Virus record (IMG/VR): IMGVR_UViG_3300025738_000001
Length of the DNA: 64,000 bases
Source of the DNA: a virus
Direction: 5' to 3' (one strand)
The notes under the pieces are model-generated. The model worked only from the letters and a program-made list of their open reading frames with translations, had not been told where the DNA came from and searched no databases. Positions 1 through 64,000 of the stretch are shown here, piece by piece; within the stretch, counting starts at the first letter, position 1; every line of letters starts with the position of its first letter. The translations under genes and the position numbers were made by a program.

Positions 1-1863
1 CTATGGGGCTCTTCTGGGTCATTTTATTCTATCGGTATGACTGATGCATATGACTATGGTGATGTTACTGGCCATGCTACTACCTTTACTATGTCAACTA
101 ATGACGTACAGGGTTGGATATTCCGTAGGAGTGACCATGCTACTCTACAAGCAGCAATGTCATTATCTGGTCGCGGTAAATTAACTGTTGCTAGTAATGT
201 TGAAACTAGAGGGGCTTTCATTAACTACCGTGACGATTCCACCGCTTCACTTATATCTATGACTGGCACTGGTACGCAGCGATATATCAACTGGGGTGGT
301 GGTCATGACCAAATGAAGTTTACCAAGGGTGCAAACTCTGCTGGTACATCTACTCAGTTCTTTGGTTCTGTCAGTGTCGATGGTACTCTGCAAGCAGATG
401 GTAAGATATACTCCGAACAGGGCGTGTATGGTAAAGGTACAGCCAGTAATGTAGTTACTGCTGCCGACGAAGTCAAGATAGATGGTTACGGTATTATGAT
501 GAACCGCTCCACTGCTTATATTACTAATGGGGCTGTTGGAGGTATCCTTACCTTTGGTATAGGTGGCATACATAATAACGGCCCTGTAATGAAGTTGGAT
601 ACAGCTGGCTTATATGCACTGGATAATAAATTCATTTCTGCAGGTAATGACAAAGATTTAATCATGTATCATAATGCCACTGATTCGCATATCAGTAATA
701 GAAAAGGTGACTTGTATATCCGTAACCAGGCAGACGGTAAACACATGTATTTTGGTATTGATTGCACTGATGGAGGTACAGATTACCCTCTAACACTTAC
801 TGCAGGTGCTACTGACGGTACTTCTTATGTACAGTTACGCTATGGCGATACAACCAAATTAAGAACTACTTCGTATGGAGCATATGTTGAAGGTAACGTC
901 GTAGCGGCAGGCGGTAATTATTACGCTGGTGATTCGTCCGCTACCAGTATAGCTATTGGTGATGCCAATGCTTACCACCAAGTTAAGTTAGGTAACCGTG
1001 TAGACAAGTTCCGCTTATGGGGTAATGAGAATTCATACGTTATTGGTATGACTGATGCATATGACTATGGTGATGTTACTGGCCATGCTACTACCTTTAC
1101 TATGTCAACTAATGACGTACAGGGTTGGATATTCCGTAAGTCCGACCATATTACAGGTCAAGCAGCAATGTCCTTATCAGCCCGTGGTAAAATGAAGGTT
1201 GCCGATACAGTTGAGGCTATTGGTTTCAAGGGTACTTCTACCGCTACACTAGTGCCGCAACAAGGTAATGAGATAGGGTTCACTTCGTCTAGTACGCAAC
1301 TGTACTTTAACTACCGACAGAACGGCGGTATTGCTATTAACACCTTCCACTTTGGTAACGGTACTAATGCAGCTGGCGAAGACTCTGGTAACATCGTATG
1401 TGGTGATTTAACGTCTGGTGGTATTGTTGATGCTACAGGGTTCACTGTTAACGGTAGCCCTTTATCTGTTGAGACCTTGACTACTAGGGTCGCTGATTTA
1501 GAGGCTTACCCTACTGCACCTGTAAAAGTCGTAACTGGTATTGGTCCTAATGACTTACTGGATGACTTCATAGAGAGCGGCACCGGTTCAGCAGGTTTGA
1601 GATACTGGTTCCAAGATGAGAAAACACTTCGTGTAGTTGGTCTTATAAGTCATGATAGCACTACCGCTACACAAATGAATCTGTTCGAGCTACCTGCCGC
1701 TATTGCTGCAATAGTAACCGCTACAAGTAGTTTCGGTGTCGCTGTAAGTAACCAAGGAGGCCTGACGTATACCCAAGTGGATAATGGATTTGTAAGAATT
1801 ACCTTACCCCTGGCAACTGTATGGGCTATAATCGACCACACGATTAACTTAACCCCTGTTTAA
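1..1863 (+). CDS. Tail fibre-like structural protein, 5' partial; two tandem ~337-aa modules
   Basis: ORF track 37..1863, but frame 1 has no stop from nt 1 (LWGSSGSFYSIG before the first Met mirrors LWGNENSYVIG before aa 338), so the gene begins left of the window. G/T/S/N-rich fibre-like composition; adjacent to other fibre genes. Confidence 0.7.
   Translation, partial: LWGSSGSFYSIGMTDAYDYGDVTGHATTFTMSTNDVQGWIFRRSDHATLQAAMSLSGRGKLTVASNVETRGAFINYRDDSTASLISMTGTGTQRYINWGGGHDQMKFTKGANSAGTSTQFFGSVSVDGTLQADGKIYSEQGVYGKGTASNVVTAADEVKIDGYGIMMNRSTAYITNGAVGGILTFGIGGIHNNGPVMKLDTAGLYALDNKFISAGNDKDLIMYHNATDSHISNRKGDLYIRNQADGKHMYFGIDCTDGGTDYPLTLTAGATDGTSYVQLRYGDTTKLRTTSYGAYVEGNVVAAGGNYYAGDSSATSIAIGDANAYHQVKLGNRVDKFRLWGNENSYVIGMTDAYDYGDVTGHATTFTMSTNDVQGWIFRKSDHITGQAAMSLSARGKMKVADTVEAIGFKGTSTATLVPQQGNEIGFTSSSTQLYFNYRQNGGIAINTFHFGNGTNAAGEDSGNIVCGDLTSGGIVDATGFTVNGSPLSVETLTTRVADLEAYPTAPVKVVTGIGPNDLLDDFIESGTGSAGLRYWFQDEKTLRVVGLISHDSTTATQMNLFELPAAIAAIVTATSSFGVAVSNQGGLTYTQVDNGFVRITLPLATVWAIIDHTINLTPV
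34..127 (+). repeat. Direct repeat copy A, 94 nt identical to 1045..1138
   Basis: Base-by-base comparison: ggtatgactgatgcatatgactatggtgatg...ggttggatattccgta is identical in both copies. Period 1011 nt = 337 codons. Confidence 0.9.
1045..1138 (+). repeat. Direct repeat copy B, 94 nt identical to 34..127
   Basis: Same comparison. Flanks are only protein-level similar (RSDHATLQAAMSLSGRGK vs KSDHITGQAAMSLSARGK). Confidence 0.9.
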
Positions 1864-1922
1864 CCCCTCATGGTCACCTTATGGGAATGAGGTGACCTAA
1901 CTCACAGAACTAAGGACCTATT

Positions 1923-4535
1923 ATGACAATTCAAGTAACGGGTATTCTTCGGAATCCAATGGGACAGCCAATCCCTAATACAGGTATACGGGTGACTGCT
2001 GTAATAGGCTCACCTACTGTTATGCCACACTCTGTGGCTGAGTACTCGACTGATATAGCAGGCCTGTATAACTTCACATTAGAAGATGGTCAATATGTAA
2101 TTGAAGCCATATACACAGATACCTATGAATTAGCTGGCTCATCTATTGTTAATGCTGGTACTCCTACACCGGTTACATTCCATGAGTTATTTCAGTATAC
2201 GACTCCACTCGACCCTCAACAAGTTGTGGACTTACGTGCTGAGTTCCAGTTAGAGATAGACCAGTTACAGAGTGCCTTTGATACTGAGACACAGGAGATA
2301 CGTACTCAGCTAGTTGATGGTGACGCTACTGTATTACAGACTGCTCAGGTATTCACTAATGACAGGCTTGGCTCACAACTCACTGTACTCACTGATGCTA
2401 TTACTGCTGGTGACGCTGCAGTTACTACTCAGCAACAGGCATATACTGATAGTGCAGGTAACGTACTAGCTGCCGCTACTACTCAGGTTGCTGCTGACCA
2501 AGCCTCTACACAGTTATCGCTTACTGCTACTATCAATGCACAGAACATTGAGAATTCCTCTATCAGGCAAGCAGCTATTACTAGTTCTGCTCAGGCGCAG
2601 TCTAATGCTCAGGCTTACTCTGATACTGCTTTAGGTTTAAGTAGCGCTCAGCTAAATACTAACATTGCCGCAGGTGATGCAGCTATTGTTACTTCTAGCC
2701 AAACTTACTCAGATAATAATACTGATACCTTGGAAGCATCCATGCGTGCCCTCATTACGGTTACTGGTACTAACGGTGCTGCCACAGCGGAGGCTTACAC
2801 TAATGCTGCTTTAGGGTACTTAGATGGCATGACAGGATTATGGGTAGATGGGCCATTGAGCCAATCTTTCCGTACCCATACAGTTACTACTACCGGTGGT
2901 GACGTTGGCAGCATAGAAGAGGTTATGCAGACCTTCGCTACTGCTGGTGGTAATGTAGTTGCTAAAGGTTCCATGATTTCAGATGTTAACGGCAAGATTA
3001 CCGGATACCGCTCAACCAATAACGGGGTAGACACTAACTTTCAGATTATCGCAGATAACTTCGCTGTAGGTCATATGAGTACTGACCCGACTCCGGTGTT
3101 TGTTAATGACATCTCATGGAATGGTATAGACAACTTACTTGAGGTCAGAGGACGTATGATTCTAGGTGATGGGTTCGTAGTTAACAACCAGGCTGATATT
3201 CAGGCATTGGATGGCGATACTATATTCCTTGTCTACCAATACTCGATAGACGGTATAAGCGGGTGGCATACTACTTTAGTCACTGGGGATTACTTCCAAC
3301 GTGTGGCTACATCTACTAATGGAACCATAGGAGCTTACAGTGCGGCTGCTAGGATAGTGGGAGATGCTGTAGGCGAGAAGCACCAATACAGTGTAGATGG
3401 GGCCACTCTATGGCATGACATCTTTACTACCGGTGATGTGTTTAGACGTACTGCTACTGTGACTAATGGCTCAGTAGGTGCCTATGGAGCTGCTGCTCGT
3501 ATAACAGGTGTACAAGGCATTGACGGTAATCATGGTAATGGCTCATTCATAATAGTCTCAGCTATACCGGCTACTGATGCACTTAAGGATGCTGATATAC
3601 TCGCTACGGCTAACCGTGCTGCACAGGAAGGGGATATAGTTACATATACTGATAACATAACTTTCGCTACTAAGTTCATTCGAGGAGCGAGTACATGGGC
3701 AGCCTTCACATTAGTTGTGGACGGTGATGCCATTATAGACGGTACACTGGCTGCGGCTGCTCTCGTTGCTGCATCCATTACAGGTACTGAGATTAGTGCT
3801 ACAGCTAATATAACTGTAGGGACTGGTAATAATGTAGCTATACTGAATGGTAATGGTACTGACCGAATATCTGCTGGTAATGCAGTTATGGCTAACTCTC
3901 CATTTCGTGTAACTCAGACGGGTGCTTTGTTTGCTACTAATGCTACCATTAACGGCGAGATTCGTACTCCTGCCTCAGCTTCAACTACCTCAGGTGTATT
4001 GATTACTGCTGATGGTAAACTGTATGCTGAAGATGGTACTTTCCGTGGTACTATCAGTACAGATAAACTGGATGCAGATGTAGTGTCTATGGTTCGTAAA
4101 TCTGTAGCTGCTCAGTCTTATGGACCTGCTGTAGGAACTAACCTAACCTACGTATTGTATACAGGTAATGTGGGTTCTACTGTGTCTACCGGTACGCGTA
4201 CACTAGTGTTCCCTCAGATAAGCCTGACTACGTTGACCATAGGTAAAATTAACCCCGGTACACATTGTGCCCTATACGCTGATTACCACATAGGCGGGGC
4301 ATGGATTCAATACTTTTCTTACTTAGTAACGACTCCATCTATATTTGAGGTTTCTCCGTTATTTGGTAGTCTTATACCTCAGCACGCTGTTGACATAGAT
4401 ACCAGTGCGCGTTCGTATGGTTTTAGAATTAGAGTAGTAGCGTTTTCGGGTACAGGTCTAGATACACTGACATTCGCTTTGCCTGGTCAAATAGCATTGC
4501 CTCAGGTATTTAGAAGAGGTTCACAAATATCTTAA
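1923..4535 (+). CDS. Tail fibre protein (prophage tail-fibre N-terminal domain + long A/T/Q-rich shaft + C-terminal domain)
   Basis: N-terminus MTIQVTGILRNPMGQPIPNTGIRVTAV...GQYVIEAIY...TPTPVTFHELF fits the prophage tail-fibre N-terminal pattern (PF08400-like, from memory). Two tandem ~45-aa repeats (YQYSIDG..WH..TGDYFQRVATSTNG / HQYSVDG..WH..TGDVFRRTATVTNG). 870 aa. Confidence 0.8.
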   Translation: MTIQVTGILRNPMGQPIPNTGIRVTAVIGSPTVMPHSVAEYSTDIAGLYNFTLEDGQYVIEAIYTDTYELAGSSIVNAGTPTPVTFHELFQYTTPLDPQQVVDLRAEFQLEIDQLQSAFDTETQEIRTQLVDGDATVLQTAQVFTNDRLGSQLTVLTDAITAGDAAVTTQQQAYTDSAGNVLAAATTQVAADQASTQLSLTATINAQNIENSSIRQAAITSSAQAQSNAQAYSDTALGLSSAQLNTNIAAGDAAIVTSSQTYSDNNTDTLEASMRALITVTGTNGAATAEAYTNAALGYLDGMTGLWVDGPLSQSFRTHTVTTTGGDVGSIEEVMQTFATAGGNVVAKGSMISDVNGKITGYRSTNNGVDTNFQIIADNFAVGHMSTDPTPVFVNDISWNGIDNLLEVRGRMILGDGFVVNNQADIQALDGDTIFLVYQYSIDGISGWHTTLVTGDYFQRVATSTNGTIGAYSAAARIVGDAVGEKHQYSVDGATLWHDIFTTGDVFRRTATVTNGSVGAYGAAARITGVQGIDGNHGNGSFIIVSAIPATDALKDADILATANRAAQEGDIVTYTDNITFATKFIRGASTWAAFTLVVDGDAIIDGTLAAAALVAASITGTEISATANITVGTGNNVAILNGNGTDRISAGNAVMANSPFRVTQTGALFATNATINGEIRTPASASTTSGVLITADGKLYAEDGTFRGTISTDKLDADVVSMVRKSVAAQSYGPAVGTNLTYVLYTGNVGSTVSTGTRTLVFPQISLTTLTIGKINPGTHCALYADYHIGGAWIQYFSYLVTTPSIFEVSPLFGSLIPQHAVDIDTSARSYGFRIRVVAFSGTGLDTLTFALPGQIALPQVFRRGSQIS

Positions 4536-4554
4536 ACATTTAAGGAATTAAATT

Positions 4555-4839
4555 ATGTCTATACAAGTAACAGGGGTTCTATTGAATCCTATAGGTCAGG
4601 TATCACCTAAGACTGTGGTACGTATTATATCTACGTCCAATGTTAATGGCGTTCTCTGTGGTTCGCCTGCAGAGGTGGTTACAGGTACTGATGGTTCGTA
4701 TGACTTCCCCTTAGTGGAAGGTACGTTCACATTGGAAGTTCTATACAGCTCTACGTATAAACTAGGAGGCACTGTAACCATTACTGGTGCTACACCTACG
4801 CCTATTACCTTAGAAGCATTATTTGCCTTAGCCGTGTAA
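4555..4839 (+). CDS. Stand-alone tail-fibre N-terminal domain protein (94 aa)
   Basis: MSIQVTGVLLNPIGQVSPKTVVRIIS...GTFTLEVLY...TPTPITLEALF is a paralogue of the first ~90 aa of the 870-aa fibre. RBS aaggaattaaatt before the ATG. Confidence 0.6.
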   Translation: MSIQVTGVLLNPIGQVSPKTVVRIISTSNVNGVLCGSPAEVVTGTDGSYDFPLVEGTFTLEVLYSSTYKLGGTVTITGATPTPITLEALFALAV

Positions 4840-4878
4840 ATTTGGTAAGGTATCTCCTCACGCACAGGAGCAACTATT

Positions 4879-5310
4879 ATGATTAAGTGTATGATGTTAG
4901 TACTTACTATGTTTCTAGCTGGTATGGCTCACTCCTTGGAGCGTACAGCCGACTTTGCTAAGAACGAGTGGATGAGTTCATCAAACCAATGTAGTCATGA
5001 AAGTTCTCACGGTATGCATCCAGAGGTAATGGAGAAAGTCCAACAGTTGAGAGACTTTATGGGACACCCGTTAACTCTGACTTCTGCTTACCGGTGTGTG
5101 AGTCATCCTATAGAGGCTAGGAAGACTAAGCCAGGTCAGCACAGTAAAGGCCTGGCAGTTGATATAGCAGTAGAGGATGAGTACATGGCAGCGAAGGTAA
5201 TCAAGTATGCTCTAACCAGACTTGATGTAGTAGGCTTCGCATATAGTAAAAAAATGAGGTTCGTCCATCTGGACTGGCGCAATGGGGATACTGTAACATG
5301 GAATTATTAA
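4879..5310 (+). CDS. Endolysin, peptidase M15 family (zinc D-Ala-D-Ala carboxypeptidase-like / L-Ala-D-Glu peptidase-like) with N-terminal signal or SAR segment
   Basis: H-x6-D zinc motif (QHSKGLAVD) plus FVHLDWR and TSAYRC, as in Peptidase_M15_3. Hydrophobic N-terminus MIKCMMLVLTMFLAGMAHS. Confidence 0.85.
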   Translation: MIKCMMLVLTMFLAGMAHSLERTADFAKNEWMSSSNQCSHESSHGMHPEVMEKVQQLRDFMGHPLTLTSAYRCVSHPIEARKTKPGQHSKGLAVDIAVEDEYMAAKVIKYALTRLDVVGFAYSKKMRFVHLDWRNGDTVTWNY

Positions 5311-5588
5311 ACTTAAAGAATGGGGTATTAACGGTGTTAGCAGCTATAGGTATATACTTATCGGCTATCGCATTTAACAACGTACAAGAGGATAGTAAGT
5401 CTATCCAAGCGATACTACTCGCACAACAAGCCAATACGATTCAGCTCACTACTCTGGTTACTGACATGAAGAATAGAGCAGATAAAGTTGATGCATTACT
5501 TATTAACCAAAACGACTTAGACCGCAGAGTGTTTAAGTTAGAGGTTCTAGCCGCACGGGATGTGAAAGGTGGTGACCCATCATCATAA
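5298..5588 (+). CDS. Lysis-cassette membrane protein (holin or i-spanin-like)
   Basis: Overlaps the endolysin stop by 13 nt. Single TM (GVLTVLAAIGIYLSAIAF) followed by a coiled-coil-like tail. Confidence 0.5.
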   Translation: MELLNLKNGVLTVLAAIGIYLSAIAFNNVQEDSKSIQAILLAQQANTIQLTTLVTDMKNRADKVDALLINQNDLDRRVFKLEVLAARDVKGGDPSS

Positions 5589-5597
5589 ACTCCAGAT

Positions 5598-5640
5598 AAA
5601 AAGAAAGCCTATCTAAAATTAATTAGATAGGCTTTTTTGT
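5598..5640. terminator. Bidirectional intrinsic terminator
   Basis: Stem of >=11 bp (agcctatctaa / ttagataggct) flanked by an A-run on the left and a T6 run on the right. Lies between convergent genes. Confidence 0.85.
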
Positions 5641-5823
5641 TTATGAAGCTTGGGGTTTTAAGAATCGTGATACACCTTCGGCGCTATCAATCATATTCTG
5701 TTTATTTGCCTTCGCTTCTAAAAGATTCATATGCTGTGTAATCATCCCGATTAGATTAGCACGTTCTACTGGACCACCTGCCTTAGCCAATCGGCTTTGT
5801 AAGTATTGAATAGGATGTTTCAT
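5641..5823 (-). CDS. Hypothetical protein (60 aa), antisense to the late operon
   Basis: ORF track; RBS aaggaa 7 nt before the ATG. Second gene of a two-gene leftward island. Confidence 0.55.
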   Translation of the reverse strand: MKHPIQYLQSRLAKAGGPVERANLIGMITQHMNLLEAKANKQNMIDSAEGVSRFLKPQAS

Positions 5824-5876
5824 ACATGAGGGGTTCCTTCTTAAGTGTTGATGGGATAATTAAGACTACTCTTAAT

Positions 5877-6098
5877 TTAAGGTTCTTGCAACTCTGCGTT
5901 ACTTGTTTCTATATCTAGCTCTATATACTGAATAATCTTAACCAGTAATTTAGGGTGTACTGTAGTTTCAGTTAGGCTATTATCAATTTGTGAGTGCCTA
6001 CTTACTTTTTGTAATTCGATTCCTTCGACACTATCTAAGTATTCTACTTCATACTTCCCTTCGTCCAGTTCTAATGTAATTGTGTGTATTGTGCTCAT
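5877..6098 (-). CDS. Hypothetical acidic protein (73 aa), antisense to the late operon
   Basis: ORF track; RBS gagg before the ATG. First gene of the leftward island. Confidence 0.55.
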   Translation of the reverse strand: MSTIHTITLELDEGKYEVEYLDSVEGIELQKVSRHSQIDNSLTETTVHPKLLVKIIQYIELDIETSNAELQEP

Positions 6099-6161
6099 CT
6101 TGACCTCAATTGTCTGTTATATGCTCATATGAGCAACGGAGTTGCACTTTCTTTACGCTAA

Positions 6162-6190
6162 TTGTCAACTAGGGGTTGCATTAGTATATA
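6162..6190 (+). promoter_or_regulatory. Sigma70-like promoter for the portal/capsid operon
   Basis: TTGTCA - 17 nt - TATATA, about 95 nt upstream of the portal ATG. Confidence 0.5.
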
Positions 6191-6283
6191 AAGGGTGTAT
6201 ATTCCTAATACACAAAAGGAAGGGGATAGTAAGTACCTCTTATAACTGCTAAACTTATTCATTTAATTATGTAGGGGAAATCT

Positions 6284-8401
6284 ATGCCTATTAATGATAT
6301 AGATAAATTTAAAGAAGCAGCTATTGCAGAAAAGCTCCAACCGGAGTGGGAAAACGCACCTACTGTAAGTGAACTTGAGAATGACTTTACCGAGGCTCAA
6401 GCATCGCATAGTTCAATGGTTACTCAGATAAACGGATGGTTAGACCACCTTAATCTGACTGGTTCAGCTAAGTTCAAACCCGCAGTGGGTAGGTCTGGTG
6501 TACAACCAAAGGTTATACGTAAACAAGCGGAATGGCGCTACTCTTCATTGAGTGACCCCTTCCTCAGTACTTCTGACTTGTATGACGTACATGCTATTAG
6601 CCATGAAGACAAAGCGAGAGCTGAGCAGAACTCAACTATACTTAATCATCAATGGAACACAGTACTTAATAAGCAACGGTTTGTAGACGACTACGTCCAC
6701 ACCTCAGTTGATGAAGGTACAGTTATTTGTCGTGTTGGTTGGATGTTAGAAGAGAAGGATGTGGAAGAAGCAATCCAATTGTTTGAATACCATCCTGACC
6801 TGACAGAACGAACCATGTCAATTATGCAACAAGCTTCGCAATTAAAGGCTACTGCACCTGACAGCTTCCGCCAGTTACCCGAAGAGATTCAGGCAGCGTT
6901 AGCGGAGACAGAACGAACCGGTTTACCACATATTGCCATACCGACTGAAAAAGAAGTACGAACAGTTGTTAAGGTAGTGAAGAACCAGCCTACTGTTGAA
7001 GTAGTTAAGTATACTGATGTAGTGATTGACCCTACATGTAATGGTGACTTGGATGCAGCGATGTTTATCATCTACTCATTCAGCACATCACATAGTGCTC
7101 TTAAAGCCCAAGGCAAGTATTCGAACCTTGATGCAATAGTAATGGTAGACGAGGATGTTGACTCAACTGATTCTGAATTCCAAGAAGGGCATAGCTTTAA
7201 GTTTGCAGATAAGCCTCGTGAGAAGTTTACTGCTAAAGAATATTGGGGTTACTGGGACATACATGGCACGGGTGTCGTAGTTCCATTTGTTGCTACTTAC
7301 GTTGGCTCAACAATGATTAGTCTTGAAGAGAGTCCTTACCCTGACGGTAAGCTACCATTCATTGCTGCTCAATACTTGTCTAAACGTAGACAGATTAATG
7401 GTGAACCAGATGGCGAACTGTTGGTTGACAATCAGAAGATTATTGGTGCAACTACACGCGGTATGATAGATATCATGGCTAAGTCGGCTAATGGGCAAGT
7501 AGGACACAGGGTTGATGCTCTGGACGCTACGAACCGTATTAAGTTCAGACGCGGTGATGATTATGAGTACACAAGTGCTGTTGACCCATCTCAAGCATTT
7601 TATGCACATAAGTATCCTGAGATACCTCAGTCGGCTCCACTAATGATTCAATTACAGAATCAGGATGCAGAGTCACTTACTGGTGTTAAAGCGTTCACTT
7701 CAGGTATCACAGGCAATGCGCTAGGTGATACAGTGGGTGGACAGCGTAACGCTTTGGATGCAACTGCTAAACGTGAAGTAAGTATTTTACGTAGGTTAGC
7801 TGATGGTACGGTCCGTATCGGTAAGAAGCTAATGGCTATGAACAATGAATGGCTTAGTGAAGAGGAAGTAACTCGTATCACTAACAAACCATACATTGCA
7901 CCACGGGAAGGTGAGTATGGACAGCAATTTGATTTACGCGTAACTGTCAGCACTGCTGATGAAGATAACGCTAAAGCAAGTGAACTGTCCTTCATGTTAC
8001 AGACTATGGGTAATACAGTAGACTTTGCTATAACTAAGTTAATCCTTGTGGACATAGCTAAGTTACGCAAGATGCCTGCACTAGCTCAATCGTTGATAGA
8101 GTACGAACCTCAGCCAGACCCGATGGCTGTAGAGAAGGCTCAATTAGAAAACCGAGTACTCATGTTACAAGCTGCTAAGCTTGAAGCAGAGATTGCTCAG
8201 ATTGGTTCTAACACTGGACTTAACGGTGCTAAGACTCAACATGAAGTTGCTAAGACTGCTAATACAGAATCGGATACTGACCTCAAAGACCTTGAGTATG
8301 TTGAGACTGAATCAGGTGTTAAACAGGAACGTGAACTTCAGAAGCAAAAGGAAGCTACTAGCTTTAAAGTAGATTCTAATAAGTCTTCAAGTAAAAAGTA
8401 A
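6284..8401 (+). CDS. Portal protein (candidate)
   Basis: 705 aa. First gene after the promoter and followed by scaffold-like and capsid genes, as I recall for N4 gp59-gp57-gp56. Charged C-terminal tail. No motif-level proof. Confidence 0.6.
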   Translation: MPINDIDKFKEAAIAEKLQPEWENAPTVSELENDFTEAQASHSSMVTQINGWLDHLNLTGSAKFKPAVGRSGVQPKVIRKQAEWRYSSLSDPFLSTSDLYDVHAISHEDKARAEQNSTILNHQWNTVLNKQRFVDDYVHTSVDEGTVICRVGWMLEEKDVEEAIQLFEYHPDLTERTMSIMQQASQLKATAPDSFRQLPEEIQAALAETERTGLPHIAIPTEKEVRTVVKVVKNQPTVEVVKYTDVVIDPTCNGDLDAAMFIIYSFSTSHSALKAQGKYSNLDAIVMVDEDVDSTDSEFQEGHSFKFADKPREKFTAKEYWGYWDIHGTGVVVPFVATYVGSTMISLEESPYPDGKLPFIAAQYLSKRRQINGEPDGELLVDNQKIIGATTRGMIDIMAKSANGQVGHRVDALDATNRIKFRRGDDYEYTSAVDPSQAFYAHKYPEIPQSAPLMIQLQNQDAESLTGVKAFTSGITGNALGDTVGGQRNALDATAKREVSILRRLADGTVRIGKKLMAMNNEWLSEEEVTRITNKPYIAPREGEYGQQFDLRVTVSTADEDNAKASELSFMLQTMGNTVDFAITKLILVDIAKLRKMPALAQSLIEYEPQPDPMAVEKAQLENRVLMLQAAKLEAEIAQIGSNTGLNGAKTQHEVAKTANTESDTDLKDLEYVETESGVKQERELQKQKEATSFKVDSNKSSSKK

Positions 8402-8490
8402 GTATGTACTAACATATGGAGGAACAATAATGTTGCCTCCATTAAACTATCCACCACGTAATGGTGCGGGACACAAGTGAGATTATTATT

Positions 8491-8856
8491 ATGAGCATGA
8501 CACAAGATATCCAACAAATTGAAGTAAACATCGCTGAAGCAAAAGAAGCAGTTGCACTAGGTGAATGCCTGGCCCGTTTAAGTAAGAACCGTGACTTCAA
8601 GAAGCTAATTGAAACACGTTATTTCAAAGATGAAGCGCACCGCTTAGTAATGCTTAAAGCAGCACCGTCTATGCAGGATGAAAAGAATCAGGCAGAGATT
8701 GTTAAAGACATGGATGGTATTGGTTCCCTATTCCAGTTCTTCTGCGCTATTCAAGGTGAAGCAGGTCAAATGGCTCACAGTATTAAAGTTGACCAAGCGA
8801 TGATTGATGAACTAGCCGCTTCTGAAGCTGCTGCCGTTAATGCTGAAGGAGAGTAA
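8491..8856 (+). CDS. Hypothetical head-assembly region protein
   Basis: ORF track 8461..8856. Start ambiguous (8461, 8491 or 8497). Tightly followed by the next gene. Confidence 0.55.
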   Translation: MSMTQDIQQIEVNIAEAKEAVALGECLARLSKNRDFKKLIETRYFKDEAHRLVMLKAAPSMQDEKNQAEIVKDMDGIGSLFQFFCAIQGEAGQMAHSIKVDQAMIDELAASEAAAVNAEGE

Positions 8857-8858
8857 TC

Positions 8859-10085
8859 ATGCCTCAATTTAGTGACGATGATATTATAAACATGTCGGAT
8901 GATGACTTCGGTAATCTTCCACTCCCTGAGGATGATAACCTTCAACAAACATTTGAAGATGAAGCGACAGATGCGGGTGCTGAAGAGAAGGCGGAGCTTG
9001 CTCAAGCCGACGATGATGATTTACGTGACCGTGAAGATGGTGGCGAACTAAACAACGAACTTGATAAAGTAGATAATAGTGGTGACTCTGATGACGATAG
9101 TGATACTGAGCTGGACGATACCAATCCTGATGGTTCTGATAGTGATGATGCTACCGATGATGATGAACCAGCATCACTAGATGAAGATGGTAATCCTATT
9201 GAAAAAGACGCCTCAACGGACGCTGAAGACGATAAAGACGTTAAAACCGATGATGACAAGTCTGACCCTTGGGCTGAGCTTACAAAGCCATTCAAAGCGA
9301 ATAATGTTGAAATGTCTGTTGACAATGTTACAGATGCACGTAGACTAATGCAGATGGGCGCTAACTACCACCAGAAGATGACTGATATTAAAGATGACCG
9401 TAAGTTCATTGAGACTCTTCGTGATAATGACTTGTTAGACTCCGATAAAATTAACTTGCTAATTGATGCTAGTAAAGGCAACCAGTCAGCGATTACTAAA
9501 CTACTTAAGGATAGCGGTATTAATCCAATGGATGTGGATGTGGATAAGGCCGATGAGTACGAAGCGACCTCTTACCAAACTACCGATGCTCAACTAGAAT
9601 TACGTGATGTACTCTCTGGAATCAGAGGCACTGACACGTATACTCAGACGATGAGCATTGTTAGTCAGAAGTGGGACGCTAAGAGCCAAGACCTTATTAT
9701 GGGTAAGCCAGATGTTCTCAATACCATCAATGACCACGTTGCAAGTGGTGTATATGATACGATTTCAACTGCTATTGCTCGTCAGCGCATTCTAGGCAAT
9801 CCTAAGCTAGATGGCTTATCAGATATCGAAGCTTACTTGCAGGTTGGCAATGAGTTACAAGATGCCGGAGCGTTCAAAGCTACTCCTGAAAAGGAAGCTG
9901 AGCCTGCTAAGGAAATTGTAAAGCCTAAGCCTAAACCTAAAAAGCAAGTGTCTCCGACTGCTGATGCTAAAAGACGTCAAGCCGCTGCACCACGTCAAGC
10001 TCCACCTGCGAAAGCAGACCTGAGTGATTTGGATGATATGTCCGATGAAGAATTTGCGAAGCATTTCGCTAAACTTAAACATTAA
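8859..10085 (+). CDS. Scaffolding-like protein
   Basis: N-terminal ~140 aa extremely D/E-rich, helical middle, K/P/A-rich basic tail. Located between portal and capsid genes. Confidence 0.55.
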   Translation: MPQFSDDDIINMSDDDFGNLPLPEDDNLQQTFEDEATDAGAEEKAELAQADDDDLRDREDGGELNNELDKVDNSGDSDDDSDTELDDTNPDGSDSDDATDDDEPASLDEDGNPIEKDASTDAEDDKDVKTDDDKSDPWAELTKPFKANNVEMSVDNVTDARRLMQMGANYHQKMTDIKDDRKFIETLRDNDLLDSDKINLLIDASKGNQSAITKLLKDSGINPMDVDVDKADEYEATSYQTTDAQLELRDVLSGIRGTDTYTQTMSIVSQKWDAKSQDLIMGKPDVLNTINDHVASGVYDTISTAIARQRILGNPKLDGLSDIEAYLQVGNELQDAGAFKATPEKEAEPAKEIVKPKPKPKKQVSPTADAKRRQAAAPRQAPPAKADLSDLDDMSDEEFAKHFAKLKH

Positions 10086-10109
10086 ACTTTTATATAAAGG
10101 AATAATATT

Positions 10110-11606
10110 ATGCCTAAACAATATGGTAATGGTAACGGTAATAACCCTTCTAGTATCGGTGAACAGCTAAGTGATTTTCAATACCAACGTAATGCGTTAA
10201 TTGAAGCACGTAAGCAAACAGTGTTCATGCCAATGGCTTCTACTATTGGTATGCCGAAGAACATGGGTAAACGTATTAAGCGTGACCACTATATTCCAAT
10301 CTTAGATGATGCGAATATTAATGACCAGGGTATTGATGCCACTGGTGCTTCTGTAACTCAAAAATTAACAATCCGTGTTACTAACACTGAAGACGGTGTT
10401 ATTGATACACAGCGTTCAACTGGCTTTGCTGAGCTGTTATTTGTTGGTGAAGGTGCGAATGCTGCTGCTGCTCTATTAGCTGCTCAAACTGCTTTCAACA
10501 CATTCTGTGAAACTGCTACTGCATTAGGTGGTCTTGGTCTTACACTAGTTGGTGGTACTGAAGCGCTTAAATACGTAGATGCTGTTAATAATGTAGATGG
10601 TTTAGCTTATGCCTTAGGCTACCGCGTAGCTGGTGACTTAGTAGCTGATGCTGTTCCACAGACTGGTAACTTGTATGGTTCAAGTAAAGATATCGGTGCA
10701 ATCCAAGGTAAGCTTCCTGCGCTTACAGAGAATGGTGGTACGGTTAACCGTGTCGGCATGAAACGTGTGACTATTGAAGGTACGTTCCAGAAGTTCGGCT
10801 TCTACGAATCGTATACTAAAGAGTCAGTGGACTTTGATTCAGACCCTGATTTACGTAAACATGTTAACCGTGAAATGCTTAATGCTGCTCATGAAATGAC
10901 TGAAGCTGCGTTACAGATTGATATCTTGAATGCTGCTGGTGTTGTACGTTACGGCGGTGATGCTACAAATGTTGGTTCAATCACTGGTGAAGGTGGTACT
11001 CCATCTCTAATCAGCTATGAAGACTTCATGCGTTTATCTATCACTCTTGATAATAACCGTACACCGAAAGAAACTAAGATGATTACCGGTTCTAAACAGA
11101 CCGATACTCGTACCATTGATGGTGCTCGTTACATGTTCATCGGTTCTGAATTAGTTCCTTCGATTCGTCGTATGGTTGACCTATTCAACAACCAAGCTTT
11201 CATCCCTGTACATAAGTATGCGGCTGCTGGCGGTAACATCATGAAAGGTGAAATTGGTTCAGTAGACCAGTTCCGTATCGTGGTAGTTCCTGAGATGCTT
11301 CATTGGGCTGGTGTTGGTGCAACTGAAACTGGCGCTAACCCTGGTTATCGTGCAAGTAACGGTAAATACGATGTGTTCCCTATGCTAGTCATTGGTAATG
11401 AATCGTTCACTACTATTGGTTTCCAAACTAACGGTAAAGTCGTTAAGTTTAAAATCAAGCATGTTAAACCTGAATCAGAACAGTCTTACTCTCTTGAGTC
11501 TGACCCGTTCGGTGAGAAAGGCTTCATGTCAATTAAATGGTACTACGGTTTCATGAAATTGCGTGCAGAACGTCTTGCAGTGTTAAAATCAGTTGCAGAA
11601 CTGTAG
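10110..11606 (+). CDS. Major capsid protein (candidate)
   Basis: RBS aaggaataatatt-ATG and strongly biased codon choice (ggt, cgt, ctt, gaa). Immediately followed by a strong terminator. Position after the scaffold gene. Confidence 0.7.
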   Translation: MPKQYGNGNGNNPSSIGEQLSDFQYQRNALIEARKQTVFMPMASTIGMPKNMGKRIKRDHYIPILDDANINDQGIDATGASVTQKLTIRVTNTEDGVIDTQRSTGFAELLFVGEGANAAAALLAAQTAFNTFCETATALGGLGLTLVGGTEALKYVDAVNNVDGLAYALGYRVAGDLVADAVPQTGNLYGSSKDIGAIQGKLPALTENGGTVNRVGMKRVTIEGTFQKFGFYESYTKESVDFDSDPDLRKHVNREMLNAAHEMTEAALQIDILNAAGVVRYGGDATNVGSITGEGGTPSLISYEDFMRLSITLDNNRTPKETKMITGSKQTDTRTIDGARYMFIGSELVPSIRRMVDLFNNQAFIPVHKYAAAGGNIMKGEIGSVDQFRIVVVPEMLHWAGVGATETGANPGYRASNGKYDVFPMLVIGNESFTTIGFQTNGKVVKFKIKHVKPESEQSYSLESDPFGEKGFMSIKWYYGFMKLRAERLAVLKSVAEL

Positions 11607-11625
11607 TAAGCACTAACTAATATAT

Positions 11626-11649
11626 GGGGAGCCTTCGGGTTCCCCTTTT
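11626..11649 (+). terminator. Intrinsic terminator after the capsid gene
   Basis: GGGGAGCC-TTCG-GGTTCCCC followed by TTTT. Confidence 0.85.
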
Positions 11650-11719
11650 AGGTAGGAAACATCCTACAATTAGTCCATACCGGAATCACCCGCTGGACCT
11701 TACACAAGTGAGACATACC

Positions 11720-12292
11720 ATGACACAGCCAACTGAACTTCAAGTACTAAAAGCACGCGCTACTCAACTAAACATCCCATTCTCAGCTAACATTGGTTTA
11801 GATACCTTGAAAGCTAAAGTACATGCATTCCTTAATGATTTGCCTGAACCAGTCGAGAAAGGTGAACCAGCTCCAGTACGTACAGTTAAGACTAACCCTA
11901 ATTTATACGTCCCTACTGAATCACCGCTACAAGCTAAAGCTCGTAAGCGTCGTGAAGCTAACCGCTTAGTACGTGTTCGTGTAATGAATCGTAATCCAGC
12001 AATGAAAGATTACGTAGGTGATTGGTACTGTGTATCCAATTCCGTTGTAGGTGACATTCGTAAGTTTGTTGCATACGATACAGAAGATGGTTTCCATGTA
12101 CCATACATGATTTACCTACATCTTCTTGAGAAAGAGTATCAAGTATTCACTGAAACCAAAGATAGCAAAGGGCGTCCTAAGGTTAACGCTAAGAACGTCA
12201 AAGAGTTATCGGTAGAATTACTTGACCCACTAACAGAAGATGAAATGGCTGACCTTAAGGTACGTCAAATCAACAACAAGAGTATTGATTAA
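11720..12292 (+). CDS. Virion-region protein with N-terminal HeH/SAP-like motif
   Basis: ORF track 11624..12292. Start moved to Met33 because 11626-11649 is the terminator hairpin. TELQVLKARATQLNIPFSANIGLDTLKAKV resembles Rho-N/HeH motifs. Confidence 0.55.
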   Translation: MTQPTELQVLKARATQLNIPFSANIGLDTLKAKVHAFLNDLPEPVEKGEPAPVRTVKTNPNLYVPTESPLQAKARKRREANRLVRVRVMNRNPAMKDYVGDWYCVSNSVVGDIRKFVAYDTEDGFHVPYMIYLHLLEKEYQVFTETKDSKGRPKVNAKNVKELSVELLDPLTEDEMADLKVRQINNKSID

Positions 12293-13122
12293 TGGCTATA
12301 GAGTTTAAGGACTTTACTGGTGGTGAGCACGAAGGTCGAGGGGCTTTCGATGAACTCATGCGTACTGCCAAGTCCCACCTAGTAACAGAGTTTAATGAAC
12401 AACGTATTACCTCTGCTGAATACAGTCAGATGTACTTAAACGTAATGACTGCTGCGATGTCAACGGCATTACAGTATACAATGCAATCCGGTATTGCTTC
12501 TCGCCAAGAGGAGCTGTTACAGGAGCAAACCAACAATGCTATACAACAGACTTTAATATCAGCCCAACAACTACTTAACTTGAAGAAAGAAGAAATCCTC
12601 ATTGATGCTAAGATTCTTCAAGATGCGCAGAACTTGCTTAACTCCCAAGCTGAGTTAGTGTTGGTTAATGCTAAGGTTGCTGAATCTAATGCTACCGTAT
12701 TGATTAGCACTAAACAGTTAGCCGTGATGGATGCACAACTTCTTGGCTCTGCTGCTGATACAGCTATGAAGACTCAACAACGATTAAATGCTATTACGCA
12801 AGAGATTGTTATTGGTCATCAAGGTACTAAGATACTCGGTGAGATTACTCTACTTAATCAGAAACGATTAACTGAGCAAGCACAGATTCTTGACACTGTT
12901 GATGGTAATCCGGTTACTGGTGTTATTGGACGTCAGAAGACGTTGTATCTTGCACAAGAGAATGGTTTTGCACGGGATGCTGAGCAGAAGGTTCTCAAGT
13001 TCATGACAGATAACTGGGGACTACGACTCAACTCAGATGGTTCAACGGTGCTGCCTTCCGGCTTTACCAACGCTGAGATTGACCGGGTACTCAACAAGGC
13101 CAAAGCTGGTATCGGTTTATAA
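12292..13122 (+). CDS. Structural-region protein, Q/L/A-rich coiled coil
   Basis: ORF track; ATGA-type overlap with the upstream gene. Confidence 0.55.
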   Translation: MAIEFKDFTGGEHEGRGAFDELMRTAKSHLVTEFNEQRITSAEYSQMYLNVMTAAMSTALQYTMQSGIASRQEELLQEQTNNAIQQTLISAQQLLNLKKEEILIDAKILQDAQNLLNSQAELVLVNAKVAESNATVLISTKQLAVMDAQLLGSAADTAMKTQQRLNAITQEIVIGHQGTKILGEITLLNQKRLTEQAQILDTVDGNPVTGVIGRQKTLYLAQENGFARDAEQKVLKFMTDNWGLRLNSDGSTVLPSGFTNAEIDRVLNKAKAGIGL

Positions 13123-13134
13123 TTAAAGGAGGGG

Positions 13135-13158
13135 GGGAGCTTAGGCTCCCTTTTTTTT
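13135..13158 (+). terminator. Intrinsic terminator
   Basis: GGGAGC-TTAG-GCTCCC followed by T8. Confidence 0.85.
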
Positions 13159-13162
13159 GCTT

Positions 13163-15205
13163 ATGGGACTATTTGATGAAACGGTACACAGTGTTGCAAG
13201 TACCAAGGTGAAGTTAATTACCGACACTCCTAACGTAGGTAAAGACTCTGTGTTGTTATCAGTATTGACTGATGGCGATATAAGTGCTGACCTGATTAAT
13301 GCGTATGCTAATGGTATTGGTTTGAAGATGCGTAACATGCATGCCAAGGCCAGTGTAGATTACTTCTATGGTTTACCTGATGGACTTCAGAAGGATGGCC
13401 GTACATGGACTCACCTAGTAAAAGCTCATATTGAAACTGAGGTAGGTGCTACTGTTGTTATGATAGGTGTTACCTCAGGCTCTGTGAATACAGATGCATT
13501 GGCTCATGAGTATCTTACTGATAACCGTGCATGGGACTTGGTAGATAACCTCGTACTTATTAAACCTCCTGGAGCTGGTGCAGGTGACGTACAATTTGTG
13601 TCTAGCCGTATATCTACTCCTGGTACATTAGAACTGACCTATACAGGCGCTCCTGTTGAATTGGTAGCAGTCGCTAACTTGCAGCCCTTATCATCATACT
13701 ACCACGCCTCGTACACCATAGATGAAGGTATAACGCAGTTCTGGAACTATGATACAGCTACCGGTACTTACCCTGACTTGGTTAGAGCTGATGTGATAGA
13801 AGCAGATAATCCATACTTCCCTATCATTCCATTCCGTGTCGATAATGTTAATCAAGCTACTGATGGGCCTGCTGGTTATGTCCAGTCAGCACAGAACCTT
13901 ATGCGCTCAGTAGGTATGGACTTTGAGGCTGTATGTGCAACTATTCATGATAGCCCTGATATCGGTGATGTGGACCATGCGTTTATCTATACAGCAGTAC
14001 CGGTAGCCTCGGATGAGCAGAATAGTATTAACTACCTGCATACTCACTTTAAACATCTTGAGCCATTGAGTGCAATCAAGAAGAGTTCATTGGATGCTCA
14101 CCAAGCTACTGAAGCTGATTCGAACGCTGTACAGAATACACCACCACCGTTCAACACCATGCGTATATCTGATAGTACGTTAGTATTAGATTACCATTAT
14201 GCGTACATTGATACAGTCATACATACCGGTACAGTAGGTACGATAGGTGTATCGAATAGAACCATTACTGTCAGGGATAGAATACGTAATACATACGAAT
14301 ACACCTCAGGTAGTAAGGACCAAACACGTACTGCTACAAGGTACTCATATGATACTAGTTTGTTAGTGTTCACTAACCAAATCAATGCCACTCAGTATGA
14401 AGAGACTACGGTATATGGTTTATATGTAATCAATCATATTTATCCAGGCCATACTATTGAAAGCTCGTTAGCTGAGGCCGTAGATATACTAATTCCGCTT
14501 AACGCTAAGTTAGTGGACGCTATGAGTATTAAAGATGGTGACTTACTGTTCTATGATGCATTACATGTAGTGTTTAATAGTTACCAAGCCACTAAGCTTG
14601 AATGGTACGAGACTAGTGTATTTGCAGTCATAGTACAGATTATAGCCATTGTTATTACCATATACTCTTTAGGTACATTGGCTGAGGTGGCTGTAGCTGC
14701 TGCCACCATTGGGCAGGCTGCTGTGAATGTAATTACGCAGATACTCGTCCAGTTGGCAATATCTGCAGCTGTAGACTTTGTTGTGGACAAGCTTGGTATT
14801 GAAGCTGCAATTGTACTAGCTGTTGTGGGCACCCTAGTAGGCCAAGGTGTCGACTCTACCTTTGCTGACAACATCATGGGCTTGATTGATATAATGATAG
14901 CTGAGGTTATGGAAGACTTAGAAGAAAGTATCAGTAGCATACAAGATGAGATGAATGCGTTAGTAAGTACTCAGTCTGATTTAGATAAGGAATTTGAACG
15001 GTTAGAAGCAGAGCTTAGAGGAGATGCTGACATTAACTACTTGGATGTGGTAAGATTGCGGCCTAACATAGATATAAATGAAACTCCTTCTGAGTTTTAC
15101 CATCGTGCCGTACACGCAGGTAACATCGGTATAGCCTCTTTAGATATGCCTCGTAGCTTCGTCGAAGGTAAGTTGGAACTACCAGTTATTACACAAATTA
15201 CATAG
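13163..15205 (+). CDS. Virion structural protein with long hydrophobic C-proximal segment
   Basis: ORF track 13157 (TTG)..15205; first ATG at 13163. ~100-aa A/V/I/G-rich hydrophobic stretch (VFAVIVQIIAIVITIYSLG...AVVGTLVGQG). Confidence 0.6.
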   Translation: MGLFDETVHSVASTKVKLITDTPNVGKDSVLLSVLTDGDISADLINAYANGIGLKMRNMHAKASVDYFYGLPDGLQKDGRTWTHLVKAHIETEVGATVVMIGVTSGSVNTDALAHEYLTDNRAWDLVDNLVLIKPPGAGAGDVQFVSSRISTPGTLELTYTGAPVELVAVANLQPLSSYYHASYTIDEGITQFWNYDTATGTYPDLVRADVIEADNPYFPIIPFRVDNVNQATDGPAGYVQSAQNLMRSVGMDFEAVCATIHDSPDIGDVDHAFIYTAVPVASDEQNSINYLHTHFKHLEPLSAIKKSSLDAHQATEADSNAVQNTPPPFNTMRISDSTLVLDYHYAYIDTVIHTGTVGTIGVSNRTITVRDRIRNTYEYTSGSKDQTRTATRYSYDTSLLVFTNQINATQYEETTVYGLYVINHIYPGHTIESSLAEAVDILIPLNAKLVDAMSIKDGDLLFYDALHVVFNSYQATKLEWYETSVFAVIVQIIAIVITIYSLGTLAEVAVAAATIGQAAVNVITQILVQLAISAAVDFVVDKLGIEAAIVLAVVGTLVGQGVDSTFADNIMGLIDIMIAEVMEDLEESISSIQDEMNALVSTQSDLDKEFERLEAELRGDADINYLDVVRLRPNIDINETPSEFYHRAVHAGNIGIASLDMPRSFVEGKLELPVITQIT

Positions 15206-15214
15206 GAGGCTATT

Positions 15215-15640
15215 ATGCCTAATCATTATAATAATCCCGGTGACGGTAATGTCGCTAGCTTTGCACCACAACTGTTCAATCCAATGGAAGGCCTTAACTT
15301 AGGTTTAGACCCTGCCGCTCAAGCTACTAATGCTGGAGGTATATTTGGTAACATAGACTTGTTCGGCGGTACTGATGCCCAAGGTAATCAATCTGTCGGC
15401 GCACTACAAGGAGGTATCGGTGCATTAACCGGCTTAGGTAACTTGGCTCTAGGTTATCAACAATACGGTTTAGCTAAAGATGAGTTAGGTTTCCAGAAGG
15501 AACAAGCTCGTATTAACAATCAGAATCAGATGACTACCCTTAATAACCTTATTGCTGGTCAAGCTGAGAATCGTCGTATTGCTACCGGTACTGGCCCAAC
15601 AGGGGCTGAGTTCGTAGCTTCTAGCGGTATTCGGATATAG
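15215..15640 (+). CDS. G/Q/N-rich virion-region protein
   Basis: ORF track; RBS aggagg before the ATG. Confidence 0.5.
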   Translation: MPNHYNNPGDGNVASFAPQLFNPMEGLNLGLDPAAQATNAGGIFGNIDLFGGTDAQGNQSVGALQGGIGALTGLGNLALGYQQYGLAKDELGFQKEQARINNQNQMTTLNNLIAGQAENRRIATGTGPTGAEFVASSGIRI

Positions 15641-15651
15641 GAGATAACATT

Positions 15652-16725
15652 ATGCCACCTATCACATGGAGAAACGTAGCTGCACCCACTGCTCAAGGTG
15701 CTTCACGTATATTAGAAGCTGCCGGTAAATCCTTTAATAGAGGTGCTGCTGGCCTAACTGGTTTAGTAAACCAAGTAGGGGATGTCAACTCTGCTAACAT
15801 TGCTAACCAGAATGCTATTAATACACAGTCAGCTCTTAGTCAGATTGCTGGCCTAGACTTGGCTGGTGTCACTGCTGCACAAGAGAGTGGTTTGTTTGGT
15901 GCAGGTAACTTGCCTATTGGTGTTGACCAACAAGCTATTGACAAAGCCTTCACTGCCCGACCTAATGTAATAGCTGACCAGTTGGCTAAGACTAATGCGA
16001 ACCAAGTAGCAGCACAGAACCGTGCAGAAGCTGGACCTAAGGTAGAGTTACAGAACCTTATCAGTTCAGGTGACCTAGCAGGTGCTCAAGCATTACTTGA
16101 TACTGGTGTGGTACAGAACGAGTCACCGTTCAACAAAGCTATTGCAGGAAGCCAAGCTAGTACTGTTGCAGCCCAACGCAAAGAAGCTGAGTTCCAACGT
16201 CAGGAACAGGCGCGTATAGATGCTCCTGCTGCCAAGGTAGCTTCATTACAGACTGAAGCTGCCATAGCCTCTGCTGATGTGAACTTACAACAACAACTTG
16301 CTGAACTACCTGTAGATAAAGCTGTTACTACTAAGCAGCAAGGTATCAGTCAGGGTGATGCATTTAATAGTCTTCGTGCATTTGCCCCTAACAAGACCTT
16401 CTATGACAGTCAAGGGGATTCAGGCGGTACTGAACTTATCGACCGTATCAGTGAGGGAGTTAAAACAATTGAGGATGGTGGTCAGGAAGTGCCTGGGTAT
16501 ATCCTTGATGAGGTTACTAAACTTATCCAAGCTGAATCAGGTGGTGAGCAAGGTGCTTGGTTCTCATTTGACCGTTCAGTAGATGCTGACCGTTATATTG
16601 AACTGGTTAAAGCACGTCTTAGCCAAAGTAAGGTATCTGATGATAACAAGATTAAACGGGCTGCTGCACGTAGAGGTAACATAGCTACCAACCTACAATC
16701 GGAAATCGAGTTGGCTAACAGATGA
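15652..16725 (+). CDS. A/Q-rich virion-region protein
   Basis: ORF track; RBS aggag before the ATG. Confidence 0.55.
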   Translation: MPPITWRNVAAPTAQGASRILEAAGKSFNRGAAGLTGLVNQVGDVNSANIANQNAINTQSALSQIAGLDLAGVTAAQESGLFGAGNLPIGVDQQAIDKAFTARPNVIADQLAKTNANQVAAQNRAEAGPKVELQNLISSGDLAGAQALLDTGVVQNESPFNKAIAGSQASTVAAQRKEAEFQRQEQARIDAPAAKVASLQTEAAIASADVNLQQQLAELPVDKAVTTKQQGISQGDAFNSLRAFAPNKTFYDSQGDSGGTELIDRISEGVKTIEDGGQEVPGYILDEVTKLIQAESGGEQGAWFSFDRSVDADRYIELVKARLSQSKVSDDNKIKRAAARRGNIATNLQSEIELANR

Positions 16726-16793
16726 TGTAAATATAAGGGTATCTTTTTACCCTATAACTCTGTTAATATACAAAACTTGTTAAGATACACAGG

Positions 16794-16820
16794 GGAAGTT
16801 CGACGGAGCTTCCTTTTTCT
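16794..16820 (+). terminator. Intrinsic terminator or attenuator directly upstream of the vRNAP gene
   Basis: 8-bp stem GGAAGTTC / GAGCTTCC (one G-T pair), loop GACG, then TTTTT. 19 nt before the vRNAP ATG. Confidence 0.7.
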
Positions 16821-16838
16821 ATATTAAGGAATCCTTAA

Positions 16839-19800
16839 ATGCCAGAATATACCCCACTAGATTTAGGTACCGGTGTTACCAGTGCCAAGCAAAGTAAGTT
16901 AGCTAATACTACTGAAGTGAAAGCTGAGAAGTTAGCACCTACTATGCTCCCATCATCGTTGGCTGAGTACGCTGCTGACAAACCTAATATCACTCTTGCT
17001 GAGATTGCTGAATACGAACAAGGTTACGCTGTTCAACAAGCACAACTCCAAGAACAAGAGCAAGCACGTATCGGTAACTTCCTTATAGAAGATACTAATA
17101 ATGTGATGGGCAACCTTGCCAACATTGGTGTACAAGCCGGTGCTGGTGTTGCACGAGTTGTTGCACAGATTGCTGCTTCTGTACCTGAGATATCAGCTAT
17201 AGCTGCACAGAAAACCATATCAGAAGAAGAGCGCACACTCTACTCAACTGCTGAGAAGAAGAAAGCCCGACTTGCTGGTGACACCCTTACTGATGCAGAG
17301 CGAGCAGTATATGAACCACAAGTCAATACTATTCAGACACGTAAACAACAAGGTACATTCGGTGACCAGTTCATTACTGAAACACAGGAGTCTACGAATA
17401 CACCTCAGTCTGTATTTTCTACAGCTAACCCTGACTTTGATGCTAGTGAGCCTGCGTTCGTTCCTGAGCAACAAACCACTCAACTTGCTACTGATACTTC
17501 TGCTGCTGATAAGCTTAGCGCCATAGACGACGTACAGAAATATATAACTGACCCTAAAGAGAAGTTCGTTAAGTTTATACGTTCACACGTAAACACTAAT
17601 AAAGAAGACGACCTTATTGCTGACCTTGGAGAAGACTATGACAAAGCTACTGCTAACTTCGAAGCTGGTAACTACGCTGATGGCGCACTCGACCTTGTTG
17701 CTGGCGGTGTTGGTTCCATCCTTAGTAATCCTAGTGCAACTGTTGGGTTCTTAGCAGAATCATTACCACAGATGTTAGCAACTACTATCCGTACTCCTGC
17801 AAACATTGCTTATGCAATTGATACAGCGACTAAGGGTATTGCTAAGTTTACTGAAGATAATGGCCGTGCTCCTACTCGTAATGAGATTAACCAGATTATG
17901 GCTGTATCTGCTTCTGCTGCCGCTGCTGAACAAGTAGGTGCCATCGGTGCTCTTGCTAAAGCTAAGAAAGTGGCTAAGGTTGCTGCTCCTCTTAAAGCTG
18001 CCAAGAATCCGGTTGTATCTAAATCTGTTACTGCACCGGTTAAGAAGATTGCTACTGCTACTGCGGGTGAAGCTGCAACTGAAGGTTTCCAAACTGCTGC
18101 GGAACAAGTAGCCGGAACTCTTGACGTATCTAAAGTAGAGGGTAAAGAAGTGTTCACTTCTGCAGCAATTGGTGGCGGTATCGGTAAAGGTATATCTACA
18201 GCTACTGAGGTAGTTCCTGCTGTTAAGACTTTGGCTCAAACTGCTACGACTAAAGCTGCTAAAGCATATGTTGCAGGCCAGGCTAAAGTAGCTAAGTCTA
18301 AAGAAGTTAAAGCAGCAAAATCAGTAGATGACCTTAAGACTCCTGAAGCTAAAGCTGAGTTCTTACTAACTCCTGATAACACTCCTGAAGATGTTGCTGG
18401 CCGTCAGAAGCAAGTTGCTGACATCCAAGAGCAGATTGATGCTGGAATGGAAGCTGTAAGTAAACTTACTGATGAGAAAGAAATCAATGCTGCGTTCGAC
18501 AAGCTTGATGCATTAGCAGAACAGCAAGAAGGTTTAGCTAATATCTCTGTGGAGACTCCTGCCCAAACTGCTACTGTAGTTGAAGCTATTACTGAAGCTA
18601 CGGAGAAGACTGCTGAATCAGATGGTTCGGTTCAACGTATATTCAACTCTATGGCTACCAGCCCGGGCCGTGTAACACCCGCTCAAGCTTTAGAAGTCGC
18701 TAACAGTGATGTTGTAACCCCTAAGCAGAAAGTCCAACTGGAGCAGTATGCTGCTACGGAAGAGGCTAAGTCAGTACTTGAAGTAGATAACGATATTCTA
18801 GTAGGTGGTAAAGGCTTCTTAGGTATTAAACAGTATCAAGCATCTATCAATGCTGCTAACACTCGCGGTGACAAGGCTGCTGCTACTAAGGCTATTGCTG
18901 GTTTAACCAAGTTTGCTACTGGTCACATTGCTAAAGCCGCTGCCTTCACTAAAGCATACGATGCTGTGATTGCTGGTGACTCTGCTGCTGATGCATTGGT
19001 TATCGGTGTACAAGCTGAATATGGTATCGAGATTCATAAGAACTCTAACCTTGCTAAGAACCCTCTTATCACTAACGTACAGAATGAAGCTGCTGCATTA
19101 ACTGCCGCTGTAACACAGGCTACCGGTACTGAATTCGTTGCTGATACTAATACTATTACTGCCCAGTCAATTGAGGCGCCTCAGAGCATACCTCAAAAGG
19201 GTAAGAAAGTCTCGAGTGAAAGTACTCCAGAAGTGGTAGAGGATTCAAGTGTTGGTATTGCACGTATTGCACAGTATGTTGATGCGATTGAAGCCAAGGG
19301 TGGTATTGAGTTAACTGAGTCATTCACTAGCAAGGTTGCTAAACTTACTTCACAGTCTGCACCGAAGAACGTGCAGTTCATGCTTAATTTGGCTCAGAAG
19401 ATTGCTGACCAGAATGCCGTTAAAGTAGTTGACCGTACTGAGGTCATTACCGAAACTGAAGTAACTGAGGAAGTAGTCACTGACTTGGAAACATCACAAG
19501 AGGTAATTACTGATGAAAACATTGTTGAACAAGTGGTTAACGAAGAAGGGACAGCGGAAGTTGAGACTAGCTCTACTGTTAATAACGAGCTTCATAATAA
19601 TACTTTGCGCAGCCACAAGCTTGGCCTACGTCCTAAGTATAACACTGCCGCTAATGTTGTAGCCAAAGGTATTAATGGTACTCTTGCTGCTAACTTCACT
19701 GGTAAAGTTAATACAGCTAACCTTCTTCATCAAGTAGAGAACTTCTTTACTGACTACGCTAATGATAAGCGTGTTGCTGGACAATTAACTCCTGCACAGT

Positions 19801-22800
19801 CTAAAGGTATGGATGTTATTGCTAAATACAATGGTACGTTCACTGCAAGTGTTCTTGAGTTGTTCGCTCCTATTACAGGCAAGCGTACTGATAAGAAGAC
19901 AGGCGTTGAGTTCAATAATGTAGACCTGTTCAATGATAGCTTCCAATCACTAGCTGCTGAAGATGGTTCATTTGATGGGAACTTACTATCAACTATGGCT
20001 GTTGTTACTGCTAACTGGTTAACTTCAGAAGCGTACAACAACGTGTATAACTCAGTGCAAGATATCAATAAGATTCTTGGTAAACCAAGTGACACGCCTC
20101 TATTAGATGGTGCTATGGCTACGTTACAGAAAGTAGGCTCAGTACGTAATGTTATTGAAGAGTCCCTAGGTAAAGAGATTCTTGCTGCTACTGGTATCCG
20201 TGCTAACAAGAATGCACCCGGTCAGCTTCAAGGCAACCTGGCTTTATCATTAGGTCAAATGGCTGTAGCTGTTATGTTGGACCAAGGTTTCTTGAAAGAG
20301 CACACTGTTCCTTCTGCTCGTATTGCAGTATTTGCCGGTGACACTAAGCCTGCTACAGATGCCCGCGTGTATACTTCATTCCTTCGTGTAGATACACAGG
20401 TTAATGGCAATGAACGTGAGATTCCTTCTAAACAGATTGACGACCTAGTTAACTCTATTCGTGACTCTGAAAATGTATTGGATACTGCGTTCGGTGTTGC
20501 CTCTAAAGAAACTGGCCCAGTATTCGAAGTACCTACTAGTGTAGTACAGAACATTAAAGGTAACTTCCAGAAGGTTAGTAAATCTGTTCAGAAGATTATC
20601 AAGGCTCACCAAGAACGACCACATGCAATCAAACGTGATGTGAGCAATGTGTTTGGCTTCCTACCAGAAGACATGCAACTTGATATGCTTGGTTATAAAT
20701 CAGACGTTGAGAACACTGTTCACAAATATCACCATGCTGGTACTGTTGGCCTAAACAATGAGATTGTTCGTAGTGTGGAAAACAACACTAACTTCCAGTC
20801 TAAGTTACTGGCTCAAGGTTCATTGGATACCAAGTTCTACATGATGCATGAAGTATGGAAGAACCAACGTCTAGGTATGATTTCTAATACAATCAATCTG
20901 CAGGGTGATAAGTTACATCGTCACCTTTATGGTATGGATGTATGGACTACTACTGTTGACCCAATTGCACAACCTGAGTTATTAATCCAAGCTAAACTAG
21001 CTGTAGCGGAAGGTCTTGGTATCTCTGTTGATAAACTAACTGTTGATGCATCACTTGCTCAGTATGAAGCTTTGATTAAGACTCCTGAGATTAAGTTAGC
21101 CATGAAAGCAATCAAAGCTGTTAATGGTAAACGTGCTGTTAACGAAGATAAGATTGACCAGTACCAAGATGCGATACTAGCCGCTGTTAAAATGGGTGGA
21201 GAGAAAGCGTTCACACTGGATGCATTAGTTAACTTGGTTAAGATTAGTAATACTGAGTCGTTCGACTTCAACCTGTTCCGTGAAGTAGATGGTATCACTA
21301 ATGGTGTTGCTATCGGTACATGGCAGTTAGGCGCTGCAGATGATGTTGCAGATATGAATGTACGTCTTACTCGTACTGGTTTATACAATGAAGAGAATGC
21401 GGCTACTCATGGTGAACGCGCTATGAACCCGAACAACAAAGATAGCTACAATGACTTATCTGCTGAGTGGGAAACACATATGGACCTTGAGAGAGCTGGT
21501 TCAAATAATGCCCAACTTGCTGCATTAGATATTCTTATCTTTGGTGCTGACAAGGCTACTGCGATTACCCGTGCAATGTCTAAGAACCCGTTAATGATTA
21601 CTAACTACGGTGCTGCTATTAAAGGTGTTGTGGATGCGTTTGCTGAAGACATCGTTGGTAACATATACACTAAGTTAGCTTCTGCTGATGCGGTTACTCT
21701 TAAGCAGTTACAGGCCCAAATAGAAACTGTATCTGGTAAGAAGTTTGTGATTAAGCCAGGCGAACAATTGAATACTCTTATGTCGCCTGATGCTGATTTA
21801 GCTATTCGTCAGTACATAGCACAGACCTATGGACAAGCATTAGAGAATGCCCTTGAAGCTAAGTACCATGCATTCAGCACTAACCGTACTTCAGTTAATA
21901 CTGCAATGACTGTTATGTTCGAAGCATTCAACATCCGTTATAAGCGTGAACTTGCTCTTGGTGAATCTAAGTTAGGGCATGCAATGTCTGCTGACTCTAA
22001 AGCTGAGTTAGTACAGACGTTGATGGATTCTGTGCCGGTATTTAATAACTACTTCTCTAAACTGTCGGGTAATGCCAATGAGAAAACGCTAGCCATGAAG
22101 TCTAAGAAAGTACGCCAGTATGAGAATAAAGATTACATCCAAGAACAGCGTTACAGTCGTCCAATTAACGGTACTAGTAATCCTAATAAAAATGGAGCTA
22201 ACACCAAGTCTACTACCGGTTACTCATCTATTGATGAATGGCAGGACGCTGGCGTTGCTCCGATGATTCTTGCGATTCACGGTATTGATGCTGCTACTAT
22301 GGTTCTACAGCTTGAGAATAATTCAGGCCTTAACGTACATGATGCTTATGCCTTCTCTATTGATGAAGCGGTTAGCGGTACACAGAACTTTAATGAAGGC
22401 TTCCATAAAGTAATGAGCGAGCTTACTGTTGCTGAAGAAGTATTGAATGAAGTGACTAAAGCGATACGTATACTAGTAGATGAAGATAAGGCTGATGGGA
22501 CAGATAACATCAAACAGTTGAACCAAATCTTAACTGGTAAAAAGATGGGTACTGTTAGTGAGTACTTAGCTACAGCAACTACCGAGCTAAAAGATATTAT
22601 AGCTACTAAGAATGAGACTACGGATTCAATCAAAGTAGTTAGCCAGTATCACACAGAAGGTGGGGCATTCAATGTACCTACGGAGTCTGCTGAGACTTCT
22701 ATTGACGACGATGTTGCAAATATCTCTGAGGACATACGTGGTTCGTCTTCTCAAGGAGTGGACACTAACAACTTCAATGAGCAGTTTAGCGATGACGTTA

Positions 22801-25800
22801 ACAAGGAGAACAGCGTTCAGGTATTTGATGCAATGGTCAACATGGGGAACATTACAGCCTCTATAGCGCATCAAGGGGCATTAAAAGAGACATTAACTAA
22901 CATGGTTAATAAAGTATTACGTCCTATGTCAGTTAAGTTACGTGATGTTCAACAAGGCGAGACTCGTGGTGTTGTACAAGGCCAGAGCATCTATATTGAG
23001 TCTGCTGTTGGTGGCGTGAATAACCAGGTGCAAATGAGTGTACAGGAAGTATATGTGCATGAGCTAGTGCATAGCGTAACTGCTGCCGGTATTGATGGTA
23101 CTTCATGGGCTGCACGCGAACTAAACAAGTTGTTCTTGAAAGCACGTAAAGAGTTGACGTTCGAAGCGTTCCTTACTCCGGGTGAGACCCGTACTTCTGA
23201 GACAGATGCTGCTGCACAGGCTCGCTATGACCATATCTTCAATAACAAAGATGTTTATGTGACGGGTGGTAAATCAGGCTTAACGGATACTACAGCTAAG
23301 CGTAGCGGTCACTTACATGAGTTCATGGCAATTGGTTTGACTAATGAGAACTTCATGAATGCCTTAGGTAAACTGGAATCAAACAAGCCAGAGCGTTTCA
23401 AGGTTCCTACTACTTGGAAAATGTTAGAAGAGTTGTTCACACGTATACTAGATTTCTTTACTGCGCAGATTACACAGACTGGCCGTATGGCTGCTGACGC
23501 TAAACTACGTGCATTAGGTGAACAACTTGCAGGGATTAACCATCGTAAGCAGTCTGCTATTTACACTATGTATGACAAAGCTGCTGATACTTTGGATGAC
23601 GCTTCTAAGCTATTAGTTAAGAAGGTTATAGCACCACTACAGAAACTAACTACTGCTCCTATTGTTAAGAACTCTAAGAAGAAAGTTGTAGGCCAGTTAG
23701 GTCGTATAGGCAGAGCATCTACTAAGTTCACATTTGAACAATGGCAGAATGCTTTACTACTAGCCCGAGGCAATGCACGTTCAGTACGTGATGGTTTCTT
23801 TGCTCAGCTAATCACTGAAGGTAAAGGCCGTACTGCTTCTAATGGTTACATGCATACACTTGGTCGCCATGCTAATAAAGTGATTGACCAAGCTCGTCGT
23901 GAGACTCAGGTAGCAGTTTCTAAGCACTTGTTATCTACGTTCAAGTCTGAGCTTACTAGTGATGACAAGAATGCAATAACACGCGCTCTACTTAAGACAG
24001 ATATTGTTAGCATTACTGGTGAATACGGCATGGACGAGATTGCTGACTTACTTGTTGATGACGCTAAGTTAACCGCTCAGATTGATATAGTTACTAAAAA
24101 ATTAACCGGAGCCAACAAGCACTTCTATATGAAGCAAGCTCGTAACTTAGGTTTGATTATGGCAACTGGTACAAGCCGTGAGCATCTTACTCTACGTAAC
24201 GCTGGTACTATCGCGTTCTATGATAAAGCTAACCAAGATGCGCAGAATGGTGACAACGTAGATGTTATTGATACATTGGCTACACTTTATGCAATGAGTT
24301 ATACACTTGGTTCTGAGAAAGCATTAGCTTCTGCAGTAATCAAAAATGAGTATGCCGCCGATACTAAAGACAACGGTATCATCTTTACTATGCAAGAGCA
24401 TGCGTTCACTAAAGAAGACGCGGCTAAGAATAACTTTGCTGGAAATGAAGCGTTAATCGTTAAGGGCCATACTAAGGAAATCCTTGACCCTAATGTTACT
24501 CTTCAATCTGTAAACGAAGAGGATGTAGCTGACCTATTGCAGGCTGGTTGGAAAGTAGTTGCTAAGCATAAACTTGACCCTACTCAAGACCGTAACCCGC
24601 AAGTATTGATGGTGAACAAGGATGGTTTGACAGCTCGTTATGATTCAGGTGTTGCGTCGTTAACTAGTCTGTCTGCTCAAGGTACTGACTTGATTGCGCA
24701 GAATGTATCCCGTCTTGGCGAGAACTCTATCACTCAGGCTACTGCTGATGCGCGAGCTGACCATGGTATAATTGAAGCCCGTAAAGGTCGTGTTATTGCA
24801 CAGATGTTTAAGGCCGGTGATACCCGTGTAGATGAAGGTACTAACATGCTAGTAGAGATTCATGATAACCAAGGTAACTTAACTGGTTTCCGCTACATGA
24901 TGAATGAGCAAACTAAGATTAATCTTATGAGTAAAGATGATTCATTCGACCAAGTGTTAGGCCACATGGTTGCAAGTGTACAAGATAAGGTTAAGTCTGC
25001 TGAGCTGAATGCACAGGTAGTTAGTTCTTTACATGAGGACTACTTAGGGAACTTCGCTAAGACTCCTGCTCTGTTTACTAAAGTGGGCCCAACTAGTACT
25101 GATGAGTCGCTTAAGGAAATATACGCGATGATGCCTCATGAGATGCGTGAGAGCATTAAGTCTACTTGGGGTGGTAAAGATATGTATGTTCGTCGTGACA
25201 TGATTACATTGGTTTTCGGTCAACGTAAACTATCTGTGTCGTCACTTAAAAAAGTAGATGTGGAGCAGGAGCAAGGCCTTAAGAAGATTGAAGGTTTGTT
25301 CAATAATGCGTTGGTGGCAATGTTCGCTAACCCTAAAGCTAAGTTCATTGAGGATGTATGGAAAGAAGTAGTGGTAGCGGTTAAGGACGCTATTGTTATT
25401 AAATCTATCGTAGTTACCCAAGGTAACATAGGCTCTAATGTGGTATTGCTTAAGACGTTAGGCGTACCTATGAAGAACATCGTTCGTGACCATGCTATTG
25501 CTATACGCTCAACTAAAGACTTCTTGAAAGATAAGTCTGCGTTGTTCGAAGCTGAACGTGATTTAGAACGCGGTCGTGGCAATAAAAAAGAACTTGAATT
25601 CAAGATTGCTCAATTGAATACGAGTATTGCTAATAACCCTGTTAAGTTCTTAATGGATGAAGGTATATATACTGCCATAGTTGAAGACTTAGGTGACACT
25701 GATAAGCAGTTCACTAAAGCAGGTAAATTGGATAAAGCTATTGCACCGTTGAAGTCGAGTAAGGCTGCTAAACCACTAGTTAAAGCTGCTGAGGTTGTGT

Positions 25801-26234
25801 TACTGACCCATGAAACTAAGGCGTATAAGTTCCTACGTGATGCTGCTCAGTTATCTGACTTCGTGGCTCGCTTTACTTTACACCAGAACAACATAGCTAA
25901 AGGTATGACGCCTAAACAGTCTGTGGATATGATTGTTGATATATTTATTAACTATGACTTACCGACTCATAAGGTTATCCAGTATCTGAATGACATTGGT
26001 TTCGTTATGTTCACTAAGTTCTTTATACGTACACAAAAAGTTATCCTCCACATCATGAAGGAGCATCCTGGCAACACGCTTGCTAATGTGTTACTTCAGG
26101 GCCAATTCGGTGATGTGTCGGATATCATGGATTCAAACCTATTGCAGGCAAATCTATACGGTAAAACTAACTTCAATCTTCCGTCGTTAGTACCGTCAAT
26201 TGTAGACTTACCTACATTGAATCTTGTTCGTTAA
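16839..26234 (+). CDS. Virion-encapsidated RNA polymerase (N4 gp50-like vRNAP), 3131 aa
   Basis: Single-subunit RNAP motifs in the central third: motif A REVDGITNG (Asp ~aa 1484), motif B R-AMS-K-NPLMITN-YG (aa 1578-1591, same R-x3-K-x7-YG spacing as T7 RNAP), motif C NVHDAYAF (Asp ~aa 1835). Giant size; last gene of the structural operon, as I recall for N4. Confidence 0.85.
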   Translation: MPEYTPLDLGTGVTSAKQSKLANTTEVKAEKLAPTMLPSSLAEYAADKPNITLAEIAEYEQGYAVQQAQLQEQEQARIGNFLIEDTNNVMGNLANIGVQAGAGVARVVAQIAASVPEISAIAAQKTISEEERTLYSTAEKKKARLAGDTLTDAERAVYEPQVNTIQTRKQQGTFGDQFITETQESTNTPQSVFSTANPDFDASEPAFVPEQQTTQLATDTSAADKLSAIDDVQKYITDPKEKFVKFIRSHVNTNKEDDLIADLGEDYDKATANFEAGNYADGALDLVAGGVGSILSNPSATVGFLAESLPQMLATTIRTPANIAYAIDTATKGIAKFTEDNGRAPTRNEINQIMAVSASAAAAEQVGAIGALAKAKKVAKVAAPLKAAKNPVVSKSVTAPVKKIATATAGEAATEGFQTAAEQVAGTLDVSKVEGKEVFTSAAIGGGIGKGISTATEVVPAVKTLAQTATTKAAKAYVAGQAKVAKSKEVKAAKSVDDLKTPEAKAEFLLTPDNTPEDVAGRQKQVADIQEQIDAGMEAVSKLTDEKEINAAFDKLDALAEQQEGLANISVETPAQTATVVEAITEATEKTAESDGSVQRIFNSMATSPGRVTPAQALEVANSDVVTPKQKVQLEQYAATEEAKSVLEVDNDILVGGKGFLGIKQYQASINAANTRGDKAAATKAIAGLTKFATGHIAKAAAFTKAYDAVIAGDSAADALVIGVQAEYGIEIHKNSNLAKNPLITNVQNEAAALTAAVTQATGTEFVADTNTITAQSIEAPQSIPQKGKKVSSESTPEVVEDSSVGIARIAQYVDAIEAKGGIELTESFTSKVAKLTSQSAPKNVQFMLNLAQKIADQNAVKVVDRTEVITETEVTEEVVTDLETSQEVITDENIVEQVVNEEGTAEVETSSTVNNELHNNTLRSHKLGLRPKYNTAANVVAKGINGTLAANFTGKVNTANLLHQVENFFTDYANDKRVAGQLTPAQSKGMDVIAKYNGTFTASVLELFAPITGKRTDKKTGVEFNNVDLFNDSFQSLAAEDGSFDGNLLSTMAVVTANWLTSEAYNNVYNSVQDINKILGKPSDTPLLDGAMATLQKVGSVRNVIEESLGKEILAATGIRANKNAPGQLQGNLALSLGQMAVAVMLDQGFLKEHTVPSARIAVFAGDTKPATDARVYTSFLRVDTQVNGNEREIPSKQIDDLVNSIRDSENVLDTAFGVASKETGPVFEVPTSVVQNIKGNFQKVSKSVQKIIKAHQERPHAIKRDVSNVFGFLPEDMQLDMLGYKSDVENTVHKYHHAGTVGLNNEIVRSVENNTNFQSKLLAQGSLDTKFYMMHEVWKNQRLGMISNTINLQGDKLHRHLYGMDVWTTTVDPIAQPELLIQAKLAVAEGLGISVDKLTVDASLAQYEALIKTPEIKLAMKAIKAVNGKRAVNEDKIDQYQDAILAAVKMGGEKAFTLDALVNLVKISNTESFDFNLFREVDGITNGVAIGTWQLGAADDVADMNVRLTRTGLYNEENAATHGERAMNPNNKDSYNDLSAEWETHMDLERAGSNNAQLAALDILIFGADKATAITRAMSKNPLMITNYGAAIKGVVDAFAEDIVGNIYTKLASADAVTLKQLQAQIETVSGKKFVIKPGEQLNTLMSPDADLAIRQYIAQTYGQALENALEAKYHAFSTNRTSVNTAMTVMFEAFNIRYKRELALGESKLGHAMSADSKAELVQTLMDSVPVFNNYFSKLSGNANEKTLAMKSKKVRQYENKDYIQEQRYSRPINGTSNPNKNGANTKSTTGYSSIDEWQDAGVAPMILAIHGIDAATMVLQLENNSGLNVHDAYAFSIDEAVSGTQNFNEGFHKVMSELTVAEEVLNEVTKAIRILVDEDKADGTDNIKQLNQILTGKKMGTVSEYLATATTELKDIIATKNETTDSIKVVSQYHTEGGAFNVPTESAETSIDDDVANISEDIRGSSSQGVDTNNFNEQFSDDVNKENSVQVFDAMVNMGNITASIAHQGALKETLTNMVNKVLRPMSVKLRDVQQGETRGVVQGQSIYIESAVGGVNNQVQMSVQEVYVHELVHSVTAAGIDGTSWAARELNKLFLKARKELTFEAFLTPGETRTSETDAAAQARYDHIFNNKDVYVTGGKSGLTDTTAKRSGHLHEFMAIGLTNENFMNALGKLESNKPERFKVPTTWKMLEELFTRILDFFTAQITQTGRMAADAKLRALGEQLAGINHRKQSAIYTMYDKAADTLDDASKLLVKKVIAPLQKLTTAPIVKNSKKKVVGQLGRIGRASTKFTFEQWQNALLLARGNARSVRDGFFAQLITEGKGRTASNGYMHTLGRHANKVIDQARRETQVAVSKHLLSTFKSELTSDDKNAITRALLKTDIVSITGEYGMDEIADLLVDDAKLTAQIDIVTKKLTGANKHFYMKQARNLGLIMATGTSREHLTLRNAGTIAFYDKANQDAQNGDNVDVIDTLATLYAMSYTLGSEKALASAVIKNEYAADTKDNGIIFTMQEHAFTKEDAAKNNFAGNEALIVKGHTKEILDPNVTLQSVNEEDVADLLQAGWKVVAKHKLDPTQDRNPQVLMVNKDGLTARYDSGVASLTSLSAQGTDLIAQNVSRLGENSITQATADARADHGIIEARKGRVIAQMFKAGDTRVDEGTNMLVEIHDNQGNLTGFRYMMNEQTKINLMSKDDSFDQVLGHMVASVQDKVKSAELNAQVVSSLHEDYLGNFAKTPALFTKVGPTSTDESLKEIYAMMPHEMRESIKSTWGGKDMYVRRDMITLVFGQRKLSVSSLKKVDVEQEQGLKKIEGLFNNALVAMFANPKAKFIEDVWKEVVVAVKDAIVIKSIVVTQGNIGSNVVLLKTLGVPMKNIVRDHAIAIRSTKDFLKDKSALFEAERDLERGRGNKKELEFKIAQLNTSIANNPVKFLMDEGIYTAIVEDLGDTDKQFTKAGKLDKAIAPLKSSKAAKPLVKAAEVVLLTHETKAYKFLRDAAQLSDFVARFTLHQNNIAKGMTPKQSVDMIVDIFINYDLPTHKVIQYLNDIGFVMFTKFFIRTQKVILHIMKEHPGNTLANVLLQGQFGDVSDIMDSNLLQANLYGKTNFNLPSLVPSIVDLPTLNLVR

Positions 26235-26302
26235 TCTTTAGTCAATGGGGTGATACGTACAGACGCACTAAGTACTATCTTGCTCACTGCCCTGGCGATG
26301 TT

Positions 26303-26467
26303 CTACGTGTCAGGGGGTTCGATGGCGTCAACAGTTATTGCCCCATAGGCTAGGACGGATAGGAGTATGAACCCCGCGAATATTGCGATAGGTATAGCGA
26401 ATACGAACATCACTATGCCTATTGCTCCCACTACAAAGGCTAATAGCCAATTAAGGAGCGTTTTCAT
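26303..26467 (-). CDS. Small membrane protein (54 aa, two TM segments), below the ORF-track cutoff
   Basis: Hand translation MKTLLNWLLAFVVGAIGIVMFVFAIPIAIFAGFILLSVLAYGAITVDAIEPPDT. The ATG overlaps the upstream stop (TAATG). Confidence 0.5.
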   Translation of the reverse strand: MKTLLNWLLAFVVGAIGIVMFVFAIPIAIFAGFILLSVLAYGAITVDAIEPPDT

Positions 26468-27084
26468 TAAGCTTTCTTACGTTTAGAGAAGATTGATTTC
26501 TTTTCTTTAGGTACAGAACTAGATAATGAACCTTCTTCTTTTTTAGGTTCAGGGTCAGTTGAACCACCATCCTGAGAATCAATCAAAGCTTGACGGTCTA
26601 ACGCAATTTGCGCTTCCATAACAGCTTCTTCTTCTTCAGTAATGTCATCACCACCATCATCTTCCATGTCAGCAATGTTCACAGCTTTCTGCTTTTCAGT
26701 AACAGTAGATGCACCTGAACCGGCTTGAGCTTCAGCTTTAGCTAATGCTTCTGCCTTTTCTTCAGCTTCTTCTTTCGCAATGCGGTCGATGTTACGTTGA
26801 TTGGCTTCTTGCTGTAAGGTTAACTTTTCAGCGCCTTCACCAGAATCAGTGGGTTCTTCGGCTTTTTCAACTACTTCAGGAGTTTTAGTTCTACGGCGGC
26901 GTTTAACAGGAGCCTTCGTAGGAGCTACACCAGAGGTATCAATGCTTAGATTGAGGTCATCATCAAGGCCGTCAATAATCATCTGTTCAGTGACTCCTGC
27001 GACGATATTATTCTTCTTCAAGAAGTCAGTGACTGCTTCAGCAAAGTCACATGGTTCAAGGGTAATGCTTTGTACTATTTTCAT
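26467..27084 (-). CDS. Hypothetical acidic, E/K/A-rich protein
   Basis: ORF track; start overlaps the upstream stop. Confidence 0.55.
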   Translation of the reverse strand: MKIVQSITLEPCDFAEAVTDFLKKNNIVAGVTEQMIIDGLDDDLNLSIDTSGVAPTKAPVKRRRRTKTPEVVEKAEEPTDSGEGAEKLTLQQEANQRNIDRIAKEEAEEKAEALAKAEAQAGSGASTVTEKQKAVNIADMEDDGGDDITEEEEAVMEAQIALDRQALIDSQDGGSTDPEPKKEEGSLSSSVPKEKKSIFSKRKKA

Positions 27085-27632
27085 TATGTATTACTCAAAT
27101 ATAGGCGAACGAATTCAGACCTTCTCACAGTAGCATTTTGAACGCTGGTGGCACCTTCCATAGTAAGCAAGTCTTTCTGCTCAGCTATTTCAGTTTCCTT
27201 ATCCCAAGCTATCCAAGCTTTCTGTGCTTCGGCTTCCTCGTAGGAATAACCGTATTGGTCTGCGTATGATTTTGTGGCGTGGCACTCTATGCACATCATT
27301 TGGAGAGAGCTGAAATTGACTTGCATCAATCCCATAAGCCAAGTTTGACAATCCTCCCAGTTTTGAAAAGCACCGGCAGGATTAATATGGTCAACTTGTG
27401 TATCGCCCTCACGGTATGTTTCACCGCACTGGACGCACACTTGGCATGCAACTATCTTGGGTAAGCCGGTCTTCTTATCAATCAGTTTGCCCATAGGGGC
27501 TTTGACACGCATCTTGCGCTTAAACTCATTCTTGATAGGATGCCGACTCCAAGCTTTACGCATTTGGCCTCTCAGCCAATTGAAGTACTCTGCCTTGGTT
27601 TTCCACACCTTGGGTAATTGTTCCCAAGGCAT
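27084..27632 (-). CDS. HNH endonuclease-like protein
   Basis: CQVCVQCG...VDHINPAG...N...CIECHATK: Cys pairs plus a DH..N..CH..K HNH pattern. Confidence 0.6.
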   Translation of the reverse strand: MPWEQLPKVWKTKAEYFNWLRGQMRKAWSRHPIKNEFKRKMRVKAPMGKLIDKKTGLPKIVACQVCVQCGETYREGDTQVDHINPAGAFQNWEDCQTWLMGLMQVNFSSLQMMCIECHATKSYADQYGYSYEEAEAQKAWIAWDKETEIAEQKDLLTMEGATSVQNATVRRSEFVRLYLSNT

Positions 27633-27643
27633 AAGAGCACTAG

Positions 27644-28408
27644 TTATTTCTTCTTACCGAAGATGCCACCAGCTTTTTTCTTAGACTCTTTTTTGTCACC
27701 AGAGTCAGCGTCACCAGAAGGTGCACCAGATTTACCGTTTTTAGCAGCGCCTTTAGACTTGTTGAAGACTTTGCCTTTATACGCTTCGTTCCATTCTTCC
27801 ATGAAACCAGCTTCGTCTTCTTCCGCTAACATTTCCATTACCGTGCGGTCATCTTCATCAGAGAACACTACGTTAACTTCATTCTGTTCACGAGTTTCGC
27901 CCGTTGGTACATAAACCTTACCTTCCAGTACTGTCTTATCCACAACTTGCTTGAAGATACCAAGCTTGACACGTTGGCCGTCAAGTTCTTCGATAACGTC
28001 GAACTCTTTTGTAACTTCTTTCTTAGCGTCAAAGTCATATACTTTGATACCACGAGTAACCGTGTCTTCCACTAGGTCACCAAGGTCTTCACCAGCACCT
28101 AATAAACAGATGTGGTCAGCAATTACGAAGCCAGGCAGATACTGTTCATCGCCATTTTTATCGACGTAGAAGTTGTTATTACCTTTAGCGTCACCGCCAG
28201 TTAGCCATAGGCTAGTTTTGAATACGCCACCTGTATCATTTTTCAGGTGTAAGGTCATGCAAGCTGCACCCCCTTTAGATTTAGTTAGGTACGCTACTTC
28301 GATTTCGCCTGCGATTACACCAGAATCTAGTGCGCCATTGCCGCCAGTACGAATTACATCTTTTTGTGATTTAATGTTTTCTTTTTTACCTAAGTTTCCG
28401 AAACCCAT
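27644..28408 (-). CDS. Single-stranded DNA-binding protein candidate (position of N4 gp45)
   Basis: Synteny only: follows the ATPase and primase as I recall for N4. 254 aa with a G/K-rich flexible tail. No diagnostic motif. Confidence 0.4.
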   Translation of the reverse strand: MGFGNLGKKENIKSQKDVIRTGGNGALDSGVIAGEIEVAYLTKSKGGAACMTLHLKNDTGGVFKTSLWLTGGDAKGNNNFYVDKNGDEQYLPGFVIADHICLLGAGEDLGDLVEDTVTRGIKVYDFDAKKEVTKEFDVIEELDGQRVKLGIFKQVVDKTVLEGKVYVPTGETREQNEVNVVFSDEDDRTVMEMLAEEDEAGFMEEWNEAYKGKVFNKSKGAAKNGKSGAPSGDADSGDKKESKKKAGGIFGKKK

Positions 28409-28460
28409 GATAATTACTCTCTTATATTAATGAATTTGATTAGTATTAAATTGGTATTGT

Positions 28461-29204
28461 TTAGTCTTCGTAGTAGTCTGCGAAGCGGTCCAATACATGT
28501 TGGATGTTACTGTCAATGAATGTTTCTTGCTGGTCCCACATCTCAAAGGGAGCACGGATACGTTCTATCATAGTCTCTTTAGTGAGCATGGTTTGATAGA
28601 CGTACTTAAACCCAAGAGCTTCTTCAGCTTCTGAGACATTTAACAAGTCATTCTTGAATTTCTTCAATTGCTTGATTTTAACTTTCTTGGCTGCAACTAC
28701 TGTAGTGAAGTATGACTCAATGCCAATCTTCATAATAGAACCTTTGATTTGAACCATGTGGTCTACTACAACACCTTCATCATTTAATTTATCCGAAGTG
28801 TGCGCTAACATAATTACATTCTTCGTGGAGTTCGCTACATACGTTTGCATGAGTTCACGCCAGAAGTTGGCATATTCGCCCCAAGCCTTCATTGTATTGG
28901 CTGAGTTGATTACGTACTGTGTTTCGTACATATCCATCATGTAGGTTGCAGTATCAATAACAATGGAATGTACATCGTCATCTTCTTCTGCCGCCTCAAA
29001 CATCGAAAAGATGTCCAGTGGGTCGGTAATGGTAATACCGGGTTTTTCATCTTCACCTGCTAAAAACTTAGCACGGAAAGGTAACTTTTTGCCATTCTCA
29101 CAGTTGAGATATGCGACACCTTCCGGCATCTCCATATGCCGCAGTGAGGCTGATTTACCTGTAGCGGATGTACCGCAGATTAGAACTAAATTGTCATTAG
29201 ACAT
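28461..29204 (-). CDS. P-loop ATPase (AAA_24 / Sak4-like; position of N4 gp44)
   Basis: Walker A GTSATGKS and Walker B HSIVIDTAT. RBS aaggaaa. Confidence 0.7.
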   Translation of the reverse strand: MSNDNLVLICGTSATGKSASLRHMEMPEGVAYLNCENGKKLPFRAKFLAGEDEKPGITITDPLDIFSMFEAAEEDDDVHSIVIDTATYMMDMYETQYVINSANTMKAWGEYANFWRELMQTYVANSTKNVIMLAHTSDKLNDEGVVVDHMVQIKGSIMKIGIESYFTTVVAAKKVKIKQLKKFKNDLLNVSEAEEALGFKYVYQTMLTKETMIERIRAPFEMWDQQETFIDSNIQHVLDRFADYYED

Positions 29205-29236
29205 TCAGTGTTTCCTTTTTGAATATGACCATTTGA

Positions 29237-29249
29237 CCAGCGGAGCTGG
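29237..29249 (-). promoter_or_regulatory. N4-type promoter-like hairpin CCAGC-GGA-GCTGG
   Basis: Perfect 5-bp stem and 3-nt purine loop on the + (template) strand, in a 54-nt gap 33 nt right of the ATPase ATG. Confidence 0.45.
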
Positions 29250-29258
29250 CCCCATTTA

Positions 29259-31439
29259 TTAAATATCACGCTTCTTGATTGCTTTACTAGCAGACACAAT
29301 GATAGTAGCCATTACTTCAGCTTCTGGCATTGGTGTAGGTAGCTTCTTATTCAAGTCCAATACGGTTTCAGTAACTTCATTAACATTCTTGCCTGCATCC
29401 ACTAACATTAGTGCGTACTTAACAAGTTGGTTACTGCGATTGCCTGTACCAGTACTGCCCATGAACCAGCGTTCCATATTATTAAGACTAGCTTGGTCAA
29501 CGACTGTTTGCTGACGCGCTTCGTTCTTGGTAGTTTTAGGAATGAATGGTAGGGCATCAAATAGCATGCCTTCGTTATCGAACTGTTCACCATCGTTAGT
29601 CAGCCATTTCTTGCAGCGTTGGAACGTGCCTTCATCAATTGCAAACGGTAGTCCTTGCGAGATGTTAACCATAAACTCATGGTAGTCTTCTTCGCTTAGA
29701 TTAAGCTGGTAGTTCAATGGGATTACTACACGGAATCTATCTCCATGTTGAATCTGCGTTTCCGCATCAAAGGTTTGGTGGCGTTTCGTAGTGTAGATGT
29801 GGTAAGTGTAGTCGGCCATCAGTAATTGAACTGTAGCTATATCCACACCTTCATCTACATCCAGGACAAGTAGATTGAACCCTGGGATTACGTTTGCACC
29901 GCAGCGATGGTCATCAAGGAAGTGATGAGTAGTCCAGTGCATATCGTCTAACTTGGTTAATTCCCCTATGTCAGAGAACGCGCACTCTTCATCTAAGCCA
30001 TCAGAGTAGTTATACGCTGCATGGTCAGAGTAGGATAATGTTATGTTATCCAAGTCGGTCTCTCCAAGTTCATCACCTGATAGGAACTCAATCCCATCTA
30101 CATAAGACTTTTTCACAACCTTGTTGTTACGATAGCCCCAAGCGATTGCTAGTGTCAGCATATCTGCTTTAAAGCCTGCGTTACCTTTATAGAACGGTAG
30201 TTGCTCAGTAAGGTCAGCATGAGTAACCTCACGGTCGATAGAGCACACATACTTAGCGAGCTTGACATAGTTCTGCTCTCTGGTAAGAATGGCGTTAAGC
30301 GCCGCTCCAGAGTCCTCAGATAGTCTAACCGCTGCGTAGAAATGGTCTGCTGTGACTTCATGGCTCCCATCCATGAAAGCGTAAGCACCTGCTAACTTCA
30401 GGGATTTGAAATAACGGTGAGTTATCTCTGCCTGTTGTATCTGCTGGTGGTCGGCCATCTTGCGAGCACGGTCCACACAATAGTCCTGATACTCCATTAC
30501 TAGAATACTGGTTTCTTTAGTCATGAGTAACACACGACCATAGTTATCAATATCTGCTAGTTCACCGAAGTCATCAGAGATGCTTTGGAAGAATGCATCA
30601 GTGTTACCATTGGTTAACAAGTCATAGCGTTCTTCAGGAGTAAGTACACTTTGAGAAGGCATGTCTTTAGCAAAGCCAAAGAAGCTACGTCGACCGTAAC
30701 CGGTATCTAACATAGAGACGAGTTCTTGCTCCACTTTGCCACCGTCAAGTAGCTTAGCAGGCGTTCCGTACATCAGACAGTTAGTAGGGGTACGACCTTC
30801 GATTTCCTCACTACGAGTATTCTCGGCAGTGTTCTTAGTAATCTTTTGCTTAATTTTACCAACATCGTACAGTTCCAGCATTGTCTTAAATGCATCTGCA
30901 CCCTCAACGAGATTCGAACCAATCTCATCAATTTCCATGTTGATTGAACCGCAACCCGCCATTAGAAACTTATGGCGTACTTGTTTAATCGCTGCTGGAG
31001 TTGCGCTATCAAATGAGAACACTTGATGGCCCTGAGTGTTGTACTCTTTCTTGATGGCAGCTAGTGCCTCATCTTCAGTACAGTCATTCTGGATTGCACG
31101 TTTAACAGCTAACTTGGCTAATTCTTTCTCAGCAATTAAGCCGAAAGTTTCACCCATGAATCGTTCACGAAATTGATTAATAACGTGGTCTTCAATAATG
31201 TTAGTTGAGTGACCTTTACCATAACCTGATGATGCTAAGTTAATAGCGTACAAGTTAACCGGTAGTACTCCACGGTCATGAGTCTTAACATTAATACGCA
31301 TACACCCTGCCATCTTACATAAGAAGTAGGCTACTGAGATACGGAAGAAGTCACGATTATCGTTCTGAGTCTTTTGGCAAAGAACGTCTACTATTTCTTC
31401 AGAAGTAGGGTTATACGGAACTGTTTTTAAGTCCTTCAT
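29259..31439 (-). CDS. DNA primase / helicase-like replication protein (position of N4 gp43)
   Basis: 726 aa. P-loop-like SGYGKGHS in the N-terminal half. C-terminal primase-polymerase-like LLVLDVDEG...RFRVVIPLN and a PriCT-like tail (NQLVKYALMLVDAGKN). Confidence 0.65.
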   Translation of the reverse strand: MKDLKTVPYNPTSEEIVDVLCQKTQNDNRDFFRISVAYFLCKMAGCMRINVKTHDRGVLPVNLYAINLASSGYGKGHSTNIIEDHVINQFRERFMGETFGLIAEKELAKLAVKRAIQNDCTEDEALAAIKKEYNTQGHQVFSFDSATPAAIKQVRHKFLMAGCGSINMEIDEIGSNLVEGADAFKTMLELYDVGKIKQKITKNTAENTRSEEIEGRTPTNCLMYGTPAKLLDGGKVEQELVSMLDTGYGRRSFFGFAKDMPSQSVLTPEERYDLLTNGNTDAFFQSISDDFGELADIDNYGRVLLMTKETSILVMEYQDYCVDRARKMADHQQIQQAEITHRYFKSLKLAGAYAFMDGSHEVTADHFYAAVRLSEDSGAALNAILTREQNYVKLAKYVCSIDREVTHADLTEQLPFYKGNAGFKADMLTLAIAWGYRNNKVVKKSYVDGIEFLSGDELGETDLDNITLSYSDHAAYNYSDGLDEECAFSDIGELTKLDDMHWTTHHFLDDHRCGANVIPGFNLLVLDVDEGVDIATVQLLMADYTYHIYTTKRHQTFDAETQIQHGDRFRVVIPLNYQLNLSEEDYHEFMVNISQGLPFAIDEGTFQRCKKWLTNDGEQFDNEGMLFDALPFIPKTTKNEARQQTVVDQASLNNMERWFMGSTGTGNRSNQLVKYALMLVDAGKNVNEVTETVLDLNKKLPTPMPEAEVMATIIVSASKAIKKRDI

Positions 31440-31476
31440 AAGTTACCTTTAATTATAGTAGATGTTCTCTACTGGG

Positions 31477-32487
31477 TTAAACGAGGGTGACAAGAATGCC
31501 CTCTTCAATTAATCGGTCACGCTGACCACAGATTGACGCTGCTTTACAATAGTTACAGGCCTTGGCTTCACCGAACACGGTTTTGACCACACCTACACCA
31601 CCATTTTTAGCTTTGATTTGATTGGCTTCTAACAGGGTTTCACAGTTTTTGGTACTACGGCCACCTTTAGCTGCTGTCGCAGGGTTCTTGTAATACTTGT
31701 AGACTGGGTCTTTCTGCCATAGCTCATCAGGGGTGCAATCCGGTAAGAGTTCATCAGGTACGTCTTCAAGTTCTTTAACTTGTTTGAGACGAGCTTTCAC
31801 GTAGTTATCGGTTTGCTTAATTGAGTATAGTTCAATTGGGTATTCCAACACACGGGACTGTGGATACTTCTCATCAGTCTTGGCGCGTAATGCCATCCAA
31901 TCTGTGAAGATGTATTGAATCGCCATGAAGTCTTCAGTAATGATGTCGGGATTAAGCCAACGGTATAAACTACCCTGGAGCTTAAACTTGTCATCATTGG
32001 TTTTGTTGACGTAAGTGAATGTGCTGGTTGATTTAAAGTCTTCAACTCGGCCGCCCATTACAAAGTCATACTTACCTGAGACTGTTGTAGTACCTACTTT
32101 CTTATGGGCACGCTGCTCCATATAGACTGGGATAGCTGAAGGGCTCTCCTCCATATATTCCTTAGTAGGGTTAATGACAATACGGTCACGAACTCGCTTA
32201 ACAATACCCAATTCTTTCAAGGTATCCTTTAGCTTCACGGAGTTCCATGCGTTCTCAATAGAGTCATGGAAAGCTGTACCCATTGAGGATGCAACCATAC
32301 CAATGATTTCCACTGGGTCAGGTTCACCAGAGGCCACTACCCGCTTAGCTAAAACTATCTCACGGACAGGTTTAATTAAGGATGTGACACTAATGGTTTC
32401 AGTATCTGGATTATGGTCATACTCATCATGAGCTAACCAGACCGCCACTGATAGCGGTACATTTGCTATATTGCTATAACGCGACAT
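31477..32487 (-). CDS. PD-(D/E)XK exonuclease with C-terminal Cys cluster (Cas4/RecB-like)
   Basis: GTAFHDSIE, YDFVMGGRVEDFKST (D...E/D-x-K) and C-terminal CNYCKAASICGQ. Confidence 0.65.
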   Translation of the reverse strand: MSRYSNIANVPLSVAVWLAHDEYDHNPDTETISVTSLIKPVREIVLAKRVVASGEPDPVEIIGMVASSMGTAFHDSIENAWNSVKLKDTLKELGIVKRVRDRIVINPTKEYMEESPSAIPVYMEQRAHKKVGTTTVSGKYDFVMGGRVEDFKSTSTFTYVNKTNDDKFKLQGSLYRWLNPDIITEDFMAIQYIFTDWMALRAKTDEKYPQSRVLEYPIELYSIKQTDNYVKARLKQVKELEDVPDELLPDCTPDELWQKDPVYKYYKNPATAAKGGRSTKNCETLLEANQIKAKNGGVGVVKTVFGEAKACNYCKAASICGQRDRLIEEGILVTLV

Positions 32488-32517
32488 TGCTATTCCTTAT
32501 TATGAGAATTCGGACAA

Positions 32518-32530
32518 GCAACGAAGTTGC
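32518..32530 (-). promoter_or_regulatory. N4-type promoter-like hairpin GCAAC-GAA-GTTGC
   Basis: Perfect 5-bp stem and GAA loop on the + strand, in a 55-nt gap 31 nt right of the nuclease ATG. Confidence 0.45.
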
Positions 32531-32542
32531 CTGCCACTAACA

Positions 32543-33724
32543 TTATCTTACTTGCTTGATGTTGATTGTATGGCGTTCAATCTCGCCAAATGATTTGTGT
32601 ACGACTATTGCTTTGCTGTCTTGACGGGCTCGGTAACCCCCCCACGTCGCATAAGCATCTTTAGCCGCAAGAGTTCGAAATGATTCCACGTCACAACCGG
32701 AGTACTCTTTTTTAGTGTCATGGTGAATGTGTCCTGTTAACCATGTACGGAACTCGGTCTTACCCCACAACTCTGCTTGGTCAGTAGCCATTACCATAGG
32801 TAAACGGTCTGCCTTACAAGTATGGCCGTGATGTACACCGAACATAGATGAACCCCAGTTAAAGTAGTGGAACGGAGTTGGATTAGCATTGATGGTTACA
32901 CGCGGCTCATTCTCATATATGTTCTGTAAACATACTGAGAGGAACAGGGAACCGGTATCATCATGATTACCAACGGCGTTGATTACTTCTACTTCTGCAT
33001 GGTGGGCCAATGCGCTGTCAATCATCTGACGGATAATCTTAACACCGACTCGAATCATCTTAGCGTAACGCCCATCCATATCAAGTGAGTGCCCACTACG
33101 GGAAGTAGTACCTTCCATATTATCTGCATGGAAGAAGTCACCAAGGTTCACAATTACGGCCTTAGCCGAAGGAGGCGCAGCCTTAACGAGACGGTGGAAC
33201 ACCGCGCACATTTTACTCTCAGCCACCTTCAAGTCCCAGTTTTCCCCGGTCTCTTCCATCCATGCCATCATTCCGATATGAGGGTCACCTAACGGGTAGA
33301 TGGTCATCAAGTCTTCATCAATGAATATGGGAGTCGGTACTGAGTTAATGGCCGGCATGTCATCACAGAAAGCTTCAATAGCTTCTATCATGAGTTCCTT
33401 CTGGCGCTCTGCATCAATAGCGGTTTTAACCCACTGGATTTTCTTTTCCCCGTCTTTGCCATAGAGTGTTGACACACCTTTGACTAAGAACCCATCGGGA
33501 CAGGTCTTCACCATGTCGTGGTCAGGGGAATAGCCAGCGCGTGTAGCTGCAGTTTCTATGCGAATCATAGCATTACGTATGGCAGAGGTTGTAGCCCCTA
33601 CAGCGCGTGCTGCTGCCGCACAATTACCTTGTGATGCTTGATATGCTGCTAGGTAATCTTCTTGTAGTTCGCTGGTGCAGTACTGACTGTACTGCGGGTC
33701 TAGGTAGTCTAATAAATTACTCAT
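32543..33724 (-). CDS. Metallophosphoesterase (SbcD/Mre11-like) with N-terminal HTH-like region
   Basis: Calcineurin-like motifs GDPHIG, NLGDFFHADN, GNHDD, GHIHHD. Confidence 0.8.
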   Translation of the reverse strand: MSNLLDYLDPQYSQYCTSELQEDYLAAYQASQGNCAAAARAVGATTSAIRNAMIRIETAATRAGYSPDHDMVKTCPDGFLVKGVSTLYGKDGEKKIQWVKTAIDAERQKELMIEAIEAFCDDMPAINSVPTPIFIDEDLMTIYPLGDPHIGMMAWMEETGENWDLKVAESKMCAVFHRLVKAAPPSAKAVIVNLGDFFHADNMEGTTSRSGHSLDMDGRYAKMIRVGVKIIRQMIDSALAHHAEVEVINAVGNHDDTGSLFLSVCLQNIYENEPRVTINANPTPFHYFNWGSSMFGVHHGHTCKADRLPMVMATDQAELWGKTEFRTWLTGHIHHDTKKEYSGCDVESFRTLAAKDAYATWGGYRARQDSKAIVVHKSFGEIERHTINIKQVR

Positions 33725-33800
33725 ATACTTCCTACTTGGTGGTGAAAGGCTAGCCCCTGAATGAGGCTTGCCGAGTGATGAGGGTGCTAGGCCTCACCGC

Positions 33801-33974
33801 CTAGTAACAGTAGTCCCACAAATCCTTCGCCTCTTCAAATCCAAGGTTAAAGATTGTCAGGGCTAACATAACTAATAGTATGGTAACCGTTAACGGTAAT
33901 ATCCATAGACAGCGCCAAACCATAGTGAATGGCTGTTCTTTAAATGCTATTTTTAATTTATCAATAAATGTCAT
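33801..33974 (-). CDS. Small membrane protein (57 aa), below the ORF-track cutoff
   Basis: Hand translation MTFIDKLKIAFKEQPFTMVWRCLWILPLTVTILLVMLALTIFNLGFEEAKDLWDYCY. ATGA overlap with the DNA polymerase stop. Confidence 0.5.
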   Translation of the reverse strand: MTFIDKLKIAFKEQPFTMVWRCLWILPLTVTILLVMLALTIFNLGFEEAKDLWDYCY

Positions 33975-36616
33975 GCTGCTTCCATATATTCATCATAGCC
34001 TGCGATACACTTATCATAGATAGTGTCGATATCATCGGCTGGTTTAAGGGTGATAGCGTTACCCCAGTGCGGTGCAAATACATCTAACTCCGCGCTTAGT
34101 TTAACTTTATCGTGTTTAAGTTCTTCCAGTTCTTGCCAAGCCATACACTCAGTAAGGTTCTGGTTAACCCACTGCGTTACTTCCATTCTGTCTACCCACA
34201 TTAAGTAGATAGCATCATGAATCTGTGCAGCAATCTTAACTTCATTAACGTAATCAGAAGCACGGACTCTACGGAAGAACTCATTAGCCGCTCTACAGTT
34301 AAGTAGGCAGTAACTTTGTCCTAATGCATTACCAGCAGTTCTGGATTCAGACTGGGCTTCATATGGAGTACTGCTGGTTCCAAGACGAGTCTTAGAAAGT
34401 ATAGGAGTACGTACACGAAGGCCAAAGGCAACTGTGATATAACCATCTACACAAGCCTGCTTAATCTTCTCACGTTTCCACTTATCTGAATGCGCATACA
34501 GACGGTGGTAGTTGTCTTCAATGCCACGGGCAACCATCTCTGACATACCCAAGGTACCCATTAGGCCATGATATGTTCCATCGTAGGTCAATAGGAATGT
34601 AGGTACTTTAGATAGTGCGCGTAAATCAGGGTACAGTTTCTTAATGGAGTTAATACTTTCTACTGTGTTAACAATGTCAGGCATTTGTGAGCCAAAGTAA
34701 CTATGTGCCCTGAGGCAATGCCCGTCATAACCATCAAGATAAACCTTAAGTTTATTCGGGTCACGGGTAGTTAACGCTGAAATGTAATCTTCTAATGATG
34801 CAAAGTCAGCACCGCCAAACAACCAGCCATCAGGAGCACTGAAGCATGATTTGATTAGTTTGCCTATCCATCCCGAAGCGGGAAGATTTTGCATATTAGG
34901 ACCACTGCTAGAAAGACGGCCACTGACAGTCCCACCAAGATTAAAGTTCCCGAAGAGGTAATGACGTCCATCTCCACCATCCTGTGCCAGCAAGAATGCC
35001 GGTATAAATGTGTTAAGTATCTTCTCGACTTTACTGTGGGCCATGATAGCTTCCAGTATTACCTTATGCGCAGGATTCTTCACATGGTTCAGCAGTTTCT
35101 TAATAGTACCGGCTCCGCAGGCAGGCTGCTTAGTTGCGGTCTTATCAATTACTGGTAGTCCCATGAAGTCATAGAAGAGGGATTGTAGTTGCTTAGGTGA
35201 GCCTGGATTGAATCTACACTTCTCAGCCGCTTCAGCATAAGTACGCTTCTTCGTCTTAAGTTGCTCATTATCCAATGCAATACGTTCAAGTATAGACTCA
35301 TGAATAAAGCGCTGTAGCTCAGGTTCTGCTGCCATGTCTGAACTGGCTTCATCTGAGATATCCTGGAGTATCGTCTGCACTTCCAGTACCCGTGGCATAT
35401 CAATAGGCAAACCAGTCAATTGCATCTCAATGATGGTCGTGATGGATTCTTTGAATATACCGGTATAGACGTGCTCTTGGTCATCGGCCACCATGATTGG
35501 ATAGTTCTTCTCACGGGTGAAGTGAGTAGTAAGGCAATCCACTAGGTTGTACTCCAGTAGCTGGCCTGGCTTCATCTTACGGATATCTTTGATATCTTCT
35601 TCAGCATAGTTACCAGCAAACATCTGGCCCTGCTCTTTGAGCGATAAGTGATTACCGGCACAAGTGTTAGTAGCAAGATACGATATTAGTTTAGTACAGT
35701 CGAAGTTCTTGAGCATGTGGTGCATGCCCTTAACCAGACCGGGTCTATCCAAGATGTGAGTCATCCATAAGTTAGCGACCGCTATCGTTGCATCAAATGC
35801 TACGTTGTGCCAAATAACCTTACCTTCATACTTCTCAAAGAAGTCACGGATTAACTTACGTACTGCTTTATTTCTACGCTGCTTACCGTAGTTGGTGCCT
35901 ATTTCATCACCCTTATCATTAAAGATAGGAAGCGGTTGTTCGTATTCTTTATAGTCACATAAGAATGCGCCACCGTTATGCTTATCCCAAGCGAACCCAA
36001 CCGTTGCAATACCTGATTCATAATGCTTCAAGCTAAACGCTTCAAAGTCAGAAGTGATTTCAGGGTACTGGTGTAGTGAGTCCAAGAACGCTGCTATTTC
36101 CGTAAGCGTTTTAGGGTATTGAGCACTCTCAATGATATCTTCGCCAGGGGGTTTGTAGAAGCCTCCCACATACGAGTAAAGCGTTTGTAACGAATGTTCC
36201 AGTTTCGGGCCATTGGCGGGATTATGAAACACGCTGCCATAGTTAGTACCAAGCACAATATTAATGTGTTCAAAACCAGCCCAAGCGCATGGTAGTACAT
36301 AACCATAGTGAGCTTCCGCCTGTTTAAGGCCTGTGAGTGATTTAAAATAAGTGGCATCAGCACAGTAAATTACCTGTGTTCCTAGACTATCAAGTGAACG
36401 CAACAGTACTGGCACATAGTCTTTAACTAGTTTCGCAGGTGCTTTGTTGTTCTTGTAGTCTAGGCTGAATGCCACTATCTCGTTTTTGTCCACCCCAAGT
36501 GTTATCAAGGGGTCAACGTAGTGCTTAAGCAAGTCGTCCTTTACCAAGGCCTTCTCTTTTATGACAATTGCTATGTTGCATTTGCCTGCACTATTGTTAA
36601 AGGTTACATGTCTCAT
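33971..36616 (-). CDS. DNA polymerase, family A
   Basis: Motif A GADFASLEDY, motif B RALSKVPTFLLTYDG, motif C AQIHDAIYL, exo motif WHNVAFD. Start set at Met19 (ATGA overlap with the upstream stop; RBS aggag). Confidence 0.9.
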   Translation of the reverse strand: MRHVTFNNSAGKCNIAIVIKEKALVKDDLLKHYVDPLITLGVDKNEIVAFSLDYKNNKAPAKLVKDYVPVLLRSLDSLGTQVIYCADATYFKSLTGLKQAEAHYGYVLPCAWAGFEHINIVLGTNYGSVFHNPANGPKLEHSLQTLYSYVGGFYKPPGEDIIESAQYPKTLTEIAAFLDSLHQYPEITSDFEAFSLKHYESGIATVGFAWDKHNGGAFLCDYKEYEQPLPIFNDKGDEIGTNYGKQRRNKAVRKLIRDFFEKYEGKVIWHNVAFDATIAVANLWMTHILDRPGLVKGMHHMLKNFDCTKLISYLATNTCAGNHLSLKEQGQMFAGNYAEEDIKDIRKMKPGQLLEYNLVDCLTTHFTREKNYPIMVADDQEHVYTGIFKESITTIIEMQLTGLPIDMPRVLEVQTILQDISDEASSDMAAEPELQRFIHESILERIALDNEQLKTKKRTYAEAAEKCRFNPGSPKQLQSLFYDFMGLPVIDKTATKQPACGAGTIKKLLNHVKNPAHKVILEAIMAHSKVEKILNTFIPAFLLAQDGGDGRHYLFGNFNLGGTVSGRLSSSGPNMQNLPASGWIGKLIKSCFSAPDGWLFGGADFASLEDYISALTTRDPNKLKVYLDGYDGHCLRAHSYFGSQMPDIVNTVESINSIKKLYPDLRALSKVPTFLLTYDGTYHGLMGTLGMSEMVARGIEDNYHRLYAHSDKWKREKIKQACVDGYITVAFGLRVRTPILSKTRLGTSSTPYEAQSESRTAGNALGQSYCLLNCRAANEFFRRVRASDYVNEVKIAAQIHDAIYLMWVDRMEVTQWVNQNLTECMAWQELEELKHDKVKLSAELDVFAPHWGNAITLKPADDIDTIYDKCIAGYDEYMEAA

Positions 36617-37134
36617 GCATCTCCTGTAATTATAGGTGTGATTGGTTTGTCGTATAATGAGTGCGCCCACATACCCGCATAGAATTTCTCCTGCTGCCTA
36701 GCCGGTTCTTTCATGGCGAAGAACTCGAAGGTAGGTAACTTCTCTTCAGGTGCCTCAGTGTTAATACTAAACTTCTCGCAGTCGCCTACAGTCTCACGGA
36801 TAGTACCGTTGTTATGGGTCCAAGTAGCGCAGTATTCTTCCGGAGGTAGATTGGCTAATGCTTTCTGAAACAAGAACTCGACTCCTGTAAGCTTAGTGTT
36901 TATAGCGCCCCAAAAGAACAAATGTTTAGTTACCTTAGTTGGTGTCCCCCATTCTTTAGGGATACCGCCATTCATGACTTCCACCATTAGCTTACCTTGC
37001 TTGGTCAATACGACTAAACCTTTGTTAGCAGAGAAAGCAGCCCAAAAGGACTCCTCCATCTTCTTATTCTGGGCAGCAACATGAGCTGAAGTCCCATGCC
37101 CGCCTAATGACGGGTTAGGGTTATAGGTAGCCAT
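36613..37134 (-). CDS. Hypothetical protein (173 aa)
   Basis: ORF track; overlap-coupled on both sides. Confidence 0.6.
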   Translation of the reverse strand: MATYNPNPSLGGHGTSAHVAAQNKKMEESFWAAFSANKGLVVLTKQGKLMVEVMNGGIPKEWGTPTKVTKHLFFWGAINTKLTGVEFLFQKALANLPPEEYCATWTHNNGTIRETVGDCEKFSINTEAPEEKLPTFEFFAMKEPARQQEKFYAGMWAHSLYDKPITPIITGDA

Positions 37135-37634
37135 TAGCTGAATACCTGGTCACGCATGCAACGAACCTTGGCTTCATTGATAAACTTCTCATTCTGTTCA
37201 TGAAGCTCTGCAATTTCCACATCAAGTAAATACACCTTGTCATGGTCTTCAGGTACTTCACTACCAATTTCAGGCACCCACATATAGCGATGCAAGAATA
37301 GAGGAATGACAGCCTTCATATCTGCTAAGGAGTTGCAAGGACGCATAAGTCGTGTAAGAAGAGAACTGAGGGAAGCCATTTCCATTTCAAGCGTACTATA
37401 TACGAGTAAAAACTTATCGAACATTTCATAATGATTCTCATGTAGTGGACGGAAGTTACCGCCAGTAGTGAATGAGTTATGGTAGTTAACGCCCTTGTAA
37501 CTAAAGTTACACACATCAATCTTTTCCATAAAGTTATCTAAGTGTTCCACCTGTTTATCACCGACACAGCTAAAGAAGTTGGTTACAATGGTTTCACGCA
37601 TACAACGCTTATCTTGGGGAGCCAAGCCTTTCAT
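37134..37634 (-). CDS. Hypothetical protein (166 aa)
   Basis: ORF track; tight packing. Confidence 0.6.
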   Translation of the reverse strand: MKGLAPQDKRCMRETIVTNFFSCVGDKQVEHLDNFMEKIDVCNFSYKGVNYHNSFTTGGNFRPLHENHYEMFDKFLLVYSTLEMEMASLSSLLTRLMRPCNSLADMKAVIPLFLHRYMWVPEIGSEVPEDHDKVYLLDVEIAELHEQNEKFINEAKVRCMRDQVFS

Positions 37635-37636
37635 AA

Positions 37637-39001
37637 TTAGCCTCCGTAGTGGGCTGGTAATTCGCCAAAGATTACTAGTCTTTCTTTAGCTCGGGTTATG
37701 CCGGTATTTAACATACGGGCCACAGCATTAGCATCTCTACAAGAGCCAATGTCATTTAGATTTAGGTATACAGTCCCATAGGTACTTCCCTGGGATTTAT
37801 GTACGGTACAAGAGTGTGTAGGGCGTAAATCAACGAATAGTTCTTTAGCGTCTGTATACTCTTGAGTTAGGCGTTGACGGTAATAGTAATCCAGTAATGC
37901 CTTAACATCTTTCATGTCATGGGCTTGGAATACTGTAGCGCGTTTACCCTCTCTTCCCGTTAGAGTAACGTAGTTACCGCTCACTCCTTCTTTAGATTCA
38001 TTACCACTAACTGACTGCACTTGCAGTACCGAATCGGTAGAGGCAAACACTTTCTCACTAATAGTAATAGCTTTGTTAGTGAGCACTGACTCGCCTGATA
38101 CCAACACATCTGACATTGTGAATAAGCTGCGAACATGAGTATTATACTCAAGCACCATAGCATTACGCCAAGCCAGAATCTTCAGGTCTTCAGAGGCGTG
38201 TGGTTCCATGTAATCATGGTTCACCATAGCTTCAAACTCTTCAGCATCTACTTCAATGATAGTGTCGCCATTGGGAACTATCTTAGGGAAGTGGAGCGCA
38301 TTACGAGCATCGTCAATTTCGATTTCCAGTGAACGTGGAATCATTAAATCTTTTTCAATTAAGATACGCTTGTTGTTTATTAGACGGTCGAGGTTGACAG
38401 CCTGATACACAGTCTCACGCATCTCATCACCTAACTGACCAATTGCACCAGCATTACGATGGTTGTGGCTTAGGTTGACAGTTGGGATACCTGCTTCAAA
38501 TACAGGGCAAGCGTACTCTCCAATTGGAGCTGTTTGCGCATCATCACCTACATACAAGACTTTGCAGTGCTTGCAGGCTACACGGATGAATACGAATAAC
38601 TCTGGACCCACTGAGCCAGCTTCGTCAATGATGATTAGCTGTGGAGCCAATACCTTAAAGCGACGAGTCTTAATCAGTTCTTCTTTCCAAGTCTGATAGT
38701 TCATACGAGGAATTAGGCCAAGAGTGGAATGAATGGTTTTGACTTCAGTGCCCAACATTGATTCAGCGACTTCTGCTGCTTTATTTGTTGTGGCCGTAAC
38801 GTCAATGGTTACACCTGAATCACCGAATCCTAAGTTAGATAGCATGTGAGACATATCTCTTGCTTTCTGGATTAGGTACTTAGTAAGGAATGTCTTACCG
38901 CGACCTGGAGGTGCCATAAGAACCATTTCTGGTTGGTTCGGGTTCATTAAGAATTTCAAGAACTCCGTTACGGCGAAGTCCTGGTCGGGCGATAAGTTCA
39001 T
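37637..39001 (-). CDS. SF1 DNA helicase (Dda/RecD-like)
   Basis: Walker A APPGRGKT, Walker B IIIDEAG, TVHKSQGSTY. Start set at Met14, where an upstream micro-ORF ends in an ATGA overlap. Confidence 0.85.
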   Translation of the reverse strand: MNLSPDQDFAVTEFLKFLMNPNQPEMVLMAPPGRGKTFLTKYLIQKARDMSHMLSNLGFGDSGVTIDVTATTNKAAEVAESMLGTEVKTIHSTLGLIPRMNYQTWKEELIKTRRFKVLAPQLIIIDEAGSVGPELFVFIRVACKHCKVLYVGDDAQTAPIGEYACPVFEAGIPTVNLSHNHRNAGAIGQLGDEMRETVYQAVNLDRLINNKRILIEKDLMIPRSLEIEIDDARNALHFPKIVPNGDTIIEVDAEEFEAMVNHDYMEPHASEDLKILAWRNAMVLEYNTHVRSLFTMSDVLVSGESVLTNKAITISEKVFASTDSVLQVQSVSGNESKEGVSGNYVTLTGREGKRATVFQAHDMKDVKALLDYYYRQRLTQEYTDAKELFVDLRPTHSCTVHKSQGSTYGTVYLNLNDIGSCRDANAVARMLNTGITRAKERLVIFGELPAHYGG

Positions 39002-39156
39002 ATTTTTATTATTCCTGTTATGAATACGGTGTGAGGACATACCCCGTTACTTTTGGCAAGGGTAGCCCTAGCGATACTGCTTGCTAATAAACGCGATGTT
39101 GCTTCTATTTCAATGGACTCTTTAATGCCATGAACAACCGCTGTTATTTGATACAT
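38998..39156 (-). CDS. Micro-ORF (52 aa), below the ORF-track cutoff
   Basis: Codon-by-codon hand translation MYQITAVVHGIKESIEIEATSRLLASSIARATLAKSNGVCPHTVFITGIIKI. TAATG overlap upstream and ATGA overlap downstream. Confidence 0.45.
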   Translation of the reverse strand: MYQITAVVHGIKESIEIEATSRLLASSIARATLAKSNGVCPHTVFITGIIKI

Positions 39157-39461
39157 TACCAGTTACTCTTTTTACCATTACGGATAGGTGGTACAGAGCG
39201 CGGACGTTGCTTAACTATTTCAAGCATTACCTGAGTAGTTTCCACTCCAAAGTGTCTTGCTACTTGTTCCTTAGCTTTCTTAAGCAACTGCAATACATCT
39301 AAGTTAAGTCCACGCATATACCATGCGTACTTACGGGTTTGGCCTTCGACTGTACATAGCAAGTCCCAATGGGATTTAGCTAGACAGTTATCGGCTACTA
39401 TCGGTGCCGCCTGTCCATATAACATCAAAAATTCATTATTTTTTCTTTTCGACCGCGTCAT
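39156..39461 (-). CDS. Hypothetical basic protein (101 aa)
   Basis: ORF track; RBS aaggag 8 nt before the ATG. Confidence 0.6.
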   Translation of the reverse strand: MTRSKRKNNEFLMLYGQAAPIVADNCLAKSHWDLLCTVEGQTRKYAWYMRGLNLDVLQLLKKAKEQVARHFGVETTQVMLEIVKQRPRSVPPIRNGKKSNW

Positions 39462-39651
39462 AAGATAATCTCCTTACTTCCACAATACTAACATCTAGTT
39501 CACCAACTTGATGGTCAACCATGATGGCTCGTTTGCCTTGACGGATGGCACGGACATCCATAGTGGCTTCCACCACTACAGATACCATTGGGCCATCCCC
39601 GTATAAGATGGCTGTAACCTTATACTCAAATTCGGGGACGAGTTGCATCAT
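39436..39651 (-). CDS. Hypothetical protein (71 aa)
   Basis: ORF track; tight packing. Confidence 0.55.
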   Translation of the reverse strand: MMQLVPEFEYKVTAILYGDGPMVSVVVEATMDVRAIRQGKRAIMVDHQVGELDVSIVEVRRLSYDAVEKKK

Positions 39652-39652
39652 A

Positions 39653-40348
39653 TTAGAAGTTCACTGAGAAGCCGTAGCTTACTACTGTGCTATCTATTGT
39701 GCCGCTTAAGCCTACGCCTGCACTATGGATATATTTACCATCAGAGTAGCTGCCACGTAATGCTACCGCACCTGTTCCATTATATGATGCAATACCTGCA
39801 CCCATAGTGAAGCCTTCACGGTAAGTTAGTGGAACTGCTGCAAGTGCTGCGTTAGCTGCCATACCTTGGTCAAGACGGTCGATTTCGCTGTACAGGTCTT
39901 GTACTTGGAATTCGAGTGTATCTACACGACGATTGGTCTGAGCTAAGCGCTGGTCTTGTCGATAGTCAACACCGGCTTGAGTAGTCTGGTATTCATCTAA
40001 CTCACCACTCACTTTCTTTAGCTTATACTCATTGGCAGCGATATCTTCTGTGTTAGTATCTACTTGTTCCATATCAGCATCTAATCCATCTAATCCATCT
40101 ACACCGTCCGTGCCATTAAGACCGTCAAGGGCTGTGGTCAATTCATCTCCTGTTACCAAGTCAATAGACTTGCCATGACCACGGCTGAATACCGTACCGT
40201 CATCCATGTCAATATGGATTCCGTCACTTACGCTAATTGCGTTATCGCTTAGGTTACCACCGTGGTCATTGGATGCGGCATTAGCTGCTTGACCTGCTGC
40301 CATTAATACCAATACTGCTGCACATGCACCTGTTATAAATTGTTTCAA
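39653..40348 (-). CDS. Mini trimeric-autotransporter-adhesin-like protein (signal peptide, collagen-like GxD repeats, coiled coil, YadA-type anchor)
   Basis: Signal MKQFITGACAAVLVLMAAGQAANA; GTDGVDGLDGLDA; C-terminus GMAANAALAAVPL...GAGIASYNGTGAVALRGSY...GVGLSG...VSYGFSVNF fits the YadA anchor pattern (PF03895, from memory). Confidence 0.75.
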   Translation of the reverse strand: MKQFITGACAAVLVLMAAGQAANAASNDHGGNLSDNAISVSDGIHIDMDDGTVFSRGHGKSIDLVTGDELTTALDGLNGTDGVDGLDGLDADMEQVDTNTEDIAANEYKLKKVSGELDEYQTTQAGVDYRQDQRLAQTNRRVDTLEFQVQDLYSEIDRLDQGMAANAALAAVPLTYREGFTMGAGIASYNGTGAVALRGSYSDGKYIHSAGVGLSGTIDSTVVSYGFSVNF

Positions 40349-40542
40349 AGTGTTATTCCTTCTGTTACTTGTACTTGGGCCTGGATTATTCCAGTGAGTG
40401 TATGAAGTAGTTCGTTTTGCTTAGTAGTTAGCTGGATACTGCTATCCTCCAGTTTACTTAACATACCAAACAAGGTTTGTACTTCGGTAGGGGATAATCG
40501 CACACTGTACGATATCTCTTGAATTGCGGATATAGTGCTCAT
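40345..40542 (-). CDS. Hypothetical protein (65 aa)
   Basis: ORF track; overlap-coupled on both sides. Confidence 0.5.
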   Translation of the reverse strand: MSTISAIQEISYSVRLSPTEVQTLFGMLSKLEDSSIQLTTKQNELLHTLTGIIQAQVQVTEGITL

Positions 40543-41318
40543 TTCTTATTAGCTTTCTTGAAAGCTTCGAAGCCCATACCCCATGCTTTAGACTCTTCAG
40601 AACGTACATTGTAGTCCCACGAATCAAAGTCAATGAGTGCTAGTTGCAATCCAACACAGTATGGAGCCACGTCAAGCAGATACTGCAAGCCTGAGTATGA
40701 TTTAATATCTTGCTGTGCAATGTCACCAGCGATGACTAGTTTAGAGCGTTGGCCCATACGAGTTACCAATGACTCTGCAACTGGTGAATCTAAATCTTCA
40801 GCTTCATCCACGATGAGGAACGTATCATCCAGGCTTAAGCCCTTAACCTGCTCCAGAGCTAATAACTCAATCTTGCCCATCGCTAGGTAGACTTCGTAGT
40901 TGCCACGGCCTAAGCGCTTCTTAAGAGTGTTGGTTACAGGAGCACACCAGCCTTCAAGCTTTTCGTTCTTGCTGCCTTTGAAGAAGCCAGTAGACTTAGA
41001 CTTACCTTCACAAGGACGCGCCACAATAATACGTTCAATCTTCTTATCACGTAGCATATCTGCTGCAATGATAGTAGGAATGTACGTTTTAGCTGTACCA
41101 AGTTTACCGGTACACATTGTTACTGGGCTAGTGTCAATAGCATGGATGTATTCTTTCTGGCGTTCGTTAAGCGCTTCCAATGGAGTGCGGTCATACTCAG
41201 CTTGGTTCAAGCCTTGAGTCTTGACACCTGAAGCTGCACCGGTTGCCGATGGAGTAAGTTCTAAGTTAGCAACTGCTACTACATTCGCATTAGTTTGAGT
41301 TTTTTGTTTCTTAGACAT
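40539..41318 (-). CDS. phoH: PhoH-like ATPase
   Basis: GKLGTAKT Walker A, FLIVDEAEDL Walker B, VIAGDIAQQD. Confidence 0.8.
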   Translation of the reverse strand: MSKKQKTQTNANVVAVANLELTPSATGAASGVKTQGLNQAEYDRTPLEALNERQKEYIHAIDTSPVTMCTGKLGTAKTYIPTIIAADMLRDKKIERIIVARPCEGKSKSTGFFKGSKNEKLEGWCAPVTNTLKKRLGRGNYEVYLAMGKIELLALEQVKGLSLDDTFLIVDEAEDLDSPVAESLVTRMGQRSKLVIAGDIAQQDIKSYSGLQYLLDVAPYCVGLQLALIDFDSWDYNVRSEESKAWGMGFEAFKKANKK

Positions 41319-41325
41319 GGTTGTC

Positions 41326-42516
41326 TCACTTGGTTGTGTGATGAATAACTTTACCTATATGACATGTAAACTTAGGGTTATCTAAGATAATCCATAGTAG
41401 GTCATATGGTACAGAAGATTGCAGAGGTGGATGGAAGTGCCCGTCAGTAAATACAACTACTAACTTGGGTTCGATTTCGGCTGCATCATCCATTACGTTA
41501 TAGATGTCAGTGCCGCCTCCACCCTCTAATGTGAGGGATGGTATTCTTGCGCTACGTGGGTATTTACCGCCTGGATGTAACAAGTGGTCGAAACTAGCTA
41601 TATGCGTAGTGTGCGGTTTAATACTTGTATGCATGTGACGGACGAAGGCCAAGTACTCATTCAGCTCATTAGGTGTTACTGAACCAGAGCTGTCTAAATA
41701 GACCGCTACGTCATTCATTCCTTTACCTGAGCGACTAGCCATAATCATCTTATGAGGTAACCAACGGCGGTTAGGCTTACGCATGGACATCGTATTGCCT
41801 ATGTGGGCAGTCATGTGCTTGCGGGCCAATGGTAGCCAGTTGATAGCTGGATTAGTCATGGCTTCAATGTACCGTTCTAAGCTACTGCCTGTACCGGTGC
41901 CACCTGGACCTAAACCAGTCTTCTTCTCATGTTGGATAGCTGCTGCAATAACCATCTGGTCAATGTTAGCTGCTAACGCATCAATGTCTTCTTGGGTAAC
42001 TTGGTCACCCGCTGTACCTTCACCGTCAGCCACACCTTCACCGGGTAAAGCTAGTGCAAGTACATCAGGCCCGCCGGGAGGTTCAATGTCTGCCGGTAGT
42101 AAGTGATAGATTTCCATTGAGGACATACCGCGATACTGCTCATCAAATAAGCATTCCTCAGGGTGGTAGCCCATAACATCATCTATCAGTAAGTTAATCA
42201 TGTAATCTTCTGCACAGTTCATGCGCTTCTGGTCCAGATGAGGCATAGCCTTACCGCGACACACATGTTTAAACACAACATGGTATGTCTCATGAATCAG
42301 GATGAACTGTTGGAACTGTTGGCTCCCCTTAAGGAAGAAGTCAGGGTTGGTGTAAATATGACGGCCATCAGTAGCTGCTGTAGGTACTTCATCAGTCCAG
42401 ACGAAGCGCATAGCAAACATAATGTTCATAATGAATGTGTGCTCAGCTTTGGTGATAAGGTTATACTTCGCCTTATCCATTTCCTTCTGAGCTTTCTTAA
42501 CTAGTGCTTCGTCCAT
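41326..42516 (-). CDS. VWA-domain protein with N-terminal HExxH metallopeptidase-like domain (partner of the MoxR-like ATPase)
   Basis: HETYH motif in the N-terminal half. MIDAS-like YLDSSGS (DxSxS) in the C-terminal half. Confidence 0.75.
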   Translation of the reverse strand: MDEALVKKAQKEMDKAKYNLITKAEHTFIMNIMFAMRFVWTDEVPTAATDGRHIYTNPDFFLKGSQQFQQFILIHETYHVVFKHVCRGKAMPHLDQKRMNCAEDYMINLLIDDVMGYHPEECLFDEQYRGMSSMEIYHLLPADIEPPGGPDVLALALPGEGVADGEGTAGDQVTQEDIDALAANIDQMVIAAAIQHEKKTGLGPGGTGTGSSLERYIEAMTNPAINWLPLARKHMTAHIGNTMSMRKPNRRWLPHKMIMASRSGKGMNDVAVYLDSSGSVTPNELNEYLAFVRHMHTSIKPHTTHIASFDHLLHPGGKYPRSARIPSLTLEGGGGTDIYNVMDDAAEIEPKLVVVFTDGHFHPPLQSSVPYDLLWIILDNPKFTCHIGKVIHHTTK

Positions 42517-42524
42517 AAGGACTC

Positions 42525-42788
42525 CTATATAGCTGATAAACCCATTTCCATGCGATTAATCATGGTCATGCGCTGATACATTTCATTGTAATGCATATCG
42601 AGTGTGGCTTTGAGGCGATGGTCATCATCACAGCACACATATAATAATGAGGCTGTCATACAGATTTGTAAGCGGTCACTCTTGGGAGTATCTATACGTC
42701 CCATAGCTTCACGCTGTTCCATCATTTCATCAAGGGCATCTTGCTCTTCCCAAGCATCGAGCGTACCGCTAAACATCTGGAGTACCAA
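42525..42788 (-). CDS. Hypothetical protein (87 aa)
   Basis: ORF track. Confidence 0.5.
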   Translation of the reverse strand: MVLQMFSGTLDAWEEQDALDEMMEQREAMGRIDTPKSDRLQICMTASLLYVCCDDDHRLKATLDMHYNEMYQRMTMINRMEMGLSAI

Positions 42789-42972
42789 AGCGGTTAACGT
42801 GAGTAACCACTAACTCTTCTATGGCCTCACGGATGTATTCATCACCTTCCCAAGGGGCTATGAAGTACTGCTCCTTAAGTCTGTCGATACCCTGAGCGCT
42901 TTTATCTTCGCTAGCTGTGAGTGAAACGCCTTTAAGTTCTGTGATTAGTAGTTGTATTTGTTCTTTATTCAT
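42769..42972 (-). CDS. Hypothetical protein (67 aa)
   Basis: ORF track; start overlaps the upstream stop. Confidence 0.5.
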   Translation of the reverse strand: MNKEQIQLLITELKGVSLTASEDKSAQGIDRLKEQYFIAPWEGDEYIREAIEELVVTHVNRFGTPDV

Positions 42973-44012
42973 TAGTACAATTCCCGTGCATTAGCGACAA
43001 ACCAATCAATAACATTGGCGTCTGTCTGGATGGTAGGATTCACTTGCGCTGCTGAAGTAAGTGCTAACACTTGGAACTCTAATGGAAGTTTCTTAACCAG
43101 CTCCATCATATCTTCTGCATTATCTACAGAGATAGCTTCACCTATTAATGTTGCCAAAGCGAACTTGACATCTGGCTGAGTTGGAATCTGAACGCTTAAT
43201 GGATTAGCTGCCAACTGTTTAATACTAGGCAATGTGCCATAAATCTTACAGTAGCCAAATAACGCATTAGCATGTTTAGGACCAGTTGTGCCTATCATCA
43301 ATGGTAGCTTAGTCGGTGATACTGTAGGCCATAGTTTGAGTAGGTCACTCATGGCTTCATTAGTACGAGGACAAGCAAAGGTATCATCATCATGTGCAGC
43401 ATCAAAGCAATGGATTAGTTCTGGCTTCCAAGTAAGGAAACCACGTAGACGATAATCCATATTAGACTTAACCGCATACTTCATGAACTCTTGCTCATCC
43501 ACATGAACGTGTAGTGTACATAGGCGCGACTGCATAGCCGTACCCATATCCATTACTAAGTTACCGTCATCAATTTCATTACCGGTAGCTACGATGGCAC
43601 AAGCAGGATGTAGTTTATGCTGGCCCACCTTCTTCTCATGGATTAACTTATGAGAGGCTACTTGTACTTCAAGCGCTGCAGAGGTCAACTCATCCAGGTT
43701 TAATAACCAGCCATCATAGCCTTCTGGAATTGGGTCACCCTCAAGAGGGAATAGGATTGGCGGACTAAACGTACTACGCTTAATACCGTTGATTTCACAG
43801 TCCAAGTCAGGGAAGCCTGTTAGGTCTGTTGGTTCACTAGTCGTAAGGTTATGACCAATGAGTTTAAGATTGAATTGATTTGCTACCTGATTAATCATGG
43901 CAGTCTTACCGGTTCCAGGTGGCCCAAGAACTAACGGTACTAGACCAGCTTCAATACAGTCTTCTACAAGTTCGGCTGATTGGCCGATTGAAATACTATT
44001 AGCTTTAGGCAT
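42972..44012 (-). CDS. AAA+ ATPase, MoxR/CobS-like
   Basis: Walker A GPPGTGKT and Walker B LLNLDELT; 346 aa. Confidence 0.8.
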   Translation of the reverse strand: MPKANSISIGQSAELVEDCIEAGLVPLVLGPPGTGKTAMINQVANQFNLKLIGHNLTTSEPTDLTGFPDLDCEINGIKRSTFSPPILFPLEGDPIPEGYDGWLLNLDELTSAALEVQVASHKLIHEKKVGQHKLHPACAIVATGNEIDDGNLVMDMGTAMQSRLCTLHVHVDEQEFMKYAVKSNMDYRLRGFLTWKPELIHCFDAAHDDDTFACPRTNEAMSDLLKLWPTVSPTKLPLMIGTTGPKHANALFGYCKIYGTLPSIKQLAANPLSVQIPTQPDVKFALATLIGEAISVDNAEDMMELVKKLPLEFQVLALTSAAQVNPTIQTDANVIDWFVANARELY

Positions 44013-44020
44013 AGTGGTTC

Positions 44021-44239
44021 CTATTTAGATTTAGTTGCGAAAATTACACATGTAGGGTTATTGCCCATTGCATCATCAAGAGCACAAGCTGCTTCAATTG
44101 GTGATACACCGCGCTGAACCATCTTAGTGATGGAGTTGTTGTGGTGTTTATAGAATGACTGGGTGCTTAACACAATGGTTAGGACGACTGTAGCTATGGT
44201 AGCTGCAATAGTGGCCCAAAATTTACCGTCTTCGTTCAT
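44021..44239 (-). CDS. Small membrane protein (72 aa)
   Basis: ORF track; TM FWATIAATIATVVLTIVL. Confidence 0.55.
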   Translation of the reverse strand: MNEDGKFWATIAATIATVVLTIVLSTQSFYKHHNNSITKMVQRGVSPIEAACALDDAMGNNPTCVIFATKSK

Positions 44240-44241
44240 AG

Positions 44242-44436
44242 TTATACCTTATGGATGCCATCGTTCAATAGCATTTTGTCAATGTGATTTAATATCAGCG
44301 CCATGTTAACTGCCGATACTGGATGGTAGCCGTCCTCACCTTGAGGGTTATTTACTTCTGGAATACCAGTTAAGGTATTCCGTAGTTGGATAAGGTTAGT
44401 TATCCGCTGCTGCTTTTTATTCGCCATCTTTCTCAT
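44242..44436 (-). CDS. Hypothetical protein (64 aa)
   Basis: ORF track. Confidence 0.5.
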   Translation of the reverse strand: MRKMANKKQQRITNLIQLRNTLTGIPEVNNPQGEDGYHPVSAVNMALILNHIDKMLLNDGIHKV

Positions 44437-44977
44437 CCTTTGGACGGTGGATAGTCTGAGGTAGTCTAGCGCCTGAGATATCTAATTTAAGGGGTAGACG
44501 TTCGCGGTCACCTGAATCGAATATAGCGTATATCGCACCCATCTCAGTGAGTTCCAATTGGCTTACATTATCAGCAATGAATGCCCAAGGCACATGAACA
44601 GTTTCATAGGCACGAGAGTATGCTTTGTTGATACAGATGTTAGTCCCACGGCCCATAGGCTTACCTTCGACATTAAGAGGAAGGCCGCGCATCATAGCTA
44701 AGATAGCCATTACTTTATTAGCTTCATCGCCAGTTACTGGGATAAAGTCTGCTGTAGCGTAAGGTACAAATGGGGTGTCTTTTTTAGGCATAGGTTTCTC
44801 AGTTGAAAAGTAGTCATGGAAGAATGGGTAAAGGAATTCGCTTCTCTCGTTAGCATCATCTACTATTGAGAATTCTCTATCCTGCGAGCTGGCAATAGCA
44901 TAAGACTTGCCTTTGGTGATATCTAATACACCGTGGGATGTACACCAGATTCGGGTGCCAACTACCAGTGGTTTCAT
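44417..44977 (-). CDS. Hypothetical protein (186 aa)
   Basis: ORF track; ATGA overlap with the upstream gene. Confidence 0.6.
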   Translation of the reverse strand: MKPLVVGTRIWCTSHGVLDITKGKSYAIASSQDREFSIVDDANERSEFLYPFFHDYFSTEKPMPKKDTPFVPYATADFIPVTGDEANKVMAILAMMRGLPLNVEGKPMGRGTNICINKAYSRAYETVHVPWAFIADNVSQLELTEMGAIYAIFDSGDRERLPLKLDISGARLPQTIHRPKDEKDGE

Positions 44978-45279
44978 AGAACCTCACCTGTATACTTTTC
45001 GTAGTTTGGTTTGATTTTGAACATTAAGGCTAGTTTAACCCAACGGCGCTCAATGAATAATTTACCTATTATATCTAGGACGATGACACCCTCTTTAGCC
45101 TGCTCACAGACCATATTGTTCTGGACTTCAAGTGTGACTTCAGGATTAGGCTCAATGCCTTGTAAGACCGCGTCTTCCCCATCTCGGGCTAATAGGTAAA
45201 CTGTGCGTGGCTTGCTATTGTATACCATGACACCAATCCAAAGGGCTGCTGCCAGTACTGCTAGAATATATAGAACCAT
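44974..45279 (-). CDS. Membrane protein (101 aa)
   Basis: ORF track 44974..45312 starts at a GTG. An internal ATG at 45279 has RBS gaggag at 7 nt. TM VLYILAVLAAALWIGVMV. Confidence 0.6.
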   Translation of the reverse strand: MVLYILAVLAAALWIGVMVYNSKPRTVYLLARDGEDAVLQGIEPNPEVTLEVQNNMVCEQAKEGVIVLDIIGKLFIERRWVKLALMFKIKPNYEKYTGEVL

Positions 45280-45336
45280 TAGGTTGCTCCTCAGCGATAG
45301 CGCGGAAACCACGCATTAAAGTTATTGACCGTATAA

Positions 45337-45349
45337 CCGACGAAGTCGG
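45337..45349 (-). promoter_or_regulatory. N4-type promoter-like hairpin CCGAC-GAA-GTCGG
   Basis: Perfect 5-bp stem and GAA loop on the + strand, followed by CTAC. About 58 nt right of the ATG at 45279. Confidence 0.45.
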
Positions 45350-45352
45350 CTA

Positions 45353-45418
45353 CTACTTATTTTTGTACATTAATGTCACTAAGAATAACACTAACGCTGT
45401 TACTGCAAATGCCGTCAT
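45353..45418 (-). CDS. Micro-ORF (21 aa hydrophobic peptide)
   Basis: Hand translation MTAFAVTALVLFLVTLMYKNK. ATGA overlap with the upstream stop. Very short, so weak. Confidence 0.3.
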   Translation of the reverse strand: MTAFAVTALVLFLVTLMYKNK

Positions 45419-45675
45419 TTCTTTCTCCTGATACGCATTAAGAGCGCTCTGTTTTTAATAAGAAGTAAATTGAGGTGTTTGCAGTGGTCCTGCAAGTTGA
45501 CTATTCTATCCCAACGCATAGTAGACACTTCGCTTACAGCGGAGTACTTATCCCGCCACATCTTAATGGTGCTCTCATTAACTTCTGCTTCTGAGCGTAA
45601 GTTGTTTATAAAGCATCGCTGCCCTATGACTATTACTACTAATATAGCTATAGCCATGCTGTATAATATAATCAT
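45415..45675 (-). CDS. Membrane protein (86 aa, N-terminal TM + helical tail)
   Basis: ORF track. Confidence 0.55.
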   Translation of the reverse strand: MIILYSMAIAILVVIVIGQRCFINNLRSEAEVNESTIKMWRDKYSAVSEVSTMRWDRIVNLQDHCKHLNLLLIKNRALLMRIRRKK

Positions 45676-45752
45676 TCGTCTTCTCCCACTTCGAAGTCAT
45701 GCTCTTCAGCATACCCCATGAGTTTTACTCCTATCTCGCCTAAGGTAATCAT
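45672..45752 (-). CDS. Micro-ORF (26 aa acidic peptide)
   Basis: Hand translation MITLGEIGVKLMGYAEEHDFEVGEDE. ATGA overlaps at both ends. Confidence 0.3.
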   Translation of the reverse strand: MITLGEIGVKLMGYAEEHDFEVGEDE

Positions 45753-46771
45753 AGTTGCTCCAATTGATAATTGTCATACCATTTCTTAATGAAGTACTCA
45801 ATCTTCTTCATATCATACTCAATAGATGTGCCTTCTTTGCCTTTACCTTGAGCGGCTAAGTGAACACGACGCATGGCTTTAAGTACATTTCCCAAGTCGA
45901 AGTCATTATCAACCAGTGCTTTGATTACATCACCAGTTTCAAATTGAACCTTGATAACCTGAGGCGTAACAGTTATACAGTTAGCTGCTGGAACCAACAC
46001 TTCTAGTTGATAGTAAGACGAGCTTCCTCCATCTGACTTAACCTCACCTTTATCACATTCAGGCTTAATCTTGTTAAGCACTATTGGGGCTCCTGGACCA
46101 AAGATACATTCCTTACCAAGAGTATCAGTTTCAGTTTTACCCTCAATGTCGCCGCAGCATTTAGCTATGACCTGTTGATTGGCTTCTTTAACAGCATCAA
46201 CGGCTTGGTTAAATATTCCGACACTATCCAACTTAGACTTCTCGAAGAACTTCTTACGGTCTTCTGCATTGACTAGCCAATTGTCTATACCTTGCTCATG
46301 TACTTTGTTGATGGAGTCTTGCACAGCGACTTTAGCGCCTTGGTCTATAAGCTTAGATATCCTAGCGTTAACTTCCTTGGCTTTCCCCAAGTCAATAGGC
46401 ATAGTTTGCTCCGTAGCAAAGAATCTAGCCTTGTCTTCTTCAAAGTTCTGCTGACGTATTTTATCCAAGTCGGCTAGGTTGCCATAGTACTGAGCTTTCT
46501 CAGCATTAGACATGTTGTGTACGTTAGTTACTGCACCTTCAAGTTGTACCTTACTAACGAATTGCCAGTTAATTTCCTTCAAGTCCAAGTTATTGCCTCC
46601 TACCGCATAAGGGAAGCCTTTGGTTAATGCCTTGTTACGCATTTCATCAATAGTAGGCATTGGGTCATCTTCTGTGAAGTACCATGAATTAGTGCCACTA
46701 CACAGCGCATACTTGCTATGTAGTTTATGAGTATAGAGTTTGTATATTGTAGTCATTAACGGATGCTCCAT
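45749..46771 (-). CDS. Hypothetical protein with C-terminal DUF3310-like domain
   Basis: C-terminus DGGSSSYYQL...GDVIKAL...FDLGNVLKAMRRV...KGKEG...YDMKKIEYFI resembles the DUF3310 pattern (from memory). Confidence 0.6.
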   Translation of the reverse strand: MEHPLMTTIYKLYTHKLHSKYALCSGTNSWYFTEDDPMPTIDEMRNKALTKGFPYAVGGNNLDLKEINWQFVSKVQLEGAVTNVHNMSNAEKAQYYGNLADLDKIRQQNFEEDKARFFATEQTMPIDLGKAKEVNARISKLIDQGAKVAVQDSINKVHEQGIDNWLVNAEDRKKFFEKSKLDSVGIFNQAVDAVKEANQQVIAKCCGDIEGKTETDTLGKECIFGPGAPIVLNKIKPECDKGEVKSDGGSSSYYQLEVLVPAANCITVTPQVIKVQFETGDVIKALVDNDFDLGNVLKAMRRVHLAAQGKGKEGTSIEYDMKKIEYFIKKWYDNYQLEQL

Positions 46772-47370
46772 TGAGTGTGATTCCAGTCCTGCAACATGGC
46801 AGAGATTTCATACCAGTCATGAGCACATATGGCTTCTTGGCGGTACGGACGGTTATGTGGTTGTTTAAGTAAGATACAGCTGTCGTACCCTGCATCCATT
46901 ACATCAGAGATATTCTGGTACTTATCATCAACGAATAAGTCAATGGTATGTGTCATGGCTATCTCTTGAATAGCAGTCACCTTGGATTCATTAAACCCAA
47001 CGAACTTAATCTCTTCAAAGATGTCACCGAACACATGGTATAAGTTAGCCTTGCGTAGTGCATGTACCTGAGGGTCTAAGCCACACGCGGTTACACAGAA
47101 TATGTCATATCCCTGCTGAACTAACTTGGTTAACACTCGACGTGCTCCTGGGAGTCCATCAAGAGCGCCACACTGCCAGCTTCCCATGAAAGCTTCTAGT
47201 ACTTCTCTATCCTGTCCCTTCTCAATGTCGAGCCATTCACACAGGTCCCAGTCCAGTGATTTACCCGTGATTGATTTACCGTGATGATGATTGAAGAATT
47301 CACGAACCCTCGAACCAAAGTCCAAGATAGTGTCATCCACATCAACAACAATTGCTTTACGTAATGTCAT
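46756..47370 (-). CDS. HAD-superfamily phosphatase (5'(3')-deoxyribonucleotidase-like)
   Basis: Motif I VVDVDDT (DxDxT) and motif IV LFVDDK. Start set at Met23 (RBS agaggaa); the longer track ORF adds an unlikely leader. Confidence 0.75.
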   Translation of the reverse strand: MTLRKAIVVDVDDTILDFGSRVREFFNHHHGKSITGKSLDWDLCEWLDIEKGQDREVLEAFMGSWQCGALDGLPGARRVLTKLVQQGYDIFCVTACGLDPQVHALRKANLYHVFGDIFEEIKFVGFNESKVTAIQEIAMTHTIDLFVDDKYQNISDVMDAGYDSCILLKQPHNRPYRQEAICAHDWYEISAMLQDWNHTQWSIR

Positions 47371-47532
47371 AATGCATTCCTCTAAAAGTATATAAAATAT
47401 GCCCATTTTACGCCTGGGCAGGCGACTAGGATTCACACCTAATTCTATTGATTAATCTTAAAGTCCGTCAACTGGGACTATTGACCAAATGACATGCCAC
47501 GAAGGGACTAACAGTGCTGACGATGGTGAATT

Positions 47533-47736
47533 CTATTCAGGACCAGTAATGGTCTTCTTCGGTTTGGTTTTAGACTTAGCCTTAATCTCTACTTCTTCCC
47601 GTGGGGGATTAGCAGTGATTAGAGACTGCGCCTGTGCTAAGGCTAATGCTGCTTGGGCCAACTCTAACGCTTCATGCGGCTTGTTAGATACTGTTGACTT
47701 CTGCGCCAATGTTTCTACTTGCTGTACTAAGTTCAT
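47533..47736 (-). CDS. Small helical, K-rich protein (67 aa)
   Basis: Internal Met64 of track ORF 47533..47925. The upstream part of that ORF overlaps tRNA-Cys. RBS-like aaggg. Confidence 0.45.
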   Translation of the reverse strand: MNLVQQVETLAQKSTVSNKPHEALELAQAALALAQAQSLITANPPREEVEIKAKSKTKPKKTITGPE

Positions 47737-47762
47737 AATGAACCCTTTTGGTAGTGAATGTT

Positions 47763-47837
47763 TGGAGCAGGATGGGAGAATCGAACTCCCGCTTAGATGA
47801 TTTGCAATCAACCCTCTTTCCACTTGAGTAATCCTGC
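47763..47837 (-). tRNA. tRNA-Cys (GCA), CCA encoded
   Basis: Hand fold: acceptor GCAGGAT/ATCCTGC, D-loop with GG, anticodon loop TTGCAAA (one U-U in the stem), T-arm GGGAG-TTCGATT-CTCCC, discriminator U, CCA. Confidence 0.9.
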
Positions 47838-48191
47838 ATAGAATTGCTTTTTGATAAGCCAGAAGCATAGTAGAAAACTGGCATCTAAAACTCCCCGTGT
47901 TGGACATACGGTTCCACCTATTCACGGGCTAGTTAAAATTTGTTCAACACCCTTTGATAAACCAGAGGTGAGAGGAACTGGTACGAGGGTAGCGAACTCC
48001 CTTGTCAGGTGTAACCACCACCATTACGTGCTGAGGTTACGTCCTGAGTTGCGGCTCAGGTATCCTATTAGGATACGTCCAGTCGCGCTTTACTGGAATT
48101 ACCGAGCCATAATATTAGCTTGGGAACAGGTACGTAAGGATGCTTACGTGTTATCTGCAAGCCGCTCTTGCAAGCCTGCCCAAGTCTAAAC
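47838..48191 (-). ncRNA. ORF-free hairpin-rich RNA segment inside the tRNA array
   Basis: Perfect hairpins at 48043-48060, 48060-48076, 48132-48149 and 48156-48172 (6-7 bp each). T-arm-like AGGGA-GTTCGCT-ACCCT followed by CGTACCA ends near 47979. Butt-joined to flanking RNAs. Confidence 0.3.
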
Positions 48192-48273
48192 TGGTCGGAG
48201 TGACGGGGTACTCTCCCGCACGTAGGCAATTAAAGGCCTGCTCTTTGAGGTATCGTATTTGAGCTACACTCCG
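48192..48273 (-). ncRNA. Non-canonical tRNA-like RNA (82 nt, ACCA encoded, 8-nt anticodon-like loop CUUUAAUU)
   Basis: Perfect 7-bp acceptor CGGAGTG/CACTCCG + A + CCA; UA-GCUC...GAGC D-stem with a 17-nt loop lacking GG; 4-bp AGGC/GCCU stem; T-arm GCGGG-AGAGUAC-CCCGU lacks TTC. Confidence 0.45.
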
Positions 48274-48279
48274 TGAATT

Positions 48280-48381
48280 TGGTGACTCGTATCGTGAGCC
48301 TAACGGGATGGACCCATACCTGCGTTTACTACTAGACGGGCTTGATTCGCCATAAGGTTACTAGGGCCTTAAGTAAGTAAC
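48280..48381 (-). ncRNA. Spacer RNA ending in a minihelix + ACCA
   Basis: 3' end GGCTC-ACGATAC-GAGTC-ACCA (5-bp stem, 7-nt loop), directly followed by AAUUCA and the next tRNA-like RNA. Confidence 0.3.
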
Positions 48382-48457
48382 TGGTAGCAATGACTGGGGT
48401 TGAACCAGCGACCTTCCGCGTATGAAGCGGACGCTCTCCCTACTGAGCTACATTGCT
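48382..48457 (-). tRNA. tRNA-Met (CAT) (elongator Met or Ile2 cannot be distinguished), CCA encoded
   Basis: Hand fold, 76 nt: acceptor AGCAATG/CATTGCT, D-arm GCTC-AGTAGGGA-GAGC, anticodon arm TCCGC-TTCATAC-GCGGA, T-arm GCTGG-TTCAACC-CCAGT, ACCA. Confidence 0.9.
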
Positions 48458-48463
48458 ATTGTT

Positions 48464-48575
48464 TGGTAGTCCTTAACGGGGACTAGTCGGGAGGTACGTA
48501 TTGCCTACGGGTCTTAGCTTCTTTACGTCTAGGTTCGAATGTTGCCATCTACTTCGTGCCGCGTCTGCTAGTTAC
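48464..48575 (-). ncRNA. Spacer RNA ending in a minihelix + ACCA
   Basis: 3' end AGTCC-CCGTTAA-GGACT-ACCA (48464-48484), followed by AACAAU and tRNA-Met. Confidence 0.3.
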
Positions 48576-48648
48576 TGGGGGATAGGGTGGAATCGAACCA
48601 CCTTAGTCGACTTCTGCCCAAACTACGATGTTCTCGCGTTGCTATCCC
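48576..48648 (-). ncRNA. Degenerate tRNA-like RNA (73 nt)
   Basis: Acceptor GGGATAG/CTATCCC and canonical T-arm GGTGG-TTCGATT-CCACC. Position 8 is C, the D-stem is 3 bp, and the anticodon region is a bulged 7-bp stem with loop GCAGAAG. No readable anticodon. Confidence 0.45.
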
Positions 48649-48750
48649 ATAATTAGTTCCCTTACATAACATATGAAGGGTAATATGGCCGTTCTTACAA
48701 TTGGTCTTACTCTGCCTTTATAAGAGCTAAAGGTAACCCATCCTGGAGGA

Positions 48751-48942
48751 TTAGATATGCAAGTAGATGCCAACACGGGCAAATAACATGCTAATTTTTG
48801 CACGACCTTTAAACTGAGCATCGGCCTTGTGCTTACGCAACATACGTTTAACCGCAGGGCTACGCTGTGATAATTCTTCAGGTGTTGAACGTACTTCATC
48901 AAAGCCTTCAACTGTTACTGCTTTATTTTTACGAAATTCCAT
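48751..48942 (-). CDS. Small basic protein (63 aa)
   Basis: ORF track; RBS gggagaag 4-5 nt before the ATG. Confidence 0.55.
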   Translation of the reverse strand: MEFRKNKAVTVEGFDEVRSTPEELSQRSPAVKRMLRKHKADAQFKGRAKISMLFARVGIYLHI

Positions 48943-49156
48943 TGTCTTCTCCCGGTATTGGACCGCTTAATAGTTCTACCAGTTTGGTAGCGCGTGTGAA
49001 TACTTCTACGATTTTTTTAGATTCAGGACTGCCTAATTCGGCCTCAGCTACAATGTCCTGATAACGGGCACGGAACAGTACGAACTTGCCTCCGCCATCA
49101 GCACCTGAGAATACATCAAGCATGATTTGGATGTCGTCATCTGTTACTTGGGCCAT
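48929..49156 (-). CDS. Hypothetical acidic protein (75 aa)
   Basis: ORF track; start overlaps the ligase stop by 13 nt. Confidence 0.55.
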   Translation of the reverse strand: MAQVTDDDIQIMLDVFSGADGGGKFVLFRARYQDIVAEAELGSPESKKIVEVFTRATKLVELLSGPIPGEDNGIS

Positions 49157-50538
49157 ACACCCTCCGGTACAGTTAAACCAAAGTCATCTGCTATCTGCTT
49201 CCAATGACGGTCTTGGCTTTCACGCCATTGCACAACTTCACCAGTACAACCATCATGAGACAGTTGTAGTTCACGTAGCATTTTATAAGTGCAATCGTCA
49301 TACTCGATAGGTATATCCGATTTACGTAGAGCCTCTTGTACACCGTGATTAAACAGGCTGTTTCCTTCAATCTCGTCAGAGTACACGTCTTCTTTTATTA
49401 GTACGCCTACTGCACACATGCAGCCTTCATCATTACGATAGACACATTGGCCTTCATCGTCTTGAGCTGGTTTACCTTGCTTACGTAGATGGTTCACAAC
49501 TGTTGAGAATAATTCTTGTAATTCCATACTGACTCCTAAAAAGTCTGGTTCAGATTTGTCCTGACGCTCTTCCCGTACTTTGGGAATACGAATCAAGCCA
49601 TTCTTAGATGAGGGTTGTAAGCCTGCTACATGGTAAATCTTACCGATAGGGCTATCTGCTGTGTTATTAATACCTGCTTGGTATAGAGCCTCACATGAAT
49701 CATGAGTCCATCCTTTACCCGGCATGGCTTTCAGTTCTACACCGTTGGCGTATCGGAAGTATAGATTAGCAACTAAGCCCTTATACTTTCCAGTACCTTC
49801 TTCGAATGAGATACATTCCAAGTCAACATGCATACCCCGAACAATTTTCATTTGATGCCAATCTTTAGCGCCACATAGGTAACCTACGTTCTGCTTAAAC
49901 ACTGCACCTTCTTTACCTGCATTGATATGCTGTTCGGCAAAGTCTTGAGCTTCCACCCAGTTGTTGATAACAACATAAGGTAATATTTTAAAGTAAGCAC
50001 CATCGAACGCATCAATCAAGTCGGAATGACGGTCAGCATAATTAGTAGCACTGAATCCTTCTATGAACTCATTGACAGTAATAGCATCAAAGTGTGAGAT
50101 GTAGAGTCCTGCAGCAATAGCCGGTTGGTCACAAATGGAACCATCCTTCTTATCTACTTTGACTCGTAATGGTTTAACACGAAGAGGATTAATACAGCCA
50201 CCAAGTTCTTCAAGCGAACATTCATGAGTACTAAGTATCTCACCGAAGTATAAGCCTGGTTCTATTTGGGCCTGGAAGTAGCTCTCAGCTACATGATGCG
50301 TATTTGGCATAAGTTTACCGGTACGATTAAAGAGTCTCACCTCGCCATCGTCACGTACAGCCACGGCACAAAATACACCGTCTTCTTTTAACTGACCAAA
50401 CATAGGCCAAGATACTTTCTTGTGAAGAATACCTTGCTCTACTAATGGATTAACATCTTCGAAGTTCTTCACCAGTTGGTAAATCTTCTTCTCTTTACGA
50501 TGGTCTGCTGGCAAACCATAGAATTCAAATATATTCAT
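49144..50538 (-). CDS. ATP-dependent DNA ligase (T7-like core) with ~125-aa Cys-containing C-terminal extension
   Basis: Motif I LKEDG, motif IV KEGAVFK, motif V DWHQMKIV with T7-ligase-like spacing, and an OB-like LIRIPKVREER. Start set at Met26 (ATGA coupling to an upstream micro-ORF). Confidence 0.8.
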   Translation of the reverse strand: MNIFEFYGLPADHRKEKKIYQLVKNFEDVNPLVEQGILHKKVSWPMFGQLKEDGVFCAVAVRDDGEVRLFNRTGKLMPNTHHVAESYFQAQIEPGLYFGEILSTHECSLEELGGCINPLRVKPLRVKVDKKDGSICDQPAIAAGLYISHFDAITVNEFIEGFSATNYADRHSDLIDAFDGAYFKILPYVVINNWVEAQDFAEQHINAGKEGAVFKQNVGYLCGAKDWHQMKIVRGMHVDLECISFEEGTGKYKGLVANLYFRYANGVELKAMPGKGWTHDSCEALYQAGINNTADSPIGKIYHVAGLQPSSKNGLIRIPKVREERQDKSEPDFLGVSMELQELFSTVVNHLRKQGKPAQDDEGQCVYRNDEGCMCAVGVLIKEDVYSDEIEGNSLFNHGVQEALRKSDIPIEYDDCTYKMLRELQLSHDGCTGEVVQWRESQDRHWKQIADDFGLTVPEGVWPK

Positions 50539-50687
50539 CCTGCATATTCCTCGGGTGTGTTGCCGCCTTTGAAAGTTACCCATATGGTTACACAAGGTAG
50601 CGGATTGAAACAAATACGTTTGTTATAAGGTGACCAATGAACGCCTACCCAAAACGACGCTAATCGAAATATCATGCCTGCTTTCAT
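50535..50687 (-). CDS. Micro-ORF (50 aa), below the ORF-track cutoff
   Basis: Hand translation MKAGMIFRLASFWVGVHWSPYNKRICFNPLPCVTIWVTFKGGNTPEEYAG. RBS gaggtga 4 nt before the ATG; ATGA overlap with the ligase start. Confidence 0.55.
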   Translation of the reverse strand: MKAGMIFRLASFWVGVHWSPYNKRICFNPLPCVTIWVTFKGGNTPEEYAG

Positions 50688-51248
50688 AAATCACCTCATA
50701 GTTAATTGGTGACTCGTTTATACTCATAGAGCCATTGAGTTTGCCCACTTTCTTTATATAAGGCACCCGTGAGCTAGGGCTGTCAACTGTTTACGTCTAG
50801 TTCTGGGACGGGGTTTTGTCGCACTTCCAGCGGAATCCAATACTAATTAAGTTTCTGAGGATAACAGCAGCAATACTACGGTTTTTGTCATCGGAGAAGT
50901 TCAAAACCTGTTGAAAAATCGCCCTCAATAAAACCACTAGCGCCATTGGACTTTGCTTAGGTATCCAAAGCTTCACATGGACTAAGCTATCCTGATAGCG
51001 ATACTCGCCAGTGCTTATGCTGGCTTTCTGAACTAATGGGCTTATTGAGTTACCTGGTGACGGGGGTAAGACGGCTGCGTAGATTCATACAGCGTAACAT
51101 TGAAGTAGCTACTCTTTGCGGAGGCATACACACTAGCCCCACTTAACTCATTACCACTCACATCGTTGGTGAGCTGCTTGTATACAGCTTCAAGTACTAG
51201 GTTTTTAGAGAGGTCTGCTTTGCCTCTTATTAGGACGCTGTAAGTGAA

Positions 51249-51500
51249 CTAATCTGGTACTTCAACGACATTACCTGTGACTAAGTCATTAGGTTCTGCA
51301 ACCATCCAGCCTGAGCCGTCTAATGCAGTACTGCCGTTGTAGGTACACTCTTCTGACATGGCGTTTTTGCAACTAACGTCTGCACACAAGAATGAATTAT
51401 CTTTGTTATCAAATACTATGTTGTAGGGAAGCTCTGCGCCCTCTACGAACTTGTAGCGCTTTCCGACTACGAATGTTTGGGATATCGACTTCATCGTCAT
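51249..51500 (-). CDS. Hypothetical protein (83 aa)
   Basis: ORF track; overlaps the upstream ORF by 92 nt. Confidence 0.5.
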   Translation of the reverse strand: MTMKSISQTFVVGKRYKFVEGAELPYNIVFDNKDNSFLCADVSCKNAMSEECTYNGSTALDGSGWMVAEPNDLVTGNVVEVPD

Positions 51501-51966
51501 ACTCTTCTTCCTCTAAGGCTTCAGCCTGTAGTTTACGGAGTTCATCAAACTTCAAGGTAGGTAATGCAGCCTCAACCTCTTCAGTATCTCTTGGTTTAGT
51601 TAACCCACGAAGCTGTTTCTCGTAAGCTTGAGCAAGCATAACCGCTTCCATAACCCAACCGGTAAGGTAAGCAAAATGCTCATTACCTGTGCGTTCTGAG
51701 AGCACTAGGCCCACGTTGTCAGCGATGATGTCACAAGCATGAAAGACTTCATGTGTCATATCAGGAATACTACATAAGCCATCTTCGTCCATTTCTACCC
51801 ATAGGGTGATGAACGGTGACTTACCGTTATAATGTACACAACCACCTGCGCCGTCTGGTAATTTTAATCCAGTGGCTTTCTCGAATGCGCCATGACTAAA
51901 GACTATTAGCATCTCTTGTCGGTACATATCTACGTAGCATTTATGCACTGTATTTTTAAAGTTCAT
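51409..51966 (-). CDS. Putative zinc metallopeptidase (HExxH)
   Basis: MTHEVFHACD motif; acidic tail EEEEYDDEVD. The 3' end is uncertain because of the 92-nt overlap. Confidence 0.55.
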   Translation of the reverse strand: MNFKNTVHKCYVDMYRQEMLIVFSHGAFEKATGLKLPDGAGGCVHYNGKSPFITLWVEMDEDGLCSIPDMTHEVFHACDIIADNVGLVLSERTGNEHFAYLTGWVMEAVMLAQAYEKQLRGLTKPRDTEEVEAALPTLKFDELRKLQAEALEEEEYDDEVDIPNIRSRKALQVRRGRRASLQHSI

Positions 51967-52063
51967 GATGCCTCCTTACGGGTGATTGAGTGAATTGGTG
52001 CCCAGCGTTCCAACTTTTCAGCGTGGTTGGGGAACTAGATTATGACGCAACTCGGCATTGTTA

Positions 52064-52279
52064 GGGACGGCCAGGGGAATCGAACCCCTGTTAGAGACTA
52101 GGACATCAGTCACATGCCGTTAAGGTTAATTAGGCCTATGTGGATAGTTGCAACTACACACTAATCATCTGTTGGGGAATTAAACCCCAATGCTAGTTTC
52201 CTTTGCACCAAGCACCGACATTGTTCGGATTACGGGAAAGCCTACGATAGTAGCGCGCTCTATAAAGTAGCGCCGTCCC
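52064..52279 (-). ncRNA. 216-nt tRNA-like RNA: acceptor stem + T-arm closing a ~140-nt structured insert
   Basis: 8-bp perfect terminal pairing GGGACGGC/GCCGTCCC. T-arm AGGGG-TTCGATT-CCCCT next to the 3' strand. Internal T-arm-like GGGG-TTTAATT-CCCC at 52174-52188. 8 nt downstream of tRNA-Ser. Confidence 0.5.
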
Positions 52280-52287
52280 ATAATTAG

Positions 52288-52376
52288 TGGCGGAGGTAGC
52301 AGGACTTGAACCTGCACACCCTTTCGAGTGAATGAATTAGCAATCCATGACGATACCAATTTCGCTTGATACCTCC
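52288..52376 (-). tRNA. tRNA-Ser (GCT), class II, CCA encoded
   Basis: Hand fold, 89 nt: acceptor GGAGGTA/TACCTCC, anticodon arm ATGGA-TTGCTAA-TTCAT, long variable arm CACTC-GAAA-GGGTG, T-arm GCAGG-TTCAAGT-CCTGC, GCCA. Confidence 0.9.
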
Positions 52377-52736
52377 TAAATTTGGTGAGAATTTACTATT
52401 TAAAGACCGCGATTATCTACTATAACGCTCTGAATCTGAGTGCATCTTCATCATGTATCATAGCGGACTATCCTTATCAGGACTCTCGAACATAGTCTGT
52501 TATACCTATTGAAGGGCTGCACTCTTGCCCCGCTTTAGCTACCTATTGAATTTGTCTTAGTTTTCCTAATCCAGCCCTGTGAAAGAGACTGGGCTATCTT
52601 CTCAGAGATAGTTTGAGAGGTTGCGCTCTCTTACACTTATTTTAAAGTGGTGTGTGACTCAAACCACTGTTACTCCAAGGGCCATCCGCCTACCGAAATA
52701 GGAACTTATGAATCTTACACGCGAGGAGCCAATTAA

Positions 52737-52749
52737 CCAACGAAGTTGG
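52737..52749 (-). promoter_or_regulatory. N4-type promoter-like hairpin CCAAC-GAA-GTTGG
   Basis: Perfect stem and GAA loop on the + strand, followed by CTA. Heads the 360-nt ORF-free leader of the tRNA-Ser array. Confidence 0.45.
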
Positions 52750-52842
52750 CTAAAACTGCCAGACCTTCACCGATACCCAAGCTGCTAATAAGCAACCTGC
52801 ATAGATACCGAAGATGGTTCCAATTTTCTTTAAACTATTCAT
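52750..52842 (-). CDS. Micro-ORF (30 aa hydrophobic peptide)
   Basis: Hand translation MNSLKKIGTIFGIYAGCLLAAWVSVKVWQF. TAATG overlap with the upstream stop. Confidence 0.35.
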   Translation of the reverse strand: MNSLKKIGTIFGIYAGCLLAAWVSVKVWQF

Positions 52843-53192
52843 TAGAATTTCCACTCATATGAAATGCCTACTTCTGTACTGCTTGCAGCTATCTTCCAAG
52901 CGGAATCAGCTAACAGTACGCCTATTGCACAACCGACTGCATCTGCAGCCAGGTCACGAGTATCAAAACCACCGTAAGATATCTCATCGTAAATTTCTTT
53001 ACCGATACCTACGGCCATACACTCTGCAGCAGTCTCCCAATGTGAGCGACCACTATAAGTGTTAATCATGTAGAAGAATGATGCAGCGCCAATAGATGCT
53101 TTAACGTGGAGCTGTTTATCTGGCTCACTAAGTAAGCCAGCACTAACGTACATTGATGAGAACATCAACATTACACCTATGACTAATCGCAT
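52842..53192 (-). CDS. Exported small protein (signal peptide, C-terminal aromatic W-K-F)
   Basis: MRLVIGVMLMFSSMYVSAG signal; DKQLH...GKEIYDE...FDTRDLAADAVG resembles periplasmic-lipoprotein DUF patterns (weak recall). Confidence 0.55.
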   Translation of the reverse strand: MRLVIGVMLMFSSMYVSAGLLSEPDKQLHVKASIGAASFFYMINTYSGRSHWETAAECMAVGIGKEIYDEISYGGFDTRDLAADAVGCAIGVLLADSAWKIAASSTEVGISYEWKF

Positions 53193-53635
53193 TAGAACTC
53201 CTGGGAATCAGGCTTTGCAGCACTGGTTAAAATTGTTGTAGTAAGTAGGCCAATCTCGTCTTTACCGAAAGTTTCTTCCATTTCGACGAGAAGCGCTTGT
53301 TGCTTTTTCTTGGCCTGCATTTTATTGACTTTGCCTAAGACGACTTTTTCCATCTCAACACAGTCGTTATAGTGAGCACGGTCAACCACTGAAACTATCC
53401 ATTTAATACGGAAGGCTGCTTCGTGGTCACATTCGATTGCAGGGGTAACTTCAAATACTTCTACGATTGCAACACCCGTTGGAGAGTCCACCACTACTTG
53501 CTGACCGACTTCTACATCAAGCAGAGTCTTGTACATGTATGGTTTACTTTTGTTGCCATCGTCGTTTGTGAAGCGAACAAGGATGAATTTAAAATCAGGA
53601 TTAGCGTTAGCTATTAGTAAGTTTGCATATGACAT
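53192..53635 (-). CDS. Hypothetical protein (147 aa)
   Basis: ORF track; overlap-coupled. Confidence 0.6.
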   Translation of the reverse strand: MSYANLLIANANPDFKFILVRFTNDDGNKSKPYMYKTLLDVEVGQQVVVDSPTGVAIVEVFEVTPAIECDHEAAFRIKWIVSVVDRAHYNDCVEMEKVVLGKVNKMQAKKKQQALLVEMEETFGKDEIGLLTTTILTSAAKPDSQEF

Positions 53636-54048
53636 TATTCGTGTACCCTCTTTCCAAGTAGGATGGTTGTAATCGCACGTTGACGATAGATGAATAACAG
53701 TGGGATTGTTGCTAACATAATTGCACCAAGAGCCATTAGCCCGTTACCTGCCAATAGGCATGCAAATAGTATAGGAGCACTAACCAACTGCCATGATGGA
53801 ACCATAGCTAAACCAGCCATACGATTAATAGATACTTTGAACTCAGCTACTGTGGATTCCTTTTTAAGTAAAATGATTTTACTATCATCAGCAATGGCTA
53901 AAGATGCTACCGCAGTGATGGCTATTAGCACACCTACGTAGATTTGCAAGCCAAGGATTGCATCAGGGTTAAGAGGTAAGCCAAGGTACATAGAGTACGC
54001 CAGGAACACTAGTACGCATAAGCGCACTATAAAAAATGCTATTCTCAT
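53635..54048 (-). CDS. Integral membrane protein (137 aa, ~4 TM)
   Basis: ORF track; four hydrophobic segments. Confidence 0.65.
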   Translation of the reverse strand: MRIAFFIVRLCVLVFLAYSMYLGLPLNPDAILGLQIYVGVLIAITAVASLAIADDSKIILLKKESTVAEFKVSINRMAGLAMVPSWQLVSAPILFACLLAGNGLMALGAIMLATIPLLFIYRQRAITTILLGKRVHE

Positions 54049-54070
54049 GTTATTACCTTCAGTTAGTTAG

Positions 54071-54137
54071 ATTAAAAGAGGTGGCCCCTGACTGTTAAAT
54101 TAATGCACATTAATGTATAACAATTCTAATGGGGCCA
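54071..54137 (-). terminator. Terminator-like structure closing RNA array 3
   Basis: 7-bp stem UGGCCCC/GGGGCCA (54131-54137 with 54082-54088) enclosing a nested hairpin, followed by CCUCUUUUAAU. The loop is long, so weak. Confidence 0.3.
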
Positions 54138-54205
54138 TAGTTCGACGTCCGACTCACTGTAACCGCCTTAATGGGGAGGATAAACGTGTGAGTCAGATAT
54201 TTGCA

Positions 54206-54266
54206 GTACCGCTCCCGATTCGAACGGGTGACTCTCCACTGGCTTGCGACCAAGTTAGAGCGGTAC
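54206..54266 (-). ncRNA. Truncated tRNA-like RNA (~61 nt, no D-arm)
   Basis: Perfect acceptor GTACCGC/GCGGTAC and T-arm ACCCG-TTCGAAT-CGGGA. Only one internal hairpin, with loop UCGCAAG (GCA as in tRNA-Cys, but C at position 33). Confidence 0.45.
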
Positions 54267-54272
54267 ATTGTT

Positions 54273-54434
54273 TGGGTGCCTTACGGAGGATTCGAACCTC
54301 TTCACAACCTACTTACCCCAATGCTCGTCGTCATGACTCAGACCAAAGGTGTATGTTTCAGAAGTGCCGGATTCCTTATACCACTGTCAACAAGGTAGGA
54401 GCTACCTACTTCTCTAGTGGGGCGGACGTAAGAC
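54273..54434 (-). ncRNA. ~160-nt tRNA-like RNA with large insert
   Basis: T-arm AGAGG-TTCGAAT-CCTCC then GTAAGGC-ACCCA. The only complementary 5' strand within reach is GTCTTAC at 54428-54434 (one G-U pair). Interior folds into a long irregular hairpin CCACU...AGUGG. Confidence 0.35.
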
Positions 54435-54653
54435 GAAATACTGAGCCGTGTTCTATCTTCTTGGGTACGGCAATGGCCCTCAATAAGCCACAGGACTTGT
54501 GTGCAACATTGTATAAAAAATCACACAAAGTGGTAGGCTGGATTCTTTGTAGGAATAACTCCCCGCGTTTAATGTATACAGTTCACGGGGTGCTAGGATA
54601 TTACAGAGGACTGATTACCTCACCGATATTCCACCTACGGAATTAGTTAATAC

Positions 54654-54748
54654 ACTTATAAGAGTGTTCGGCTACGATTACCAAACCATGAATATTGAAG
54701 CAGTCAGGGAACCACACCTTTTACTTCAATCCGAACACTCATATAAGT
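54654..54748 (-). other. 95-nt extended imperfect hairpin in the leader of RNA array 3
   Basis: 18-bp stem with one mismatch (acttataagagtgttcgg / ccgaacactcatataagt) plus an inner 7-bp stem attgaag/cttcaat. Confidence 0.5.
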
Positions 54749-54865
54749 ATATTGTTGAAAGATTCCCATACACAGTTATGAGGTAACACTGCAATCCTAT
54801 GTATGAGATTTAATGACTCTTTCCGCACCATTCTAACCTGACTGCAGTGAGCAATATACATATTA

Positions 54866-54878
54866 CAGCCGGAGGCTG
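54866..54878 (-). promoter_or_regulatory. N4-type promoter-like hairpin CAGCC-GGA-GGCTG
   Basis: Perfect stem and GGA loop on the + strand, abutting the stop of 54880..55503. Heads the 430-nt leader of RNA array 3. Confidence 0.4.
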
Positions 54879-54879
54879 C

Positions 54880-55503
54880 TTATGCTCTCTTCATCTGGAA
54901 GCGAGTTATGTTTAGTGCAGTATCAAAGTAGACTGCTATACCTGAGCAATAACCATCTTCATGGTACAACATTTTTAGTGCCTCTTTAGCAGCACGCTCT
55001 ACAAACTTGAAAGCGTTAGAGGATGTATAAGCACACCCTTTGAACTGTTTGGATTTACGTACATAGCCTAAGCAAAAGTGATGCATGGCAATACGTGCTT
55101 GTGATGGTTCAATACCATAGTCAATAAGGTGACGCATAATATTGGCATCAAGTTCATCTATATTAATGAGATGTTGTAAGGCTATCTTAGAGATGGGTTT
55201 GAGGTCACGGCAAACGTCCGCTGCTTGAGATAACAATTCGCTCCATAAGTCGAAGCCTTCATTGTTACGTACAGCCTGGATAGCTCCTATGGCCTGCATC
55301 TCGTCTTCATAGGTGATACCTACATTGGTTCGGTGTGCGATAGTATGCTCAACAACATCATGTGCAATGAGTACCGGTGTACGATTATCCTCACGTACAC
55401 AGTTGATGATTGAGCCAAGTGTACCAAAGCGGTCTTCGGATAGATTGCCGAAACGTACTTGCTCCCCGTAAGAGCAGTAGTGCAATACAAAACGACCTTT
55501 CAT
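54880..55503 (-). CDS. Hypothetical protein (207 aa)
   Basis: ORF track. Possible HD-like LIAHDVVEH, but unconvincing. Confidence 0.6.
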   Translation of the reverse strand: MKGRFVLHYCSYGEQVRFGNLSEDRFGTLGSIINCVREDNRTPVLIAHDVVEHTIAHRTNVGITYEDEMQAIGAIQAVRNNEGFDLWSELLSQAADVCRDLKPISKIALQHLINIDELDANIMRHLIDYGIEPSQARIAMHHFCLGYVRKSKQFKGCAYTSSNAFKFVERAAKEALKMLYHEDGYCSGIAVYFDTALNITRFQMKRA

Positions 55504-55851
55504 AATTAGTATATCCCCATTTCCAACTCTTGTGATATGTGGTGAGTATTGGTTATTTTGCTCGTATAAGGCATCGCCAAGAGCTTAGGCCACTATAGCC
55601 TTCAGTTGTTAATAGTCTATCTTATGCAGGGTGTTTCACCGGTTCATAGTAGACTCAGTAGATTCGCTTCTTCAGCGTTAGCGTTGAGCACAACGATTTT
55701 GGTACGTCTCGCACCAGTTCTTAATGCACTTACTACGGAGTGTAGCCCGTTACTCTAATGCATAAGCAGCCACCAGTTAGTTGTAGGAAGAAGTTACACC
55801 TTCTTCTATAGAAGATATGTTAGTTATTTACATACACCAATATGCACAATA

Positions 55852-55864
55852 CCAGCGGAGCTGG
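55852..55864 (-). promoter_or_regulatory. N4-type promoter-like hairpin CCAGC-GGA-GCTGG
   Basis: Identical 13-mer to the copy at 29237; followed by CTAC. Abuts the stop of a micro-ORF. Confidence 0.45.
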
Positions 55865-55999
55865 CTACTCGTCTATTTCATCTTCGATAACATCAATAAT
55901 ATCTGTAACATCGTTACGAATACTATCTACTGTCTGGTTACCAAGTTCTGTCCACTCTTCAATAAGCTGTCGAACTTCGTTATAAAAGTCACGTTCCAT
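55865..55999 (-). CDS. Micro-ORF (44 aa, acidic)
   Basis: Hand translation MERDFYNEVRQLIEEWTELGNQTVDSIRNDVTDIIDVIEDEIDE. RBS ggaga 7-8 nt before the ATG. The + ORF 55817..56020 is its antisense shadow. Confidence 0.45.
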   Translation of the reverse strand: MERDFYNEVRQLIEEWTELGNQTVDSIRNDVTDIIDVIEDEIDE

Positions 56000-56104
56000 A
56001 CACATTCTCCGGTAAGTTAGGATATAGCCTATCTATATCCCTAAAGTCCCTCTTTCCCTAATTTAGGTTCAAGGTTTGGTACTAAAAAGTACTATTGGGT
56101 GTGA

Positions 56105-56117
56105 CCAACGCAGTTGG
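56105..56117 (-). promoter_or_regulatory. Promoter-like hairpin variant CCAAC-GCA-GTTGG
   Basis: Same stem as 52737 and the same CTAC tail, but the central loop base is C. Confidence 0.35.
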
Positions 56118-56221
56118 CTACCTCTATATAAGTATATTAAGCAATAAAAGGTATAGCGTTCATGAACTTAGCACTATCACTTAAAAGAGTACGAGTTTAC
56201 GAGTTCATTGCTCTAAATCTC

Positions 56222-56257
56222 TTAAAAAATAAGGCACCACTCCCGAAGGAATGATGC
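56222..56257 (-). terminator. Intrinsic terminator closing the early operon
   Basis: RNA GCAUCAUUCC-UUCG-GGAGUGGUGC (10-bp stem with G-U pairs) followed by CUUAUUUUUU. Starts 7 nt after the stop of 56264..56554. Confidence 0.8.
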
Positions 56258-56263
56258 AGTATT

Positions 56264-56554
56264 CTAGTAAGGTAACAACTTGTATAGTTTACGGTGAATA
56301 GGTATAGGTCTTGAGTTCTGTAGGTTGAATGAATGTAATGGCTCATGGTCGCTGAAGTCAACGATGAAGCCAGATAGACGTAAGCACTTAACTGTATGAG
56401 GATTTAGGTAATCATTGCTTATACGCATGTCCATTCCCTTTTCCATACGAGTACGGATAGTGTGCTGTATAGCAGCCCAGTCTTCCTTAATCTGAGTTAT
56501 TAGTATTGGGTCACGTATTGCATCACGGCGTCTTACTATGTGGTTAGCTTGCAT
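56264..56554 (-). CDS. Early protein (96 aa), paralogue of 59942..60205
   Basis: ISNDYLNPHTVKCLRLSGF vs ISHTYINEHTIKCLRYSGF, and EDWAAIQHTI vs GQWEAIQESI. Confidence 0.6.
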   Translation of the reverse strand: MQANHIVRRRDAIRDPILITQIKEDWAAIQHTIRTRMEKGMDMRISNDYLNPHTVKCLRLSGFIVDFSDHEPLHSFNLQNSRPIPIHRKLYKLLPY

Positions 56555-56562
56555 GGGCGTCC

Positions 56563-56781
56563 TTACATTGGTGGAGGAGTATCAGTTAGTTCTATGTGGC
56601 ATTCGTTGCTACCGCACTCAGGGCAGTAGTCCCCATAAGGTTCTACAGTTTCAGCAGCACAGTCAGGACAACGATACTTGTTAGCCTGCTTCTCTTTAGG
56701 GCGCTGGTCTATTAGCTCATGTGCTATGAATTCCATCAGGGCACGTTGGCTCATATTTTCAATATCGTCATGCTTTATCAT
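56563..56781 (-). CDS. Early zinc-ribbon protein
   Basis: CPDCAAE...YCPECG. Start at Met6 (RBS gaggaa); the track start is 56796. Confidence 0.6.
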   Translation of the reverse strand: MIKHDDIENMSQRALMEFIAHELIDQRPKEKQANKYRCPDCAAETVEPYGDYCPECGSNECHIELTDTPPPM

Positions 56782-56944
56782 TCTTACGTTCCTCATTAAG
56801 TATTAGGCGGAGTTTATGTAGTTTGTTCATAGTCATAGTTAAGTCAAATGATTGGGCATGGGAGATGCGTAGAGTACCTACACTAAGCAGGTACTGCATT
56901 GCCTCATCCAGTGTCTTCAATGCCTCTGTATTAGCTAAGGGCAT
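56768..56944 (-). CDS. Early hypothetical protein (58 aa)
   Basis: ORF track 56768..56950; overlaps the RNAP II stop. Confidence 0.5.
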   Translation of the reverse strand: MPLANTEALKTLDEAMQYLLSVGTLRISHAQSFDLTMTMNKLHKLRLILNEERKNDKA

Positions 56945-58124
56945 ATTCACTCTCTCTGATTAGTTGTGGTAGGTCATAGCTTAACTTCTCGAACAAGTCA
57001 CATTCTTGCATGCTTCCTAACACGCGTGTTAATGCAGGGCAGGCTGCGATTTCAGCCATGATTTCTTTATAGTTGTAGCGTACTTCGTTCATGTTGTTAG
57101 GGTGAGCTTTGAACTCATCATGCACAGTAACTACTGCAAATGGTTTCTTGTCTAACATAAGGTTAAGACGCGCAACCATACGGGTTAAGTCAAATGTATT
57201 CACTAGTTTGATATCAGTTAGCTTCATGTCATGAATGTGAGGCATACAAATCATTTCAGGTTCTCTTGGTACGATAGGAGTATCAGTACGTTGGTCTAAC
57301 TCGTATGTCATAGCAGCATGCTTAAGGCGCACATCTATTAGGTTGTAGTTACAACGAGCTTTCATCTCACGTACAACCAGACCATCGAATGATTGAGTCA
57401 TATTAGCAGGCAATGAGATACCGTTATCACTGGCTCCCACTTCATCCCATACATAGGTGAATGATGAACCAATCTCTTCAACTTCAATGATAGCCTTCTG
57501 TTGAGTCTTAACTTTAACGTGACAGGCCATACCATCAAGCTGAGTCCAGTGCTGTGCGTCTACAGTAGTATCCCAAAAGTTGTTAATGATACGCATACCA
57601 AGCATAGCTCCCAGCAGCTCCTTCTCCATAGTATCCATGAAGCGTAAGTATTCAGGAGTATCATCACCGAATACCTTTTTAGGTTCAGCTTTAGAGTTAT
57701 AGAAGGTAACCATGATAGGGTTCTTGATTATCTTACGGGTGATTCCTAAGCCCATTTGGATTGACATCTTAAGGTATAAGTCTGAGCGTTCACCTGTATC
57801 AATAAGGTTAACTAACTTAGCAGTGGCATGACAACCAGTCATACAGGCCAACATCTGTGGGCCAGACGCAGTAGCATCCAGTCCCATTAGATGACCAGAT
57901 GGCTTACCTTCTTGGCAGTCACGTAATGCATATACAGCCTTGATGAATAGGATTGGTTCATCAGCGTCATACATCATGTTCTCAAGTGATTCAATGTTGT
58001 CATCAACCCAGTCAATGCGGTCTTGCCATAAGGCCTTATCCAGACCTCCCGGATACTGAGCAGTTACACCCATGTTGTTTGCGATATCAATCTTTACGTA
58101 TTGGATTCCAGTAAATGTTTGCAT
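56931..58124 (-). CDS. Phage RNA polymerase II, catalytic subunit (N4 gp16-like, T7-like palm/fingers)
   Basis: Motif A GLDATASG, motif B R-KII-K-NPIMVTF-YN (R-x3-K-x7-Y), motif C VTVHDEF. Confidence 0.85.
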   Translation of the reverse strand: MQTFTGIQYVKIDIANNMGVTAQYPGGLDKALWQDRIDWVDDNIESLENMMYDADEPILFIKAVYALRDCQEGKPSGHLMGLDATASGPQMLACMTGCHATAKLVNLIDTGERSDLYLKMSIQMGLGITRKIIKNPIMVTFYNSKAEPKKVFGDDTPEYLRFMDTMEKELLGAMLGMRIINNFWDTTVDAQHWTQLDGMACHVKVKTQQKAIIEVEEIGSSFTYVWDEVGASDNGISLPANMTQSFDGLVVREMKARCNYNLIDVRLKHAAMTYELDQRTDTPIVPREPEMICMPHIHDMKLTDIKLVNTFDLTRMVARLNLMLDKKPFAVVTVHDEFKAHPNNMNEVRYNYKEIMAEIAACPALTRVLGSMQECDLFEKLSYDLPQLIRESEYALS

Positions 58125-58238
58125 GTGGTTCTTCCTTTAGTTTGGCTTTAAGTGTGCGCAGGTAGCGCAAGTGTACTAGTCGAGGTGTATCAGGGAACTG
58201 GCCGTGTTTGGCTAACCAGTCTAGTTCCCACAGTAGTC

Positions 58239-59192
58239 TTAACAAGTGATTAGTTCCATTTCATTCAGTACGATAGCACCACGTTTATATGCTGAGCCTT
58301 GATGGTTTACATGATAGCCTTGAGTGTATGCTCTAATACGTTCATCAACGCGGTTAGTAAGATAAAAGCAATTACCAGCGTCAAGAAGCATAGTATAAAC
58401 TTCAGTGGATACTCTGCACATTTCACTAAAGGCTTGAGCTTTTCTTTCGACATACGCAGCCTTAGCCCAATCAGGCGTTGCTTCATATTTTTCACCTGAG
58501 TCGAAAGGCTTTTTAGGAGTCTCTGGGAAAGCCAGCATACGACTATCGAGACTAAAAGGAATGCTGTTCTCAGTTTGCAATACAGCAAGAGGGAGTTTGA
58601 ACTCATGGTGACTACCTTTGCCCAACAAGATGGACTTTTGAGTGTTTAGATACCCACTTGAGTTGTTATCAGTGAGTGGCAATGGTTTAACTAGCATAGG
58701 TGGTAAGTACATGGCACGGTTGATAATGTCCTTGGTTTCATCGGACACCTCATATAGATTCTTGATTAAGATTGAACCGGTCTCACTGTCTTGAGGATAG
58801 ATGAATTCATATACTCCAGTGTGAGCCAATACACCAATCATTTCAGCAGCAGTCTTGATGCCATCAATCTTATCAGCATACATGAGACGTGAGCCAATTT
58901 GAGCAGCAATGTTCTGTATTTGTTGTGGATGTTCTACTGTAACGATTGCAGCCAGAATATCAATAGCAACGGAGCGTAGACAGACAGTAGGGCTAAGAGC
59001 AGCAAGCCTTTCATTTTTACCTTCCCAATACTGATTGTGGTTAATGAATGTGGTGAGATATTCCTCACCAGCGTCAACAGCATCAGTCATGTGCTCCTTA
59101 ACCATGTTACGTAGAGTACGCTTGATGGTAGCTGGGTCACACGACTTTTCGATACTTAGTTGTAGTTCTTTTAGTTGGTTTAAGTTTGGCAT
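58239..59192 (-). CDS. Phage RNA polymerase II, N-terminal subunit (N4 gp15-like)
   Basis: Immediately upstream of the catalytic subunit. VDERIRAY resembles the T7 RNAP DWRGRVY (T/DxxGR) element. 317 aa. Confidence 0.7.
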   Translation of the reverse strand: MPNLNQLKELQLSIEKSCDPATIKRTLRNMVKEHMTDAVDAGEEYLTTFINHNQYWEGKNERLAALSPTVCLRSVAIDILAAIVTVEHPQQIQNIAAQIGSRLMYADKIDGIKTAAEMIGVLAHTGVYEFIYPQDSETGSILIKNLYEVSDETKDIINRAMYLPPMLVKPLPLTDNNSSGYLNTQKSILLGKGSHHEFKLPLAVLQTENSIPFSLDSRMLAFPETPKKPFDSGEKYEATPDWAKAAYVERKAQAFSEMCRVSTEVYTMLLDAGNCFYLTNRVDERIRAYTQGYHVNHQGSAYKRGAIVLNEMELITC

Positions 59193-59197
59193 TGTAA

Positions 59198-59530
59198 TTA
59201 TCCTATATGAGCTATAAACATATCATCTTCTTTGTTGTATACAAGTTCGATGTTCATTACAGCTACTTGTACATCAAGTAAGCGCATTGCTTTGGTAGTG
59301 GATACATTCTTATCATGCTTGGCTACTTTGTTACCAGACTTGATTTTGAGGCCAATAGACATGGCTTCTACGTCCACATATACATCAACATGGGTGCGGT
59401 TAGGGTACTTCTTATCAAATATTCTTACTGCGGTTTCACTGAAGGTTGCATGAGAATAGCTGTTGCCTCCATCGTGCTTGAAGCGTATAGATATACATGG
59501 TACATCTGCGTTATTAGCTAGTTTCATCAT
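59198..59530 (-). CDS. Early hypothetical protein (110 aa)
   Basis: The track ORF starts at a TTG (59545). ATG-ATG at 59530 has RBS gagga at 9 nt. Confidence 0.55.
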   Translation of the reverse strand: MMKLANNADVPCISIRFKHDGGNSYSHATFSETAVRIFDKKYPNRTHVDVYVDVEAMSIGLKIKSGNKVAKHDKNVSTTKAMRLLDVQVAVMNIELVYNKEDDMFIAHIG

Positions 59531-59543
59531 AGAGTTAGTCCTC

Positions 59544-59575
59544 AAAAAGAATGCCTATACCAAGAGGCATAGGCA
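59544..59575 (-). terminator. Intrinsic (probably leaky) terminator within the early block
   Basis: RNA UGCCUAU-GCCUCUUGGU-AUAGGCA followed by UUCUUUUU. Confidence 0.55.
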
Positions 59576-59580
59576 GTATG

Positions 59581-59868
59581 TTAACCGAACTTAATGTCTT
59601 CTAAGCCGCTATCATCGACCACAAGTTTAACAGTACAGGTCAATGTTACAGTGAACTCGTCACCCTTTTCAGCCGCAGCTTTAGCAGCATTAATCATAGA
59701 GCGGGTTACACGATTATTTGAATCCATTGGGATACCCTTAGGGATTTTATATTCATTACCGTCAACTTCGAATGAACAGTTGCCGAAAGCTTCAGCCTTT
59801 TGTTGATTACCGTTACGGTTGTTAGTTGCAGATGTTTTTGGAGCGAACGGAGATGATGTATTAGACAT
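59581..59868 (-). CDS. Early hypothetical protein (95 aa)
   Basis: ORF track. Confidence 0.6.
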   Translation of the reverse strand: MSNTSSPFAPKTSATNNRNGNQQKAEAFGNCSFEVDGNEYKIPKGIPMDSNNRVTRSMINAAKAAAEKGDEFTVTLTCTVKLVVDDSGLEDIKFG

Positions 59869-59912
59869 AGTTATATTACCTTAAAGTCAATAGAGGCGGA
59901 TTGCCATTACTA

Positions 59913-59924
59913 GGGCGCTAGCCC
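59913..59924 (-). promoter_or_regulatory. Conserved hairpin GGGC-GCTA-GCCC (copy 1)
   Basis: 12-mer identical to 61625..61636, in a gap 45 nt right of an ATG. Confidence 0.35.
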
Positions 59925-59941
59925 CATGTTTTATAATGTTT

Positions 59942-60205
59942 TCAGTACTGTATTAGTTCTACGAACCGGTGAGGTACGTATTTGTAATTAGACCAGTAGT
60001 CCTCACCTAGTTTGAAACCAGAGTAACGCAAGCACTTGATAGTGTGCTCATTGATATATGTATGACTGATAGTGATTGGTTTGTTGTTTAGTACAGCATG
60101 CTCAATGGACTCTTGAATAGCTTCCCACTGTCCTTCAATCAATGAGATGTCATGGTCATGAGCGTGTCTAGCTGCATGGTTTAATATCGTTTGTGCTTGC
60201 ATCAT
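59942..60205 (-). CDS. Early protein (87 aa), paralogue of 56264..56554
   Basis: Start at Met22 (RBS ctaggag, 8 nt). Confidence 0.6.
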   Translation of the reverse strand: MMQAQTILNHAARHAHDHDISLIEGQWEAIQESIEHAVLNNKPITISHTYINEHTIKCLRYSGFKLGEDYWSNYKYVPHRFVELIQY

Positions 60206-60215
60206 GGTGATACTC

Positions 60216-60536
60216 CTAGTGTTTAGTGGTTCCAGCAGGTACGCCTTCCATATCTTCAGTCGGCTCAACTAGTTCGTTATTAGCATCAGCTAATCCCTTA
60301 ATTGATTTCCTAAGCTCTTGCTTCTCTTGGTAACGGGCAAAGCCTTCAGCATCCTGAGGTTTGATAGTTATCAAGTGGTCAGGTGATGCACACGTAGAGT
60401 CTCCCATTTTAGAGAGTGACGCTACGTTAAGCAGTAGGCCACATGCTATTGAACCAGCATCATGCTCTTCAATGTTGTACTCGTTTAAGATATCCATGAA
60501 CTTCTGCATGATTTCATTATTGATTTCGTGTGACAT
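60216..60536 (-). CDS. Early acidic protein (106 aa)
   Basis: Start at Met39 (RBS ctaggag, 8 nt); the longer track form overlaps the upstream gene. Confidence 0.6.
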   Translation of the reverse strand: MSHEINNEIMQKFMDILNEYNIEEHDAGSIACGLLLNVASLSKMGDSTCASPDHLITIKPQDAEGFARYQEKQELRKSIKGLADANNELVEPTEDMEGVPAGTTKH

Positions 60537-60546
60537 AGCAGTTCTC

Positions 60547-61014
60547 CTAGAACTGGTAAAGTAAGTTGGCCGTAGCCACTGGGTTTGTTGTATACAGGAT
60601 GATGCCTGTTTGTAAGTATAAATCGTTGTATAGTTCGTATGTGAGTGCAAGTAACAGCAATGGTGCTATCTCCATGCCCATTGGAGTGTCCCCATAGCCC
60701 CACACAGCTCCTAAACGTATGGAAGCAGTAAAGATGCCTATGTTACCGCACTTATGGTCGTAGTGAGCCGCTACGGTCGTATTAGAGTATGAGGCTTCGC
60801 TCACTACTACATACCAATCGTTACAGCCATAGCCAAATGAGTTGTGAGTCTCACCGTCTTCATCGTAGGTGCTATCACCTAAATGTGACGACCATCCACC
60901 GAATACGATTGAGTGTTCTGCTGCTTCAGCAGTGCGAGACATTGAGTACATGAGTGTCAGGTAGCCCATGATGTAGGCTACGAGTACTGCAATAAATATA
61001 AATAGAGATTTCAT
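60547..61014 (-). CDS. Putative outer-membrane beta-barrel-like protein (155 aa)
   Basis: N-terminal hydrophobic signal or anchor, alternating beta-strand-like pattern, C-terminal Y-Q-F. Confidence 0.5.
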   Translation of the reverse strand: MKSLFIFIAVLVAYIMGYLTLMYSMSRTAEAAEHSIVFGGWSSHLGDSTYDEDGETHNSFGYGCNDWYVVVSEASYSNTTVAAHYDHKCGNIGIFTASIRLGAVWGYGDTPMGMEIAPLLLLALTYELYNDLYLQTGIILYTTNPVATANLLYQF

Positions 61015-61214
61015 GCTGAAGTATCCTTACGGCATAGGTCAATGAGTTTAGCTTCTAGTCGTTCAATATTAGGTTGGTACACCCAGTAGATGGTTGCAGC
61101 AATGAAGAAGTAGTCTTGAGATTGCCATCCATCTACCAGTAGTCCGGCAGTCGTTAGCAAAGATATTACTAGTGAATGCACACTGTGCAGTCTACGCTTG
61201 CCGGATAGTTTCAT
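61011..61214 (-). CDS. Small membrane protein (67 aa)
   Basis: ORF track; two hydrophobic segments; overlap-coupled. Confidence 0.55.
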   Translation of the reverse strand: MKLSGKRRLHSVHSLVISLLTTAGLLVDGWQSQDYFFIAATIYWVYQPNIERLEAKLIDLCRKDTSA

Positions 61215-61441
61215 TATAGAAGTCCTAAGTACACATGGTACTGGTGATTGAGTTCATCTATTAGCTCAGATGTATGACGCAGTGCTGGCTCTACCTTTTC
61301 AGGTAAAGGAGTATAGCGTGCTATTTGTATCCCACCGTCAACGCATAGGATATCAACTGATAGTTTATTGGTATGAATACATAGGATTGTATCCATGTAT
61401 AAGTACTCACCATGTGGCAGTATTATTTTAAGTCGTGACAT
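61214..61441 (-). CDS. Early hypothetical protein (75 aa)
   Basis: The track ORF starts at a GTG (61486). Met16 has RBS gtgaggt. Confidence 0.55.
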   Translation of the reverse strand: MSRLKIILPHGEYLYMDTILCIHTNKLSVDILCVDGGIQIARYTPLPEKVEPALRHTSELIDELNHQYHVYLGLL

Positions 61442-61505
61442 ACGAACCTCACTTGGGTTAGGTATTTTTAAGGCACCCAAAGGCACCTTAATTAGTAAAT
61501 AGGGA

Positions 61506-61595
61506 CTACTCGTAGTCGCATAAGTCTTCTAGTTCATCCGTAAAGTTATCGAAACCTGTAGAATGTAGAAGAGCGTCAAGATGTTGTTCAGACAT
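61506..61595 (-). CDS. Micro-ORF (29 aa acidic)
   Basis: Hand translation MSEQHLDALLHSTGFDNFTDELEDLCDYE; RBS gagg. Confidence 0.35.
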   Translation of the reverse strand: MSEQHLDALLHSTGFDNFTDELEDLCDYE

Positions 61596-61624
61596 AGTAT
61601 ACCTCGTTGTGGGTTCGGCTTTTC

Positions 61625-61636
61625 GGGCGCTAGCCC
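61625..61636 (-). promoter_or_regulatory. Conserved hairpin GGGC-GCTA-GCCC (copy 2)
   Basis: Identical 12-mer to 59913..59924, 30 nt right of an ATG. Confidence 0.35.
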
Positions 61637-61660
61637 TCTTGACCTTATCAGTTAAAATGT

Positions 61661-61786
61661 TTATAGGTCGTATAGTACAGCGATAGCACGTAGCTCTTGG
61701 TCGGCTAGTATCTTATCGCGTGCTGCTTTACGGGCCTTGAGTTGTTCTTTAGTGGCTTCATCCTTCTTGTTCTTTGAAGTTTCCAT
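61661..61786 (-). CDS. Micro-ORF (41 aa, K/E-rich)
   Basis: Met20 of track ORF 61661..61843; RBS taagga at 8 nt. Confidence 0.45.
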   Translation of the reverse strand: METSKNKKDEATKEQLKARKAARDKILADQELRAIAVLYDL

Positions 61787-61899
61787 ACTACAATCCTTAG
61801 TAGTTATCAGGGTTTGCTGCCTTATCAACAGCACATAGGACATTCATGGTTGTACACCACGACACGGTTACTACAGTCTTGACTAGACACCAAGGCATA

Positions 61900-62025
61900 T
61901 TAGTTATCATCTTGAACATCGTCATTCTCCACTTCGTTTGGTTCAGACTTTTTAGCGGTATGCTTAGCCTGAATATAGATAGATAGAAATAGCACAAACG
62001 CTATAACTAGGTATAGGAAACCCAT
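61900..62025 (-). CDS. Micro-ORF (41 aa, TM + acidic tail)
   Basis: Hand translation MGFLYLVIAFVLFLSIYIQAKHTAKKSEPNEVENDDVQDDN. Strong RBS ggaggtga. Confidence 0.5.
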   Translation of the reverse strand: MGFLYLVIAFVLFLSIYIQAKHTAKKSEPNEVENDDVQDDN

Positions 62026-62043
62026 AGGTCACCTCCTTATTCA

Positions 62044-62472
62044 TTAGATAATCTCCAATGGTATTTGTTTAATGATTGCTTGTCTAACTTCTTTAATCAC
62101 ATGGTCTAACAGTGACACACGTAATGCACCATACTCACCTTCCCACATGTTACCGGTGTTGTTGAACATGTCGTCAGAACTGTGGTCATTTCCCGTAAGA
62201 GTTGCAGGCACAGGATAGTCATAGTCACCTGAGAAGTGTTCCCATGTTGCGAACCACTTGTGATTATTGGTGTCCCATACTCTCTCGATAGGTGGATAAC
62301 CCCAACCGTGGTACCCGTTACCTGAACACATAATCATATTGTCACAGATACCGTCCTCTTCATCAAAGAAGTCTGGATGTTGTTCACGTATCTTTTCTAG
62401 AAAGTACAGTACTCTACGTAGGTTAGACACAGTATACGTATAAGGAATATAGCTTGCGGTGGATATGAACAT
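62044..62472 (-). CDS. Early hypothetical protein (142 aa)
   Basis: ORF track. Confidence 0.6.
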   Translation of the reverse strand: MFISTASYIPYTYTVSNLRRVLYFLEKIREQHPDFFDEEDGICDNMIMCSGNGYHGWGYPPIERVWDTNNHKWFATWEHFSGDYDYPVPATLTGNDHSSDDMFNNTGNMWEGEYGALRVSLLDHVIKEVRQAIIKQIPLEII

Positions 62473-62475
62473 AGT

Positions 62476-62694
62476 CTAACTCCAAGTAATGTTAAGGTTA
62501 AGTAGTTGGTTATAGTGGTCTAACAGTGCGTCACAGTCTTCAAGCTTACCCAAGAGTTCGCCCTCTTCAACTACGAGGCATAACATCTCAGCGCCATCGG
62601 GATTCTTGCATTGAGCCACATGGTTAATTTGTAAGTCGGTAAGCAACTGAGTGCCTAAGTTGTTGAGGTAAATTACTTTATCTAGGTTAAGCAT
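62476..62694 (-). CDS. Early hypothetical protein (72 aa)
   Basis: Met22 of the track ORF; RBS aggag at 6 nt. Confidence 0.55.
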   Translation of the reverse strand: MLNLDKVIYLNNLGTQLLTDLQINHVAQCKNPDGAEMLCLVVEEGELLGKLEDCDALLDHYNQLLNLNITWS

Positions 62695-62778
62695 GAGGAC
62701 TCCTAACTGAATAGTGTTACGAAAGAGATTAATATGATTACTATTAGTACAGCGCACACTGCGTCAAAGGTTGTATAT

Positions 62779-62949
62779 TTAGTCACAAGTAACCTCAATG
62801 ATTGTTTGGTTAGATTTAACAGGGCTGAATGCATCAGCAATGTGGTCAGCAGTTAGAGTAGCCATTAGTATAGCTTTGGCTTGTTGTTGGCGCATTTCTT
62901 CTTGCTTGGCAGCGAATCGGTCGCCCCAGTATTGGTGATTACGAATCAT
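62779..62949 (-). CDS. Micro-ORF (56 aa), below the ORF-track cutoff
   Basis: Hand translation MIRNHQYWGDRFAAKQEEMRQQQAKAILMATLTADHIADAFSPVKSNQTIIEVTCD. ATGA overlap with the upstream stop. Confidence 0.45.
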   Translation of the reverse strand: MIRNHQYWGDRFAAKQEEMRQQQAKAILMATLTADHIADAFSPVKSNQTIIEVTCD

Positions 62950-63389
62950 AATGTACCTCCATAGTACGCTTCAATATGTTTGAGTAATTTCAAGTGGTTA
63001 GTCGAATTGAGTGCTACACGTATATCAGATGATACTACTATGAACACATCGCCTCCATCAGGGTTAAGTATTGCGTTAATGCTTGTTACGTTGACTAGTA
63101 CGTCACGGTTGTAAGTGTTCTTTAATGGGATGAATGGGAGTACTGGTTTAGGTGCGTTACGTAGTAGCTTACTCTTGGCTTCAGCACCAGTAGCGCCTAT
63201 TTGAGCTTTCATTGTACAATCAGAACAGTAGTCATTCTGAGTGCTCACACGATTGAAGCATGAGTTGTCAGCGCACAGTATCTTCTTAACTTTCTTATGA
63301 ACTAGATTGTTGTGGTATACACAGTAGCCTGAAGCAGTTGTTGCATTGCTTACACACCCGACACTCTTACAATAATTATGCATGAGCAA
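62946..63389 (-). CDS. Early Cys-rich (double zinc-motif) protein
   Basis: CKSVGC...GYCVYH and CADNSC...DYCSDC repeats. Confidence 0.6.
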   Translation of the reverse strand: MLMHNYCKSVGCVSNATTASGYCVYHNNLVHKKVKKILCADNSCFNRVSTQNDYCSDCTMKAQIGATGAEAKSKLLRNAPKPVLPFIPLKNTYNRDVLVNVTSINAILNPDGGDVFIVVSSDIRVALNSTNHLKLLKHIEAYYGGTL

Positions 63390-63493
63390 GTCTCTCTTGT
63401 TTGGTTAGATTACGTTGGATTTGAGCCATGATAGCCGGTTGGTCTACTGCATGTGCCCTAGCATAACGCTTGATGAGCACAGTATATTTAAAC

Positions 63494-63781
63494 TTAAGTG
63501 TTTGAATCTGGGTCATATTTGAATGTCCATATGTACCCGTATGCAGTCTTACCTATCCCTCCACATACGTTAGATATGGGTGATGAGTGAGCTGTTATAC
63601 GGTGTTGATTAGCCACGAAACGAGCCGCAGCACTCACTGATACAAAGGTACGAAGATACGTACCATTCAGCATGAATTGTTTAACTGGTTTAGCATTGGG
63701 TCTAATCTTCAAGGTCAGCCTCTGCGATGGTAACCCATGCTTGTTGGTATGATGGAACACACTGGTTCCACATGTATTCAT
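63494..63781 (-). CDS. NUMOD1-like helix-turn-helix protein (stand-alone homing-endonuclease-type DNA-binding module)
   Basis: KPVKQFMLNGTYLRTFVSVSAAARFV...ISNVCGGIGKTAYGYIWTFK fits the NUMOD1 pattern (from memory). Start uncertain (63781 or 63673). Confidence 0.5.
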   Translation of the reverse strand: MNTCGTSVFHHTNKHGLPSQRLTLKIRPNAKPVKQFMLNGTYLRTFVSVSAAARFVANQHRITAHSSPISNVCGGIGKTAYGYIWTFKYDPDSNT

Positions 63782-63968
63782 AGCCTTCTGAATCTATATC
63801 CAAATGCTTATAGTAAAGCTCCTGTGCACGTTTTATGACAGATACAGGTATTGGCTTAACAATCTGTTTGGCTTCACATACATCACAGTGAGTGTGGCCT
63901 TCTCTTACTTGAGTGATACAGTACGTGCTATTACACAGTGCTGATGATAATGGCTGAGTAAACAACAC
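63702..63968 (-). CDS. Early Cys-motif protein (88 aa)
   Basis: CNSTYC...HCDVC motif similar to those in 62946..63389. Overlaps the next ORF by 80 nt. Confidence 0.5.
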   Translation of the reverse strand: MLFTQPLSSALCNSTYCITQVREGHTHCDVCEAKQIVKPIPVSVIKRAQELYYKHLDIDSEGYEYMWNQCVPSYQQAWVTIAEADLED

Positions 63969-64000
63969 AGTATGGTGTAGTTCACAATAGATAGAGCCAC

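Follow-up and report, generated by a model that had tools for sequence, protein, structure and literature searches.

Species 1 RNA of bacteriophage T4 is encoded by rnaC, a gene on the tRNA strand that lies at one end of the tRNA cluster. Its T-arm (CCGGG-UUCGAAU-CCCGG) directly precedes the 3′-terminal strand and is accompanied by long extra hairpins. To our knowledge, the species 1 and species 2 RNAs of T4 are tRNA-like, stable phage RNAs with no known job. RNase P and the 3′-end tRNA enzymes recognise a tRNA by its acceptor/T-arm minihelix, which also occurs joined to RNA of other kinds: in the TMERs of gammaherpesviruses a tRNA-like handle of viral origin is joined to another RNA, and the mascRNA of MALAT1 is a comparable tRNA-like 3′-end processing unit.

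We analysed a 64,000-nt stretch of viral DNA (IMG/VR record IMGVR_UViG_3300025738_000001; hereafter the window), which belongs to a divergent N4-like phage with a 3131-aa virion RNA polymerase (vRNAP) ORF, an RNAP2 and a PhoH/helicase/PolA module. The RNAP2 is ~36% identical to that of known Schitoviridae. On the minus strand, behind a tRNA-Ser gene, lies a 216-nt element (52279–52064) in which a tRNA-like shell surrounds an insert. Judging from its sequence, we put at about one in two the probability that this element is a chimeric RNA gene, tRNA-derived and confined to one lineage, whose product is probably excised as a non-decoding tRNA-like RNA.

The tRNA-like shell and its leader

The two ends of the element form a terminal acceptor-like helix. 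Its 5′ strand, GGGACGGC (52279–52272), and its 3′ strand, GCCGUCCC (52071–52064), are an inverted repeat with 100% complementarity in the sequence itself, and folding of the element by itself gives the resulting 8 bp pair probabilities of ≥0.98, so that the end pairing reported in a preliminary description of this locus is exact. Simple arithmetic gives ~0.005 perfect 8-mer complements expected by chance in the 300 nt that precede a T-arm. The canonical T-arm, AGGGG-UUCGAUU-CCCCU (52089–52073, P=1.0), does lie beside the 3′ strand, as also reported, and its loop conforms to the tRNA consensus UUCRANY. A single G (52072) separates the 5-bp T stem from the 8-nt 3′ strand; the arm can be extended to 6 bp by pairing CAGGGG with CCCCUG (52090–52072, P=1.0), giving an acceptor/T stack of 8+6 = 14 layers compared with 7+5 = 12 in a tRNA. 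The 3′ end reads ...GUCCC and is followed by UAAC, which leaves C or U as the discriminator and no encoded CCA, unlike the tRNA-Ser, tRNA-Met and tRNA-Cys genes of the window, all of which encode CCA. Four helices are robust in the element folded alone (the acceptor, the T-arm, GCU/AGC at element positions 9–23 and CUAC-UAUC-GUAG at 27–38), the remaining ones having probabilities of 0.8 or less. Relative to shuffled sequence, the fold of all 216 nt has a z-score of −2.84, which is carried by the ends.

When both strands of the window were scanned for a canonical T-arm followed by an all-Watson–Crick 7-bp acceptor, five sites only were returned: tRNA-Ser, the element, a 73-nt degenerate tRNA-like RNA (48648–48576, minus strand; 7-bp acceptor GGGAUAG/CUAUCCC), tRNA-Met and tRNA-Cys. 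The 73-nt RNA is further linked to the element by its leader. The minus-strand order at the locus is tRNA-Ser(GCU) (52376–52288; CCA encoded; RF00005, 33.8 bits; called by ARAGORN only at -ps80), then CUAAUUAU, then the element. The end of tRNA-Ser at 52288 confirms that the element starts 8 nt past it. The 9-nt leader ACUAAUUAU (52288–52280), between the tRNA-Ser CCA and the element, forms together with the following GGGA the 13-mer ACTAATTATGGGA, of which the window holds exactly two copies, at 52288–52276 and 48657–48645 (~0.002 expected for a given 13-mer, by arithmetic). The 13-nt leader said to be common to the element and the RNA at 48648 is thus an exact match. On the strength of the five-site scan and of a 13-mer found exactly twice, we judge the tRNA-like element to be real and beyond chance. 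The two RNAs also have the T loop GGUUCGAUUCC in common; beyond the 13-mer and the T loop, their interiors, pre-T-arm segments and flanks are not significantly similar.

The 9-mer CTAATTATG occurs five times on the minus strand of the window and never on the plus strand; at two of these sites it is the context in which a real gene starts, the ORFs being those that begin at 55503 and 37634. This strand bias and these two positions suggest that the leader may be a motif found generally in intergenic or start regions of the phage, and not a signal specific to processing. The published descriptions consulted of the middle promoters of N4 RNAPII present them as AT-rich, with no consensus against which the leader could be compared. 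Within the precursor, the leader and GGGA have an alternative pairing partner in 52237–52229 (9 bp, P ~0.59), in competition with the acceptor helix, an observation that we count against our preferred explanation. The element lies on the same strand as every neighbouring gene, and neither a sigma-70-like promoter nor an intrinsic terminator was found near it; tRNA-Ser and the element are probably on one transcript. A search of the neighbouring ORFs for tRNA-repair or CCA-adding enzymes found none.

The leader also bears on the reading frames. The 13-codon frame of the preliminary description does exist, running from AUG 52221 to UAA 52180, but it is not a whole frame: it is the tail of 33 codons that open at ATG 52281 in the leader and close at the same stop, TAA 52180 (product MGRRYFIERATIVGFPVIRTMSVLGAKETSIGV). 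That these 33 codons are a small protein-coding gene with CTAATTATG as its start context is almost certainly wrong. The frame is open, and the same motif starts the two ORFs just mentioned. On the other hand, it lacks a Shine–Dalgarno sequence, the upstream nucleotides being the CCUCC of the tRNA-Ser acceptor; its AUG lies within the 8-bp acceptor helix; the 73-nt RNA has only 2 codons in the matching frame; and no gene is called at this site in any of four contigs.

The D-arm remnant and the insert

The interior had been described as containing no recognisable D or anticodon arm. This holds for the software, but a comparison by eye reveals a D-arm remnant at the 5′ end: positions 1–24 of the element read GGGACGG-C-GCUA-CUUUAUA-GAGC-G, arranged like the acceptor strand and D arm of a tRNA. 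The remnant, GCUA-CUUUAUA-GAGC (52271–52257), consists of 3 bp and an A:G mismatch (GCU/AGC, P 0.94), and its loop, CUUUAUA, is without G18G19. Genomic tRNAs that share this acceptor stem, of the form GGGACGG-UA-GCUC-AGUUGGUA-GAGC-A, served for comparison. The 120 loci include many isotypes (Lys, Phe, Asp and others) and give no pointer to a parent tRNA.

Directly after the remnant, in the position of an anticodon arm, stands the hairpin GC-CUAC-UAUC-GUAG-GC (52256–52240, P 0.96). Its loop has 4 nt; an alternative 7-nt loop, CUAUCGU, produces an ‘Asp(AUC)’ parse that is sub-threshold and seen with ARAGORN at -ps85 only. The next ~150 nt (52239–52091) are an orphan insert, with neither a significant fold nor a homologue. 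The view that the insert is structured did not survive comparison with shuffled sequence, the interior (52245–52100) folding no better than its shuffles (z −0.09). The second T-arm-like hairpin reported within it, GGGG-UUUAAUU-CCCC, is indeed present at 52188–52174, and extends to UUGGGG-UUUAAUU-CCCCAA (52190–52172). It matches the true T-arm at 13/15 positions and forms a direct repeat with it, at a spacing of exactly 100 nt, the loop having changed from UUCGAUU to UUUAAUU (C56U and G57A). A further hairpin, GGCAU-GUGACUG-AUGUC (52118–52102), resembles an anticodon arm and ends 12 nt upstream of the T-arm; it yields a ‘Val(GAC)’ parse only at ARAGORN -ps90 and with the acceptor shifted.

Three further accounts of the insert were tried and rejected. 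A tandem duplication of ~100 nt leaves no significant similarity outside the T-arm copy, an inner cloverleaf lies 3.8 kcal/mol above the minimum-energy fold, and similarity of the interior to the tRNAs or tRNA-like RNAs of the window phage and its relatives is not significant. Antisense targets of the insert within the window amount to chance 10–12-mers, with none longer than 12 nt.

Comparison with known RNA classes

ARAGORN at default settings calls neither a tRNA nor a tmRNA on the element, and its intron mode is likewise empty. At Rfam gathering thresholds the window contains three tRNAs only and the element is unmatched. The Infernal comparison with Rfam, covering the tmRNA, tRNA and group I models, left the element with sub-gathering T-arm matches only: at E≤10 these local matches were the whole yield, with no tRNA, Intron_gpI, group II intron or ribozyme, the tmRNA model (RF00023) scoring 12.7–16.3 bits on the T-arm part alone against a gathering threshold of 47, and the mascRNA model (RF01684) 16.9 bits against 42.5. 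Taking a score of at least 29 bits with RF00005, or an ARAGORN call, as the mark of a decoding tRNA, the element shows neither. Its geometry also departs from that of a canonical tRNA in the 4-nt loop of the hairpin at the anticodon position, in the D loop CUUUAUA and in the 8+6 stack. Its sequence shows that the element cannot decode: it is without a canonical anticodon arm, a G18G19 elbow contact or an encoded CCA, its stack has 14 layers, and none of the features that decoding requires is present.

The idea of a tRNA gene disrupted by an insertion, put forward in the preliminary description, fails in its simple form. We made all 1635 single-deletion derivatives of the element with a length of 66–95 nt in silico and ran them through ARAGORN; not one (0/1635) was called a tRNA at the default or the 95% threshold. 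At thresholds of 90% or lower, the deletion constructs gave parses with a shifted acceptor only, Val(GAC) at -ps90 and Asp(AUC) at -ps85. An intron-containing or otherwise interrupted tRNA, spliced to a functional RNA of ~75 nt, is accordingly very improbable. The acceptor, D-arm remnant and T-arm of the shell speak for it, as do the two sub-threshold parses, but the insertion sites that these imply fall outside any anticodon loop, and no group I or group II intron was found by Rfam at E≤10. An insert of ~150 nt is also below the minimum for self-splicing group I introns, of which we know none under ~200 nt. The preliminary description correctly judged the element to be shorter than a group I intron or a standard tmRNA would require. 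Origin of the element by replacement or rearrangement inside a tRNA gene is probable.

That the element is a small tmRNA-like RNA for ribosome rescue, its tag frame ending at the UAA in the loop at 52174–52188 or reading ATIHIGLINLNGM*, is likewise very improbable. Its ends do make a tRNA-like domain, with an acceptor helix and an adjoining T-arm as in tmRNA, a stop codon does lie in a hairpin loop, and phage tmRNAs exist (one is encoded by L010). Further, ARAGORN at -ps80 calls a tmRNA on the element, with the tag ATIHIGLINLNGM* and the remark ‘tag not identified’, having called nothing from the default down to -ps85. The same -ps80 call, however, is made on 43 of 500 interior-shuffled controls (8.6%). 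Pair 3:70 is G3–C70 in the 8-bp register or A3–U70 in the 7-bp register, and in neither the G3:U70 of tmRNA; the discriminator C or U, the missing ACCA and the Rfam scores argue in the same direction. Neither candidate tag, ATIHIGLINLNGM or the ..SIGV of the 13-codon frame, resembles known tags or ends in the usual hydrophobic ..AA degron. The comparison with tmRNA is not supported. The element is neither a tmRNA nor an intron-bearing tRNA, and neither ‘tmRNA’ nor ‘tRNA’ is an appropriate annotation for it, whichever reading is right.

Distribution, origin and described counterparts

Searching for homologues in which covariation might be seen returned nothing beyond the near-identical contigs of one phage. 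Queries of 551, 191 and 66 nt, compared by blastn with 50,697 phage records, matched in the tRNA-Ser or T-arm only. IMG/VR was scanned with patterns for the exact 3′ end, for the leader plus T loop, for the second hairpin plus T loop and for the 5′ 40 nt with free loops; these scans for the shell and interior uncovered no homologue, their sole match being a chance one in the unrelated contig L009. That viral contig has, at 141–262, an independent case of a ‘tRNA inside a tRNA shell’. The leader plus T loop had 0 matches in a metagenome collection that appears to be without the source contigs, and the conserved motif of the leader upstream of the tRNA slot had 0 matches in the same collection and 0 in IMG/VR.

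The element occurs only in four near-identical contigs of a single phage population, for which L008 (identical), L006, L007 and L001 are listed. The population contigs are ~99.8% identical across their common region, L001 ending in the ligase gene, short of the element. Between them we observed 0 SNPs in the element, with ~0.6 expected, a number so small that their absence is uninformative on selection. The flanking 185-aa and 147-aa proteins were found, among 5.8 billion proteins, in two other lineages only. Both lack the element, and both retain the same conserved structured leader upstream of a tRNA slot, which lies after this leader and before the first middle-region ORF. In the window phage the slot holds tRNA-Ser and the 216-nt element; in L003, whose downstream 185-aa protein is 70% identical to that of the window, it holds tRNA-Tyr and tRNA-Asn; and in L004/L005, where the corresponding protein is 57% identical, it holds tRNA-Tyr alone. 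Because the contents differ among the three lineages, we regard the slot as one that turns over fast and the element as young and specific to one lineage.

This distribution also suits a less favourable account, in which the element would be a dead by-product: a tRNA pseudogene scrambled by illegitimate recombination and read through polycistronically, giving no discrete RNA. We consider this unlikely. The element is missing from both sister lineages and has no homologues; its interior folds at chance level; G18G19 and CCA are lost in a genome whose tRNA-Ser, tRNA-Met and tRNA-Cys genes retain an encoded CCA; in the precursor, the acceptor helix has a rival in the alternative pairing of the leader; and two further degenerate tRNA-like cloverleaves, absent from the relatives, are present in the window genome. 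Against it stand the 8/8 acceptor pairs, the 6/6 T-stem pairs and the consensus T loop, which show zero decay, and the tendency of phage genomes to shed useless DNA. It is also established that an intact minihelix normally suffices for RNase P. If the element were a relic only, it would still document the fast turnover of the slot in this N4-like clade (Tyr+Asn; Tyr; Ser plus chimera), across three lineages with a common leader.

Our preferred explanation, the chimeric RNA gene, would begin with a rearrangement or replacement inside a tRNA gene in this fast-changing slot. The product would be a chimera whose shell (the 8-bp helix, the D-arm remnant and the T-arm) encloses a ~150-nt orphan insert with a mutated second T-arm. 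The element would be transcribed from the minus strand behind tRNA-Ser, and the transcript would be cut at ~52279/52280 and near 52064, releasing a tRNA-like RNA of ~216 nt. We also count in favour of this explanation the two other degenerate cloverleaves of the genome, the precedent of T4 rnaC and the tRNA shell seen in L009. Since the minihelix recognised by RNase P and the 3′-end enzymes is intact, such cutting of the precursor is probable. The 14-layer stack and the missing CCA, for their part, may make the element a poor substrate for RNase P and 3′ processing. The flawless ends count for selection on at least the shell.

Perfect ends around an unrecognisable middle are also compatible with selection for a functional cargo. 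One might envisage a tRNA-scaffolded small RNA in which the shell is a handle for processing and stability and the ~150-nt insert is the active part, which might for instance regulate, or act as a decoy for a defence nuclease or for a host enzyme that targets tRNA. We think this rather unlikely. It would fit the contrast between the perfect ends and a middle wholly unlike that of the 73-nt RNA with the same leader and T loop; T4 species 1 RNA offers a precedent, and the TMER and mascRNA handles are parallels. The insert, however, is without significant structure, without an antisense match of more than 12 nt elsewhere in the window and without a homologue in our searches, and the nearest relatives lack it. 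We regard as distinctly unlikely the specific proposal of a natural tRNA scaffold, in which a minihelix competent for RNase P and 3′ processing would excise and stabilise a ~150-nt cargo that acts in trans. Such a cargo might, for example, inhibit or serve as a decoy for an anti-phage nuclease or a tRNA-directed enzyme of the host, and the outermost G:C of the 8 bp would mimic the G−1:C73 hallmark of tRNA-His. If true, this would be the first description of such a device from an N4-like phage.

Set beside described RNAs, the chimeric element has partial counterparts in several classes. As in tmRNA, the ends are an acceptor helix and a T-arm around a long insert, and a short frame has its stop in a hairpin loop; the element differs in being 216 nt long, in lacking G3:U70, ACCA and the conserved sequence of the tRNA-like domain, and in its atypical tag-like peptides. 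With the degenerate tRNA genes and tRNA pseudogenes of phage tRNA clusters it shares a variable tRNA slot, the company of degenerate cloverleaves and the loss of canonical D-loop and anticodon features, whereas its length of three tRNAs, its flawless ends and its second T-arm copy set it apart. The TMERs and mascRNA likewise join an acceptor/T minihelix to non-tRNA RNA, the minihelix there being a substrate of RNase P or RNase Z. Those RNAs are eukaryotic and their handle is separate and beside the cargo, whereas here the cargo would lie inside the shell.

The closest analogue appears to be the stable species 1 RNA of T4, which the element resembles in outline only, as the preliminary description had proposed: rnaC has the same T-arm before its 3′ strand and the same kind of added hairpins. 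Both adjoin tRNA genes, pair their 3′ strand with their 5′ end, are non-decoding and have additional hairpins where a tRNA has its D and anticodon arms. Blastn against phage records detected no sequence homology of the element to rnaC or to any T4-like phage. The T4 RNA has 139 nt and two long, very stable hairpins (z −4.6), compared with 216 nt and an insert that folds at chance level. Accumulation is an experimental result for the T4 RNA and a prediction for the element. Its terminal helix, with 8 perfect bp, is much stronger than that of rnaC. Were the RNA to accumulate, it would illustrate how a tRNA gene can become a carrier of other RNA, and would place a second, unrelated example beside the 50-year-old puzzle of the T4 species 1 and 2 RNAs.

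Conserved noncoding sequence around the tRNA genes

A noncoding block of approximately 200 nt lies immediately 5' of the tRNA slot and is retained in all three lineages compared, namely the window phage (52556-52756, minus strand) and the two related lineages represented by contigs L003 (9548-9752) and L004 (9700-9892). The block contains four invariant motifs (GCGUGUAAGAUU, GGAUG.CCC, GGUUUGA.UCAC and AUUAGGAAAA) and compensatory changes at 12 of its 34 predicted pairs, and a search of Rfam returned no match for it. The block is a candidate for a new RNA of this N4-like clade, either a structured leader or a small RNA.

Within the slot itself, the tRNA-Ser(GCU) of the window (52288-52376, minus strand) is atypical, scoring 33.8 bits. 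Its acceptor stem (GGAGGUA/UACCUCC) is nearly the same as that of the tRNA-Tyr(GUA) found in the same slot of L004 (9891-9976; GGAGGUG/UACCUCC), and both molecules carry a long variable arm. The two may be an orthologous gene in which the anticodon and identity have switched.

Further conserved noncoding blocks are found between tRNA-Met and tRNA-Cys (window 48117-48203 and 47893-47930, minus strand; L003 11887-11973; L004 11287-11324), where some 550 nt contain no convincing protein-coding gene. These blocks are 85–97% conserved, whereas the proteins of the same relatives are only 57–70% identical, and this difference in sequence conservation suggests that the stretch holds more structured RNAs or regulatory sites.

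Degenerate tRNA-like RNAs and a strand-biased 9-mer

The window encodes a degenerate tRNA-like RNA of 73 nt (48576-48648, minus strand), which is not present in L003 or L004. It combines a 7-bp acceptor stem (GGGAUAG/CUAUCCC), a canonical T-arm and a 3' end reading CCCCCA with D and anticodon arms that are unrecognisable, and its top Rfam match is tRNA-Sec at 20 bits. A 13-nt leader is common to this RNA and to the 216-nt element (52279-52064, minus strand), in which a tRNA acceptor and T-arm shell surrounds an orphan insert.

A third degenerate cloverleaf (48197-48272, minus strand) was called by neither Rfam nor ARAGORN. Its minimum-energy fold has an ensemble frequency of 0.42 (z = -2.4) and comprises a 6-bp acceptor stem (GGAGUG/CACUCC), a 17-nt D loop closed by the stem GCUC/GAGC, an anticodon-like arm whose 8-nt loop reads CUUUAAUU, and the T loop AGAGUAC. 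The heptamer UUUAAUU occurs both in a loop of this cloverleaf and in the T-arm-like second hairpin of the 216-nt element (52188-52174, minus strand).

The 9-mer CTAATTATG is present in five copies on the minus strand of the window (55508, 52286, 50044, 48655 and 37639) and in none on the plus strand, against an expectation of ~0.24 per strand. Two copies provide the start context for real ORFs, those beginning at 55503 and 37634, and another two sit ahead of the tRNA-like RNAs. The 9-mer may be a motif specific to this phage that acts in starts, promoters or processing.

The DNA ligase gene

Neither L003 nor L004 has the ATP-dependent DNA ligase gene (49144-50613, minus strand) in its syntenic region, and the gene was therefore probably gained horizontally by the window lineage. 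The closest ligases are those of T7-like Vibrio phages (54% amino acid identity). Gene calls vary among contigs (405, 464 and 489 aa), and a 2-nt indel lies near the ligase start (about 50560) in L007, a near-identical strain.

Shell-like RNA and tmRNA in other viral contigs

Chance pattern matches led to two further viral contigs. The first, which is unrelated (IMGVR_UViG_3300037313_000131, 141-262), holds an independent case of a 'tRNA inside a tRNA shell'. Here a 7-bp acceptor (GGACGUG/UACGUCC-A-CCA) and T-arm surround a complete inner cloverleaf, identified by ARAGORN as tRNA-Leu(CAA), so that there are two T-arms in all. The second (IMGVR_UViG_3300032312_002325) carries a full-length tmRNA (5582-5974; tag ANNNNYMAIAA*) within a tRNA cluster, a reminder that ARAGORN at default settings readily finds genuine phage tmRNAs.

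Follow-up and report, generated by a model that had tools for sequence, protein, structure and literature searches.

Full-length tRNAs encoded by phages are able to overcome defences that cleave tRNAs (PMC11464382, PMC10264068, PMC11555353). As a strongly conserved 61-nt RNA with only the protein-recognised face of a tRNA, element 2 of the RNA array studied here would be a compact case for testing if non-decoding tRNA mimics are employed by phages too. An uncultured, N4-like phage, represented by a contig from a metagenome, carries the array (array 3) on its minus strand, where it occupies part of an 830-nt non-coding gap among the middle genes; the whole 64,000-nt stretch that was analysed is referred to as the window. 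An earlier note had listed in array 3 two tRNA-like elements (elements 1 and 2) followed by two hairpins (hairpins 4 and 5), and all of the listed sequence features were found in place on the minus strand. We tentatively read array 3 as an accessory cassette of co-transcribed modules that would be processed like tRNAs, with a putative non-decoding tRNA mimic, element 2, at its core, and we consider this reading possible rather than probable. For now, with only two independent copies of element 2, array 3 is best treated as a well-defined candidate and not as a discovery.

A discrete cassette in a non-coding island

Alignment with the three closest relatives (L004, L005, and L090) delimited array 3 as a cassette that is absent from all three as a clean indel (Table 1). 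In these relatives, the upstream pseudoknot motif leads directly into the RBS of the downstream ORF, with no cassette between. The junctions read ...ACGGCUCAGU[cassette]UUUUAAUCUAACUAA in the window, and the equivalent in L004 is ...ACGGCUCAGUUUUUAACCUAACUAA. The cassette lies directly 5′ of the RBS, and the downstream gene encodes a 137-aa membrane protein. Such accessory presence and absence is typical of counter-defence cargo.

Table 1. Coordinates of array 3, its modules, and two further modules of the island (positions in the window; minus-strand features are read from high to low positions).
Feature	Position	Strand	Description
Whole array	54078..54439	-	Discrete 362-nt cassette; precise indel relative to L004, L005, and L090 (alignment)
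Element 1 as proposed	54278..54434	-	157 nt; closed by GUCUUACG/CGUAAGGC, 8 bp with one U-G, stacked on a 4-bp T stem
Element 1, 5′ strand	54434-54427	-	GUCUUACG; only available partner
Element 1, T-arm hairpin	54286..54300	-	GAGG-UUCGAAU-CCUC
Element 1, 3′ strand	54285-54278	-	CGUAAGGC; then tail A-CC-CA at 54277-54273
Spacer AACAAU	54267..54272	-	With the preceding CCA forms the leader CCAAACAAU; ends in U at −1 before the G that starts element 2
Element 2	54205..54266	-	61-nt tRNA-shaped RNA (54266-54206) plus a discriminator-like U at 54205
Element 2, acceptor	54266-54260 / 54212-54206	-	7 bp, extendable to 9 bp, all Watson-Crick
Element 2, hairpin 1	54253-54239	-	Loop UCGCAAG
Element 2, hairpin 2	54238-54229	-	
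Element 2, T arm	54228-54214	-	CCCG-UUCGAAU-CGGG, 4-bp stem
Hairpin 4	54149..54196	-	9-bp stem CUGACUCAC/GUGAGUCGG, 30-nt interior; 7-bp core 54194-54188 / 54157-54151
Hairpin 5	54074..54137	-	7-bp stem UGGCCCC/GGGGCCA at 54137-54082, A/U-rich inner hairpin; then CCUCUUUU
Pseudoknot module	54445-54486		Covariation between phages
Stem-closed module	54787-54849		Covariation between phages

Two coding explanations were considered and rejected. The plus-strand ORF at 54113-54646 (177 aa, JGI pipeline) had no Pfam, PHROG, or family match and no counterpart in L007, a relative whose RNAP2 is 54% identical to that of the window. The small minus-strand ORFs that start from an AUG before element 2 are frame-shifted between the window and L007; indels of −1 and −2 nt put them out of frame over ~25 nt in which the nucleotides are still conserved, and these indels exclude a coding explanation of element 2. 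Neither a promoter nor a terminator of a known type could be identified, and an Rfam search of 54071-54434 at E values up to 10 matched no family. A set of structured RNAs in uncultured N4-like phages thus escapes standard tRNA finders and Rfam.

The 830-nt island (54049-54879) contains at least five conserved modules in the window: besides the array, at least four are kept between phages, some of them with covariation. Furthermore, the island is kept in L007 despite different flanking genes, the flanking proteins of L007 being unrelated to those of the window. These observations would be consistent with the array not being autonomous but forming part of one large multi-domain noncoding RNA that spans the island, comparable in spirit to GOLLD and ROOL, the large ornate phage RNAs located near tRNA genes. 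However, the Rfam search gave no match to GOLLD, ROOL, or another family even at the permissive E value, and the tRNA-type leaders between the modules suggest cutting rather than one molecule. In the three closest relatives the upstream modules are present without the array, and the parts of the island are therefore separable. We regard a single large RNA as very unlikely.

The modules of the cassette are separated by short A/U-rich leaders that end in AU before a G, the same arrangement as that found before the genuine tRNAs, with U at −1 before each stem. The leader of element 2, CCAAACAAU, is identical to the leader of the phage's own tRNA-Met; AAAUAU lies directly 5′ of hairpin 4, and AACUAU directly 5′ of hairpin 5. 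Within ~2.9 kb of array sequence, six AAYWAUG sites occur on the minus strand, compared with ~1.3 predicted from the genome-wide rate. As a genome-wide motif, AAYWAUG, which is short, was rejected: 58 sites were observed against 53 expected, and there is no overall enrichment, only a local one in the arrays. A second copy of UUAUUGAGGGC at 50931 was likewise dismissed: it is an 11-mer at the level of chance and does not reflect a motif.

Structure and conservation of element 2

In the fold, element 2 contained two internal hairpins in addition to the T arm, rather than the single internal hairpin that had been described. Its 7-bp acceptor is stacked on a T arm that carries the T-loop consensus UUCRANY, and the extended 9-bp closure lies at tRNA distance. 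The acceptor pair probabilities were 0.77-0.99 in a 521-nt context, and the fold z-score was −2.1. A 6-nt connector, UCUAAC, leads from the acceptor to the next helix. On the 3′ side no CCA is encoded, and UGCAAA follows in the window and L007 alike; CCA is encoded in all three of the tRNA-Met, tRNA-Cys, and tRNA-Ser-like genes of the same phage.

Compared with its counterpart in L007, element 2 showed 90.8% identity over 76 nt, and 57 of the 59 aligned bases were identical; as a yardstick, the genuine tRNA-Met of the window shares only 76% identity with that of L004, a closer relative. All differences between the two copies keep pairing: a C-G pair of the T stem becomes U-G, and the acceptor still forms 7 bp in L007. 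Conservation of the acceptor pairing in relatives is a test that the earlier note had set beforehand for its proposal, and element 2 passes it. All 34 of the 34 scorable pair cells were standard pairs. Conservation of the two internal hairpins, loops included, equals that of the minihelix, and the similarity drops sharply at the ends of the element. A covariance model of element 2 scored 96.1 bits in the window and 84 bits in L007, and its best matches after itself were true tRNAs. The structure and conservation of element 2 are real and more than chance, and, judging from the sequences compared, it is the only module of the array under clear evolutionary constraint. Because there are only two independent sequences (the window, with the near-identical L008, and L007) and no two-sided base-pair change between them, this conservation could partly reflect recent transfer rather than constraint. 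RNAalifold was uninformative on the two-sequence alignment.

No further homologue of element 2 was found in 50,697 phage records, and its covariance model detected no further copy in 86 N4-like loci or in L090-L092. Exact and degenerate pattern scans of IMG/VR, JGI metagenomes, and GTDB genomes returned nothing or chance matches in coding DNA. Single-protein locus searches were empty or too distant, and searches by the two downstream proteins recovered only near-identical or already known contigs.

Element 2 was not called by ARAGORN in its default, relaxed (-ps80), or mitochondrial (-mt) modes, and none of the 86 mostly spurious calls made by -mt at -ps90 corresponded to 54266-54206. The tRNA model RF00005 (threshold 29 bits) gave no match in 54071-54434 even at E values up to 10. 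The same ARAGORN and Rfam searches did detect the tRNA-Met, tRNA-Cys, and tRNA-Ser-like genes elsewhere in the window. The minihelix with its canonical T loop, the tRNA-Met leader, and the covariance-model matches to true tRNAs, combined with the silence of the tRNA detectors, support the earlier proposal that element 2 is a tRNA-derived RNA with an altered core.

The two internal hairpins of element 2 allow two readings. The D-arm-less tRNA described previously is only one of them; the other is a mini-cloverleaf whose anticodon arm is stunted. D-arm-less tRNAs occur in mitochondria, for example metazoan mt tRNA-Ser(AGY). Element 2 is like them in its short connector, its 7-nt loop that is possibly an anticodon loop, its normal T arm, and its length of ~60 nt, and unlike them in drawing no ARAGORN -mt call, in its 4-bp putative anticodon stem, in the extra mini-hairpin before the T arm, and in its location in a bacteriophage. 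It thus lacks the combination of a mitochondrial-model call, a 5-bp anticodon stem, and a 7-nt loop with U33 expected of a D-arm-less tRNA. Specialised translation factors are not known from bacteriophages, nor are D-arm-less tRNAs known to function on bacterial ribosomes.

A more specific form of this reading is that element 2 is a working D-arm-less tRNA-Cys that would acquire CCA, be aminoacylated by CysRS, and serve in translation, perhaps as a stand-in resistant to nucleases. U73 and a GCA anticodon are the main CysRS identity elements. The base after the element 2 acceptor is U, the 7-nt loop U(C/U)GCAAG contains GCA followed by A37, with U33 in L007, and the 6-nt connector that replaces the D arm matches the D-arm-less mitochondrial layout. 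However, position 33 of the hairpin 1 loop is C in the window copy, the stem under the loop has only four pairs, one of them U-G, and element 2 lacks the encoded CCA of the three decoding tRNAs. In addition, a canonical tRNA-Cys(GCA) is already present at 47763-47837, and the mitochondrial mode of ARAGORN, which models D-arm-less tRNAs, made no call. The loop is also equally readable in the mini-cloverleaf, where the apparent GCA anticodon of hairpin 1 could be a GCAA tetraloop closed by C-G (by U-G in L007). A working tRNA-Cys is extremely doubtful on this evidence.

It was also considered whether elements 1 and 2 and the hairpins are functionless, drifting remnants of a former tRNA cluster. 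Only the tRNA-like 3′ third is left in element 1, whose counterpart in L007 has a T loop without the consensus and no 3′ acceptor strand; hairpins 4 and 5 are not conserved; and the cassette is missing in three relatives. In contrast, element 2 is better conserved than a bona fide tRNA from these phages, even though the phylogenetic distance is larger, its similarity ends sharply at its borders, and its helices are all intact in both copies. Decay is plausible for element 1 and the hairpins and not plausible for element 2, and as an account of the whole array it appears improbable.

Element 2 as a possible tRNA mimic

We read element 2 as a non-decoding tRNA mimic because the minihelix is kept, no canonical D or anticodon arm is present, and no CCA is encoded. 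According to this reading, the cassette would consist of four stem-closed RNA modules divided by tRNA-type A/U-rich leaders, which would most likely be transcribed within a long minus-strand transcript and excised by host tRNA-processing enzymes, with RNase P acting on the 5′ side and endonucleases or exonucleases on the 3′ side. Element 2 would keep the 12-bp acceptor/T-arm minihelix and the T loop recognised by tRNA-handling proteins, and it might act by occupying a protein that binds tRNA, whether a host defence nuclease directed at tRNAs or an enzyme of tRNA processing or modification. The function previously suggested for these RNAs, as nuclease decoys or regulators, is conjectural.

Non-decoding tRNA mimics include the tRNA-like domain of tmRNA, the YrlA Y-RNA-like RNAs of bacteria and phages, and the mammalian mascRNA (61 nt). 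They keep the acceptor/T part seen by RNase P, the CCA-adding enzyme, and T-loop-modifying enzymes, and their anticodon arm is stunted or replaced. Array 3 differs from tmRNA and YrlA in lacking a G3-U70 pair, a Ro-binding stem, and a tag reading frame of known type.

Several phage tRNAs have been linked to counter-defence: the T5 tRNA-Lys acts against PARIS (PMC11464382), anticodon-loop variants of phage tRNAs counter tRNA-targeting defence (PMC10264068), and phage tRNAs contribute to retron/PtuAB evasion (PMC11555353). Element 2 is like them in its acceptor/T minihelix, its T loop UUCGAAU, and its clustering with real tRNAs. However, the published counter-defence tRNAs are full-length and chargeable and replace cleaved host tRNAs; they are not mimics. 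In contrast to canonical phage tRNAs, element 2 is recognised neither by the Rfam tRNA model nor by ARAGORN, its D arm is missing or its anticodon arm incomplete, and it encodes no CCA. A tRNA-repair context for the array was rejected; the 489-aa ligase encoded nearby is a DNA ligase of the ATP-dependent type rather than an enzyme of RNA repair, and the polynucleotide kinase match was weak.

Alternatively, the tRNA-like modules may serve only as RNase P and RNase E cut signals in a long middle transcript, as in the E. coli tRNA-tufB co-transcript and in mitochondrial tRNA punctuation. In that case, hairpins 4 and 5 would shield the 5′ end newly created on the mRNA of the 137-aa membrane protein, and the excised RNAs would be functionless. 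Such a role would agree with the leaders common to the genuine tRNAs, with the U at −1 before each stem, with the position of the cassette directly before the RBS, with the stable hairpins after element 2, and with the dispensability of the cassette in relatives. However, a cut signal needs only the acceptor/T minihelix, yet the internal hairpins and loops of element 2 are equally conserved. Moreover, the gene after element 2 in L007 is a different one, encoding an AAA ATPase, and 300 nt of unrelated structured RNA lies between them; because of this difference, element 2 is not tied to a particular mRNA. We consider pure punctuation unlikely, although by no means negligible.

Element 1, hairpins 4 and 5, and T4 RNA C

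Element 1 looks like a tRNA-derived 3′ end, with a T arm, a 3′ acceptor strand, and an ACC tail. At the aligned position, L007 has AAGG-UUAGAAG-CCUU, in which the outer pair has changed from G-C to A-U in a compensatory manner and the loop consensus is lost. Such T arms occur 12 times on the minus strand of the real sequence, compared with 4.7 times per 64 kb on both strands of shuffled sequence, and the T arm of element 1 is probably more than chance. Comparison of its 3′ part with the 3′ ends of phage tRNA genes gave a generic resemblance only (E about 5).

In the T-arm and acceptor layout of element 1, the 8-bp closure is not robust. A 7-bp partner with G-U allowed is expected 96-300 nt upstream of a random T arm with a chance of about 20%, and for 8 bp with at most one G-U the chance is about 0.03 by our own arithmetic; the long-range closure is therefore borderline with respect to chance. 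It was present in the minimum-free-energy fold of a 370-nt context, and its pair probability was ~0.05 in a 521-nt context; the fold z-score of element 1 was −0.12. L007 is without the 3′ acceptor strand, and the long-range stem is not conserved there. The caution in the earlier note that this stem may be fortuitous was thus well placed. Its proposal that element 1 is tRNA-derived holds for the T arm, the 3′ strand, the ACC tail, and the hairpin kept in L007, but not for the weak and unconserved long-range stem.

For element 1, a tmRNA, an intron-containing tRNA, and a YrlA RNA were rejected, as ARAGORN and Rfam gave no support and no D or anticodon arm could be drawn. For tmRNA (Rfam RF00023), ARAGORN made no call, and the only match, a weak one to the tmRNA 3′ end, lies at 52073-52090, in array 2 of the window rather than in array 3. 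The acceptor of element 1 has U2-G71 and C3-G70, not the G3-U70 pair of tmRNA. No YrlA or Y-RNA-like match was obtained in Rfam at E values up to 10, and the terminal stem is not extended past the 8-bp closure.

By analogy of layout, the closest precedent of array 3 is T4 RNA C (species 1 RNA, rnaC, 139 nt), which, like RNA D, has its gene in a cluster of phage tRNA genes and on their strand, as array 3 does. The perfect T arm at the 3′ end of T4 RNA C, CCGGG-UUCGAAU-CCCGG, leads into a 7-nt strand whose pairing with the 5′ end is imperfect; in place of the D and anticodon arms there are long extra hairpins. The same layout is proposed for element 1 and is that of a 216-nt RNA in array 2 and of a 117-nt RNA in L007. 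No sequence similarity beyond the T loop is detectable between T4 RNA C or D and array 3; the T4 RNAs are known by experiment to be stable, whereas array 3 is known here from sequence alone. With its closure, element 1 may form an RNA of the T4 RNA C type, 157 nt long. Measured by a position on the tRNA-cluster strand, a length of 100-220 nt, and a 3′ T arm followed by a strand pairing with the 5′ end, element 1 fits the layout on paper, with the low closure probability given above and no such closure in L007. The array 2 RNA at 52279-52064 (216 nt) fits it much better, with a perfect 8-bp closure and a z-score of −2.8, and the L007 RNA at 17175-17291 (117 nt) is a further precedent for a long RNA ending in a T arm, with an encoded ACCA. 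Paralogy among these two RNAs and element 1 was rejected; only the T loop aligns, and shared 14-mers are at the level of chance for 7.6 kb.

Extra stable RNAs with tRNA-like ends have been recognised in phage tRNA clusters since the T4 era, and their roles are still unknown more than 50 years on (PMC3014915). Element 2, with its 61 nt, is much smaller than T4 RNA C or D and has no T4 counterpart. It is conceivable, although we think it improbable, that element 2 is the founder of a class of miniature phage tRNA mimics, 61-nt RNAs reduced to the acceptor/T-arm face and two small hairpins and released by RNase P from a tRNA-like operon, acting as a decoy or inhibitor of a tRNA-targeting immune nuclease or of another host tRNA-binding factor, with element 1, the array 2 and L007 RNAs, and T4 RNA C as larger members. 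If true, a role would at last be suggested for RNAs of the T4 RNA C and D type.

The two closing hairpins described earlier, hairpins 4 and 5, are present and stable (z-score −2.2), but they have no sequence counterpart in L007. They are structured modules specific to the lineage and may protect ends. At hairpin 5, an alternative small hairpin, AGGGG-CCA-CCUCU followed by a U run, gave a terminator-like score. In the near-identical L008, the interior of hairpin 4 differs by a G-to-T change at 54164.

Genomic setting and accessory nature of array 3

The window is a contig of an N4-like podovirus, originating from a 77.9-kb JGI metagenome contig, and has a plus-strand ORF of 3131 aa and an N4-type RNAP2 subunit; genes between about 26 and 64 kb lie on the minus strand. 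Array 3 lies on the minus strand within an 830-nt gap without credible genes, and a sequence search found no similar DNA at this region in cultured phages. Nothing was reported at 54071-54434 by ARAGORN (including its mitochondrial mode) or Rfam (E up to 10). The only true tRNAs called by ARAGORN in the window were tRNA-Cys and tRNA-Met, and Rfam added a tRNA-Ser-like gene (52293-52374). A simple scan for T arms (4-bp stem and TTCRA loop) found 12 on the minus strand, against 4.7 per 64 kb for both strands of shuffled sequence. In JGI's annotation of the source contig, a plus-strand gene of 177 aa is placed opposite array 3; it had no family match and no counterpart in the related N4-like phage L007, and is most likely an artefact of gene calling in structured RNA.

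Relatives of the window were located via RNAP2 homologues. In three of them (L004, L005, and L090, with RNAP2 identities to the window of 69%, 64%, and 62%), the upstream motif is followed at once by the ribosome-binding site of the homologous ORF. Relative to all three, the window shows a clean insertion or deletion of 362 nt, indicating that array 3 is accessory. This segment is almost exactly the span that the earlier note had outlined, and all five items described there (elements 1 and 2, the spacer, and hairpins 4 and 5) were located where it had placed them.

Hairpins 4 and 5 were stable (z-score -2.2); as with the tRNAs, an A/U-rich spacer whose last bases are AU lies before each of them. 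Hairpin 5 terminates in GGGGCC-A-CC, and a terminator-like alternative hairpin overlaps its 3' end. By alignment, neither hairpin had a sequence counterpart in L007, where 300 nt of a different structured RNA follows element 2. The leader CCAAACAAU was common to element 2 and tRNA-Met, and ACUAAUUAU precedes both the 70-nt array 1 element and the long array 2 RNA; the leaders of L007 element 2 and L004 tRNA-Met were CCAAAUUAU and GCAAAUAAU, respectively. AAYWAUG occurred at 6 minus-strand sites in approximately 2.9 kb of array sequence, compared with about 1.3 predicted from the genome-wide rate, and was not enriched genome-wide. Bacterial RNase P prefers U at -1. Judging from their sequences, the shared leaders and AAYWAUG appear compatible with processing common to true tRNAs. 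A pure processing or punctuation device is a rather unlikely explanation of array 3. Beyond the directly observed structure, conservation, non-coding status, indel behaviour, and shared leaders, array 3 would be co-transcribed with the middle genes, RNase P and 3' nucleases would excise its modules, and element 2 may act as a non-decoding tRNA mimic.

Coordinates of array 3, neighbouring features, and counterparts in related phages
Feature	Window (strand)	Related phages
Element 1 (proposed 157-nt RNA)	54278-54434 (-)	
Element 2 (61 nt + U)	54205-54266 (-)	L007 14562-14620
Insertion/deletion	54078-54439	
ORFs bounding the 830-nt gap	54880-55503; 53635-54048	
177-aa ORF	54113-54646 (+)	
RNAP2 subunit	56931-58124	
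Pseudoknot candidate	54445-54486 (-)	L004 12215-12260; L005 11874-11918; L090 about 3704-3747; L007 about 14393-14440
63-nt module	54787-54849 (-)	L004 about 11956-12021; L007 about 14110-14175
85% identical block	54561-54619 (-)	L007 14286-14341
Long inverted repeat	about 54650-54745 (-)	
170-nt block	52554-52722 (-)	L005 12808-12983
tRNA-Ser(GCU)-like gene	52292-52376 (-)	
216-nt RNA, array 2	52064-52279 (-)	
70-nt tRNA-like element	48579-48648 (-)	
tRNA-Met	48382-48457	
Second tRNA-like start	48260-48283 (-)	
Adjacent block	48117-48203	L004 15501-15587
tRNA-Cys	47763-47837	
Stretch without called genes		L007 16384-17787
117-nt RNA		L007 17175-17291 (region 17175-17295)

Conservation and fold of element 2

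Element 2 was also found in L007 (RNAP2 54% identical), with 90.8% identity over 76 nt and 57 of 59 aligned bases the same. The flanking proteins in L007 are unrelated to those of the window, and the similarity drops off a few bases beyond the element; by comparison, the true tRNA-Met is only 76% identical between the window and its closer relative L004. The two copies show four differences in total: loss of one nucleotide from the 5' acceptor strand, leaving 7 pairs of which the last is U-G; a C-to-U change at position 2 of the hairpin 1 loop; loss of two nucleotides from the hairpin 2 loop; and a T-stem pair changed from C-G to U-G. All scorable pair cells (34/34) were standard pairs, compared with 26-55% when the 3' partners were slid by 1-3 columns. 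No pair was changed on both sides, and covariation is therefore not demonstrated. Small ORFs from the AUG before element 2 were rejected, as the -1 and -2 indels put them out of frame over about 25 nt; on this alignment, a protein-coding explanation of element 2 is excluded. A covariance model gave element 2 a score of 96 bits in the window, compared with 84 bits for the L007 copy, and found no further copies in 86 N4-like loci. Element 2 is known from two independent copies only. With filters off, its next-best matches were genuine tRNAs (L004 tRNA-Asn, 16.6 bits; window tRNA-Met, 12.3 bits).

The acceptor has 7 Watson-Crick pairs and can be extended to 9 bp, with pair probabilities of 0.77-0.99 in a 521-nt context; it adjoins a 4-bp T stem with the loop UUCGAAU, forming a tRNA-like 12-bp stack (fold z-score -2.1). 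The single internal hairpin proposed earlier was not borne out: between acceptor and T arm, the fold contains a 6-nt connector and two small minus-strand hairpins, UUGG-UCGCAAG-CCAG (hairpin 1) and UGG-AGAG-UCA (hairpin 2). Element 2 is possibly a D-arm-less tRNA, with hairpin 1 as the anticodon arm and hairpin 2 as the variable arm. The loop U(C/U)GCAAG would then display GCA, with U33 in L007, and a U follows the acceptor; CysRS recognises its tRNA mainly by GCA and U73. It is also possibly a mini-cloverleaf, in which hairpin 1 would take the place of the D arm and hairpin 2 would be a shortened anticodon arm; the C-to-U change would then preserve a C-G / U-G pair closing a GCAA tetraloop. 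Decoding is opposed by the C at position 33 in the window copy, the stem of only 4 bp, the lack of an encoded CCA (present in tRNA-Met, tRNA-Cys, and the tRNA-Ser-like gene), and the canonical tRNA-Cys(GCA) that the phage already has, and a working D-arm-less tRNA-Cys is highly improbable. Tested against tRNAs, D-arm-less mitochondrial tRNAs, tmRNA, and YrlA, element 2 did not qualify as any of these, and we rate it as a variant within a known kind, the phage tRNA-cluster accessory RNAs. Recently described counter-defence tRNAs are full-length and decoding (PMC11464382, PMC10264068, PMC11555353).

Element 1 and candidate RNAs of the T4 RNA C type

The T arm, 3' strand, and A-CC tail of element 1 resemble the 3' third of a tRNA gene, its tail and spacer (ACCCA-AACAAU) mirror the ACCA-AACAAU before tRNA-Met, and the match of its 3' part to the 3' termini of phage tRNA genes is no more than generic. 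The L007 hairpin aligned to its T arm (AAGG-UUAGAAG-CCUU) has a compensatory G-C to A-U change and has lost the T-loop consensus, and the 3' acceptor strand was absent from L007 in the alignment. Decay of tRNA genes is an unlikely origin of the array 3 elements. About 20% of random T arms obtain a 7-bp partner (G-U allowed) 96-300 nt upstream, and a flexible rule yields about one long closed candidate of this sort per shuffled 64 kb; by arithmetic, the chance of the element 1 closure (8 bp, at most one G-U, ~400 trials) is about 0.03. The 162-nt fold was no better than shuffles (z-score -0.12). Closure and T stem were present in the minimum-free-energy fold of a 370-nt context; in the 521-nt context, their probability was only about 0.05. 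Given tRNA-like 3' features but a weak long-range closure, element 1 was treated as tRNA-derived at its 3' end, and the 157-nt unit is possible but unproven. One large RNA including array 3 is very unlikely.

The T4 RNA C/D pair is the nearest precedent for the array 3 RNAs: RNA C has the same layout as the element 1 class, with an imperfect closure, and the roles of both RNAs are still unknown (PMC3014915). In array 2, a 216-nt multi-branched RNA has a perfect 8-bp closure (GGGACGGC/GCCGUCCC) adjoining a 6-bp T arm with the loop UUCGAUU (fold z-score -2.8), with ACUAAUUAU before it and UAACAAUG after it; Rfam detected only its tmRNA-like 3' end (52073-52090). It is the best T4 RNA C-type candidate in the window. 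A 1.4-kb stretch of L007 without called genes includes a 117-nt RNA closed by 7 bp (UGCAGUU/AACUGCA), with encoded ACCA and the T arm GUUGG-UUCGAGU-CCAAC, undetected by ARAGORN and Rfam.

Other conserved RNA candidates

Immediately upstream of array 3 is a conserved H-type pseudoknot candidate with the layout UUAUUGA-GGG-(5 nt)-GCCGU-A-CCC-AAGAAGAUAGAAC-ACGGC. In the five-phage alignment, 95% of pair cells were paired and 4/8 pairs change on both sides, a result reached by 1/500 shuffles; slid controls were 30-49% paired. In L004, L005, and L090, 15-25 nt separate it from the ribosome-binding site of the ORF that follows. It had no Rfam match, and its role could be cis-regulatory or riboswitch-like.

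A stem of roughly 10 bp that covaries between phages (CACUGCAGUC/GAUUGCAGUG; CAUUGCUGGC/GCUAGCAAUG; CUGCUGUGGC/GUUGCAGCAG) closes a 63-nt module around the conserved interior GGWUDRARUGGUGCRGRWAGAGUCAUU; MAFFT misaligned its L007 5' strand, and automatic counts thus understate covariation. A block 85% identical to L007 and absent from L004, L005, and L090 by alignment includes the hairpin CCCCG-UGAACUGYAUACAUUAAA-CGGGG. The long inverted repeat, with equivalents in L004, L005, L090, and L007, has the flanks UUAUAWRAGU...ACUYUUAUAAG and covarying inner arms (GUGUUCG/CGAACAC, GUACUCAG/CUGAGUAC, GUGCUGG/CCAGCAC); it may form a hairpin in RNA or act as a site in the DNA.

Among the tRNA-like features, the 70-nt element reached only 20 bits against the tRNA-Sec model. 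Downstream of tRNA-Met, a second tRNA-like start (ACCAAAUUCA then CGGAGUGUAGCUCA, repeat D2) adjoins a block 85% identical to L004, and no tRNA finder called anything in either. The tRNA-Ser(GCU)-like gene, which encodes CCA and has a long variable arm, was missed by default ARAGORN and found by Rfam (33.8 bits) and ARAGORN -ps80. A 170-nt non-coding block, 74% identical to L005 and upstream of this gene in the window and of tRNA-Tyr in L005, is a candidate for a further conserved non-coding RNA.
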